64,000 nucleotides of DNA from Raillietiella orientalis (Eukaryota): NCBI GenBank assembly GCA_036172245.1, contig JAYWIR010000022.1, positions 434,001-498,000 on the forward strand, read 5' to 3'. The notes below the pieces were generated by a model. The model did not search any database. It had not been told where the DNA came from and saw nothing but the letters and a program-made list of their open reading frames with translations. Position numbers and translations under genes: made by a program. Shown piece after piece: positions 1-64,000 of the stretch (the first letter of the stretch is position 1; each line of letters opens with the position of its first letter).

Positions 1-1239
1 GCCGTCTCTTCGGGGCACTTCGTGGAGAATTCCGAGGCAGCGTCTCCCTGATCGGGAGGGGGGGGGGAGTCCCATTCTGTTGCCAGACTCGTCTACCTAG
101 GTCGCGACCCCCGAACCGAAGAGCCAGGAAAAAGGGAAGAAAAGGAAGCGCTCGTTCTCGAGTCTGCCAGAGTCCCTCGACGGATGCCTCCCGAAAGCGG
201 CGGCCGCATCCCCGGGTTTTCGGGGAGCGAGGTCCATCCCGACGCAACGGGACGAACGATTTGCATCGCTGAATGCAAGAAGTAGTTAACGAGGTCCTTT
301 GATTGGCAGATACCCGAGAAGGGACGTGCCTCCCGTGGTCGATACGATCGACTTTCCGGTTCCGCGCCGGAGTTCGGCAAGGCTAATTCGATTTGCTAAT
401 GAGAGAGCAGCGCAAAGATCACGGCGGCAGCGACAGTTGCCCAGTTGCTCTCCTCCCGCGCGGCGAAGCCTTCCGCAGCCTCACCGGCGAGGGCCGCTTT
501 CGCCAATGAGCAACCAGCACCGGAGGCACGGTTGCCCGGTGACGGGATGGCGGCTGCAGAGGCAGCAGCACTCGCGCGACTCGAGCGTGAGACCCGAACC
601 GCAAGACCCGCGGGCTGCAGTCTCAGCCTCTGCAGGGTGGTGGCCGTCCAGTTCGTGCGTCCCCCGGACCGCAGGAGACGAAGCGGCTGGCGGGGGGATC
701 GCGCGAGCCGAGTCTTCCCTCTTCCACCTGGAGCGACGGAAGCGTGAAAAACAAAAGGAAACGAAGTCTGAGGGGAAATCTCGGCCGAACCCGTTGGACC
801 CGCACGTGCCTCGTCGGCCAGGGGCTCCCTCCTTACAGCGCGACCGCACGGCGCCGACGGCTGCGTAGTGCGCTCAGGCACCCCACCCTCACCCACCCCG
901 GCAGACATGGCGGCGCTGGCTACGCGGGCGGTGGCAGAGCTCGGCTTCCTCGCGAGCCGCAGCACCAATGTTGAGCGCCACCATCCGTCTTCCTCACCTA
1001 CCCCGGACTCATCCCTCTCGCAAGCGTTTCCTGCACCTCCTTCCTCCCTGTACGTTCTATAAGCACGAGACCATGGGACCATTAAGGCTTACCCGTTCGC
1101 AGCACGCGTGAGTTCGCGAGCGACGCGATGTCTCCCACCCCTTGGGGTGGACTGCTATTCGACTAGCACCACGGCTCGCCACAAGCCTTCCGCCATGCCC
1201 TCGTGTTGCCCGGATGAAAGGACCGGGCCAAGAGCTCAG

Positions 1240-3640
1240 GAAGAATCGAGGCCGAGGAGCTGCCGGTCCCGAATTTCCCCCGACGTCCCTCCAGCTCCTT
1301 CGATCCAGCCCTCCCTTAGCTCAAAGTCCCCCGGTAGGCAGGTCATTCGTCCCGGGTCACGTTCAGGTGCTCTGTCGCACGCTCCAGCGTCGATGAACGC
1401 GGAGTCGGCGTTGCCCTGCCGTCTCATGTTAACACACACACCTCTCCCGCAGCACCTCCTCTCGGGGAAGGCGCGAGTGCTTCTCCGAGATGGTTCTCGG
1501 GATCGGTTGGGCAGCTCAGGGAGGCGGCGGATCCCCGCTGTGAGTCTGACCTCGTCCCTCGCACAGTCCGCTCCTGGGGAGGCAGACGAGACATGGGAGA
1601 AGAGGAAAGTCGGTCTGGGAGCTCCGGGTCCCAGGAACGGAAGTGTTCCCGGACGGATCTGGTGGTAGCCCGTAGGACCCGATGGCACCTCAGAGGCCGG
1701 CTGAGTGGTAGGGGAAGCTCCTGTCTCCCAATAGAGATCCGAGAGACGGCTGCCTCCGTTTCAGAGAGGACGTTCTCTGGTCATCCCAGCTCAGCACGGG
1801 GAATCCAGCCACGGAGAGCGGGAGAGTTTCACGGGTGCGCCCTGCTGCGCCTGGGGTCGCCAAGGGGGGAAGGTCGACTTCCCGGGCGTAGTGCCACGGC
1901 TGGAAGTGCGGTGGCATCCGCGGATGCACAGTTCTCCCCTCCCTTCTTCCCTACCGAGGGGACCGCGGCCTCTCAGCACAGGCATTTCCTCGGCGTTGTT
2001 TCCCCCGGAATTCCGGTACGAGAGCGCGGCGCGCGAAGGAGCAGTCGGAGGACTCCGAGGCGCGAAAGGGCGGGTCTCGTCTGGGTGTTTTGCTCAGCCG
2101 CCACCCCTCGCCGAGCGGTGCTGCCGTTGCCGGTTGAATGACGCCAAGATACGGCAGCGCCGCTCGGCGAGAGGCGCGGCTCCCAGAACTAGCTCCGGAG
2201 AGGTGCGTGCGAGGCTCCGTCCGCGGAAGAGGCAGCTGACGGGGAAGAAGAGCTCTCCTGAGAACCAGATCCCGGCAACCCTGGGAACGAGGGGTTCGGC
2301 GTCCTGCGGGAGGGAGGGGGAGGATGCTCAATCGAAACTTCCGAACGAACCAGGCGTCTCTCAAGAGGACAGGACTACGAGGGCCGCAGCTCGGTCTCCA
2401 GGGGCTTCCCAAGTCCCTGGGAGAGAGGCTGCAGACTCCTAAATGGACGGATGGCACCAACGACGCTCCAGGGAAGCAGAGGATCCCGAAGAGATCGAGC
2501 TCTCGAGGCTTGTCGGGAGCAGCTGCTAAGAAAGGCGAACGCTTTCCTCCTTTCCTCCTTTCCTTCCTACTTGGGTGCCCGTCCCGCAGGATCGGCTCCT
2601 GGAATCCGCAACCGGGACTCGCAGAAGTCAGTGCTCCTTCCGGAGAAATGAACGTGCAGGTCTCCCACCTTCGCGCGACCTCTGGCGTCGGCAAAGATGC
2701 CATCAGCTCGGAGGAAACTCTTCAGCATGCGAGTGCCAGAGGGTCTCCAGGTGCCCTCCGGCAGCGCTCCTTCCTGCCCCCCCTCCCTTCGCCGACTGCT
2801 CAGAGGGAGGATTCTGTGCGTGCGCCGAGGACGGAGGGAGCCTTCAGTTCGACGCGCCCTGTGCGCTGCCGGCGTGGAGCGTCCGGGAGGAGCTGACCTT
2901 CCTCTTTCGGGTGGGCAGGTCCGTCCGGTTTCGGCTTCCGGATGCGGAGGGTCGCCGATCTCCGCGCACGGAAGTCTTCCTCATTCGAAGTCTCGCGTGC
3001 ATCCGTTGCGGGGGGTCCATCGAGGTCCTCGGAGGACGTGGAAGCCCGGAAGATGGTTGATTGACCTGCTGGTGCGGCGGGCGACCTGCATCCGGCAAGC
3101 TCTGGACGGTGAAGACACGGGTGCGGCTGGCGTCCGGGTGCACCCATGAGGGCGATGGTGCGGTTTCCCAGAGCCTCTTTTGAGGAATGTCTCTCTCAAA
3201 TTGTCTCCCTCGGTCCCGAGGTTTCACCGGTTTCCTTGTCTCTGGTCTTCATTCGATCCTGGTCTGGGTGTTTTGCTTGGCGGCCACCCCCCTCCCCGAG
3301 AGGTGCTGCCGTCGGAGATCGAATGTTGCCAGTGCCGCGGCTCCCAGAACCAGCTCCGGAGGGTGTCTGCAAGGCTCACCCACTCTCTCCCTCTCGGTGG
3401 ACTCCGGAAACCCTCTGCTTCTCCGGAGCGTCGTCGGTGCCATCCGTCCATTTAGGGGTTTGCGGCCTCTTTCCGAGGGACCTGGAAAGCCCCTAGAGAC
3501 TGAGCTGCGTCCCCTGTTGTCCTGATCTCTTGAGGCGACCTGGGGGGCTTTCAGCTGAGGGAGGGCTGGATCGAAGGGGCTGTCGGGACTCCGAGAGAAA
3601 TTTGGAACCAGCAGTTCCTCGGCCTAGGTTCGTCCGGAGC
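1240..3640. repeat. Cluster of diverged dispersed repeat fragments (approximate bounds): 1240-1335 inverted to 3540-3640; 2075-2205 direct to 3255-3370; 2380-2485 inverted to 3410-3515
   Basis: For example, cctaaatggacggatggcaccaacgacgctcc (about 2438) is the near reverse complement of ggagcgtcgtcggtgccatccgtccatttagg (about 3425); cttcgatccagccctcc (about 1298) pairs with ggagggctggatcgaag (about 3559); tctgggtgttttgct occurs at about 2080 and 3263. Confidence 0.75.
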
Positions 3641-4279
3641 CCTCGGCCTGGCACCGTCACTCGAGCGATGTGAGGGCATGTCGAAAGGCTTGTGGCGAGC
3701 AAGAGTGCCAGTTGGGTCGCAGTCCATGCCGTTAGGGCTGGATGGTCGCGAATGCACGCGTGCCGCGCGCTTTTGTAGAATCCCCTGAAACCCTGCGGGG
3801 ATGAGCTGCATGGAATCGATCGACGCTCCAGCCTATCGTTCCCCGCGGGGAAAAGAGGAGGAGGAGGAAGAGATGCCATCTCGCCCCAGAACCCCTGGTA
3901 GGACTATCCCGACACTCTGAACTCTGCGTTCTGATCTCCCCGGAATTCGGGAGCTGCATGCCACCTCACCCTTTCAACAGAGAGGGATGAGGGGATCTTC
4001 GGCAACGGGAGTGGGCGCAATCCGTACAACCAAGGCGGCCAAAGACGTGCTGGATTTGAGAGAGGCTGCCACGTGGGCGCCGGTAGACTTCGGACATCGC
4101 GCATCCCTGCCCCCAAACAGCCCTCAAATCCTGCAGCCTCGCGACCCGGGACTCTCGGACGAACCCGGGGGCCGCCGACCGCGAGATGAACTGAAGAAAA
4201 GGAAGGAAGGGGAAGAGGGGGGGAGGGGGAACGGCGCTCAGGCGTCTGGGCGCAGAGCTCGTTTGGCTCGCTGCTTTCA

Positions 4280-4700
4280 GAGTCGGAGACACCAGCTCCG
4301 GTTTCCATGGTTATCCTTGCATATGCAATGCGCCGCTTCCCGTCTGCTCTCCTTGGGATTTGGGTTTCTTTTCCATTACCGCGCCGTTTTCGCGACGGAT
4401 TCCTGGAAGATTTTCGATTCCGCCACTCTGCGCGCGCTCTGAAGGACTCACTCGACGAGGAGGAGCCATTCCGGCTCGCGCGGAAGAGGGAACCCTTAGC
4501 GTGGGCACTCAATTTGCGATGGGAAGCTGCACCATTCATCTTTCGAAGTATGCGGATCGATTCTCTCGAGGTGTGAGGTGGTGGCTGCATCCATCTTGTA
4601 AATGGCGTTCCTACATCCAGTAGACCTGTCCTTCCGGGTAAATGGGAACGAAGAATTTCATAACGCTCCTCCGAGGGCGCGCGCGACACAACATCCCCCC
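4280..4700 (-). mobile_element. Possible decayed non-LTR retrotransposon RT thumb-region fragment
   Basis: Translation RYEILRSH...IPRRADGKRRIAYARITMETGAGV loosely resembles the YKYLG...LP...LY....GGLG region of R2-like elements. The similarity is weak. Confidence 0.25.
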
Positions 4701-7700
4701 CCATCCATCTGCTCCGCCTGGACGTCAGTATCCGATCTGCATCGTCTGGTTCCCTCCCCCGCCGACCTCGATCTCGCCCTGGGAGCTCGTCGGATGCGAG
4801 AGGTTATTGCCGATGGACCGCGCTCGGGTCCTTCGCTCTCTCGTTCCTGGCCTACCCCGAGCCGAAACTGACCGCCGTTCGCGCCCCGAGCGTCGGCGCT
4901 TCCCGCGGGAGATTCGAAGGAGCAGGGGAAAAAATCGCCGCCTCCTCTCAGCCGCGTGGACAGAGGAGGGAGGAAGCGACGAGTGAAAGATGGACTGACC
5001 AGGCTGCAGGGTCCAGGGCGGCTCAATAGGATCTGAGCGGAAGAAGACGCCGAGAAACCCTGTGGAAGGGTTGGACGCATCCGTAGGAATCAGGGAGCTC
5101 CATCCGCGCAGATGAGACGCCTAGAAGCGGATGACCTTTTCCCGGAGATGCTGCACTTCCACCACAGAACCGCAACTTCCCCCCGGCTTTTCAGATCTCC
5201 TCGGCTTGCCCTCGCCTCGCTCTTACCTCCTCCCTCCCCTCTTTCCCTCCCGGATTATCGGGAGCGGTCGACCGCTTCCGGTGTCCGGGGTTCCAGCATC
5301 CACACGCCAGACAGCAGGAAAGCTCGACTCGAAGAGCGGGCGCAGAGCATCTCATCTTCCAAGGGGAGATCCGATGAACAATTTGCCTCGAAAATGGGGC
5401 CTCCCTTTTGTCTCCCGCCTCGTGCGTTTGACAAGGCGGGCGCATCGACCGCAACCACACGCGCGCGACGCGGGGTTTCCAGGATGGGGGGGGGAAGGGG
5501 GGAGACATCCCCGGAGCGCGAGCGCTAATGAAGAAAAATGAAAGCGTACCTGCCTTCAGCGGTTGCGATTCTGATTCGGATCCGGTGATGCAATCATCTT
5601 TGAAAGGGGGGATGCAGTCGTTTCCTCATCAATCATCTCTAGAAGCCCTTCCTCCCTTCCGTACGGAAAACATAATCACTACAGCAACATCCTACGCAGA
5701 TGTTTATGATTAGATATTATAATAAGACGGGACTCGTCTAAATTCAATTTGATGCATCATCTGGGAAATGCGATGTGTTTCTCTGTTATTGGCATCCGGA
5801 GAACCTGAGGATTGTGGAAGTGACAAGGAGCGGCTTCCGCTGCCCAGCAACGGCGGTAGCGGAGTCTCCCGCCTCTTCCAAAGGTTGTTGCTTCTCGGGG
5901 ATTTTCGTCCGTTCGTTCGTTTACTGAGATTCAGAGGAGTGGGGAAGGAGAATGGGGAGTGGGTGGGCGGGGTGGGGCGGGGTGGAGTCGCGAGGCCGGT
6001 TCAACCCAAGACTCAGGGAACGCGACCCCCGCGTCGCATTGTGAGTGCTTGCCATGAAGGAGGCAGGACGCAACCGATGCTCCTGCGCTTGAGCATCCGG
6101 TTTCCCGTGCACTGAAGAATATCCACATCCAGAAGCGCGCGGAAGGTCAGACAATCGGTGGTTTGGCTTCCGGGTGAACGAAAAGGAAGAGGGCAACAGA
6201 TCCTTGACTGATCAAAAGATAGCGCGCTCTTAAAGAGAACTGTAAAATCATCTTGAGACTATGGACCGGAAGGGAGAAAGGGGTTTGGAACTGGAAGGTC
6301 AAGCGAAAAAGGAGTTAGGGGCATATAAGGTATATACGTCATTCCTTCGTTCCTCGGTCGCCCCACTCCGATAAGCCTCGTCCGCGTGGGCTTGCCAGGG
6401 GACGCAGGGGGACGACCGAGAGTCACCTGAGAAAGTGCGACTACCGCGTGCAGGAGGCCAAGAAATGCTCTTTCCCACACGCGAAGGTGAAGGAAGGCAG
6501 GGAACGAGGAGAGGAGGGCGGAGGCTGAGCAACACCAGCGCTCGTGCTCGAGCTTTGATCCCTGGGCGAAATATGCCGTCCCGCCTGAACGCTCTGGACG
6601 TCAGGAAGCCGGGAAGCCCGCGCAGCATCCGAGTCCATCTCCGGAGGGATTTGGTCCGGTGGACGACGAGCGTCCGCCTTCCGCCTGCGAGGACGCGAAA
6701 ACGGAGGCCGAGTCGGGTGGCACTGCCGTCGGTGTCGCCCTCAGTCAGCTACGGAGCTGGCTGGAGTGCTCCTTCCTCTCCTTCTGGGTTGGCGCTGCCA
6801 TCCGGTGGCGTACGCAGCGGTGGAAGAGTGCATCCGATCGGTCACCGGAGGCGGCTGTTCCCTCTCCTCCGTTATGCGTAAGACCAGTGCCGTCGCGCGG
6901 GCGCACTGGTCCCGTGTTCTACCCATTGGGAGGGCCGGAGAAAGAAGGTAAAAACCCCACCAAACAAACGCGATATCCCCAGGGAAGCGGGCCACTCCCT
7001 TGAGACCCCGAGCGCCCAGGGCGCAATGAAACCATGGGACCTTGACTTCGTGAGTCAGCTCGTGACATGAAGGTCTCCTGGAGTCCTGTTTACTCCTGTC
7101 TCTTGGCTTTGGAGTGGGCTCTCCTCGGCTTGCCTTGACCTCCAGGAGGGTCAGCGGAAGGACTCGCAGGCACGCGAAACTCTGCCTCTCTGCTGACTGC
7201 CTCTCGCGGCACCCCGACTTTGGCTCTTCGAGGACGGGTGGGGTCCACGAAGGCTCCCTTTTCCGAGGGGAAAGGGGGGCGGCCTTGGTCAACAGAGGCT
7301 GCATCTACAGCTGGAGTTTTCCTGTCCCTCTTTGAGCGGAACTTCCGCAAGTTGCGGTTTTCCGGACAACAACCTTGAGGGAATATTCTTCGAGGGATGT
7401 GGGACCGGCCTAGGGGCGTGGCGCGATCCCCAGAATGAAACGTTCAGAACACGGGAAAGCAGATGAAGACGCGAGAGAGCTCTAATCGGGAGCAGGAGAT
7501 TCTACCAGGGGCGCTCTTTTGCGTGATCCACGGATCCAAGGTCTCATGGGAGCTCCAGGGGCATCAAAAGTTGTGGGTTCAAAAATTGTGAGTTGGGGTA
7601 TGAAGCCCAGCCCGCGTCTTCCGTTCTCGGTCTCTGGGAAATCCTCATGAAGGAGTGAGGTCTAATGAGGGTGTTCCTGCTTCCCTGAATACCTGAAGCG

Positions 7701-8864
7701 GAGGAGACCTGGTGACCTTCCTCGGGAGCGAACGGCAAAGAAACGATCGCTCGGAAGCCCCAAATTGGGAGACCTCTAAATCCATGAGGGAGACTGAAAG
7801 TAGGACGAGTAGGAAGTAGGAAGGACGGCAGCTGAGGTGAGGGTCACCTTGTGTCGCAACCACGTCAACTAGAGCTAGCAAGGGGCGCGCGAACTGACCA
7901 TGCAACTTTCGAGAGAGATGAAAGGCTGGTGGCTGGTAACGTGGCAGGCGACTTCGACGGCCCTGACGGATCTGCCCGCTGATTTCCTCGTGTGGAAACT
8001 GCCGTTGCTAACGACGCCCACAGACTTTTCTTGGCAGCGGAAACCACTACTGCATGCCAATACGCACTCTGGAAGGAAGCTGAGATGAGCAGGAGCTGGT
8101 GGCACAGGGATGAAGAGGTTCCACAGGGCAACTGGGACGTGGTGGCCGAGGTGCCCCGAGCTCCCGTGCCGCGTCCCCAGACGGCAAAGTCTCGGATCTC
8201 GGGGGATGCTGTTTCCACACGAGACCCAGTTTCGAGAGAACCTCCGAAAAGTCCGGTAGCATGACGACGAGCTACCTCTGGACCTCTTTCTACTTCTTGC
8301 TCCTGTAAAACGGGGATGCTTCACAAAGGGCACAAACAGAATGGGAACAAGGACGGCAGCACGAAAAACTTCCAGGGCATCCACAGAGTTCATGGCGTCT
8401 TTTCCAAGATGGTGAAAGCGATAGAATGGGTAAGAGGAAGGGAGGGAGGAGTAAGAACTTAGGTGAAGGCGTGAAATGAAAGAGGTCCCAGGGTCCCGGC
8501 TCGGTTCCAGGAGCCAGAAATAGAAGCGTCTCATGCCATGTGGCAGTGCCATGGGGTGGCGGCCATGAGATGGGTAGAATAAAATGGACCAGGAGGTAGG
8601 GTGCATCGTCTCTTTGTGCCTTGGGTTCGGGCTCTCCTGGACAGAGACCGAGCTCGGGTCCATCTGAACGGATGCCTCGGGTGAGGCGGGAAAGAGATTT
8701 TTGGGAAACGCAAGAATCGTACTCCCGTTGATCCTCGAACCGACCTGGTTGGACGACCTAGTTGAAAGCCCCAGTGAGTGGTGGGAAGGTGGCAGGGAGT
8801 TCCGAAACACCGAGCCAGGTCGCGCGGAGCAGCCGCGCGCACTTCCGGGTGAGCCTTCCGGAGG

Positions 8865-9062
8865 CGTTTGGGTAGGGCGCGACAGCGCCAACCCAGAAGA
8901 GGTAGAGTGGACCCAATTGCAGTCGGTGCGCGGACCCACTTTCGGTGGCTCCTCCCGACCCTTCCTCTGAACTCACACCTGCCCTTTCCCTCTACGCTAG
9001 TTTCCGAGAGTCCTGCGCCTCCCCAGTCCGCAAGGATGACCTGCGCAGAGGTCACCTTCGGA
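8865..9062 (-). repeat. Diverged repeat copy of about 10975-11160, probably a retroelement-derived segment
   Basis: Shared blocks gagtggaccca, gtggctcctcccgacccttcctctg, actcacacctg and caaggatgacct occur in the same order at both loci. Confidence 0.75.
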
Positions 9063-10899
9063 TGGGTCGCGGGAGATCGGCCAGTCAGCCTTCGCGAGCT
9101 CCCACGGCGACTCCAGCTCTCAGAAGAACGTCGTTCCGGCTTTTCATCAGCTGCAGCAATGTCCTCCGCCACTGCGTGCTCCCTGCTCCACGCGGGGGCG
9201 AGTGCTGCCGGTCTTTGTTCCTCGCGGCCATCGGGCTTGCCGATCTCCCCGAGGAAAGTTCCTCTTAGAGATTTCTCGCTTCCCTCGAGCCCTCCGGAGT
9301 CCTGCTCTGAGTCCCAGGAACCACTGGAACCAGCTTCCTGCTCGAACTCCGCTGAGGGCTTCTCGTTCGGGTTAGCTGCCGGGGACGCCTCCCTGCCCCC
9401 CCCCCTTCCTTTTAGGAGCTTTGTCCGCTAGCGAATCCAAGGAAAGAGGGGGTCCTCTTTGCGGAAACGGAGAGAGAGGAGGCAAACCTGGTTCGTCGGC
9501 GAGCGCTCGCGGGCTCCTTCGCTCCTAAGGATCGCTCCCCCTTCCGGCACGCGAAGAGGGAAGGAGAGGCCTCGATTAGAAAGATGGCTGCTGCAGGGAG
9601 GAGGCTGCCCATCCAGAAAGAACTTGGCGGAGCAACATTACGTGCGCGGCTGTTCTTCCAAGAAGCTTCCCGGATTGCGTGCGGAGAAAGCCGCTCTTGT
9701 TCGAAGAACGCGCTTGCGTTCGGCTGTCGCCATGGAAGCGCAGGCGACCGGCGGGGCTCTTCTCAAAGCCAGGAGCAATTTTCCAAGCTGCGATGCGTAG
9801 GTCCGCGTGCCTGGGTCTGCTCTTCCGGCGGAGCTGCCGCCTCCCGCCCTCGCCGCGACCGAGACCACCAGAGGACCTCCATGGCACTTTCCTCTCCTCC
9901 GAGCAGTCCTCTGCGTCACGCTGTTCCCGGAAAACCAGGCCAGGCACGCGTCTTCCCTACGTGGCGGAAGGAAAGTGGAAAGCGGCGACTTGACGGACTC
10001 TGACGTGCTCCACGGATGCTTCTCCTCACTTCCCGCGCGGAGCGTCGCGCACTCTACCGGTGGCAGGGGAGGCTGTGAGCGGACATCTTCGGGTTGGTGA
10101 GGGAGGATAAGAGGGGTCGGTCGCGTCCTTCCAACTTCTGGAGCGGCGGCGGGCGGGGGAACTCATCGGGTTGCCCGACACCAGGCGTCCTCCCCCCCTG
10201 CGTCTTGCTCGCGCGAGCTCGCCGGGAGCACCCCGCGGAGCCCAACCAATTTTGCGGAAAGTCGCTCCCGCTAATTGAGGCTCCGCGGAAGCTGCGGTCG
10301 CGTCCCGAGCCGCTGGCGGCGGCAGTGGTCGACATTCCCTGTGACGGTCCAGCCTGACGCTGCCCGAGTTCTCCCAGATAGCATCAGATGAACAGGAGGT
10401 TTCGTTCCTGGAGAAGAGGGGTCCTCCCTCCTCCCTTCCCTAATTACATTTCGTTTTTGTTCTCGCGTCTTCCCTCTTCCTCCTCCTCCTCGTCCCGCTT
10501 GATGGTCGCGACGCGCGCGCCTCTCCTAAAGGGACCGCGAGATATATGGCGGCCTCCAGCGATGTTTATTGGACTCCGGGGGCGCAGCCCTCTTCGCCAA
10601 CGCCCGCCGACTGGTCTCAGTGGGACCGCTCTCCTCCTCCCGACCATTCCCAGTCAGCGACGCGCCTCGTCTCCCTGGATGAACCTCTGCAGCCGTCAGC
10701 AGAACGAGCAGCGGAGACAGAGGGTGCGCGCGGAGGTGTCAGCGCGGCCCCAGGGCGTCCCGCGCGCTACGCCTTCGCTTTGCAGCTCACGCGCACCTGG
10801 ACGGAAGAAACCTTTACGAATTCCCGGGGACCTCTCCCGGAATGCCGCCGCCCACCCCACTCTCGTCTCCTTCCCTCATCCCTCCATGGCGTCACTGTA

Positions 10900-12200
10900 A
10901 GGTGGCGTCCCCTTCCTGCTGACCCTCCGTCTGCGCTGGAGGCGAGCGCTCTGCCCTTCCAGAGGCGTTCGGATCGGGCGCGACTGCATTAAACCGGAAG
11001 AGGTCGAGTGGACCCACTGGCAGTCATTGCGCGGGCCCACTTTCTGTGGCTCCTCCCGACCCTTCCTCTGGACTCACACCTGTCCCTTCCCTCCTCGCTA
11101 GTCTCTCGGAGTCACGCGCCTCCTCAGCCCTCAAGGATGACCTCCGCAGGTCACCTCCGGCTCCGCCTCCCGACAACAGCCTCTTCCCGACTCGCCACGC
11201 CTGGAAGAAGCGGCGGAGGACTCCGGACTTCCCTTCTGACTTTACGCTCCCCGTAGGTTTCTCCTCCTTCACCCATCTGGAGCGACCCTCTCACCCCCCC
11301 TCACCCCTTCCAGGTCAGAACACCCTCGGGAAACGGTCGGGACCGCAGCCGACGGGGGGATCCGCGAACCACCTTGCAGGGTCGCGGACAAGGAACGCTC
11401 TCGCATTCTTCCCCGCCTCTGCCCCAGAGGGCAAGAGCAGGCCACCGCACCTGCGGTCACGCGGGAAGGTCCCTCTCGGTCGCCACGCGCCTCTCGGGAC
11501 GCGAGGAAGAGGAAGGGGGGGCGCTATTTCCACTCTGCATCGAGACGTGGACGCTGCTGGATCCACCGTGGACGAGCACCCAAGGCTCCACCCTCCGGCG
11601 GAGGTGGGGGCGAAGGCGCCTGCCGGACGAAGGGTGAGCGGTCCCAGAGCCATCAATCGGGTGTCAAGTGTGCAGCTTCCCGTTCTCGAATCAGGTGCGA
11701 TGCCTTGGTCCTGAGAAGCCAAAGGGGAGGGTCGTCCGTTCCGCGCGTGGGGTTGCGCAAGGCGATCGTGCGTAACGTCTTTCCAACGCCTCGGATGGTG
11801 CGGACAGCGGCCCGAGAGGACCGGACCTACACGTCAATGTCACACCTTCGCAGGCCCATCCCGAAACCGCGGTTCCTTCTCGTCGCCGCGCGGTGAGTTG
11901 GCGGCACGCGCAGGTCCCCCGCGTGCGAGGGTTTCCCGGTGTCCCATGCTTCGTCGTGGGACGCAGGAAAGCCGCGTGATGAGAGTGGACAGAAGAGTGA
12001 AAGCGGGCGAGTACTTCTCTCCATGGCAGCTCCCTCGTCACCCAGGAAGATCCGGAAGAGAGGGCGACAGACCTTCCGCCCGGCTCTCTCGGAAGGATGG
12101 GTCGCGAGGAGACAGAGTGTTCCGATCTGGAGATCTGCTAGCGTCTTCACAGGTCATCCGGCGCCGCCGGATTGCGGAAGTCCTTGCCGGGGGAGGGGAG
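10900..12200 (-). mobile_element. Highly decayed non-LTR retrotransposon reverse transcriptase remnant, possibly R2-like
   Basis: Across frameshifts, degenerate motifs appear in the expected order: RPLSL..., FHSSVHSH (cf. AFDSVxH), GVTLTCRSGPLGPLS (cf. GVxQGDPLS), SPLASQDQ (cf. LAFADD), RCGGLLLP (cf. GGLGLP). There is no intact ORF. Confidence 0.4.
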
Positions 12201-12934
12201 GAGGAGTCATCGGGCATCCTCGACTAATGGAGGGGTTGATTAATAGTTGCTCGGGAAGCCCCGCATCCCGGCTCCATCATCTAATGGTCTTGGAAGGGAG
12301 AGGATCCTCGCGAGAGTTCTATCGCCGCTGCCCAGGGCCCGCCGTTTCCAGGAGGGGGTCGGGCAGCTTCCGAGCTAGTGAGATGGTGGCTCCTTTGTTG
12401 AAAGGGAAGGGGATGGAGAAGACGCCTCGGGATCTCCTTCCCCCACCGGGAACACACGCAAGGGTCTCCGGGAGCCTTCCGTCCGGCGAGCTGCGTTCCC
12501 TTGGAAGGATAGCACCGGGGAAAGGAAGGAGGGAGAGCGTCCCGTCCTGCCTGCAATTACCAGGGACGTCCATTAGCGGGAATTGCGCCAAGCAGATGGC
12601 CGTCCCTCCCTCCCCAGGCGCAGCTGCCTGCTCTCCCGGTCCGGCTGTTCCCATCGGGTTCTGCAGCGGTCGGTCCTCCGACCAACGGGAAGCGCTGCAT
12701 CTCTCATCCCCCGAGCGCCGCTGCCGGGCAGAGCAGCCAGCCCGGCAGCGCCTCGAGTGGCAGGAGAGGTATGAACCCGGCAAACTGACCGTGTCAGACG
12801 GGTCACCACCGGTCGGCGCTCGCGCCCTCGGCTTTTCCTCCTCCTCCCTTCTTCGGGGATCTGGGGCCCCTCCCCCAGATCCGGAACACCCCTCCGGTCA
12901 GCTTGCATCTCGACCCCTGGCTCTCCTCTTGCAG

Positions 12935-15900
12935 GGTCGCTTGCCGCCATCCGGGTCTACAGCAGCGTCCCACCGTACCGGAACAGGGGGGAGGCCGCCT
13001 TGCTGGAGTGCGACTTCGACCTTGGGAACGACACCCTCTACTCCCTCAAGTGGTACCGGGACGACCAGGAGTTCTACAGGTTCGTCCCGAAGGAGGCACA
13101 GCACGTGCAGCACTTCAAGGTCCCCGGCGTGGACGTCGACGTGAGTGGCGCAACGGCGGCGCAGGGCGCGGCTCCGTAGCAGTTCGTGACTCCACCCTGA
13201 AGCACCGCTGCCGCCTGACTCTCGCCTCAGGGGCTCCTCCGATGGGCGCAGATCGCCCCGAGACCATGTGGACAAAGGATGTCCTCCTGCAGGAAACATC
13301 CTGTTGCCGTTGGCTCGGAGATGGAGGAGGAAGAGGAGGGGCAAGAAGCAGGAGCAGCACGTGCGAAGGGGACGCAGCAGGGAAGGAGGAAGGGAAAGGA
13401 TGGTGGGGAGAGGAGCGGCAGCCCTGACCACGTGATCCTTCCCACTCCCTTCCTTCATTCCGAATCCCAAACGGATAACGAAGGCAGCTACTGGCGAACG
13501 AGATCCCTGCCATACGCCTGATGACGTTCCTGTCCTCCCTCCTTTGCCTCCCGGTCGCTTCTGGGAACTTTCCTTCCATCTTGTGGGATTCCGGTGTCCC
13601 GTGGTCGTCTTTTTCGGACCATTCCTGGCGTCCTTAGCCTCGCGAGACGGGGACAAGGTCCGGACCGATTCTTTACCTCCAGGGTTCCCTTCCTCTCGAT
13701 GTCCCTACTGGTGGTCCCGATGGGATAGTCCCGCAACTCTTCAAGATAGGGGTCGCCCAGGGAGGAGACTGCTCTATGAATCCAGGAAGGGCTCCGGAGG
13801 AAGGAGTTCGTTCCTCTCTCACTCTTGGGGGGGAACCCCGAAGGAAAAAGCCCCTCTTCCTTATTATCTCCGGAGGGATCGGTCCCTCTGAGAGGTCACC
13901 TTTCATTTCTTCTCCGGAGGGACCCTCTGGAAAGGATCCGCTCCTTGTGAACCCCCTGAGGACAGTCCCGAAGGGGCACTTTCCGATTTCTCTGAAGGGT
14001 CGCTCTTTTTACACTCTGGAGAAGCAACCCCCGAAAGATGCGTATCAACCAGCTCCAGGGGTCGCGATGAATGGCTCTGCCTTCACAACTGGAGGGTGGA
14101 ACCCCTTGTGATTGCTGGATGTTTCCCGGAGCAGCTCCGGCCAGTCAACGGGGACATCCGGCTTCCACTAGTGCCGCACTCAAAGTCTACAGGGAAACCA
14201 GCGTCATTCAGCGGGGGACTTCAAACCCATGACGCGCCCCCCTCCCATTTCTCGGCGTCGATCTTTCCTTGGGCGGGATTCGAACCCGTGACGCTTGGCG
14301 CCACGTGCGGAGACCGCGGCCTCACGGTCCCCGACGCGCCTCTCGCTGGCCCTTTTCTCTGAGGGACAGGCAAAGTGGGACATCTTCCTCCCTCCAGAAA
14401 GGTAGCTTCTTCTGGGCATTTCTACGGAGGTACAGGGGGTCGCGTCTTCCTCACTGGGATTGCCAGCTTCCTTCCCACTCCCTCTCCTCCCACTCGTCCT
14501 CCGCCATCTCCGGCCTATCCGGCCGCGTGCCGTGGGGGCCACAAGGAGGATTAAGGGTGGTGCGAGAGAGGATGGGGCAGGGATCCGCTTCCGAACACCC
14601 CCTTCTCCTTGCACTTCCTTCCGTCTCCTCCTCCCTGGGAACCTCCGGAAGCGTTGCCGAGGCTGGAGGCGAGTCCGTATCAGACCCTCCGTGCCCTCCC
14701 TTCGCCTGATCGTTCACTTTTCTCTTGATCGGTCCTTCCATCTGCTCCTCTCTCTACCCCTCATTCGGGCGCATTGGGAGGACGGGGAGTCTCTATCCTG
14801 GGAAGGACTTCCCAGGACGGAGACCTCGCCCTTTCCCGTCTCCTTCCAGAGGGACGGCTCCCTTCCTTCTCATTCTGCCCCCATGCTATTCTCTCCCGGG
14901 ATTTTGGCCGTGCGAGGGTGTCTTCCTTGATCCCTCTCCCTCTCCCATCTCCCTTCCACCTCTCCATCGGGGGATTCCGACTCCGCGTTCCCATAGAGGC
15001 CACCCTATCAAGGGGAGGACTTCCGGCTGAGCCATACATATCACCCTACTGGTCGGGGAGGGCATACGGTCATGACGTGGCACCGGGCACTCCCTGCACA
15101 CTGCTTCACGTCCCGTCCCGTGTCCTTGCCCCCCCCCTTCCCACACCACCACCATCCGCCGCCTCTTTTCACCTTTTTCCGCTGCCGTCTCTCTACTACG
15201 CCTCGCGACCACTTTCTTCCTCTCCCTCACCCCTGCCGCCTGGTCCAGCTGCATCTCCGCATTTTCGTTGGCGTTTCTCGTGCTCCCCCTCGCTGCCTCT
15301 GCGGAACAGATTCTGCCTGCCTCCAGCATCGGGCCTTCCCTCTTCTCCACAGACTCATCGCACCTCTCCTGCAGCTGTGCCACCCCCGGCCGGCCAACGA
15401 ACCGCAGAGGGAGCCTCCCTTCTCTCAGCCGGTCGCGTCAAGGACCCCTAGGAAAGCAGGAAGAGCCGCTAGGCCTCTGTGGAAGGGAACAATGTGAGGT
15501 TGCTGCCTCCTTGCCAGTCCTCCGAGGCTAGAGATCCCCCTTCTCCCCCTGGCTCTGGACCGCCGATTCGTCCAGGCGCCTCGGGACACGCCTGACCCCC
15601 TTTCTCCCCACCTGTTACCCTGGTCGAAGCGAGGAGATAGCTTTGCCGAGGAGACCCTGGCGAGCTCTTTGCTCCGGCAGAGGTGACCGCGGGTCACACC
15701 GCGTCAGCTGCCTCTCTCACGGCACTCACTAGCCAGGAGGAGTGTCCCGACCCACCTCTTTCTGCTCCCGCGAGCGCCGTCTCTGAGCGTCTCTCGCAGC
15801 CACCATCCCACAAGGACGATGGCCTGTCGGAATTCCCTCTCTTCTTCCCCCTCCTCTCTTCCCCCACGTCTCACTCGCTCCCGCTGCCTCGGATGCCGAT

Positions 15901-18900
15901 CCCTGCAACGCTCTTCGCCCTGCGAGCCGCCGACCTCCTGGCCGCCTACCTCCGCAATCAAGACTGATGCCTGCGTTGACGACCATGTGGCCACGGCCTC
16001 TGTCAACGTGTCACGAAGCGTCGCGGGTTCAAATTCCTCCAGGGGAAGGATTGACAGCCAGAGAAATGGGTGCATCGTGGGTTCGAGTCCCCCCCCCGCA
16101 AGATGACACTGGTTGGCCCACAATCGGGAGAGGCACTGTTAGAAGCTGGTAAAAACCGTATGCCCCCGATGAGTGGCTGGGACAAGGGGAGTCACCCTCC
16201 GGGTCCTTCCAGGAAACTGAATCAAGGAGTCCGGTTCCCTTCCGGGTTTCCCTCCGGTTGGGCAAAGGAGCTGTACTCTCTCCACTCTTGGAGTGGAACC
16301 CCTTCATTGAACACCGTGGAGCTGGTGGATTGATGCTGCCTCTCCAGAGGCCATACTGCTTCCTTCGGGGAGCGCCCTTCAGGGAGAACTCGGAAAGCGT
16401 CCCTACGGGGTTCCCCCCTAAGAATAGGAAGAAGAAGGAGCAGATGCTTTCCGGAGTATCCTTCGGGAGAGAAAAAGAAAGAAGAGGTTCCTTCGGGGTT
16501 CTCTCCCGAGTGCGAGAGGAACGGACTCTTTCCTCCGGAGCCCTTCCTGGATTCATAGGACTGGTACACCATAACTCGAAGTATGGTGACCTGGTGGTGG
16601 ATCCGGGCCCAACTCTCGCCTGCTCGTCGGCTCAGATTCCTCCTCGAAGGGCAGACGCTCCCGCGTAGCATCCCAGGACAGAGAACGGCAGTCGGCTTCC
16701 CTCCAGGGGTCGGCTGCTCCCACAGCGGACGGGAAGGCGAGGAGCGAGGGGAGGGCGGGATCCGTGGGTTACGTCGGTTCCCGGGATCAAGTAGGCAGGC
16801 GAGAGAGGGAAAACCCTCCATCCAGAAGGCGGCGTTTCGTTTGACCTTCCCTGGCATCCCACGTCTCCCAGGAGGATGACCCGTCGAGGTTGGCCTCACG
16901 CCTCCTGGCGTGCTGCCGCGCTGACCCCCGAGAGGGACTGGAGATCGCGCACCCCTCCTCTCCCCCTAGGGGTATACCCTCCGGGTCCAACTTCTCCCTT
17001 CTCGTTCCGCCGCCGCTCCCGACTGCACCCTCCGGAGTCTCGCGTGACCGGGAAGGACGCGTGACCGACGGCCTCCCTCGAATCTGCGAGGTGCCGCACG
17101 CAGCAGCAGCACCTGAGCGCTCGCACCTGGGAGCCACACCTCTGCCGACGCGCACGTGTGCAGGCACGCGAGCGTTCGTGCACCCTCGTTCCGAGGTATC
17201 GCCTGCGAGGATCGGGCGACGAGCGTAGCACGGGAACGATCGCCAAGTTTGTGAGCGCCCGAAATGTTTTAGATCCCAAGGTCCAGCCCCAAGATGCTGT
17301 TTCTGAGCAATCTCTCCTTGGAAAGCACGGGGAACTACAAATGTGAGGTTTCTGGAGAGGCTCCGTCTTTCTTCACGACCGCCTACGTGTCGTCCATGAC
17401 AGTCGTAGGTAGGACTACTCTTCTCCCTTCGCACCGCTGCCGCCTCCACCGTGGCAGCAGCTCTTCGGCGCGATCGACTGCAGACGCGAACTGCTGCCAT
17501 CCGCTCCGCTTGGATTCATTTTGTGGCCGTGCAGGCGTGAGCTTTCCGCTTTGCTCCGCGCCTCATCTCTAGGACACGCTTCCGCTCCAGGTGCGAAACG
17601 CGGATGGAGTAAGGGTAAGCCGACGCTTCCCTTCGACTCTTCCCAACCGTGCGGGGATGGAAGGAGGACTCCCTTGCCGCAGGACCATTCGCATAGGACC
17701 GGAGTTGGACCTCCACAGGGAGGGTCTTTTCCTTCGATGTCGCTCGCGGCGTTCCCGCTCGATTGAAAGTCCTTCGCTCCCGCCTGACCGGATCGGAGGA
17801 GCGCTTTCCTTGGCTGTCCTTGGGGTCAGCGATCGCTTGTCTGCCGAAGCAACCAGCGCGCCCCGCAAGCCGGAAGTGCGGATTCGTCTCGTGCGGGCAG
17901 GGGGAAAATCGATCCAGCATCACTTCCCGAGATGAGCGAAAGGGATGGCGCTTGCTTGCCCTGCGGGAACGAGGCCAGCTTGGCGCCATTGCCTTCGACC
18001 CATCCTCCGCAGGGACACCCGCTATAACGGAGGATGCCGCTGCCGCATCCGAAAAATCCGACGAGCGGCAGACCCGCCCGAGAAGCGACGCGTTTTTTTT
18101 ATCCTACGCCACCGGCGACCCCGGGTTTCCCATTGACCTGCAGAGGCGGCATCTTGCAGGGCTTTCCAGGCTTCTCCCTGTAAAAGGCCACCTGGAGTGG
18201 GGGTGGGGCGGCGGAATAATACCCCACCTCCACTCCTTGCCCACGGTAATTTGCTCTTCCGGAGGATTGAGGTCAGAGTCTCGTTCTTGCAGCGTCAGCC
18301 TTCCAGCAAATCCGCGGAACTTCATCCCTCTCTTGCAGCGCCCGGACAGACCCCTCCCCTCTTTGGATCTTCCCGGGGGGGAAGAGGGGGTTCAAAGAGG
18401 AAAGGGAAGGAAGGCGCAGCAGAGGTTTCACTGGCTGCTTCTTCACGCAACGTGATTTACTGGGCGATTCGATTCTGTGCCCAGCCGGTGGACCGGCTGG
18501 GCACAGAATTTTTTCGAGGCTTTCGTGCCAGCCGGCACGAAAGCCTCGAGTCCGCCGCCTGTGGAGACCCCCTCCGGCGTCGCTCCGGAACCGTTCTGCC
18601 GGAAGAGTCAACTCTGGTCTTTCTCTTCCTCGATAGCATCGCCGGCGGGGGAGCGGGGTGCTTGCAGGTGGTGCCGGTGGGCATCTTGAGGGAGCGTACG
18701 CGCTGGCGCCACTTCGAGACGCTCTCCGGAGCATGGAAGCGCGGGCGGCAACGCGCTCGTGGTCGCCGACCTCTCGCGGCCGGGAGCATCCGCGCCCCGG
18801 AAGGGCAAAGAGCCTTTCTCGGAGCGATGGGAGTCTCCTTTAGGAGGGGGGAAAGCCTCCGTCGAGGCACGAGCGCCCCGCCTCCGACCTCCACCCACGC

Positions 18901-20273
18901 AGTCCCGACCGGGGCTCAGTGAGGGACGCAAGGGTGAGCACCGCACGCTGGATTCTCCGCGCTATCGGGAAGCGGCGCCGCAGTCGACTGAGCCCTCAGT
19001 GCCCCGTGCGATCTGCCATCTCACCCGGAGCGGACCGAGAGGAGGAGGAGAGAGGGCTGCTCTTCCGGCTCTGCACCGCCTGCCCTTGCGGACGAGTCAT
19101 GCCCCAGGGAAACTCTCTCTCCGACCCGAGGCGCTTCCCGGGGACGCGCAGGCGAGCCTTTGTCGATGCCTGCCTGTGCCTCCGTGAGTCGATACCTTCC
19201 TCCCGGATTCCCAGAACTCCTGGATTCTAGCCTCCTGGTCCTTCATCGAAGAGAAGGTGCCCGATGGAAGCCCCTGGGAAGCCGACGCAGAACCACTGGA
19301 AACGATCGACAACGGCTGCGGCGCGAAGACTCGAAGAAGGGTCCGCGAGTTCCCTCCTCCTTCTCTCCATTCCCCTCTGCCGGACTCCGGCTTGGGTATT
19401 TCCTGCCAAGGGAAAAGGCGTTCCCTGCCGGCCTCCTCCCGCTCCCAGCCGGTGGTGGCTACCTCTTGGGTCGCGTGGAGAAGGGCGAAGGACGCGGCGG
19501 CGCACCGGAGACGTCCCGGTGGCAGCTACGGGGGCAAAGTCTTCCTCCCTCTCTTCCTCCTGCCCTACCCTTCTCCTTCCAGACTCTCCAAACAAACCTC
19601 CACGCATCAGCGGGCTCCGAGCCACCTACAAAGTAGGGGATTCTCTGATCGCCAACTGCACGCCCTCCATGTCGTGGCCCGCAGCCAGGGTGACCTGGTT
19701 CGTCAACGACCAGCAGGTAGCGGTGGTACCACACCCGAGCGCGCAGGCCGGAGGCGGGATGGGGGTGGGGGAAGAGTCACGGCGCCTTCCCTCCTCGTTT
19801 GCGCCAACTTGCAGGTGCCGAGCTCCTCGCTGCAGTTCTACCCGGACGAGATGAGCGACGACGGGTTAGCGAGCGTCACCGTGGGGCTGCAGCTCCGCGT
19901 CTCCGAGGGCCACTTCCTCGACGGCCGCATGAAACTCACTTGTCGCGCAATGGTCGCGGTCCACGTGCTGAAGGACTTGCAGAAGAACTTGACCCAGGAC
20001 CTACGCGAGTCGTCCACGGTTGTGCAGAGCCGAGCGACGGAGATCGAAAGTGAGCTTCATGGGCCTGGGTTCCCGGGAAAGGTCTTCTGCCGCCGCCGCC
20101 TCTGCTGCTGCGGTGGCGGCGGCGACGACGAGAGAGGGGCGCCGAGGAGCGGGAAGATGGAGCTCTCCTCCTTCACGTCTGACCTTCCAGTCTACAGCTC
20201 GTGCCTGCCCGCCTCCGCGTCATCCACAGTCCTTTGCCTTCTGGTCTCCGTTCTGCTCCTGCTCTTCGCCTAG
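12935..20273 (+). CDS. Beaten-path (Beat)-family Ig-domain cell-surface protein, 5'-partial. Exons 12935-13140, 17273-17408, 19583-19716, 19815-20049, 20191-20273
   Basis: GT-AG bounded, phase-compatible exons translate to LLECDFDLGNDTLYSLKWYRDDQEFYRFVP, LESTGNYKCEVSGEAPSF, YKVGDSLIANCTPSMSWPAARVTWFVND and HFLDGRMKLTCRA, then a hydrophobic tail (VLCLLVSVLLLLFA*). These match the V-type plus C2-type Ig motifs of arthropod Beat proteins. The signal-peptide exon was not located. Confidence 0.88.
13774..14335 (-). mobile_element. SINE-like repeat, copy 1, with a tRNA-like head carrying two B-box-like motifs
   Basis: Reverse-complement homologue of 15978-16558 (ctatgaatccaggaagggctccggagga is shared exactly). 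The minus strand reads gggttcgaatccc and gggtttgaagtccc. Confidence 0.6.
15978..16558 (+). mobile_element. SINE-like repeat, copy 2, inverted relative to copy 1
   Basis: The head has gggttcaaattcc (about 16025) and gggttcgagtccc (about 16079), resembling Pol III B-boxes. The body is colinear with the reverse complement of 13774-14335. Confidence 0.6.
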
Positions 20274-20511
20274 GAGGGTGACGGTGAACGTAACCAAGGG
20301 GTGCCTTTCTTGCTGGACGTCCTCATCCTGGGAGTGCCTCCCCGCTTCCTCTGTTTCTCTGGAGTTTCCCATCTCCCATGGCGTGGAATAAAAGAATGGG
20401 ATGGGCTTTCTCCTCTTCTTCGTCTTCTTTCTCCCTCTTCTTGCTCCTGATTCGCGCGGTTCTTGGGGATATTGGTCCCCAGTTCCTAGGAGGATGTCTC
20501 TAGCCAGAAGC

Positions 20512-20671
20512 CGACGGGCTGGAGAGCGCCACCGTGGGACTGCAGTTCCGCGTCTCCGAGGCAACTTCCTGGACGACCGCATGAAGCTCACGTGTCGCGC
20601 ACTGGTCGTGGTCCACGTGCTGAGGGACTTGCAGGAGAGATTCACCCAGGACCCACGCGAGTCGTCCACGG
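20512..20671 (+). pseudogene. Frameshifted duplicate of the Beat exon at 19815-20049
   Basis: Aligns by eye to about 19860-20020 (FLDDRMKLTCRALVVVHVLRDLQERFTQDPRESST vs FLDGRMKLTCRAMVAVHVLKDLQKNLTQDLRESST). There is a 1-bp deletion at gtctccgag-gcaac vs gtctccgagggccac. It lies downstream of the stop codon. Confidence 0.8.
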
Positions 20672-23177
20672 AACACGAGTCCTTCCGGAGGCCTTGAGGA
20701 ACGAGCGACCTTCTCTCGGCGGTGTCGGTCGTCGGAGACCGTGGACCACGGTCCATATTGATGACCGATGCCAAGACGCTGGACTCGCAGACGAGGAACC
20801 CTCCTCGCTCTCCTTCCAGCACGACCTCGCTCGTAGGGTGGGAGCAGCGCCTGGCTAGCCGAAGCGTGGACGCTCAGCAGCACTCGATCTCTCCCGACCT
20901 CCCGGGATCGTTTCCTTCCTCCGCTGGAGACACCACCCCGGCGTGCAGGCAGAAGCGTTGATCGTCTTAGACTGTCCATTGCAGATTCCGTGATCTTCCG
21001 CGCCGGAAACCAAGGAGGCTGATTTTTCTTTCTTCCTTCCCTCGCCTAGAATGAAGGAGGGTCATCAGAAGGAAAAATTCGGCAAAGGAAGAGCAAAGTC
21101 ACGTCACGAGGTACATAACCTTGGATGGGCAGTGGTGGTCTCCGATTCTGTCGACCAGACACCCACATTGTGTTCCTCAGCTCTCTGTGATCCTCTCCTT
21201 TGTGTTCTGGACCAGACAAAAGAGCCACCACAATCTCTGCCGCCCTCGATTTGACTGGCAACCACTCATCGGCCTCCCTTGCCACTCAGGATCGAAAACG
21301 TGGGAAGTGAGGTCAAAAGCGTTCCCAGACTCCAGCAAAGCAGGCGAGGAAGCGGCGGGAGACGAATCAAGAGAGGGAAGGAACCTTGGAAGTTCCGCAG
21401 CTTCGCATTCTTTTTGCCTAGCGGCACGGAGCCATCCTCGTGAAAGAGAGCTTACCTCGTCGAAGAGACGCTCAATGTGATGGCGTGATGCCAGTATCTC
21501 TACTGGAGCAGGGAACCCGAACGAAATTCCGGAAAATCTTCGGGAAAGCACGTGGTCAGAAGTTGCGAACTTGCGGACGCTGGGACCACGGAGCAGGGGA
21601 AGCAGAACCTCTACACTGAAGGAGCATTCAGAATCCTAAGTTGTTCTAGGCGGTGACGCCTACTGTGTCCATTCTTTTCTATAGAAGAGTGGTTAATTCT
21701 TTGCAGTTTGATATTGTCGATCCAGTCGATAAGATACCTTCCGTTTCCATTCGTTCCATCGTGCAATGCTCATTTCCAAGTGTTCTGTTAGGCAATTGGC
21801 GCAATTGTTCCTCCAGCTGCCTGATGGTCTGCTGGAAGCCCAGCAGACCATCAAGCATCATCTCACCCTGCAAGAGGCGCAACCTTTCCTCGTGTTCCTG
21901 TTGCTTCCGTTCGGCTTGCTCGCGTGGCATTTCTCACTGAAGAGAAACTTCGCTCTCGCTTCCAGGAACTTTCTGTATTTGCAAGAATGTCCTTGGCTCC
22001 TAACAGTTGCCACTCTTGGTCGTCTAAGCAAAACGCCCGCAAATGGATGTTGGTATCTTCGTCACTGCATAGCGTCACTTCGCACTGAAGAGCTACTAAA
22101 GAAATTCCAGCAACACCGTGGAGACGGAGGCAATCTTTTCAATGATACTAGAAGGTTTTGCTTGCATACAAGAGCAACGAAGAGTCATACCGTACAGGGA
22201 AGAAATCCAGGTCATAATGTCCCTTCTACTGTTTGAAAAAAATTTTTTCAAGTTCCAGCAGAAATGCAATTACGCCGACTAGTTTTTTTCCTAAACGGAA
22301 TTCCCATCTCATATGCTATCAAACTCGGTCTCCAGCCTTCTTTTCAGTCGAAGAGGAACATTTCGTTGCTGCAGATGAATTCATTTGGAAGAAATTAACC
22401 TTGAAAGTTAGCAGCAAATAGGGAAATATACCAGAAACAACCTCAAACAAAGTTCAATCATCATTTTCATGAGTTGTCATTGTAACAGGGATCCTGCATA
22501 CTTATTCATATCATCAAAGCGGTTGACACTAATATTTTACGGACTGCTTCTTACTCCAGCGCTTCGCCTTTATAAGCTTATTGATCTATCGAAAAATAAA
22601 TAGCAATTCCTGTTACACTATGTATGACACTCGATCGATGGCTTCGAATAAACTGCAGAGCTTATTGCTTCTGAAGAGTTGCGGTTCTTGCTTTCCTCTT
22701 TCAACCATGTTAATAAGTTTCTCACTTTGCTAAAATATTTTACATTCCTCCCAAGCACCAAAGAATTTAAAATATGAAACAGCCAAGCAAGGTTTCCTTT
22801 TCTCCTGAGTGAATCTGTCCAAGAAATCTTCCAAAGTTTCTACGTGGAAATGGGAAAGCGATCAGGCATATGTGTTTTTTGGGACAAAGGAAAAAAAATA
22901 GTCCTTTGCAGATTTTGTACTCAAAATGATACGCAGTGTCATTATTTTGCAAATAAAGTATATTTTCCTGAGAGATGGATATTTTCATTTTCATTTTTTC
23001 TGCTATTTTCACATGATCAATTTTCATCGTCGTTTATCTTATTGTTCTCGTCTACGAGTTGCTCCAATGATTCTGATGATTTATCAGTGATGAAGCGTTT
23101 CTGTTCAGGAGCTGCAGATGTAATTGGTAGGAGGAGGAAAACTTCAGAAGAGGACTGAAAGGAAACAAAATGGACAC

Positions 23178-23198
23178 GCACACACACACACACACACA
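23178..23198. repeat. (CA)n microsatellite
   Basis: A cacacaca run is directly visible. Confidence 0.9.
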
Positions 23199-24998
23199 TG
23201 CACAAATGTACAAATCAATAGGGCTAGAACGAAATTGACTCGAAGAAAAAACTCAGTTTGAATTCCCAGTGTTTCGGCGAAGTGACACAGCTATAGAAAT
23301 TTTACATTCGAGAAAATAAGCAATCACAAGCAGCTTAAAAGAGGGGGAAAATGCTCTCATTTTTCAGAGAAAAATATGATGGATCCAAAGTCCCTTCACA
23401 CAGGCAGAACAATAATTTCTCCAGTCAGAGTCTTGACCATCGCTCGAAAGCGATCCGAGCATTTCAAGAGGGTTCACTGCTCTTCAATCAGTTCGTACAC
23501 CACCGGCTTGTGGGACTCGGTGAAGTGAGTCCCCATGCAATGGTGCAAAAATCCTACCTTTTTGAACACTCTCATGGAGAACCGGATAAGCACAAAAAGC
23601 ATGGCAGCTTGGACGAACCGATTTATGGAAAAGAATCATGTTGTTATTTATTCCTCTGATTTTTCAAAGCTCCCGCTTCACCTTCTCTAGTTGCATTGAA
23701 ATCAGCTTGGAAAGTGTTCGAAGATCTTTTTAAGTGTTCAGAAAAATAGTACTCCAATACGTTCACGATGTATACATCGTGACCTATTTGGAATGAAGCC
23801 TTCCAGCACGGATTCCCCCGCGAAGGTTAAGCAGCTCCAAGTGCACCCACCGAACCAGAAAAAAAAAAAAAGAAGGAAGAAGAAACGCGAGGGGTGATCT
23901 ATGCTCCCTGGCTAAACATTTCCATCAGCACCAACAAATACAAAAGCCGACCACTCGGGTCAGGAGGAAACGCCAAGTCGTGGAACGGGACACACGATCC
24001 GAAAATTCAGTTTCTTGTGACGAAACCGTGAGGAATTCAGAGAACGCCCGCCGCTGCTGCGAATGTCGGAAAGTGTGGGGTTCACGATTTTGCTGGAAAA
24101 ATAAAACTGGCACATGTATATGTATAAAAAGTCTTGGTAGGCGCCCATTCACTCAGCACACATGCTTTCGTTGCCTCCTGGATCGTGTGCACGAGGACTT
24201 GCGTGTTGTTTTTAACGGGGTGTACAGCGTACGTCAGTTGTAAATACGAAGAATGGAAAAAGGTCTGTGTACCGTCGTTTGAACAATCCGAGTCTTGTAC
24301 CATTTAAAATTTGCATTTGTTTCTGGTACCAGTGATGTAAAGAGGGATAAAAATACCTGAGAGGGGGGGGGGTTGAAACCGAGGGGTAACGAACCCGATT
24401 GTTGGATGCAGCATGCTCCCCCCTGCAGCCGTTTATGCCACTCTGTAAGCAAAAGCATTTCAGTGAAACTTCCGAAAGTATTAAAGGGAAAATCCCGATT
24501 GCTAAGCCCAGCCTGCACCAAATCTGGATAGGAAATGGTCAAAATTGTAATCATGTGACGTTACTCCGTAGCAATCGTTAAAGATTTGATTTTGTGCAAT
24601 CATGCCCTTCACGTTGCTTGGTACATTTCGCAAATATCTCTGCCGTTTTCATCCGCAATTCCGAATTTCAGCATTAAAGGAATCAGTCACATAGTTTTGG
24701 GCGTTCAATTTGTTTACTGTTGAAGTAAATATTCACTTGTTGAATATGAATAACTGTTCACAGGAAGAATGATGATTTAGAAAGCAGTGCAAAAATGTGA
24801 GGAAAGTGCCATTAATTCACTTGTTTTGTCAGATCATGAATACCTTTTAATTGTTGTGTGTTTTGTCTTAACTATTAAATTTCTGAAGAATACGATGTAA
24901 AATTGTAGATTCTGAAGTTTACGATAAAAAATAAGCTATACCTTTCAACAGTAAATGGTATAATATTCTCAAGTTAATGCAGCCATTATAAAGATTAC

Positions 24999-26121
<1,123 letters not shown>

Positions 26122-26143
26122 CAAGTCATGTTCAGCCGTGTTC

Positions 26144-28069
26144 TTATATTTGGCTGTCTTCAACTTGCCCTGTCACTGGATAGTATACTTTAAAGGAGCC
26201 ACAGTTTTTTGCAAAGGAACCCTGTAATTTGATGAACATTTGATAGCAGATGGCAATGCTCTTACAGGATTGACAATGGTGCATCCTGCCTGAGTAACAG
26301 TAAAGCTTTCAAAACGATCTGCACAAATCAACAAATCTGGTAATGGATATAGACGTAGTGCAGCATCAAATGGCCAGTAGATAGGGCACAGAGCCAAAGG
26401 CAGTGGACACAGATGACATTGAGATGTTATTGTCTTTGCAAACTGGTCTGAAGGGTAAATTATGCGAATGGTTATAGGAAGAAACTCACATGACTGGGAA
26501 TGTCTCCAGTGGCAGGAAAATAAATGCAATTCCGGCACATCTTAGTGACCATGTCCTCCCTAAATATTACAATCTCTTTGGTACAGTACTGTAAATGACA
26601 TGGATTGCTGGTTACCACTACTGAGGGCACCAAGGACACTAATTCCTTGGTTAAACATTTTGGCAATGCAGGATGTGGAAGGACACTAGCAACTCCAGGA
26701 TCATTAGGACCAGGAACAAGGACAAATTTGGTTGAACTCAACAAAGATGGAAAAGTGACTATCAACTGTCCAAGAGAAATCAAGTGATTGCGCAGCATTT
26801 TGTTGTACTCTGTGTTGTAAGGCTGAGACAAGAAACTGCCACAAAGCACAAAACATTGTGGAGGGCACTGGCTGAATCCTGCAAAAAGGGTCTGCAAATT
26901 ATGCATGACTTCTGGTTGGTCTAACCAAACATCTGAAAGGAATACTAGCATGGCATCAGGCTTAGCAGCTTCTTTAGCTTGCAGCTTAGTATTGGACTTG
27001 ACAGCCATACTGTGTGGTCCACCAAAAAAATTAAGATTTCCAAAATATGCTCTAAGAACCAGATGGAGACAACTTTCTTCCGATCTTGTACTACCTAGTA
27101 CATTCAGCAGTCTCAACTGGAGGAAATCCCATGGCTCTGACAGAAAACATTTCATCTTCATAGGTTCCTTCACACAGAACAAAGCAATTCTCGAGAAATA
27201 GTCCTGTGTGAAACTTGTAAAATAATGCTAAGGAAATGCTGCATGCTCCATAGCAGGAAAGGATATTGTTTCACTGAGATCCAGTTGCACAAACCCTGTA
27301 GGATCTTCCAAGAAGTACTTCCCCTCCTTCAACTGAGTAATCATCCCTAGTACAACAAGATCACCTAGTTTTGCAGTGCTTCCCATTAGATATTCCACAG
27401 GTTTTAATTCATATTTTTTTCCTATGTCTTGTGTACCTAAATTATTAGCTATTGAAGAGAAAACTTCATGTCGAAGAATTCGCTGATGTATTAAAGTATA
27501 CCTAACAAAAATTGAAAAATTATTTTGAAAATTTCACACATGATTACCTTTCTTCAAAAATTTTTATCTTATCTGATGGATTTCCAAATAAACTAGGCAG
27601 TTTTGACGTTATCGTAAGTTTCTTTCTTTGTGAATTATATTCTGCATGTGGAATAGAAAAGGCATCAGTCACACTAAAAATCGGATCTCCCCCACCAGCC
27701 TTGTCCTCTACACAGGTCTGAATAACATCAAGTACATTTATTTGAGTAATTGCAGTGACACTAATGTATGAATGCATGAATTACATGCAGTTACTGCATC
27801 TATATAATGAAAAAGGGTAATACCGTTATTATTGTCTCAAGTGTATTTTTCTCGATAAGAGATGAGCAGGCCTGCTTCTGTACGGAGTCGATAAACGTTT
27901 CCAACCACTTTATCCTTTCACCTTTATCGAAAGGAGAAAGCAGCTGGCAAAGATAGTTGCTTGCTTCACTACAGAAAAATAAATGAAGCTGCCGATAAAA
28001 TACTCACTTTTTCAATTTGAATCCATATAAGTCAAAAAATTTCTTTATCTCCGGTTTTATGCTTGCCAT
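26144..28069 (-). CDS. POLE2: DNA polymerase epsilon subunit 2 (multi-exon)
   Basis: Begins [19 protein letters not shown]; contains [70 protein letters not shown] and [11 protein letters not shown]; ends [16 protein letters not shown]. Confidence 0.97.
27217..27266 (-). other. U12-type AT-AC intron (50 nt) in POLE2
   Basis: Minus strand reads ATATCCTTT...TTTCCTTAGC.ATTATTTTAC. Removing it joins [18 protein letters not shown] in frame. Confidence 0.92.
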
Positions 28070-29989
28070 CTTTCGCGCCGGGGATTTTAGCTGTGGTCGA
28101 GTATGCTGGTCAAACGGAAATGGATTTATTTCATACCGTCTGTGGTTTCTCACGTTGGGGGATTTGAAGTTTTCCCGGTGACTCCTCGCAAATGAATTCG
28201 CATTGACCCCTCCGTAAGACTTTGCCCGTAAAATCTTTTTCCCGCCTTGCGCGAAGAAGGTGCAGAGTCGGAAAAATGTTTCCGATTAACCTTAAAATGC
28301 TTTCGACTTGATGTGGAAGGAAAATCGCTGCCTGCTGGATCTGATTACAAACTACAATTCTTCAGCTTCTGGATGCTGTTGTGCTTTTCGTTTCAACTGG
28401 AACATACAGCCTTTTCTGAATGGCCAAGGGAGCAAACCATGTTTCGAACATTCAGAGAAAATGGAGCAAATTCCTGAATTTAGCGATTTTAACATTCCTT
28501 AGGCGTTTCACCTCTATTAGAGAACCCTGTTTTCTGTCCGAGTTCTGACAAAATTTCCTTTGTTTGCTCATTGGCATTGCAAATCAGATAATTACATTGG
28601 TAATGGGTATCACAATATCAGTGGAGTTTCAGATTTCGTTACATTGGCTTGAATGTTTCTAAAATTACGAGAACGCAAACATTAAATTGCTTATAAAATT
28701 AGAAAATTAAAGCACCTTGTAAGAAAACGCCCATATTATTATTTCTTGAGACTAAGGATAATTGTCGCCACTTATCTGTGGCAATGCAGTGTGACAAATA
28801 ACTACGTATGCAATGCAACTACAATTTCATATAAAAATGAATCAGATCGATAGTTTTCAAGATAAGCATACATTGTGTTTCATCAAATCATTTTCATTAT
28901 TAGTATTCATTTCATTAAATCATGCTTAGAGGTGTATTTCATTTAAAACTATTCCAGAACATATTTTATCTTCGTTTGAAGTGAACAAGTAAGAAATAAA
29001 CAAGTAAAGAATGACAACATGAAACTTCTTGCTATGAGGGGAATAGGGTTTGCTCTCTCCACGGAAAAGATCAACTCTTGAACTCAATTAAAAAATTCCT
29101 GTTCTACATGTAAGCTGTTCCCAGGCAGAGACACCCAAGTTCACTGACATTCTTTGTTCAAATGGTTAAACTCTGGAAAAATTCTCGGTCTCGAGGTTTC
29201 AGGAAGTTTTTTTGATAATCAGAAAAAATGCTCTCAAACTCTAATTCTCTGACCGAAGGAATATCTCTTGATTTTTTGTGTGCTTGTGTTTTACTTTTTG
29301 ATCGGAGTTTCAACAAAATTTCGAGGACAGTCGATTGCTATTTGTTCATAACCGTTCCGATTGTAAGGTCTAATGCTTTTAAACGACAAATTCATGTAAC
29401 TTTGAAGTGTTTGTCTGTCGATGCAGATGTATTAAACTTAAATGAAAAACGGTAATGAACTCTGTTTTGAAATAACTGTTAAAATATTTCAGGCGTCTAC
29501 AATTTTATTTAGTTTGGATAGAACAGCTTCGGAGATTTTCTCGAACTCGATCACCCTCGTATGCTTAACAAACTCAAGCATTTTGTTATAGTTGTTAGCT
29601 ACTGCTTAATCATTCCGTGTAGTATTGATGTTTTCTTTTCAAATCGACTGATGCCTCTTTTTATTCGAAAATGAAAATACAAATTTTTGAAACCTAAAAT
29701 CTCAGATTGAAGAGTGTAGGTTCACGTTTTATTTTAGATGAGAATAAGGTTCTTGATGTCTGTAATAACTCAGCTAACTCTCTGATCTCATGATTTTTGC
29801 TTTTTTTCGTGTTGTACTGGTCTGTGTTGGAACCGTGTTGTGCTTGGTTTTTCCTCAGTCCGACAAGTGGTTGGATATATTTATTCAGACACACAGCTTA
29901 CATATAATACCATAAAAAGATATATTTTCAACTTTTACGCTTCAGTATTTTGCCAGCACTGCATTTCACCTCCACCGTTTATCTATTCC

Positions 29990-30790
29990 GGTCTTTTGAG
30001 CTTAGGTCTCTAGGGTGTCCCGCTTACCTGGGTCTAATCGTCTATCTTCTTCAAGATGGACCGGTACATCTAGGTATCCAGGAGGGTATCCTTCCACAGG
30101 TCCTGACGCTATTTCTTTTTGGATCGCATCTTTTAGGATTTCAATCACTGATGTTACCCTTCCTCTTTGTTTCATTTTAGCTCCTTTTATCAGAATACTC
30201 GTGATATACAGGCCAACTGTTGTCCTCACCATTGGATTGGATTGGGGAATGTTCCCATGGGAACTGTCCTTCAAACATTTCCGACAGGAATTCTAATCTT
30301 GCACTAGTGTGCAAGCCCGTCAGAGCCGTCCAGTCTTGGCGCGGCGTTGGACATTGGGTATGTGGAGTTGGGTTTCCTTGTTTCCTCACCCCATGAAGAA
30401 CTGATCTGGGATATCCTGTACTTAATCCTCGAGCCAATCAGGATTCCTTTGTGGTAAAACGTGAGGAGGTCGTCCTGGCAAGTCCTCTTTTCAGACAGTG
30501 TTCCAACCGCTTGCAGGTTCGCGTTTCGGATCCCGAAACGGCTGGCAGCCTCGTCGAGGGTGTTGTTATTCCTTTTTGTAGAGGGAATGAATTCCCGATT
30601 ATTCTTTTTGCAATTCTGTCCCACGCGCTGGAGTCTTGATTTTTCACGTTCCGCGTATCCTATGGATAAATCTTCCTTTGGCTTTTCCATTGCATTGGGA
30701 CAGTGGCATTTCATGGCAGTTGTTACATGGCAGTAGCGAACTGTTCGCATTCTCCAATGGTCAATCTGGACCTTTGGTGTATCCATTTGT
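29990..30790 (-). mobile_element. Possible decayed BEL/Pao LTR retrotransposon pol remnant
   Basis: Broken frames give LLTFYHKGILIGSRI (cf. LxPFxDxxGILRVGGRL), TTVGLYITSILIKG (cf. TGVDYxGPxxIK) and RVTSVIEILKD (cf. the C-terminal region). No LTRs were recognised. Confidence 0.35.
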
Positions 30791-33008
30791 CACATCTCCC
30801 ATGGGATGAAAAGGAATCAAGAAATTTCCAAAATTTCCAGTTTTTCTTTTCATATTTCTTTACACTATTTTAAGTTAGTGAATCCTCAACAGTGCCTGTT
30901 TCCTCTTTCAGATAGGACCTATGTTCATCCATCCTCCTGCTTTGCTTTGTCGTGCCATGTTCAGATAATAGTGGAACTTGCAATGAGCTCCAAAATTATC
31001 AACCTTATTACGTTCTACAAAGTTTTTAGTTTAAAATTTTGCATTCCAACCTTTTCAAACATGTTAGATGTTTTCACATCTGGTCAGCTTACTTGTACAT
31101 GCTTACATGAACTCTATTCGGAAAATATTTGAATCATTCCAGATTGATGCGAAAGTGAGACGCCTACATTCCATCACTGTTGATAATTGGAAATTGCCTC
31201 GTTGTTTTAGGAAAATTTGCCACTGGATTTACTGACTGGGATATCAGTCATCTTGCTTCATCTCGTTATTAGGAGCATTAGATCCTTTCAACCCATGATA
31301 CTTCGATGAACCGAACGGAGGAAAAACAGATCGTACATTGCTCATAATCCCAACCCTTGTGAAATTGGAGGGCTTCCAAAATAAGTATTTGATTTTTATG
31401 GAAAAATGCGGAATCGATTAATCAACTGAGCAGTTATTCCAAAACACTACACATTCATTTGGCCTTATAAAAATAAATAAATAGATATGGAGGCTATTCT
31501 ATTGATATTTTTCGGTTTTGATCCAGACCCAGGGCATTAACATAAAAGGAAACGCAGGCTGATGTGCCCCCGCATGTTAATGTTTCTGCAGGAAACAACA
31601 AAGTCCTTATCTGCAAGTTTCCAGGAAAACAAGTGTTGAGATGCAATGGATGTGCGATTGTAATTTTTGTCTTTGGAGAAGAGCTCAATGCAGGATGAGC
31701 GTTTGCTTCCCGAATTCCTTTCCCCAGCATTTTCCTCTCACGTTTCCTGGTCAGACAAGAGATTTTTTTTTTCCTCGTCTGCACGCACCCAATTACTACT
31801 ATTGAATACGTAAAGTAATACAGAGAATTGGATTCAAGGCATCAAGAATGCATTTATTAAGCACGTCACCGAAAAAACGGAAAGTGATCATTCTGAAGAC
31901 AAATAAGTTTACGTCAATAACAATGATAATTTGCTGTAAGTGGAAGGTGGTTGCTTAGAGCCTGGGATTAATATCTCGTCCCCAGTCATGAAGTGGACGG
32001 ATTTATGTTCTTGGCCAAACTTAATTACTACAATAGTAATATAAGTGGAGCACACGAGATGTGTTTTTTTGTATGACTGGAGTTTTATTGAAACCCAGTT
32101 TTTCGTTTTTTTTTCTAGGCATAACTTTGCAGAATAGAAAATCATTTTAAACTGTCTTGTACCATTTACCGAAACTGAGGCAGAGGAAATATGCTCTAAA
32201 TTCCATTAAGAATGTACAGAATATATGCAAAAATAGAAGATGCTATGCATTCACCCATACAATTGTACATTTGGATATCCAAAAATTGAATGGGTTGAGT
32301 CAATTATTTACATAATAATTTTTCACATAGTCTTATTTTTAGCTCACATTTTTAACATGAATCTTCTCTAATGTAAATTCGAATCAAATGGGGACTGATA
32401 CTCTGGGATTTCAAAAAACTTAATTCTGACTTCCACTTAAACATTCAGTTGAGACACACAATCGTAGCATACTCCAGAGACTTCAAGTAGAATTTCCCAA
32501 GTAAATAAACAATGCTACTGAATCATTAGAATTTAATTGCTCCAGGCTTGTTGTTAAAATAATAACACACATTTTATCATTCATCACATGAACTAAAGTT
32601 GCACTACAACTTCTTGGCATTCTTTCTATGACTCCTGCCTAACATAAATTAAACATTAATAAGCAATGTCACTGAAGTGCTGCATATTTCAGATGATTTA
32701 ATACATTTGATGAAATTCAAATGATTGCAACAAAAAATCATTTTAACTGATTTCATGTAATATTTAGCCACCTCATCAAATGATTAATCATTGGCATTCA
32801 GCATGAGATATACTTATGAGTTTCATCATTAGACAACTGCTACAAATTTCCCATCTGTAATCATCTGACAAAACTCTTAAAGCCTTTTTATATCACAAAC
32901 AAACACAAGACTGGAGGGCAAGCAACTTGTCTGCAAGGCCTAGATGTGAAACTCTTCAGTGCTGCACTGCAACTATCTAGAAGATGCTGCAGTTTGCTGC
33001 TGCTTCTT

Positions 33009-36000
33009 TCAGGAACTGGACTGAGAAACCACTTGTGTTCTACTGTTTAGCACTACACAGCAACAATAAAGAAGCTGTTCGTTGCTGAATTTCTCACCTC
33101 TGCGTAACTGATGTAAAGAAGCAATCATTCTTATCATGAAAGATGCTGGAACTGTAATTGTATCCTTGGTTTCTTCAAGCATGACTTTGTTGCGATAAAT
33201 AATCTGAAAGATGGGTAAAACACAATGTTTACATCTTTACATGCCTCTTGTGTGAGTTCCATATCAAAACCAGATTCATCTCCTGTAGGACACCATAATT
33301 TGATGTCATAATCTATGCCAGATGTTGCGAGTAGAGGATCAAAAGGATGTGGCTGAACACAATTAACAACATGTTGATCTGCTTCCAGAAGCATCACCAC
33401 ATCAGAAGTGTGCCGATCCCATACAAACACGTGACCACAATCTGAACCACTCATTACATAATGGTCTCCCCAGAATACAGCCTCTTTGATCATGGTTCTG
33501 TGAACAATGCAGGTTACAAGAGCATGATGCGATATTTACCGAGCATTGCGATGACCAGTATACAGTCTTTTGATCTGAGGCTGCAATAAAAAAGGCACAT
33601 CATTTCGTTTTTCAGGGTGCAGCTGTAGCTGTTCCAAACGGGATCTGAAAAATGAATGATAAATGAAAACAAATTCCTTAAGCAACTTAATAAGTGCCTC
33701 ATCTGATCAGCAATGAAATCTTCTTCTTCATCACTTGATGATTCAGTAAGACTCTCATCGCCATTACCATTTTCTGGACTGCCAGTAACTGGAAAATATG
33801 TTCAATGAAACAGCCCCCTTAGTCCCTCTACCTACAGTATTCCCTGCTGACAACATAGTCCCTACTATTAGCTGTATGTCTCTGGGTGCCATTGCCACCC
33901 ATTGGTGGCTGAATTAATCGATTCATACGATCCAGACCAGCAGCAAGTCTTCTCCGAGCAGTAGTGGGAAGTGACTCACTGGAAGCATGAGTAGATGATG
34001 ATGACTCCTGCATACTATTTTGCCGTGCATCTGTATCAGACAAGGAAGGTGAGGGTTGTGCTTCAGTGCCGTTCTGGATTATAAGGCTATGAAAAGTATA
34101 TGAATTATACGTTTTAAACTGATGGACACTTGCCAGTCCACAATGGGAGTTGCATCTTCATCAGTTGGTTGATGTTCTTGAACAGTACTGGGTTCTCCAG
34201 TCTGTGGGCTACTTCCCAGGGTAGGATTTAGATCAGACTGCACAATGTCCACAGAGATATCCACTCCAAGGTCATGCAATGCAGCTAGGGGATCACTGTC
34301 TTCATTGACTACATTGACATTATGAATAGCATTGTTTTGTGATTCAGCAGAAGGTAGTGGCATTGACATGGTCCTGCTATTTTCCATAGCTTCCAAAACT
34401 GGTTCTTCGCTTTCATTAGATGAAGATTCTTCACTGGCATCCCGGTTAGCCATAGCAACAACACGATTAGTGAGTATACGAGTGACGACATTGGTCATAC
34501 GCTGCACCAAAGTAGACTGTAAATGAGTGCGGTTGGAGGCATATCCTGAACAAAAATACGTAATATTTGATTAACGAGCACATCAGGCTTTTCTTTACCT
34601 GCAGTTTCACTTTCAGGACGAGCATTTGGACCAGTATCTGACCAATCACCTCGCAACCTAAGTCTTTTCAAAGGGGGTGCAGTTGCTGGCTTGGAACGCT
34701 TGCACATTCCTTTGGCGCCTTCCTGCAGGCAGGTTTGCAGAGCACGTGCTCCTTGAGCATCATCCTGGCACAGCTGAATCTGCTGCCTGACAAAAAATGC
34801 TCACCTTGACATTGAACAGGTACAGATAATCTGAACAATAGCTGACCAACACTTCTTGGCCATCCCGACTGTGGCACAATGAAGTGATGCGATGTGGCCG
34901 ATTTTCAAAACTAGGAACAGCAAATCTACACAGCATGGCTTTCAATCCCTTGCCTTGGAAATTGCCTATTAACATTGTAAGATACGCAACAAAAGGTTAA
35001 CAACACACACCTGTTGCCTTTGTCCCAAGCATACGTCTATCAAAGATCCTCACTACTCCATCTGCACATCCAACAGCTAGCTGATAAGGCATCACTGGGT
35101 CCACTGAGATGGAAGTCACAGCACGATGAAAGTAAATAAGGATGTCCTACAAAATCAGTTTATAACTAAAGTGTCTCTTACTTCCTTGCAATTGGCTTTT
35201 CCACACTTCTGTTTCGTCCTCAAATCAAACCAGCGTACAGTCCCATCTTCTCCACAACTCAAGAAACTATTTGGGTCATTAGGCATTGTAGCTATCTCGT
35301 AAGTAGTCCCAAAGTGGCATGTAAATTTATTTGCTAAACTCTCAGCCTGATTCTGTACATCTGAGAGGCGATTTGAGCAGAATAAGAGCAATATTGTACC
35401 TACCTGTATACAGAATCATGCCATCTCCAGCACAAGAAATGATTTTTTGATCACAGGTACCAGGAAGAAACTTGGCACAAAAAATGTTTGCCCTGTGGCT
35501 CGTGGCACAGTCAAAAAGCACCTGGCAAATCAGAAGAACAATCCAAAATACAAACAGTATTGAAGCACAGTGCACTGCATTGAGTTTCTGAGTTGTACAG
35601 TAACTTAAAACTTCAAACATAAGTTGCTGCAGCATGACTAAACTCATAACTTCAAATTATAAAATACAAATGCATACTGCATTGAAATTTAGATCAATAA
35701 ACTCCAATTTGAGTATACACATCATAACCTAAGTGAAGGAGAACCATAAACAATGTCAACAGGATTTCAGCACTGCTTTTAGAAACATGACACAATGCAC
35801 ATTAATGTACTGACATTAATGGAGTAACAGAAATTTCTCTAACAGAGTAACAGAAATTCAATTAAACATTCCCCTGTCTAAGCTTGATATCCTTTTATTT
35901 TAACTAATAGTGCACACCACAGGTGTTTGTCACAATTGACAAATCTATCGAAAATTTCTTGTTAATCTTAAATTGATGACGTTTCCAAACGAATTCTTGT

Positions 36001-37413
36001 TGCATTTCTCTAGAAAAAAGGAAATGACTTGTTATTTCTCAAGAAAATATTACAAAGTCCCTCTTATTTGTAGTCTTTTTCATTTGAGTCTGCATTTGTG
36101 AGCAAATTGTTTTGCACACTCTTAAAGCATCAATCTTCACTCAATTCTGTGAAAGCCACTTCACTCAATTCTTTCTAAATCTTGGATGTATGCATCAAAA
36201 CTTCTACAAAATCAGTCAACTGAGTATTACATTTTTCACATTAAAAACCTCTTGAACTTTTCAATTGCACTTTTGATGCTTTCATAAGCACTTTGGTGAT
36301 AGAAATGGCAAAAAAATTTCTTATTCAAGCTTTTAAACATATTCGCCACTGTTACACCACTTTGGACTACCACAGTGCACAAAAATGGAACAGTGACTAT
36401 CAAATTGTTTCCCTTCCTTCTTCATAGATAAACCAAATGCATTTTTGCTTCGACTCTTTTTCACAAACTTCATTCCTCCTACCACTTTCAGATTCTCTTT
36501 ATGCATGTGGGTTCTCAACACTTATTAATCACCCAAATAATTTAAGGTATTTGACATATAGTTGAGTTCATGCCAACAGAATAAACGTTTTCATTCCAGG
36601 TATCAAATGATGAAATCTTACATACATATTGATAATAGCATCATCGCTTTTAAAATTCCTCAAAAAAACAGAAAGTACGAAAAATTCTAACTGAAAAATA
36701 CAAATTAATGAATTTCATTATGCTGTAATAACAGCATTTGAACAGCAGGCAGATTGCAACAGTCATAATTTGGAACCCATGAATGACTGATATATAAATA
36801 ACAAGTATGAGAAATGCTGAAGCAATACAAGCAAACAGCTGAATACGATCACTGTATTTTCTTGTTCGAGAATGTGAAAGTTTGCCATCTTGAATGAAAG
36901 TCTGATCCCATTTTTAAAAAAACTTTCTTAAACATGAACACTGTAGTCAAACTCTTTTGTCATGAACTTTTTAAAAATTTTCAGTTTCATATCTAAGGAT
37001 TTATGTACTTGCATGAGATGTCAAGAACTGTCACAATAACTGAATAAAATCAATTAATCAATGCATACCTTGTAACCACAAACAAACATAATACACAAAA
37101 TGCAAATAACCTTATAATTGTAGCCATCTGTGATGCATAAATGTTGATCATCAGAACCCGACAAAATATATTGACCAGAATCATTCCAGCAGATGCTATT
37201 TACACATCCATGATGAACTGACAATTTTTGAATTAGTTTCATGCGTTGAATTAGATCAAGATTCCCTGACATAATGAGAAATACAAAATACACCTTTCCT
37301 TAATGAACAAAAAATCACAAACCTTTTGCATACGAGAAAAGCTTATGGTGGCTACTAAGGCCATAGGATCTGTCATATACTGAACGGAATAATTCATTAT
37401 GTTTGGTTGTCAT
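33009..37413 (-). CDS. DCAF6: DDB1- and CUL4-associated factor 6 (WD40), multi-exon
   Basis: Translation includes [99 protein letters not shown] and [23 protein letters not shown], which is the DCAF6-type C-terminus. The last small exon is less certain. Confidence 0.95.
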
Positions 37414-40179
37414 TTTACAATTTATAAATGCACATTCATTTTTCCAATTTTTCCACGTTCATTATTTACAAATTCTCTAAAAAAAATCTGACGCAGTATT
37501 TTATCTTTGCCAAGGCTATAACGCTGAACGAGCCTTTAAAACATGAAAAATGCATATGACCACGAAACTTTCCTTTAAAGCATCATGGATTCATACAACT
37601 GGCTACTAGCTTTTTTTTTATTCTGAAAAACACTTTTTAAGGTTTCCGAATGTTCTCTACGTACAAAATTTTCACTGTTACATGATTACCTTGCTTATTA
37701 ATTTGCAAAACAATAACCTTTTGTTAGAAAAGTGAGACATACTTGCAAACGTACAAAACTTGTTTAGGCACGTGTAATACATATTCCCGATTGAAATTTT
37801 AGAACACAAATTTTTCATTACATATCGGTCCCCTTTTATTCGTATACTTTGCTAAGCGACATTCTCTTTGAAGGAAAAACATGATGCATTGTTTTTCCTT
37901 TTTGGAACGAAAAAAGCCAATTAATAAAACTGGTGCTACGCTTCGCACATGTAGCCTTTTCCTTGATACTTCGTGTAATCCATTTCATGTAATTGGTATG
38001 CTTTTGTACGGTATAACTTGACGGCCACAGATGGCAACCCACATCATGAATTTTCCACGAAAAGTATGCTACAAGAGTACAATAAAAAGACATCCACTTC
38101 CAGACACGGTCTTTCCCCAGCTTGGGAAATTTTGTTATGTTATCGTGATCGGGTATTCCTAATACTTTCAATTCTTTAGCGAGAAAACCCCTCTCCAAAG
38201 TGTGGGAAATACTTCCAGAAACTCTCGAGTCAAAGAAATTCGAAATCAGGAGGGGAAAAAAATTCCATTCCTATGTCAAGGAAACCAAAGGGATGCTTTT
38301 GATGCTTTCGATCGATGCTGTATTCCATTGATGGGGCCTTATCATTGCTTGATGAAGTGTAAGTCAATCTCGTGAGAAGAGTAAATTGCTAATGAACCAG
38401 TTGAAAACTGGAGCTCTTATCGTGAGGGATTTCCATTCATGTTTAACCCAAGTGGCAGCCTCGATTTGCGTATTTTATTATTTTAGCATGAATTGAAATT
38501 GTTTAAACAGTATAACTACTTTAGCTAAATGATGATCAATACTTAATTAATTTCCTTAGATCTTAATTTGTCATAGATCTTCTCAGTTCTACGCACCGAC
38601 CTCAAATTCTCTAACTCGAATTCAGCATTATTCCAAACACTGACAAACAAATCTCATTAGTTAAAATCTCTTAAGCTGGATCGCTGAAAGTATAGTACTA
38701 GAATTGTCAAGGGCTACGAAATGTAGCACTACACTATGAAAATACTATGAAATTTTATACTATGATTTATACTATGAAAATAGCAACTCTTAAAGGATAA
38801 TTAACAATCCCAAAAGTTTTCCAAAATCAAAAATGAGGGTTTCAGTGTTGTTGTCGGCGTTACCTTTCATTCAGAATTCTGTTCAAAGGATCTCATTGTA
38901 TATTGGATATGCACTGTTGGTATAGTGCACTGCAACACATACACATATATACAAAATACTATATAAAAATATAGTACAACAATATACCATGCATCTTTAA
39001 CACGGATACCTTTAATTTATTTCTCTGATTCTACTAAATAGGCATTCTGATAAATGTTGCCAGGAGCATGAATTGAGTATTTACAGCTTATCCGAAGATT
39101 AAAAAATTTAGTGAATCCACCAAAAACCTATAAGAATACAGAATTCAGAATATTGACGAAATTTTATTTAAAACAAATTAATTATGCATTGATATTGAGG
39201 ATTGCCATGTGTTTTCTTTCTCGCTTCATCTAATGAAGGACACGCTTCGATGAAATCAGACCTTGAAGCTATTTCACTAACATTTACTACTTTTCTGTCT
39301 TACTACTCATAAATTAGTGGTATCAATTGATCAAGTTTACATATAAACTTGAAAAAGAAAATAAAAGATTTGAAAAAAAAAAAAAAAACTTATAACTCAG
39401 TGAACTGACAACGTCATTGCTTTAATATATTGCATAGTTATAACTGTCGCAGGTTCTCTTGAATATTTAAATAATACTCTTTTAGAATTTTTCTTCCCAC
39501 TCGAATTATTACCTTCTTCTTTCTAAGATTTCATTTCAGCGTTTCACAGATATTCTCTAAATGGTGACATATTGCATTTTTATTTCTGTATTTTGCTCTT
39601 ATTATTTGTTTCGAGACCTAACATGACGCACCAATGCATATTTTTCAAGTTTCTGCATGTTTGTATTGCTCTGTATTATTCTGTACTTCTCAAAGCACTA
39701 GGATTTCAATGTCTTCTTGACTTGAGGCCCTTCGTTTGGCAAACTCAATTGCAATCTTGCATTCTATTTTTAAGCAGCAACACCAGAACTTTCAAAACCA
39801 CTTTTATTCCTTCGATGTAGTCCATAAACGTGCTGTCCAACTGTCCACTTATTTCTTTAGCTTTGCTTTTTATTTCCTCTGTCTGCTTCTTTTACCCTAG
39901 TATTCTTTACCCTTCTGCTGACAGCTGTCGGAGTTGGCGTCAGAGGTTGAGAAATTTTAGGCTGTCAGCAGTATAGAAAATACTGCTGGAACCGTCCTCG
40001 CTTGTCTGCCCTTTGGCTAAGATCAAAATGATCACAAAATTTCCATCACTGGTCGTGATTCAAGCAAACAGCGGGACCCTCCTCTTTGTATATTCCAGGA
40101 CCAAATCGACTGTGGACTTGTTTTCGTACACAGTCACTAGAGATAGTGTACTTCTGTGCTTCGGGTACACAAGTGGCGC

Positions 40180-40181
<2 letters not shown>

Positions 40182-40214
<33 letters not shown>
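40182..40214. repeat. Poly(A) run of about 33 nt
   Basis: A homopolymer run is directly visible. Confidence 0.9.
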
Positions 40215-40216
<2 letters not shown>

Positions 40217-40379
40217 AACGATTTTCCCAATTTTTTTTTTCCATTGGCGCTTCCTGTCCGTGCCTCTTGCATAATAGTGTTTGTTCCTGATCCAGCGATT
40301 TCGAGCATCGTATTAAAATAGAAGATGGGGGAGGTTTTTTAAAATAAATCATCGTTTTTTGTAAAAAAAAAATCAATCC

Positions 40380-41300
40380 GCAGCCACAATGTTTCCTGCG
40401 TGTTTTTCCAACTGCACTGCGGAGTTGCCAAATGCGTTTCGTGGAAAAAATTCCCTGTCGTCGTCATCAGGTGATGTCACATTGTGTGTGTATGCAACAC
40501 GAAAAGGGAGAATGTGAATTCACAAGACTCCCCCCCCCCCGGATAACTTGATACGTATACTGAGGCTACAACCGCTTCCGGAAATGGGAGGTGAATCTCT
40601 AAGGGAATGTTTTACTGGGCGCGTTGCTAGGGCAAATTTTTTATTAGTTAAAATAACTGAGAGGCAGACGAGGAAGGACATGGAATCCCAACGCAGATGA
40701 ACGACTTTTCCGGGGTTACGCTCGCAAGCACTGACGCTTGGGGGGGAGGGAACTGCGTTCTTGCACGAACAACGTTTGGGCTCCCGGAAGTTGGTGGTTT
40801 CAGGTGCCCTTTGCCCTTTCGAAACGGGGCTCGCGGGGCACTCCCGGAAAGTGTTCCTCCCATCCTTGCGTTTCTCCGAAACACTTCTCCCCCCTTCGCG
40901 ACGGGCGCGTCTCCTTGGGAAGTCCCCCTCCCCCCTTCCGCAGCTGTCGCCGCTCACCTCGTTCCCCGGCATTGCGTAGCAGCGAAAGTGGGCACGCGTA
41001 GCAGCGAAGGCGTTCGGCGCGGATCGCGTAGCAACGCGCGCGCAGTTGCGGATCGATTGGCGTGCCGGGTTGCAGTGGCGGCGGCGGCGGCGGCGGCGTG
41101 CGACTCCAGGTGATGGTGCCCGGGAGACGTGCTCGCGAAGGGAACGGTGTGGGAAACGCAGCCGTCGGGAACGGGAGCGCTCTTCCCGCAGCGGGAACGC
41201 AACTGACAGAGGGGGTCCTCGTGTGCGTTGGGACAATGTTCCCCGCCAGCAAACAACGTACTTGAGTTTGTGCTGCTGGAGCGAATACAGTCGGCGCCAG
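40380..41300 (+). promoter_or_regulatory. CpG-rich promoter/5' UTR island of TMEM63, with a (GGC)n tract at about 41076-41098
   Basis: Local GC/CpG-rich island in an AT-rich background immediately upstream of the ATG at 41301. Confidence 0.6.
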
Positions 41301-44300
41301 ATGGAACCATCCGGTGAATCGTACGGCCTCCCCTTCCCTTTTGTTGACTATGAAAGTGACGGCAAAGCACCCAAGTGCAATCGAATCATCAGGAACGGAA
41401 CGGCCATAACGATCTATGATGGCTTCCAAGGAATCCCGGAAAATTTTTTCATCAATATCATTGCTTTCACGGTACTATTTCGTTAAATAATCCATCTGCA
41501 TAGAAAGGCCTTTGTCGGCTCTCAACCGCTGTATTTTTACTTTGTAACCTGTTTTGTTGTAAGAAGCGATGGCTAATTTTTGTAATTTCATGATTGTAGT
41601 TGATTCTGTGTCTCTTCGGATGCCTCCGAAAAAAGGCTTGGAATTATGGCAGAATTGCCCTGGTTCAAAGAAGTGCTAAAGAGTGAGTTTTTCTTTTTTT
41701 TTAAAAAGAAAGTGATTTTGCCCATTTCAATTCTTGATTGCATGACATATGTGGTTATGTTTTTGTCTTGAATCCGTGCTGGCGAATTGTATCTTAAGCC
41801 CCCTAAGGGCAGCAAGCATCCCCGGACTAAAGTGAATGGATTGAAATAAAAATTTGAATTTGTTTCTCGTATAAATTATTACAGTCAGTTAGAAAATTTG
41901 GCGCCCATTAAAGCACATTAGCACTTCACTGTACTTATGGCTATTTAATTCAAGAAATTGTGTTCTTAATGAGAGGTATTCATTCCGAAATAAGAACAAA
42001 TTCTTTGATTTTATCGTATTTTGTTTTTTAAGATCAACACAAACTAGAGTACAATAATGTAACTTAAAAGGGTAAGAGTAATCAGTGGTTTACCATTTTT
42101 AGCCTGTATTCCTTTGTGCTTTTGTGTCGAATCATTTGATATTTTTACATGCAGAATGCGTATAAAGTTTTGAGTTTTTCGATAAAATATGAAGTTTATA
42201 ATGTTATCCAGTGGAAGAAAACATTCATGGGTTAGAAACTATTTGCTGTTTGGGTATGAAAGAAAAATGCTTATTATCATTTATTTTCTGTTCTTGTTGC
42301 CATTATAGTAATTCTGCCTTGTTATGTTCAAAGCGATGGTAGCTGCCTATATTACATAATGGTTGTACCCAACTTTTGTTTACTTGTAGTCAGTTGCATG
42401 CTTTCAGTGCAGTGGTTCTTTGTGCTCCGGTACACACTTGTGCTCATTTTTCATTATAATCAAAAGCTTTAGAAACTAAGTGATTCATTACTTGAAGTGT
42501 CATGCTTTATCTCTTCATTTCTAAATGATATGTGTAGTGGGACATTTAGTGTGCGTACCATAGAAAATGAAATTTAGTTGCAACACTGGGAAGGACCAGT
42601 TGCAGAAAAATACCAAATAATGTTTAGGGGTCCAAAGTAGAACCAATCCACTTGTGATATAAAACTGTAATAATGAGGAAAATTGGGAGCTCAACTATTT
42701 TGTGTCATGAGTAATGAAGGAATTCTTTCAAGCTTAATGTAGTTTTTCATCTGAAATTTGTGGTCCTATTAATTGATTTGCAGACAAGCAAAGTATTAAA
42801 TATTTCTTTTCTCATGTGCAATAAGTTGGATGCAAAATCCAAACTGTCAGAGCTTCGATGCCAAATTTGCAACAATTAAATGAGAATTGGTCACACAAAG
42901 GTGTGGGTAAAAATGTGAAAAACCATGCATTAATTAATTTTCGTGTTCAGAAAAAAGCAGTCTTTTTGGTATATATTTAAAAAATAATGCATATAATGAA
43001 AAAAATAAGCCTTAAATGAGAGATTGAGTGAAAAGTTGGTTTATGAGTGAAGTCCAATAATTGTGGAGATTATGTGCACTGTGTAATAGAAGCATTGGTA
43101 CTGTAGTCTCTTTTTTAAAAGATTGTTGAAAGCAAGTTGGTGCTTAGTAGTTAAATGCAACTAAATCATGGAATACGACATCCAACAATTTCTGTTCATT
43201 GAAGTATGGAAACTTTTTGGAAATAATATATCATTAACCTCATTAAACTGACATCTTGAGTTAAAGTATCAAGGATTTGAAATTGATACATGGCAATTAT
43301 CCACATTCTAAGCATGGCCTGATTGCACACTTCTAATTGGACTCAGCTTAAGTGGATTGAAAATGAATGTATTACAGAATCTTGTGACAAATAAGATTGG
43401 GAGCTGAACAAGTAATGGGTCTTTTTATTTATGAAATTGATATGTGAAGACCTTCATATGTGAAAGCTTCTAATTTCATCTTATTACTTGGATTATAGAA
43501 GGAAACATTTCATGTTTTGGGAACTATAAAGAATTTTATGAAGTTACGAATTTTAACCTCAATAAGCAAGTTTTATGGTAAATTCTGCCTAGTTTCAAAG
43601 AGTTTCGATATGCCAAGTTAAAAAAGAGGAATGGCTGCTTAATTCATGCTTGTATATGTCCAAAATAAGAAGTAATTTTAAGAAATACTTTTAAATTATA
43701 TGTAATACTTTTGTCTCATGCTAACAAATGTTTCCCAGGTATCAGAGAATGTGCATCTGTGTCAATTGTGACAAATATCGAACAAATCGATGACACACAC
43801 AAGATGCAACAACCAATTTTTCACTAATGGTCATTTTCAAATTCACTTATGAGGATGCTACTTTATATGTGTCCACAAAAGATAGGGTAATGCAAGCACA
43901 TCTGGAAAAATATGGATTGTCAGGAAATACTTGTAGGGAAGACTGTGATCCGAAAATGGGAAACAAGCACCAATTTTTTTAAGTAACTTGAAGAACATTT
44001 GCAGTCATATCAACTCGAGAGTATAAGCAAATTGGTGTAGAATGCAATCTATTTACCTGGTGGTGTGCAGGATATTAGCTGTTCCATGAAGTGTTTTGAT
44101 TCAATCAACTTGTTGCATTGGATTCATAACAAAGCTTTGTCATGGCAGAGCATGTGGTGACATTGGAGATGGGTAATTTCTCTTTATGTGCTCCATGCTT
44201 GGCAAAGAAAAGATTTGTTACAAAAGGAATGTTATGACCATATTCAAGAAGTGACACAACTATATGTTGAATGGTCTTATCAAGTAACTTGGGTTGTGTC

Positions 44301-47300
44301 CACACTGAAGAACTGTAGCATTTCATGTAATGTTTTCATGTTGTACTTATGTCAGCAAATGAATTTTTTTTTTTGCCTCCAATGAAGCAGAGGATGAATA
44401 CAAAGTTAAGAAAAGCTATGTATTTGAAAAGTTATGTATTTGAGTATCTATATTTACAATATACAACAAAGTTAGATCCAGGAACTTGAAGAAAAAATAA
44501 AGCATCTATAAGCAGTTTTTGTTGAAGCTGATAAGTAATTTTGAATAACCGAATGCTTTGGGACAGGGAAATTAGGAAAGTAAGAAAAGGAAAAATACCT
44601 TCTAGAATCTTTTTTAAGACATATTTAGAGGTGTATCGTTTTTCTGAATAGCAAAGAACTGATAATTAGCCATGGCTCAAAATTCCAATTTCCCAGATTT
44701 TTCAAACCAAATTCGGATTGGAAGGATGGTATTTGTGATTATTTTCGTCCTGAATCGCTGTTTGTTCTATCAAGAAAAGGGACTCACACGTTCTTGGATA
44801 TTCATCCATCTGTTGCAAGTTTCTTAATTTTTTTGTGCAATTTGGATTCAGTACCAATACATCCCTAAACTATAATCTATCATTTTGGTTTCTAGCTTCA
44901 AATGGAGCTTTAGTCTGATATTATGGAGTGTATAGTTCTGGAACCATGTTCGATGACAAAATTTTGAAAGTGCATCCGTCATATTTTAGATGCTTTTGTT
45001 TTAATATCATTTATTGGCTGCAAAAGTTATTTGTTTATATTCATATTCAAAGCATCTATAATTTAATTTTTTTCGTCTCTGGTGTAACATACCCGGTTTG
45101 TCTAAATCAGTTCTTTGAGAAATACCCTATTCATCATCTACAGCATCCCGAATTTCATTTACCATTTCTACTTTTTTAAGGTTTATTAGGAATCAGTTTT
45201 TCAATTCTCTGATTTCTTTTCTAATAAGGAGCTCTTTGGTTCAGCACTGCAAGTGTGAAAATCTGTATACATGTATCATATCTAATTATCAGTTTTTAAT
45301 ACATTTTGTGATTCAGATACAGTGCATGTATGTGCCACTTTGCCCATGTTGGTTGATGTATGTTGAAGGTCGTTTGTCTGAAAAGAATTTATATTTTCAC
45401 TAGGAAAACTTACGGGATTCGGAGGTGCGTTTTGTTGTGTACAGATGCTTTGTAGATAATAATTTCTTGCCTATTCAGTACAAGATTGTAAATTAGTAGT
45501 CACTTTAAGACTTTCGGTATTGCAAGATTTAAACAAGTACTAATACAAATCTTGTGATTCACTTCATTGCGCATTGTACATCTAAATCAAGTTAACCCTT
45601 TTTTACAGCTGGACTCAGTTGTTTTATGGAGGTGATGCAACTCGTCAAAATGAAGAAAATAAGGTTCCAACATCAATAGATCATATATATTATGAAGAAA
45701 AAAATTTTTTTTCCTGGTTGGCAGCAATCTTCCTTATCAAGTAGGGAAGTGTTTCAGCTCTTGATTTAATTTTTTTTTTTTTTTTCAAGTTGATTTTTTA
45801 AAAAGTTGTAAGTCTTTCATTGTTCATTTGTATTAACTATTTGTATTAAGTTTTGGAGAAATATATGTTTATTCAGGGAGCCAGTTACTAATGCCCTTTT
45901 TCTCATAAAGAGATGAACAGATCCAAAGCAAGAGTGGTGTAGATGCCCTGCAGTATTTGATTTTCCAGAGGTATATTATTGGTTTTACAGCTGTAACGTG
46001 TTTGATTTCACTTGGTGTTGCCTTACCCATCAATCTTCAAGGTACGCTGCAGGGTGGAAAGACTCAATTTGTGCACACAACATTAAGTAATTTGGAACCA
46101 AAGTAAGTATTTTGAAGAAGAATGCTGTGATTGCAAGGGCTTTTAGAGTTAGTATTCTATTATAAAGTTTGTTCAGTGCATTGTAAAGGATATGGAAAGC
46201 ATGTTTTTTGAATTTTCAGGATGGTCCGTAACTGCTTTTAACTTTTTTGACGTTTCTTCCAATAGTTCGACTCTTCTGTGGGTTCTGATTGCACTTCCCT
46301 TATTGTTTCTGGCTTCAGCTGTTTATTTAATGCATTGCTTCGACATTCACTTGAAAATGACAGAACAAGAACCTTATTCCCAAACAATAATGATTATCAA
46401 CATTCCGAAAGGGCACTGTTCCAAAAAATTGCTGTTGGATCATTTCTCGTAAGCTGTTTATTATCTTGTCTTCTGATACACTTACATTAGAGAAGCATAT
46501 CCTGATTTTGTCATACTGGATATTCAGTTTGCTTATAATATAAGGAAACTCGTCAGTTTGGAACAACGCAGGTTTATCATTCTCTCGTTTTGTGGTAGAA
46601 ATAACTGCAATTTTTAGAGAAGCAGCTGTTGCAGCATTATACTACAGTGAGAAATATTTGTCAAGAAAAGGAGAGCGTTTCCGAATGACACCTCATGTAT
46701 GTGGCACAATTAGTATGTTGTGTTGTTGTCCATGTTCTCGCAAAGTAAGTAGTAGTCTGTGATCCAGTGCTTATTCGCAGTTACAGATTGATGCAATCAG
46801 GTTTTATACTGAAGAAGAGATTGCATTAAGGCATGAAATGGAAGAGCAACGGATTAAGGCCATGAATTCTCCTTTGGGTATTGCATTTGTTACATTCCAA
46901 ACTCGGGAAATGGCATCAGTGGTTTATCGTGAATATCAAGATTGCCCCAAATGTCTGACTCTTCCATCAGGTTCTTCTCTTAGCAAAGAGTTACGCACCT
47001 GGAAATGGCATATTAAATATGCTCCTTCACCTGATGACATTTACTGGTGTGTACCGCCAATAATTGTAATTTTCTGTGTTCAGATGCCAATTTTACAGGG
47101 AGAACTTGACAGATAACTCTGATTTCTACCGTCTCAAAGTTGTTTGTGTTAATGTGCTGCTTTTTTTTATTTTTTTTTTTCTTACTACACCTGCCATATG
47201 CATGAGCTTGCTAGATTACTTCAAGTTGCGCAGTGAACTGGAAAAGATGGTAGGATTTGCTGATTCCTGATGAACGTCTTTGTATTCTCACTGTAGAACC

Positions 47301-48456
47301 GTGTGCTCTCACAAATCCTGCCTTCCTTTCTTTTATGGCTTACAACACTTCTGCTTCCTAGTATCATTCCATATTCTGATCGCTGGCTTTATCACTGGAC
47401 ACGTTCTGGAGAGAATTATGCAATCATGAGGAAGTCATTTACATTTTTGTTATTCATGATTGTCATCTTACCATCTTTGGGATTAACTAGGTAAGGACTA
47501 GATCCCAACATTTGTTTGGTTGTTACTCTAAGAAAGTGGGTTGCAGTGCTCAAGCCCTTTTGAAATGGATAATGGATACTCATGTCACTTACCGATGGGA
47601 ATGTGTTTTTTTGGCCGATAATGGTGCTTTATTTGTCAACTATTGTATCACAGCTGCTTTCATTGGCACAGCATTTGAATTATTGCGCTTCCCAGAGCTG
47701 TTTGTTTTTGCTGTGCGTATTTGTTTATCACGTTCATTAGCTGAACAAGCAAGCATACGCAAAGCTGTTGTTTGTGAATTTCCTTTTGGCCGTCAATATG
47801 CATATCTGTTACTCATCTTCTCCATCACCATGATATATAGTTTGGTATGTCCTATGGTGACTCCATTTGGTAGGTCATTTATGTGGTCATGGCACTCTGC
47901 TTATTTTATTTTAGGACTTGCATACATGGTTAACAAACATCTGGTCGACCGTTACAATATTTTCTTTGCATATGCTCCATCAAAGATTAGCAAGAAAATT
48001 CATGCCACAGCAGTTTTTCTAGTTCTAGTGTCCATTTTTCTTCTTCAACTGGCTTTGTTGTTTTTCTCAGTTTTACGACGTGGATTGCATGACATCACAT
48101 TTTTTGCTATGGCTACATGCATTCTTACTATAATTGTGGGTTTAGGCCAAGTGATATTCAAGAGCATTAAGGAATTAAAGCATGTTGCCTACACGGTAAA
48201 TAAGGAAGTTTTGAGATTTCTGAATTAATTGTATGATTCCATTTAGAGTGGTGACACTAATGATGATGCACCTTTCATTGATGAGAACACAAAGTCGTTT
48301 ATACCAGCAGTTTTGCAGAAAGAACTTGATTTTGATCAACAAAGAGATAGCCCCAAATATGAAAACGAACGTCGCAATTATGGCTCAGGAAAATACACTC
48401 AACAAAATGCTTCTGTAGAGTTGTCAACAAATACATATGTACTTGATTCTGAGTGA
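41301..48456 (+). CDS. TMEM63: TMEM63/OSCA (CSC1-like) mechanosensitive cation channel. First exons 41301-41471 and 41600-41682, a 3.9-kb intron, then many exons over 45609-48456
   Basis: Translation includes YDGFQGIPEN, LRKKAWNYGRIALV, GVDALQYLIFQR, LGIAFVTF, YAPSPDDIYWENL, FFLTTPA, HWTRSGEN, ILPSLGLT, FLADNGALFVNYCITAAFIG and KHLVDRYNIFF. Confidence 0.95.
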
Positions 48457-48750
48457 CAGAAAGCCTTGGGCCCAAAACCATATGGGCATCACTAAACTGT
48501 GGAAGAAAAAAAGCACATTAAGGAGCAGCTGTTCTGTGCTTCCTGCTTAGCAGTAGTTGAAGATAAGTTTATGGCTCAAGGATGGGTGTCTAGTATGGTG
48601 GTACTAGATTTGAAGCAATAAACCATCATATTCTCTTTTGTGTGTTCTCCTGGTGGTAGAAGCATTAAGCTTCTTATAACCACCATTCAGCACAAGCAAA
48701 CATTGAGCATTATGTTGACTTACGGTTTGCACTATCTAGGTACACAAAAC

Positions 48751-50896
48751 ATGCTATCAGATTTGTGGGTGCTCTTACCTGGTTTCCGTATGGTAATGCG
48801 GACATTTTTCAAAAAGCAGAAAGATCAGCTTCTCCAATCATGGGAACACTCATCTTTTCAGTCTTCCTGTGAACTGTTGCAACTGAACATTTGTGAAGAT
48901 TTACCACTTGCAACCAACCCGAATTTTAAGGTGCTTCTATATTATACATGTGACAGAAATAGCTAGTCTTTTAGGAAGCCTTGAACAGATATTTGCATGA
49001 AACACAAGAGCGCTCATGGATGATTGTGAAAGGGCTGTGTGCTTATGGAAAAGCAAGTGTGGAGTTTGCAGTTTCAAATAAACCTAGGGATCCTAACAAC
49101 CAATGTGGGTTTAAATTCCATGAATAATTTACGGAATGTTTCTTACAGCTCATGCTGACAAGCCCACAATCCAGTTTGAAGAACCTACAATCAAAACAAA
49201 GGAAGCACCAATTGCTAAAGAAAGACCTAAACAGGTGAACTTGTGATATTGGCTACAATATGATATTCAAAACTAGTTAACTAGTTTATCAAGAGAGAGC
49301 AAAGTACCTGCCACGCAGGTGGGCCGTATGTTATCATTTGGCAGTTTAGCGGGGCGACTAGTTTTGGGTGCCATGGCTGAAATCACTTGGCGCACATTAG
49401 GTGCAGAATCATCAGCTAAAACATCTTTATTACAAAGAAGTTTATTCTGGACACCATCTAATGCTGAGCGCATTGTGAAGACATTATGTCGAGTTAGAGG
49501 TAATGGGCAGGGAATATGTGTAAAATCTTTTATTAGAGCACGTATGCCATAGGATCAGCACTAAAGCTGGGACAAATGTTAAGCATCCAAGATAATGAAC
49601 TAATAAGTCCAGAATTACAGCAAATTTTTGAACGAGTAAGGCAATCAGCTGATTACATGCCAATGTCACAAGTAGAGGTATATCAGATGATGTAGTAAAA
49701 AAAAATAGATTGCAACAGAAAAATAGCAAGTCATGCAAGGGGAGCTGGGATCTGACTGGAGGAACAAATTTAAACAGTTTGAAAACAAACCTTTTGCTGC
49801 TGCATCTATTGGGCAAGTTCATGCAGGCCAACTTCTAAACAATCAGGAAGTGGCTGTCAAAGTACAGTATCCAGGTGTTGCTAAAAGCATCCACAGTGAC
49901 ATTAACAATCTAATGGCACTGCTGAAAGTGTGGAATTTTTTACCTAAAGGTAGCAAGTTGTGAGCAAAAAATGGTGGTTTAGATGATGCAGGTCTCTATT
50001 TGGAAAACATGGTTCAAGTTGCACTCACAGAATTAGCTTGGGAAGTTGATTACAAGCGAGAAGCAGCATGTGCTACACGATTCTGTGATCTCTTACAATC
50101 TTATCCGCAGTTCTATGTTCCAAAAGTAATTGGTGAGTGTTGAACCTTAGTGCATCTTTTTGAACAGAGTTCAGAGGATCTGAGCACAAAATTAGTGTTG
50201 ACTACAGAACGAGTAGAGGGAATTCCTGTTGATCAATGCATTAATCTTGATCAAAGGACTAGGAATTATATTGCTGAACTGATATTAGAATTGTGTCTTC
50301 TGGAACTGTTTTCTCTTCATTTTATGCAAACAGATCCCAATTGGTCCAACTTTTTATTCAACCCACACACAAGACAGGTTTTTATTTTTCTGTGTGTCAA
50401 GTGTTGGCTATATTTGTGAATGCAGTTAATACTTTTAGATTTTGGCTCTAGTAGAGACTTCTCCAGATCTTTTGTAAACGATTATATTCATCTTTTAAAA
50501 GCTGCATCCATTAAAGAACAGAACCATGTGCTACACCTTGCCCGCAAAATGGGATTTTTAACAGGCTATGAATCCAAGGTAGCAGATGTACATCAATTGT
50601 GTATTAAAATTGGCATTTTCAAGGTAATGGAGGAGGCTGTTCTTAGTGCTGTTGACACATTGGCAGAACCATTTGCAAAAAATGAAGCTTTTGATTTTGG
50701 CACACAGAATACTACAAGGAAGATTCAAAGTTTGATCCCTGTCATGATTGCACATCGGCTGTGCCCTCCACCAAGTGAAACTTATTCTCTACATCGTAAA
50801 CTCTCAGGAGCCTTTCTGTTGTGTAGTAAACTAAAAGCCCAAATAGACTGCCAGTTGATCTTCAATTCAGCATGGAGCAGATTCAAAAAGCTCTGA
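48751..50896 (+). CDS. COQ8: Atypical kinase COQ8 (ADCK3/ABC1 family), mitochondrial, multi-exon
   Basis: Translation includes [85 protein letters not shown] and [19 protein letters not shown]. The start at 48751 is inferred from a phase-compatible first exon. Confidence 0.95.
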
Positions 50897-50903
50897 AAGT
50901 ATA

Positions 50904-51475
50904 TTATACAAACTGGGTAGCTATGGCAAGAATTTTGGTAAATGATCCTGTCTTGCATCTTAATATAGCTGGAATTGGCAGTAAGATTCTGGTGCCTAAT
51001 GGATTACCATTATCATCTAGGAGAACAATGTTGTTGGTATCAAATCTTGGCACCAGAGGGGCTTGCTTCTGCTTAACCCCAACAACATAGGCTTTTTTCA
51101 TATGGCCTTTTATGGCAACCAGAACCATATCTCCTAAGGATAACTTAATTGGAAGTATCATTGATTAATTTTTACCTAATCCTGCTTTGGGATGTCTACC
51201 CCACTTATAAACATATATACACTTTGGTGGTTTGCCCTCCACCATTGCTTGTTTTCCTAAAGCACTATTGTCAATAACACGGAGACGTGTCAATTTTTGG
51301 ATCTCCTTCTGTACTATGTTCGTATGAAACATTTTCGCAGGCAGTAAAAAGGATAAAATCCCATAAGTTGTTTTATTTAACATCTCAAAATGCACTCCGG
51401 GCTGAAGAAAAAAATGGGGGAAAGAAGCAGGTCCACAGTTAATAAAATATGAGGTTAGGAATTGTATCTTACCAT
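50904..51475 (-). CDS. MRPL14: Mitochondrial ribosomal protein L14. Exons 51473-51475 (ATG only; alternative start at 51383), 51176-51401, 50904-51133
   Basis: Translation includes IQKLTRLRVIDNSALG, PPKCIYVY, GDMVLVAIKG, PRFDTNNIVLLDDNGNPLGTRI and KILAIATQFV*. Confidence 0.95.
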
Positions 51476-54195
51476 TAAACACTCAATAAGCAAACTTAAT
51501 AGAGAGAATATCTGGAAAATAGTTTTCCAAGTTGACACAATTAAACCTCAATGCAATTCCAGATACTATATCATATTCTAAATGCTCCTTTCAAAAACAC
51601 TGATTTGATCTCGATTTCTACTGAACCCGCGTGATGCATTCAACGCACAAAAATGGCAAACATGTCCTTGCTCTGCGTTTCCTTTACGAACTCCTTAAGT
51701 GAATGTTTTCTAATAAACACTGACCATTCACTCTACCCTGCAGAAAAAAGGCTCAATCAAGTAAACAAACACCGACCTCTCACGGTTGCTTTTCAAGTTT
51801 TGTGTGAAACTACATGCGCTGCAGACGGCACAGTGCAGCACATATAGTGAACGCAATTCTCTTTAAAACCACATGGTTCCCAGAGTACCATAAAAACAAA
51901 TGCAAACAAAACAAAACCCGTGTTAGAAAATATTCAGCAGAATTGAGGATTTTGCGCTATTCGTGCAAATGATGCAAATTCTCAATTCATTCTCAATTTT
52001 TCACTCGGAAGTTCTCACTAGACTCTTGCCAATTTAAATTTACGCTTATAATTTTTATAGTCAAGTCAATTTGTTTGTGTCATACTAATATTCATCAATA
52101 TGCTTATCCAGTATCTTGCCAAACGTATCTTAAATACAAAAACTGCACAAGACACTATGCACAGTTAGATCCATACTGAACATTTCCTACGTTAAACATG
52201 TTAAAAACGATAGTATTGGCGAGTGCTACGTATTTGGGTACAAAACCATGGAACATTCTCAATTGAACGATACCAAACATGATTAATTAGAAGCTATGCT
52301 TAAGTGAACGAACAATAAGCCATGTACAAACAAGTGGAAGCATGAGCTTATTTTCTTTATTTCTTGCTAATCAATAGGAGTGCAAATGGAGCAGGATTAT
52401 TAATATCCAATCAAGAATTTCTCAAAAAAAAAGTGCTTAATGGTAGATGGACATCTATAATTAACGATAACGCACTGTATATCTAAGCACTTCAAGGAAA
52501 CTAAAGGGGCAAGAACACGTTTTGGCATATGAAGAACTCATTTGAAATTAAATGCACACTAAGCACAAATATTGTAAATTTCACCTTCTTAATTCATTAC
52601 TTCACTAAGCTCCAAAGAGAGCCTGAATTCTCATCTCTTTAAGAGCCATCACATAAACACTGATAGAGAACATAGAAACACCAGTAGATTAGCAACTACA
52701 ACTATATAAGTACAGAAAATTGCTATCAAAAGTCTAAAAACGTGTTTGTCCTTAAAAGACTAGCTTTTTCCAAGGTAAAAGCTAAAAACCCCTGACAATC
52801 CTTCTAGTAGTAGAAGAAAAAGAAAAAGCACACTTTTCGGTAGCAGAGGACTAAATTTCTGTACCTAATAGTTCATTATTCAATAAATATGAATGTATAA
52901 TATGATTTAACTTTTCTGGATGAGTAAGGATTGTTCTGATATTGCAATTTCCTTTTTCTTCATGGTCAACTAGGTTATCTCCTATGTGAAGATCGGCTTC
53001 ATTTTCTTACCTCCAAAAGCTTCTTTAAAGAGCATCCTTTTCAGAACAGATTCAGATTAAGATGCTTAAAATTAAATAGAACATAAACATTTACTTTTGA
53101 ATACGATATTAGACTACATGTAAATAAATCAAAGGAGTAAAGAAGGTAAAGTCAGTAAAAAGGGTTTTTCTTTGAGCAGGGATATTGTTACTTTCCTTGT
53201 CAGAGTTTATTAAATATTCTGGTTCAGCTTTGGTTACTAGCTTTGTTATTGTAAATATGCATGTTTCTACTTCCTTCTGTTTTTATTGGATTTGACTGAA
53301 TGTATTCGATTGCATAGATAGACTCGTTATGAGTAGAGAATTTTGATTGAAACAGTGTTAGGTTGATGTCAGTTTTGTCGATTAATTGGTTTGAAGTTTA
53401 AACAGCTTCTAAAAATACATTTGTTTTGAGAAGAAAAAAAAAAATCCTTTAGTATTGGCAGTAATCAAGGTAAGGAATTTTTGCATGCTCACTCTTATAA
53501 AAAAAAAAAATTATTCAAATCTATGATTGTTTTTGCTTTTATGGAAGACATTTATGCTAAATGATATTCAAACCTACATGTCTGCTTAGCTACTTATACA
53601 CTTCAATGCTCATTATTCTCAATACATCTTGAACCTGGTTTCCTGTCGGTATTTGAATTTCCAGGAGCACAGATATTTATGTACCATTTAAATTGTATTT
53701 CTCTTACTTTCACGTTAATAGTTCTAATATAAACATTAACATTTATAATAATTCGAATGAAATAGCAAATAAGTGTACCTAAATTAAATTATCGGAAGCA
53801 TTCATAATAAAAAGATTATGTTGTTATACCATAAATGGAATTGATTATTGTTCCGCCCCTTAACTTTTCCGATTAGTTTTATTTTTCTTGAATTTGGTTT
53901 CAAAAAAAAAAAAATGCTACTGTACACTTAGTAAGAGCAGGAACAAAATTTTATCTTAGGTTGCATTCTGATCTTTTGATGTAATAGTCACGAGGAAATA
54001 CACTAAAAAAAAAATATTTTTAATATTGAAGACGAAAATAAATGGAATTGGTTTCAATATTTTTGCATAGATAAATTACAAGACCCTTCAAGTTCAAGTA
54101 CTATTATTTTCACTAATTTTTGCTAGTGTTTCTGAAATTCATTTTAAATGAGTACTGAAACCCTGTTGAAATAATATTTTGCAAGTTTGACGGCA

Positions 54196-54635
54196 ATGAT
54201 GGCGAAAGTCATGTTGAATGTAGTGAACAAGTTTCCGTTGGTTTGGAATGGTAAGTAAAGTGATTACAAACAATTTGAAGTTCAGATTAAAAAATTTGCT
54301 GTTGATACGTTTTGTGTGTGAAACGCATGTTCTAGCGCAAGCACTTCCCCGATTGGAAACATTTGTTAAATATGCGCGAGTTGAACTGCTTCCGCCAAAG
54401 CCGTCTGAGATTCCAGAAATTAGACGGAGGTTTTCTAAGGGTCTCTCAACTTTGCGTTCCGGAGATTGGACAAAAAAATCCGTCAAAGTAAGAATTTTAT
54501 CTTAAATGCATTTGTGATTAGGTACTCAAGGAAGCTTGGTTGGACACTCTAATTGCTGCTGAAATTTGCTTTTGTTTTTTTATTGGAGAATGCTTTGGAA
54601 AACGTAACCTAATAGGATATCAGTATCGAGCATGA
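54196..54635 (+). CDS. ATP5L: Mitochondrial ATP synthase subunit g. Exons 54196-54250, 54336-54487, 54531-54635
   Basis: Translation includes PRLETFVKYARVELLPPKPSEIP and SVK|EAWLDTLIAAEICFCFFIGECFGKRNLIGY, with the GxxxG motif. Confidence 0.95.
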
Positions 54636-54741
54636 ACACAAGTTTCCTCTGGAAGTTACCATTGCAATATGGGAGAAGCCCAGTAATAAATGAAAAACTT
54701 TAATACAAAATAGAAATATATTTCTTTGTTGGAAAACTGGA

Positions 54742-56977
54742 TTAACTACGTAAGGATTCCATATTCTGTGGCTGAATACCTAACTTCTGTGTGACTTTAA
54801 CTTGCGCCTCAGCAGCACCTCGTTGTGAACACAAATGTGCAATTTCAATTTCTGTTTTGGCATATTCAGTAGCTTTATTGAATAAGTTGATTGCTTTTGA
54901 TACGTTATTCCTTAAAAAATGGAAAGATGATCCATTACTTGATTGTAGAACTTACTTTTGTAACTCAATTAATGCTAGGGTCTCATATGCTACCCCACAA
55001 CATTCATCCACTTCAATGGCCTTTGTCAGCAGGTCAATAGCTCCTTGCAAGTTGTTATCATACTGAAGCTGCAACATCCCTATAACCAAAACTTACTATT
55101 CTAGTGTGAGCTGTTTTTTTCACCTCGATGTACATAGATGCTGCTATTATCTGGTTCTGCTTCTAGTGCCTTCTGAAAGCATGTATCTGATTCATCATAT
55201 TGTCGTTGTTCATATTTAATTTGACCGAGCATTGAATATCCTTCAGAGTAATTGGGGAATTTCTTAATAACCTCCTTGAATTCTTCAATTTTGTCAGCTG
55301 CATCTTTAGCATTTGCTTTCTGTGCACACGCTCGATATTCACAGTGACACTTTTGTATTTGAGCTAATGGAAAATTAGGCTGAAGCTGCACAGCACAAGT
55401 GAAATCCTTGATGGCATTCTCCAAATCATCAAGAATCATGAATACCTATATAGAAGAGTAATCAAAGTTCATCTGAGAAAACCTACCTGTCCTCTGTGAT
55501 AATAGACATCACAATTAGTAGGAGAGAGTTCCATTGCTCTATTCAGATCCTCCTTACACTTATCAACTTGTCCATGCTGTGTGTATACCAATGTACGCTT
55601 CAGCAGAGCATTAACAATTATCTAATTAAAAATTCATTAAAATGTTAATCAACAACTAGTTTCCATACATCTTTACTCAAGGATACATCCTCAATGATTT
55701 GATTGAGGTCAGAAAGAGCCTCATCTAATTCTCCTTTCAATATGCAAAAAGTTCCTCTAAGGAGATGAGCATGTACTGCCCAAGGACTATTCTCAATCTG
55801 CAATTCCTCTGTGCAGTCTGCAATGACGTTTTCATATTGCTGACATCTTATATCCAACAGAGCTTTACAAAAGCCTCTACAAGCAATAGTTGCAACACAT
55901 CAATAAGACATATACCTACTTTGTGCTCTCCTCTTTTGAAAAATTTAGTGCATCCAAAGGATCATTAGCAAATGATGACATGAAGGCACGAATTAAATAC
56001 TTTGGAGACATTACCTTCTGTTTAGTATGCATGATTTCCTTAGCTTGTTGCTGACCTGTAAGAAATGAGTTTTCCAATAAATGAAGGCTTGCTTATACCA
56101 TAAGTTTTAAGAACTTGATCCATCATGAGTAAAGATTGTTTGTTTTGAAATTTTTCAAGCATACATACTGCAGAGAGATCTTCCAATGCTTGTGTCAGAT
56201 TACCAGTTTCTTCGCATGCTTTTGCTCTCCGAGTCATTGCTTTCACATATTCAGGATCATATTCTAAAGCTTGTGAACAATTTTCGATTACTTGATTATA
56301 ATTTTTCTGAAAAACATTTTCTTATTCGAGTACTTAAACTAATTCAATTAAAAACACCTTAAGAAAATGGTCAACTTATATGAAACGTAAATTTCTAGTA
56401 ATGAATAATTATTTGTAAAAGACATACCAACTGTTCGTAACAGGCGGCTTTATTATGGTAAAAAACGGCCAAATCCTTCTTCTTATCCTTGTTTGAGCAA
56501 TTAATGGCTATGTCATAAAGTTTTAAAGCTTCTTCATAATCGCCATTTTTATAAAAATCGTTCCCTTTATTTTTGGCATCCAATGCACTGTTTTCAGAAC
56601 TTACCTTAAAGAAATTATCAAAATTCATTCCGTGTCACGAATACAGATTAAAAATTCTTTTTTAATTTCATAGAATTGATCAGTTAAATGCACCAAAGTG
56701 CAACTCAGTGCATGACTATTAGCCCAAAAATCAAAATTACCTCATTCTTGATGTCATTTTTTTCTTTACACCCTCCTTCTTTGTCAGTTTCTGCACCAAC
56801 ACCTGAAGCAGTTTTTGATTTCTGCCAATTTCTGCTTTTTCTCCCATTAGAATTCCGACACTTTAAATACCAGTACCCAATACCAAATACCAATGGAGTA
56901 CCAAGAGCAAGGGCCAGTTGCCATTTTGAAGACGTATTGTAGTTAGTTAACATAACTTTATAGATAACTGCCATCAT
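54742..56977 (-). CDS. TOMM70: Mitochondrial import receptor TOM70 (TPR protein), multi-exon
   Basis: N-terminal anchor KWQLALALGTPLVFGIGYWY, TPR motifs AKNKGNDFYKNGDYEEA...FYHNKAACYEQL, YVKAMTRRAKACE and ALEDLSAVCMLEKFQN, and C-terminal AKTEIEIAHLCS. Confidence 0.95.
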
Positions 56978-57928
56978 CTAATCGCAACACACCATCTGCT
57001 TTCTTTCGTGCACCATTAATGAACCAATATTTCCGAATCGTTCATTACAAACAATAACAGTGGAAGAAAGATCTGATGTCTACTAGCATGGCAGCTATCC
57101 CTGTCTAATGCACTCCTGGTTTCCGGAAAAGCAACTGTAGTTCATCATTACTTGAGTAATTAACTCTACTTTGGATAACTGAAAGTAACACAAGTAAATA
57201 GATTTTTCTAATTTTTAAAATGCAAAGAAAAGAAAAATGTAAGCATATACTGCAAATGTAAAGCCATGCTTTTGAAGGAACCTCCCAAAACTTTTCTGAA
57301 GATTAGCGGTTGCCGAACAGATTTCCGTCATTTGACTTCGGATGAAAACTCTCTTCATCGATATGTGCAGGATTACCCAGTGAGATCTTCAAATGCAGCT
57401 CACCTTCGGCTGAGCTTCATACAAAAGGGAAATGAAAGAAAAACATGGCGTGAATTCATAAGGGTATTAAATCAATACAACATTATTAATCAGTATTAAA
57501 ACATTATTTCATTACCAATATTATATACAATTCCAATTATCTGATAAATAGACTTTTCGAAAATAGCCACGGATTTCATTCTGGGATCTCTAGTATAACG
57601 TATTATTTCATTCACCTATTTTGTTGTAAACCATTGCAATCTGCAATAACCTATAATAATTTATCTACGATAATCATCATTTATTACTGAGCAGGCAATA
57701 ACAGCACTTATTTAATTTAAACAATTTACAGCATGGATGCTCTCATCTTACAAAACAATAAAAGGTACTTAGTTTTCCACATACATAGATACTATCCCTT
57801 AAACAATAATTATTTTTTCATTGGAGATAATGTCTAAAATATTAGTTCCTTTTAATATTTATTTATATGTTAATCAGGTTCATTTTTTCAAGCACACTAA
57901 GAAAACTCACAATATAATTTGACTCGCA

Positions 57929-57977
57929 ATACGTTCAAGTTCATGTCTCAGTGTCTGAGACATGAACTTGAACGTAT
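57929..57977. repeat. Perfect inverted repeat with 23-bp arms and a 3-nt loop
   Basis: atacgttcaagttcatgtctcag-tgt-ctgagacatgaacttgaacgtat. Confidence 0.95.
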
Positions 57978-59539
57978 CATCATTTCTTAGACACTCCAAA
58001 AAAAAATTATTTGAAGCTCGTACATGAGCTTAAAAAATAGAGCACATGCGTTCGTTTATGATATATCCTTTTTGAGACCAATGATATTCAAGGTCTTGAA
58101 TACTTTTCTTCGTATCTTTTCGACAGTCCTTTTAAGGTATAATCTTGAATTTCATAATCAGCCACCTCAGAAGCGTGAAATGACAAATTTTGCCACAATT
58201 AAACTTGGTAATTCTCATTCTCTAGCTATCTGCTGGTGAAAACAGTCATGAAAATTAACTTAAAACACAATTATAAAATAAGTGTGAATGAATCTATTAA
58301 TGCATGTGTATTGCTTCCATCTAATGTAGATATTCAAAACGTAAAAATTCTATCGTTACATCTATTCTTTAATACTTCGGTTTTCCAAAAATAATCTTAT
58401 GTTCCGGATAAATAATGGATTTCAATGCAATTATTTCATGAGACTAATTCTTCAATGTATGTTAAGATTTGTTCCGTGTTTCACTTTAAAAGCAAGCATT
58501 GATTTTTTAATATTAATTTTGGATGACTTAACACCGTTCTTTCACTCAATTAATGCAAATGCTGCAATATTTTTCTATTTAAGTTACATCTTCTGCCGTT
58601 TTATGCTTTATTTACGAATTTACCTTCGAATTCGTGTTAGCAAAAATCTTATGTTCACCCCTAGTTAAAGGCTTACTTGTATAAAAACTTTGATAAGCAT
58701 TTTTCAATTAGACCGAGACTACAGCAAAAGATTATACTTCTTAAAAATTTAAGTCGTTATTCTTGAATTCATAAAAAATTTCCAACACTAAGAGCATTTT
58801 AGCTATTCAATGGATAAACAACCTGCGATTTTGCGATAAGAGAAATGCTTGTCATCTTCTCCATACTTAGCTATTTCTAGCTAAGTAACAAACTATACAA
58901 ATGCAAGTAATTTAATGAATTATAGTTTTACCTCATAATGTTGATTTCTCTTGAACTGTCAATGTATGTGATTTTGAGTTGTTAAACCTCTCAGACTATG
59001 CATTTCCTGAATAAATGTACTTCAAAATATGGTTGAGCCTGCTAGTGCTAGATATGAGTGAGATCGCTTTTTCAGTATTTTGTAATTTACTGAAGATGGG
59101 GCAAATGAAATCTCTGAAAATGCATCCGCTGTTTGATAAGTAGACGTGATTTGCATTATGAAGTATTAAATTCGATTAGCAATCATTTCTTGCTTCCATA
59201 TTTTTCTGTCAGCATTGGCCAAAAATGATAATCTCGTGTTTTATGGATTAAACACTAATGCAGTAGTTTAGTATATAAAAAAAATGCATAAAAAAATCAT
59301 ATATTTGTTATCTGATTAAAGATTGATATTTCTTAGTGTGTACATATGATATTGACCGTGATCATTTAAGCTAATATCATTGTCGATATATAAACTTATG
59401 GTATACCGTTGTTTATGCTTTATTCATTTTTGTGGAAAGCAATTTATAAATTGTTTGCAAAATACATGTTGGCTATCCTGCTCAGGGTATTTTACGATTT
59501 CCGCTGTGTTCTGTTCGGGTCGTTGAGTAGCTGAACAGC

Positions 59540-60023
59540 ATGGGGCACCAGAATATTTGGTATTCACATCCTCGAAAATATGGCCAAGGATCTCGACGAT
59601 GGTAGTATATTATCAGACAATTTATTTGAATGGAATTCCTTTACGATGGGGTGTTTTTGTGTTGGGTGTTTAAGGTTCTCACTTTGGTGCAATTTCCACA
59701 CAGTAATGAAAATTTTAACAGAACATTGTTTTAAATTCTTGAACCGTACTTACGCGTCTTATTATCATTTTGGCAAATTGCTTTTTAGTAATTACTAAAA
59801 TGTGTATAAGTGCATGTTGCAGTATTTGAAAAGTCGTTCATTTTAGTCGCACATGTTCCAATCGTCATGGATTAATCAGGAAATACGCTATTAACATATG
59901 CAGGCAATGCTTCAGGGAACAAGCTAATGAGATTGGATTTAAGAAGGTAGACATCTAAACTACTTTGAAAATTCTGTTTATATATATATATATATATTTT
60001 TTTTTGTTTTACAGATGGATTAA
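59540..60023 (+). CDS. RPS29: 40S ribosomal protein S29. Exons 59540-59601, 59847-59946, 60015-60023
   Basis: Translates to [56 protein letters not shown], with AATAAA at 60029-60034. Confidence 0.98.
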
Positions 60024-60035
60024 AGATCAATAAAG

Positions 60036-63000
60036 TTAATAGCTTCTTCCAAATAATGTGTAGAAATGGGGTGTGTTGAGACATTCGTGGTGAATACATT
60101 TAGTGGTTGATAAATCAGGCTGTTCAAATGGTATACATAAAGCTTTGGCCCCCATGGATGCTAGTCCTGGATCCGTGGTGATTTCTTCCCTTTGTGAACT
60201 CTTAAAGACTGTTACTAATGTTCAATTACTTACTTAGCGCTGTCTTTTCGAATTTTTTCTTCACATTTGCTTTCACCACAAAAAGGTGCCAACAAAAGGT
60301 GTTTGTTATCGAGTTCAATACAGAAGTTTTGCCATTCATGACACAAGATTATATTAGTGTCCATATTCTCCTTGGCTCTAAAAAATAAGAATTACACAAG
60401 AACTCGGTTAAAACCTTGTTACCTTTTGTAAAGACTGGTTTGTATATCTGTTAACAGTTTCTGTACTGCACTAACAACATCAGGATACTTGAAAAGCTGT
60501 TTCTCTCCAGTATCTCTACGGATAGCAACACACTGATGCAAACCAAGATCTTTTGGTCCTACTTCTAGACGTATCGGAACTCCCTGTGTATAGATTCTTA
60601 TAAGTTTATCCGAATTCTTTAAATTTACCTTTAATTCCCAGTGGTTGAATTTCCATCCTGGACTATAATTTTCTCGGTAATCACCAAAAGTGCGGATACC
60701 TGCATCCTTCAGTTCTTTTTCAAGCTTTTGGCAGGTTTCATCTAGGGAGTCACGTAACTTGGGTTCCAAGCTACTGGTCAAACCACATGGGACAATTACG
60801 AGTTGGTATTTGGCAATTTTTGGTGGAAGTACCAAGCCTTTATCATCACCATGTACCATAATCATGACACCAATTGTACGTGTTGTGATCCCCCAAGAAT
60901 TCTGGTAGACAAATTCCTTCTTCCTTGTTTCAGGGTGCTCATAGACAATCTCAAACATGCGAGAGAAATTCTGCCCAAGGAAGTGTGATGTGGCTCCCTA
61001 ATTAGTCAGTCAGTTAAGTTTGAACAGAGGCAAAGAACTTACTTGGATTCCTCTCCCAGTAGCTGATATAAATGCTTCCACAGTAGTTGTATAATCACCA
61101 CCTGCAAACTTTTCATTTTCTGTTTTTCGCCCTTGAATAACTGGTACTGCCAACAAATCCTCATAAATCTGACGGTATAATTCTATATGTAAGAATATAC
61201 TTAGTTGACTGGTAACTTATTTCATGCTTATGCTCTTCATTAAATGTGATAATACAACTAGATTTCTTGTTAACAATGCTTGCAACTTACAATTACTAGC
61301 AGTGCTTTTATTTCTAAACCAAATAAGTGCTATACAATGTTACTTGATGGAAATGTTTCAAATTAAAAAAAAAAACGAAAGCACGAACTTTTCTGTCTTT
61401 TTGCATAGGAACAATAAAACCACTACTCTTGTCAAAACTGATAGGCAAAATTCCATGTTTGCAGCATAGCTGAAGCTTGAAACATTTTTAAATGGCATTC
61501 AACAGAAGAGTTTGTGCTGGACATTAAGATGATGGAACAAGATTAAAAGCATAATGAAAATTGATTTGCAGTTCTTTCAAGTGAAACCATGAACCATGAA
61601 ACTTTTTTAGATTCAAAAGAAAAGTCATTTGTAATCATTAGAATACTCAAAAGAAAATAATTGAATTGAACAATTGAGAAACAATAAAAATTTAATCTGA
61701 GTAACTCCTGCATTTACTCTCCAGATGCTTACCCAATATCTCCAAAACTTCTGCTTCTGCTTCTTTCTTATTAGCAAATGCTGTGTGACCTTCCTGCCAT
61801 AAGAATTCTCGTGTTCTTAAAAATGGCTGTGGATGTTTGAATTCCCAGCGCACTACATTGCACCACTGATTCAGACGTAATGGGAGATCTCTGTATGACT
61901 GTATCCATTTGGCATAATAAGGGTACATAACAGTTTCACTTGTAGGGCGAATAGCCACAGGCTCTATCAAATCTGAATGTCCTGATTTTGTTACCCATGC
62001 CACTTCTGGAGCAAAATCACTTATGTGCTGTTTTTCTTTTTCAAGTGCTGCATTGGAAACAAACATGGGAAAATAACAGTTCTGAACCTCCATAAGGTTA
62101 AGTTTTGCATCAAAGAAGTTCTTAATAACATCCCAAATTGCATATGCCCAAGGCCTTAGGATGTAGCAGCCACTCACATCATAATATTCAATCATTTCAC
62201 CTTTGGTTATCACTTGTGAATACCATTCTGCAAAGTTACTATGCTTTGCTGCTTCTAGTCCCAGACGTGTCTGCTTTTTGGTTAGTGAGGTTGCATTTGA
62301 CTTGCTGTTCTTTGATAATGGAGACTTAGCATTATCAACTTGTTTGTCTGATACAGATTCAGTACTTTTACAATGAGTTGTCTTGCTTTTTGGTGATCTG
62401 GAAACCTGCTCTGTTTGCTTCTGTTTGCCTCCCTTTTTTAAAGTCTCTTCTTTTTTGATTTCCAGCTTTTTCTCTTTTGAAATCTCTTCTTTTTTGATTT
62501 CCACTTTTTTCTCTTTTAAAATCTCTTCTTTTTTGATTTCCACCTTTTTCTCTTTTAAAGTCTCTTCTTTTTTGATTTCCACCTAACAAAAAAAGTATTC
62601 ATTTATGAATGAATCTATGTCAAACTTAATCATCATAATATAATGAAAACAAAGATTTTTATCCAATTTCTTTTGCTGATACGATGTGTTGATGGGAAAT
62701 ATGTTAAGACAGAGAAGTAATAGAAATACAATCTGGAAACAATACATAAATGATGTGATGAGAACCAGAATGTGTCAAGATTTTTCACATAAAATATGAT
62801 CACAGAATAGAATTTGTGTAAGAAAAAGGAAATGCTTTGAAACTAAGCATCCAAAAGCACACACAAACAATTGAAAAATAGATCACTTTACTGAGAACAA
62901 TTGCAACAAAATATGGAAACTTTGCATATGTGACAGAATCAAAATGCTGATTAACTGACACAATGGCAACAATTTGTGGGCAGCATGGTATGTCAAGATC

Positions 63001-64000
63001 CATTTTGTTAGATGATTATGAAAACAACATGAATCTGAACAAAATCATAAACAAGGTGAACACACACACTTTGTGTTATTTGGTGAATACAGAGTAAATA
63101 AATGAAGAATTATACGATACAAAATAAGCATTTATGAAGAACTTGTATAAGGCTATACATTTGTTGACCTTATCAAATTGAATCACAAAGAATCCTACAT
63201 ATATTGTGAAAGGTTTTTTGGGAAAATTCAACATATAATGCTTACCAATAAATCAGTTCTTTCACACCTTACTCTACTTCTGCATATAACAATTCTAGTA
63301 GGCACAATATTTTCACTGATACATCCATTCCACAATTTATTTCATGCATCAAAAACACATGCAGTAGAATGCACAGCAAGACAAAATGCATACTGTACTC
63401 ACATCCTTAAAATTTTGCCCCAGCATAATTTTCTCAATAACCAATAAGGTGGATTTGGTGCCATCGGGAATTGCAATCAATTGTAAAGGATCTTCGAGCC
63501 ACGTATATTTGCTGCAAGTACACAAATTGTTTGACTTAAAACTAATGTTAGATAAGTAAGAAATCTTTTAAAATTACTACGTGAATATCGGAAGGGCACT
63601 CTAACCTTGTCTGAGAAACTACTATAACATAGTGTAAACTAATATTTTGCAAGAAACTATTCAAAACAATTATAATATTTACATGACCACTAATCTTATT
63701 ATTAAAGATACCTGGGTTGCTTGTAAGGTGATTCACAGATAAAATAACCACGCCGTTGCAGTTGAATAATGTCACCTTTGCATAATGTAGTCATTGCTGA
63801 CTCCACTAAAACAGGCAGCTCAAAATGTGACTGATGGTCAACAAATTGCTTAAAATCTTCATCCTTGGCCAATACTGCTTTGCTAATGATAGCTGTATAA
63901 TAATGTAAGGTGCAAGGAATGGGACAAACTCTTGATCCAATAGGTAACCATGTAAGCTTCAGAGTTTTTTTATAATTCTTGTCATCAAGATTTGCTTGCA
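60036..64000 (-). CDS. EPRS: Bifunctional glutamyl-prolyl-tRNA synthetase, 5'-partial (continues beyond the window)
   Basis: The GluRS C-terminal part ([32 protein letters not shown]; exons 63712-64000 and 63403-63511) splices in phase to ProRS ([74 protein letters not shown]). Confidence 0.96.
62436..62582 (-). repeat. Coding 39-bp tandem repeat, about 3.8 copies of VEIKKEE(T/I)(L/S)KEKK, in the EPRS linker
   Basis: The unit gtggaaatcaaaaaagaagagactttaaaagagaaaaag is repeated with few substitutions. Confidence 0.93.

Follow-up and report, generated by a model that had tools for sequence, protein, structure and literature searches.

A predicted EPRS gene with a tandem Lys/Glu repeat, and no detectable WHEP domain, in the linker between GluRS and ProRS

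It is through its WHEP domains that EPRS binds RNA and proteins in non-canonical ways, and these domains have also served as a phylogenetic marker. Human EPRS1 has three of them. Among canonical EPRS, linkers with three WHEP domains measure 265–326 aa and those with six or seven at least 472 aa. Passages of Ray & Fox 2014 (PMC4072531) describe a single WHEP domain in sponges, placozoans, and cnidarians, with the exception of Nematostella, in which splice variants carry one and two, and degenerate WHEP domains in Trichinella. According to the same passages, a linked EPRS without any WHEP domain occurs in Schistosoma mansoni, Pediculus humanus corporis, and Acyrthosiphon pisum, the last of which has an additional form of EPRS that contains six WHEP domains; all three WHEP-less species are parasites, and the authors tied the loss of WHEP to parasitism (Ray & Fox 2014, PMC4072531). 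Thus, the WHEP-less state, which an earlier note on the DNA analyzed here had treated as unheard of, had already been reported for three species. That paper was the sole one on WHEP-less EPRS among those listed in a full-text literature search.

Here we describe an EPRS locus in a 64-kb stretch of DNA (64,000 nucleotides, referred to as the window). With the canonical metazoan EPRS of Lingula anatina (P0014, three WHEP domains) it has in common the IPDG end of GluRS, the KK.TRLGLEA entry into ProRS, a basic spacer, and the ProRS domains, but its linker is only 123 aa long and gives no PF00458 match. It resembles the species described by Ray & Fox in its predicted GluRS-ProRS fusion and in the lack of a recognizable WHEP domain in the linker; a difference is that the relevant passages mention no predicted helix of tandem Lys/Glu units for those species. 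In addition, neither of the profiles that we used detects WHEP in three full-length EPRS among the proteins fetched (P0039, assigned by its source to Polypedilum vanderplanki, P0176, and P0188); their linkers measure 40, 103, and 81 aa, respectively, are rich in K, S, P, and A, and are non-repetitive, unlike the repeat described below. The absence of WHEP from an EPRS is therefore already known, and the predicted tandem Lys/Glu helix represents a new form of this state.

Based on sequence, open frames, and homology to Lingula EPRS, eight EPRS exons were placed on the minus strand within the final 4 kb of the window (Table 1). Each of the seven introns has GT-AG ends; they measure 200, 820, 550, 45, 45, 45, and 35 nt, and the exons, joined with matching phases, yield 740 codons with a single, terminal stop. 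On the GluRS side, Pfam assigned the GluRS anticodon-binding C2 domain (PF20974) to 63705–63998 (E = 2.3e-09), and exons 1 and 2 align by tblastn with Lingula EPRS residues 594–688 and 689–706, respectively. A eukaryote-type ProRS is complete, comprising the class II core, the anticodon-binding domain, and ProRS-C_1 (PF00587, PF03129, and PF09180), and the profile positions of the latter two domains run unbroken across two tiny introns, the one between exons 5 and 6 being 45 nt long. The beginning of the ProRS core is 78.7% identical to Lingula EPRS residues 1002–1189 in composition-corrected tblastn; from TRLGL to the C terminus, identity to insect and Lingula (a brachiopod) EPRS is 66–67% over the approximately 504–520 aa compared. 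Judged by its sequence, the locus is an intact EPRS gene, the GluRS catalytic domain and N-terminal GST-like domain of which would lie past base 64000, beyond the window.

Table 1. Predicted exons, introns, and linker elements of the EPRS gene, in the order of transcription
Feature	Position	Strand	Remarks
Exon 1, GluRS anticodon-binding domain	63712..63998	-	Cut by the window end; phase 2; donor GTATCT
Exon 2, last GluRS exon	63403..63511	-	...IPDG + 19 aa ...NFKD; phase 0
Intron 2	62583..63402	-	820 nt; GC 0.30; without WHEP-like coding piece
Exon 3, linker and start of ProRS core	61733..62582	-	850 nt
Four 13-aa Lys/Glu units, 39-nt tandem repeat	62427..62582	-	TRF, unit alignment, AlphaFold2
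Ser/Lys/Thr-rich basic spacer, 52 aa	62271..62426	-	Ends KKQ before TRLGLEA; predicted disordered
Start of ProRS catalytic core, within exon 3	61733..62270	-	PF00587, E = 5.5e-10 (class II core)
Exon 4, ProRS	61043..61182	-	Stop-free in the spliced model
Exon 5, end of ProRS core and first half of anticodon-binding domain	60629..60997	-	PF03129 profile positions 1-51
Exon 6, second half of anticodon-binding domain	60423..60583	-	PF03129 profile positions 52-93
Exon 7, first half of ProRS C-terminal domain	60234..60377	-	PF09180 profile positions 1-32
Last ProRS exon	60036..60198	-	PF09180 profile positions 32-71; ends ...FGRSY; stop TAA

The two enzyme halves appear to be joined by splicing. 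The acceptor AG of exon 3 is part of an in-frame TAG and follows a T-rich tract, and the first in-frame Met of the exon is residue 130, 25 residues into the conserved ProRS core. Because exon 3 opens after an in-frame TAG and has its first Met only inside the core, it needs an upstream exon. The GluRS exons lie on the same strand, 820 nt away and phase-compatible, with a strong donor on their side (GTGAGT, 63402–63397) and a pyrimidine-rich acceptor on the other. From the phase match, both splice sites, and the lack of an early Met in exon 3, we infer a GluRS-ProRS fusion by way of the predicted junction 63403>62582. The parts of this junction correspond to the description in the earlier note, in which exon 2 ran through IPDG to NFKD and a phase-0 donor after 63403, followed by a phase-0 exon at 62582.

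Two profiles were used in the search for WHEP domains between the enzyme halves. The Pfam profile PF00458 was found in none of the 43 stop-to-stop ORFs of at least 20 aa on both strands of 62150–63760 at E ≤ 10. A custom WHEP HMM, which was built from 617 distinct segments of 230 fetched proteins and run with filters off, gave a best E value of 0.78, at 37.6 kb, among the 3,469 six-frame pieces of at least 8 aa from the entire window; its best match within 61000–64000 had an E value of 2.8 and lay on the wrong strand, and the minus-strand pieces of the linker intron reached only 55. The spliced 462-aa model went unreported by this HMM even at E ≤ 1000. As positive controls, the custom HMM detected WHEP in 222 of the 230 fetched proteins, and Pfam detected it in Lingula EPRS (three stretches) and in P0058 (one). 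The eight proteins without a match to the custom HMM comprise three full-length EPRS, three ProRS from plants, and two further proteins with ProRS only. The custom profile was seeded with the canonical motif, and a very degenerate WHEP could evade both profiles. Homology searches gave the same picture: Lingula EPRS residues 707–925 had no counterpart in the gene in tblastn, and with composition correction, the ProRS alignment started only at Lingula residue 1002, at the KK.TRLGLEA anchor. Taken at the level of sequence, these results support a linker without a detectable WHEP domain. They agree with the earlier note, in which no WHEP-like exon was found in intron 2. The 19 aa that follow IPDG were also inspected by eye for the remnant of a first WHEP helix, which neither profile supports.

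The linker, counted from IPDG to TRLGL, comprises 123 aa (27% Lys, 15% Glu, and 11% Ser; net charge, +13) and consists of the 19-aa tail after IPDG, the 52-aa repeat block, and a 52-aa Ser/Lys-rich basic spacer. Its length, put at about 120 aa in the earlier note, and its make-up of four 13-aa KE repeats and a Ser/Lys stretch had thus been described correctly. The spacer contains 11 Lys and 11 Ser among its 52 residues and leads into the ProRS core. In 165 WHEP-bearing EPRS, the pre-ProRS spacer, measured between the last WHEP and TRLG, spans 33–61 aa (median, 58 aa) and is the most K/E-rich part of these proteins. Because its place and length match those in the 165 EPRS, the 52-aa Ser/Lys stretch is best regarded as the ordinary pre-ProRS spacer. 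What sets this linker apart is the repeat of 52 aa, situated where one WHEP domain (~50 aa) would be and roughly as long. The proposal that WHEP was replaced by a charged spacer consequently holds by position only.

TRF identified the repeat at 62436–62584 with a period of 39 nt, 3.8 copies, 93% matches, and a score of 263. Neighboring units among the first three differ at 2 of 39 bases, and the fourth unit diverges past base 30. With up to three mismatches allowed, the 39-nt unit matched three times in the window, always inside the array, versus an expectation of 0 from 100 shuffles. The encoded block contains 19 Lys and 15 Glu among 52 residues, and its K+E content peaks at 70% per 40 residues, compared with a maximum of 60% among the 230 fetched EPRS-like proteins. 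Three of the five base differences among units alter the residue and thus give no sign of constraint on the repeat, although these numbers are tiny. Both the match percentage and the near identity of units 1 to 3 support the conclusion that the Lys/Glu block is a 39-nt tandem repeat that was amplified or homogenized recently, in agreement with the recent amplification originally suggested. It probably arose when a 39-nt unit starting at the first base of exon 3 was recently duplicated in tandem. In a full HMMER pass over 1.84 billion representative proteins, the 100-aa linker had no homologue; its one match, P0351 (E = 9e-05), is an unrelated E/K/R/Q charged-repeat protein.

When the first 126 residues of exon 3 were given to AlphaFold2 as a single sequence, a single 49-residue helix was predicted for residues 2–50 (62433–62579), with block-mean pLDDT values across residues 1–50 of 91, 97, 97, 94, and 84, to be read with the caveat that charged low-complexity repeats often come out as helices in structure prediction. 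Residues 51–113 were modeled without secondary structure (pLDDT, 51–66), and the first ProRS helix came next. The repeat is thus most likely, as modeled, one charged and stiff single alpha-helix of the ER/K type. Myosins and other proteins contain ER/K single alpha-helix (SAH) spacers, and the predicted helix resembles them in its long Glu/Lys-rich run and its uninterrupted 49 residues. The resemblance is one of kind, with no sequence homology: the units here carry the hydrophobic residues V, I, and L, and the helix itself is a prediction. A second parallel is offered by eukaryotic LysRS and AspRS, which carry polybasic tRNA-binding extensions. These, too, are Lys-rich peptides appended beside a class II core, comparable to the linker here with its net charge of +13; they are, however, N-terminal, whereas the linker is internal, and by analogy a tRNA-binding role here is putative.

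The explanation that we hold to be probable, with some reserve, is that the window contains an intact animal EPRS gene, represented by its 3' two-thirds, in which GluRS and ProRS are joined by a three-part, WHEP-less linker of 123 aa. The charged helix, as modeled, may hold the two catalytic bodies apart and yet tethered, and the net-positive linker probably lends some unspecific affinity for tRNA. The specific RNA and protein binding that depends on WHEP would be missing. We further infer that WHEP was lost from this gene, as opposed to never having been present; the loss may be lineage-specific, as the earlier note proposed. A bolder extension, that this is the only EPRS in the organism and that the newly amplified Lys/Glu helix is a de novo functional stand-in for WHEP, providing rigid spacing and an arm that binds tRNA unspecifically, seems to us unlikely. 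If that were true, the EPRS fusion could persist without WHEP; if, in addition, the host were free-living, WHEP loss would not be tied to parasitism, contrary to Ray & Fox.

Among the alternatives, one that is compatible with the preferred reading of the locus is that the gene is one of two EPRS copies, the second of which lies elsewhere and keeps its WHEP domains. We regard this as unlikely. The precedent is Acyrthosiphon pisum, which, as described in Ray & Fox 2014 (PMC4072531), has both a WHEP-less EPRS and a six-WHEP variant. However, the six-frame search with the custom HMM located no WHEP elsewhere in the 64-kb window, and the copy found here looks fully functional, with 740 aa uninterrupted by a stop and the level of identity noted above maintained over ~520 aa.

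It is very unlikely that WHEP exons exist in the living genome and are absent from the assembly because the interval from 63403 to 62582 was misassembled or suffered a deletion. Assemblers can collapse sequences of the type that near-identical, lineage-specific WHEP repeats represent, but a collapse would spare at least one WHEP copy, and neither Pfam nor the custom HMM found any. Furthermore, a check for an assembly gap, the possibility of which the earlier note had raised, encountered no N in the window. The linker intron is ordinary, its GC content being matched by the 0.27 and 0.30 of the two other long introns (exons, 0.37–0.38) and its strong splice sites being intact; its longest minus-strand open frame is 71 aa.

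Less probable again is that GluRS and ProRS are separate products, with GluRS ending in the intron by read-through or polyadenylation and ProRS being made from a first exon of its own or from a trans-spliced leader that supplies an AUG at the acceptor at 62583. Some flatworm spliced leaders do end in AUG. Read-through of the exon 2 donor would meet a stop after just 17 added codons, and the intron has an AATAAA 61 nt from its start; in the passages of Ray & Fox 2014 (PMC4072531) that concern Caenorhabditis elegans, the WHEP of ERS and PRS are discussed as domains of separate proteins. Against this, one AATAAA per 820 AT-rich bases is about what chance would give, exon 3 offers no in-frame Met ahead of residue 130, and the coding parts share one strand and a matching phase across 820 nt, with the strong donor and pyrimidine-rich acceptor described above.

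Least probable of all is an origin of the Lys/Glu block from a degenerate WHEP, whole or in part, by internal duplication, rather than as a new sequence: the block does sit where a single WHEP would and is of similar length, WHEP is itself Lys/Glu-rich and helical, and uncorrected tblastn runs from ProRS back into Lingula WHEP 3, but this extension (21 identities in 92 columns, mostly K/E) is compositional and is gone with composition correction, the spliced model stays below the reporting limit of the WHEP profile, and AlphaFold2 gives one continuous helix rather than a helix-turn-helix.

Independent cases of EPRS without WHEP put to the test whether the fusion itself needs WHEP or only some spacer, and they do the same for the published link between loss and parasitism. 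To these cases, the predicted fusion described here contributes a solution of its own, a Lys/Glu tandem repeat of recent origin that would form a stiff helix. We therefore view the locus, in the form of a gene model, as a useful data point rather than a surprise, since the phenomenon itself has been published.

Word-based protein searches were run with two portions of exon 3. The whole exon retrieved distant EPRS only, with identity in the ProRS core of at most 82% among the 120 matches listed of 7,396, and residues 40–135 likewise retrieved distant EPRS only (best score, 83 bits; 949 matches at E ≤ 10). Rfam gave no match across the whole window. Elsewhere in the window, a POLE2 exon (26475–27227) matches gastropods, a nemertean, amphioxus, and others at 50–57% identity. 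By these searches and the tree that follows, the source is an animal without close kin in the protein libraries. In a quick 37-row POLE2 tree, for which 36 named rows were picked from 120 listed matches and the query included some intron-derived residues, the sequence from the window fell in no starred clade and stayed unplaced on a long branch.

Fused EPRS proteins lacking WHEP domains are also present in the database. Three full-length fused proteins (P0039, P0176 and P0188) carried no WHEP domain by either Pfam or our own WHEP profile, which was built from fetched EPRS-like proteins; the source labels P0039 as Polypedilum vanderplanki. None of the three comes from a species named in the excerpted text of Ray and Fox 2014 (PMC4072531), which reported linked EPRS without WHEP in a few invertebrates. 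P0039, P0176 and P0188 may, alternatively, represent skipped-exon isoforms or gene-model errors.

In the EPRS gene studied here, the ProRS-coding region is interrupted in its 3′ half by four short GT-AG introns (listed in the table below), and the EPRS introns upstream of these are 200 to 820 nt long. Over two of the four, the Pfam profile positions run on without a gap. The intron at 60584-60628 could alternatively be read as a 15-aa insertion in ProRS, since this stretch is in frame and free of stop codons. Within the long intron that follows exon 2, an AATAAA lies near 63342 on the minus strand, 61 nt past the exon 2 donor; if that donor were read through, translation would reach a stop codon after just 17 further codons. 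Intronic polyadenylation at this site could yield a GluRS-only product, although the motif fits chance occurrence in AT-rich DNA equally well.

Base composition changes abruptly within the window, between 1-21600 and 22200-64000, with a GC content of 0.57 to 0.65 over the first ~22 kb and 0.31 to 0.47 in the gene-dense remainder. Long open frames are present in all six frames of the GC-rich block (1-21600), and none of the seven longest that were searched matched Pfam. An Rfam search of the block returned no matches, no strong tandem repeats were found there, and its dispersed or inverted repeat pairs number just four, all short. A chimeric join is one possible source of the block.

Between 25.9 and 57 kb, Pfam matches on open frames indicate compactly arranged housekeeping genes. 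Just past the stop codon of EPRS, a short open frame on the opposite strand (59830-59958, plus strand) looks by eye like a putative ribosomal protein S29.

Neighboring genes and short EPRS introns, in window coordinates
Feature	Position	Strand	Basis
2OG-Fe(II) oxygenase	25882-26118	+	Pfam on open frames
DNA polymerase epsilon subunit 2	26176-27227	-	Pfam; name taken from protein search matches
WD40 gene	33.1-37.3 kb	-	Pfam on open frames
TMEM63/OSCA-type channel	46.7-48.2 kb	+	Pfam on open frames
ABC1/ADCK kinase	49.7-50.4 kb	+	Pfam on open frames
Ribosomal L14 family	50907-51164	-	Pfam on open frames
TPR protein	55.1-56.6 kb	-	Pfam on open frames
Short intron, 35 nt	60199-60233	-	GT-AG
Short intron, 45 nt	60378-60422	-	GT-AG
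Short intron, 45 nt	60584-60628	-	GT-AG
Short intron, 45 nt	60998-61042	-	GT-AG
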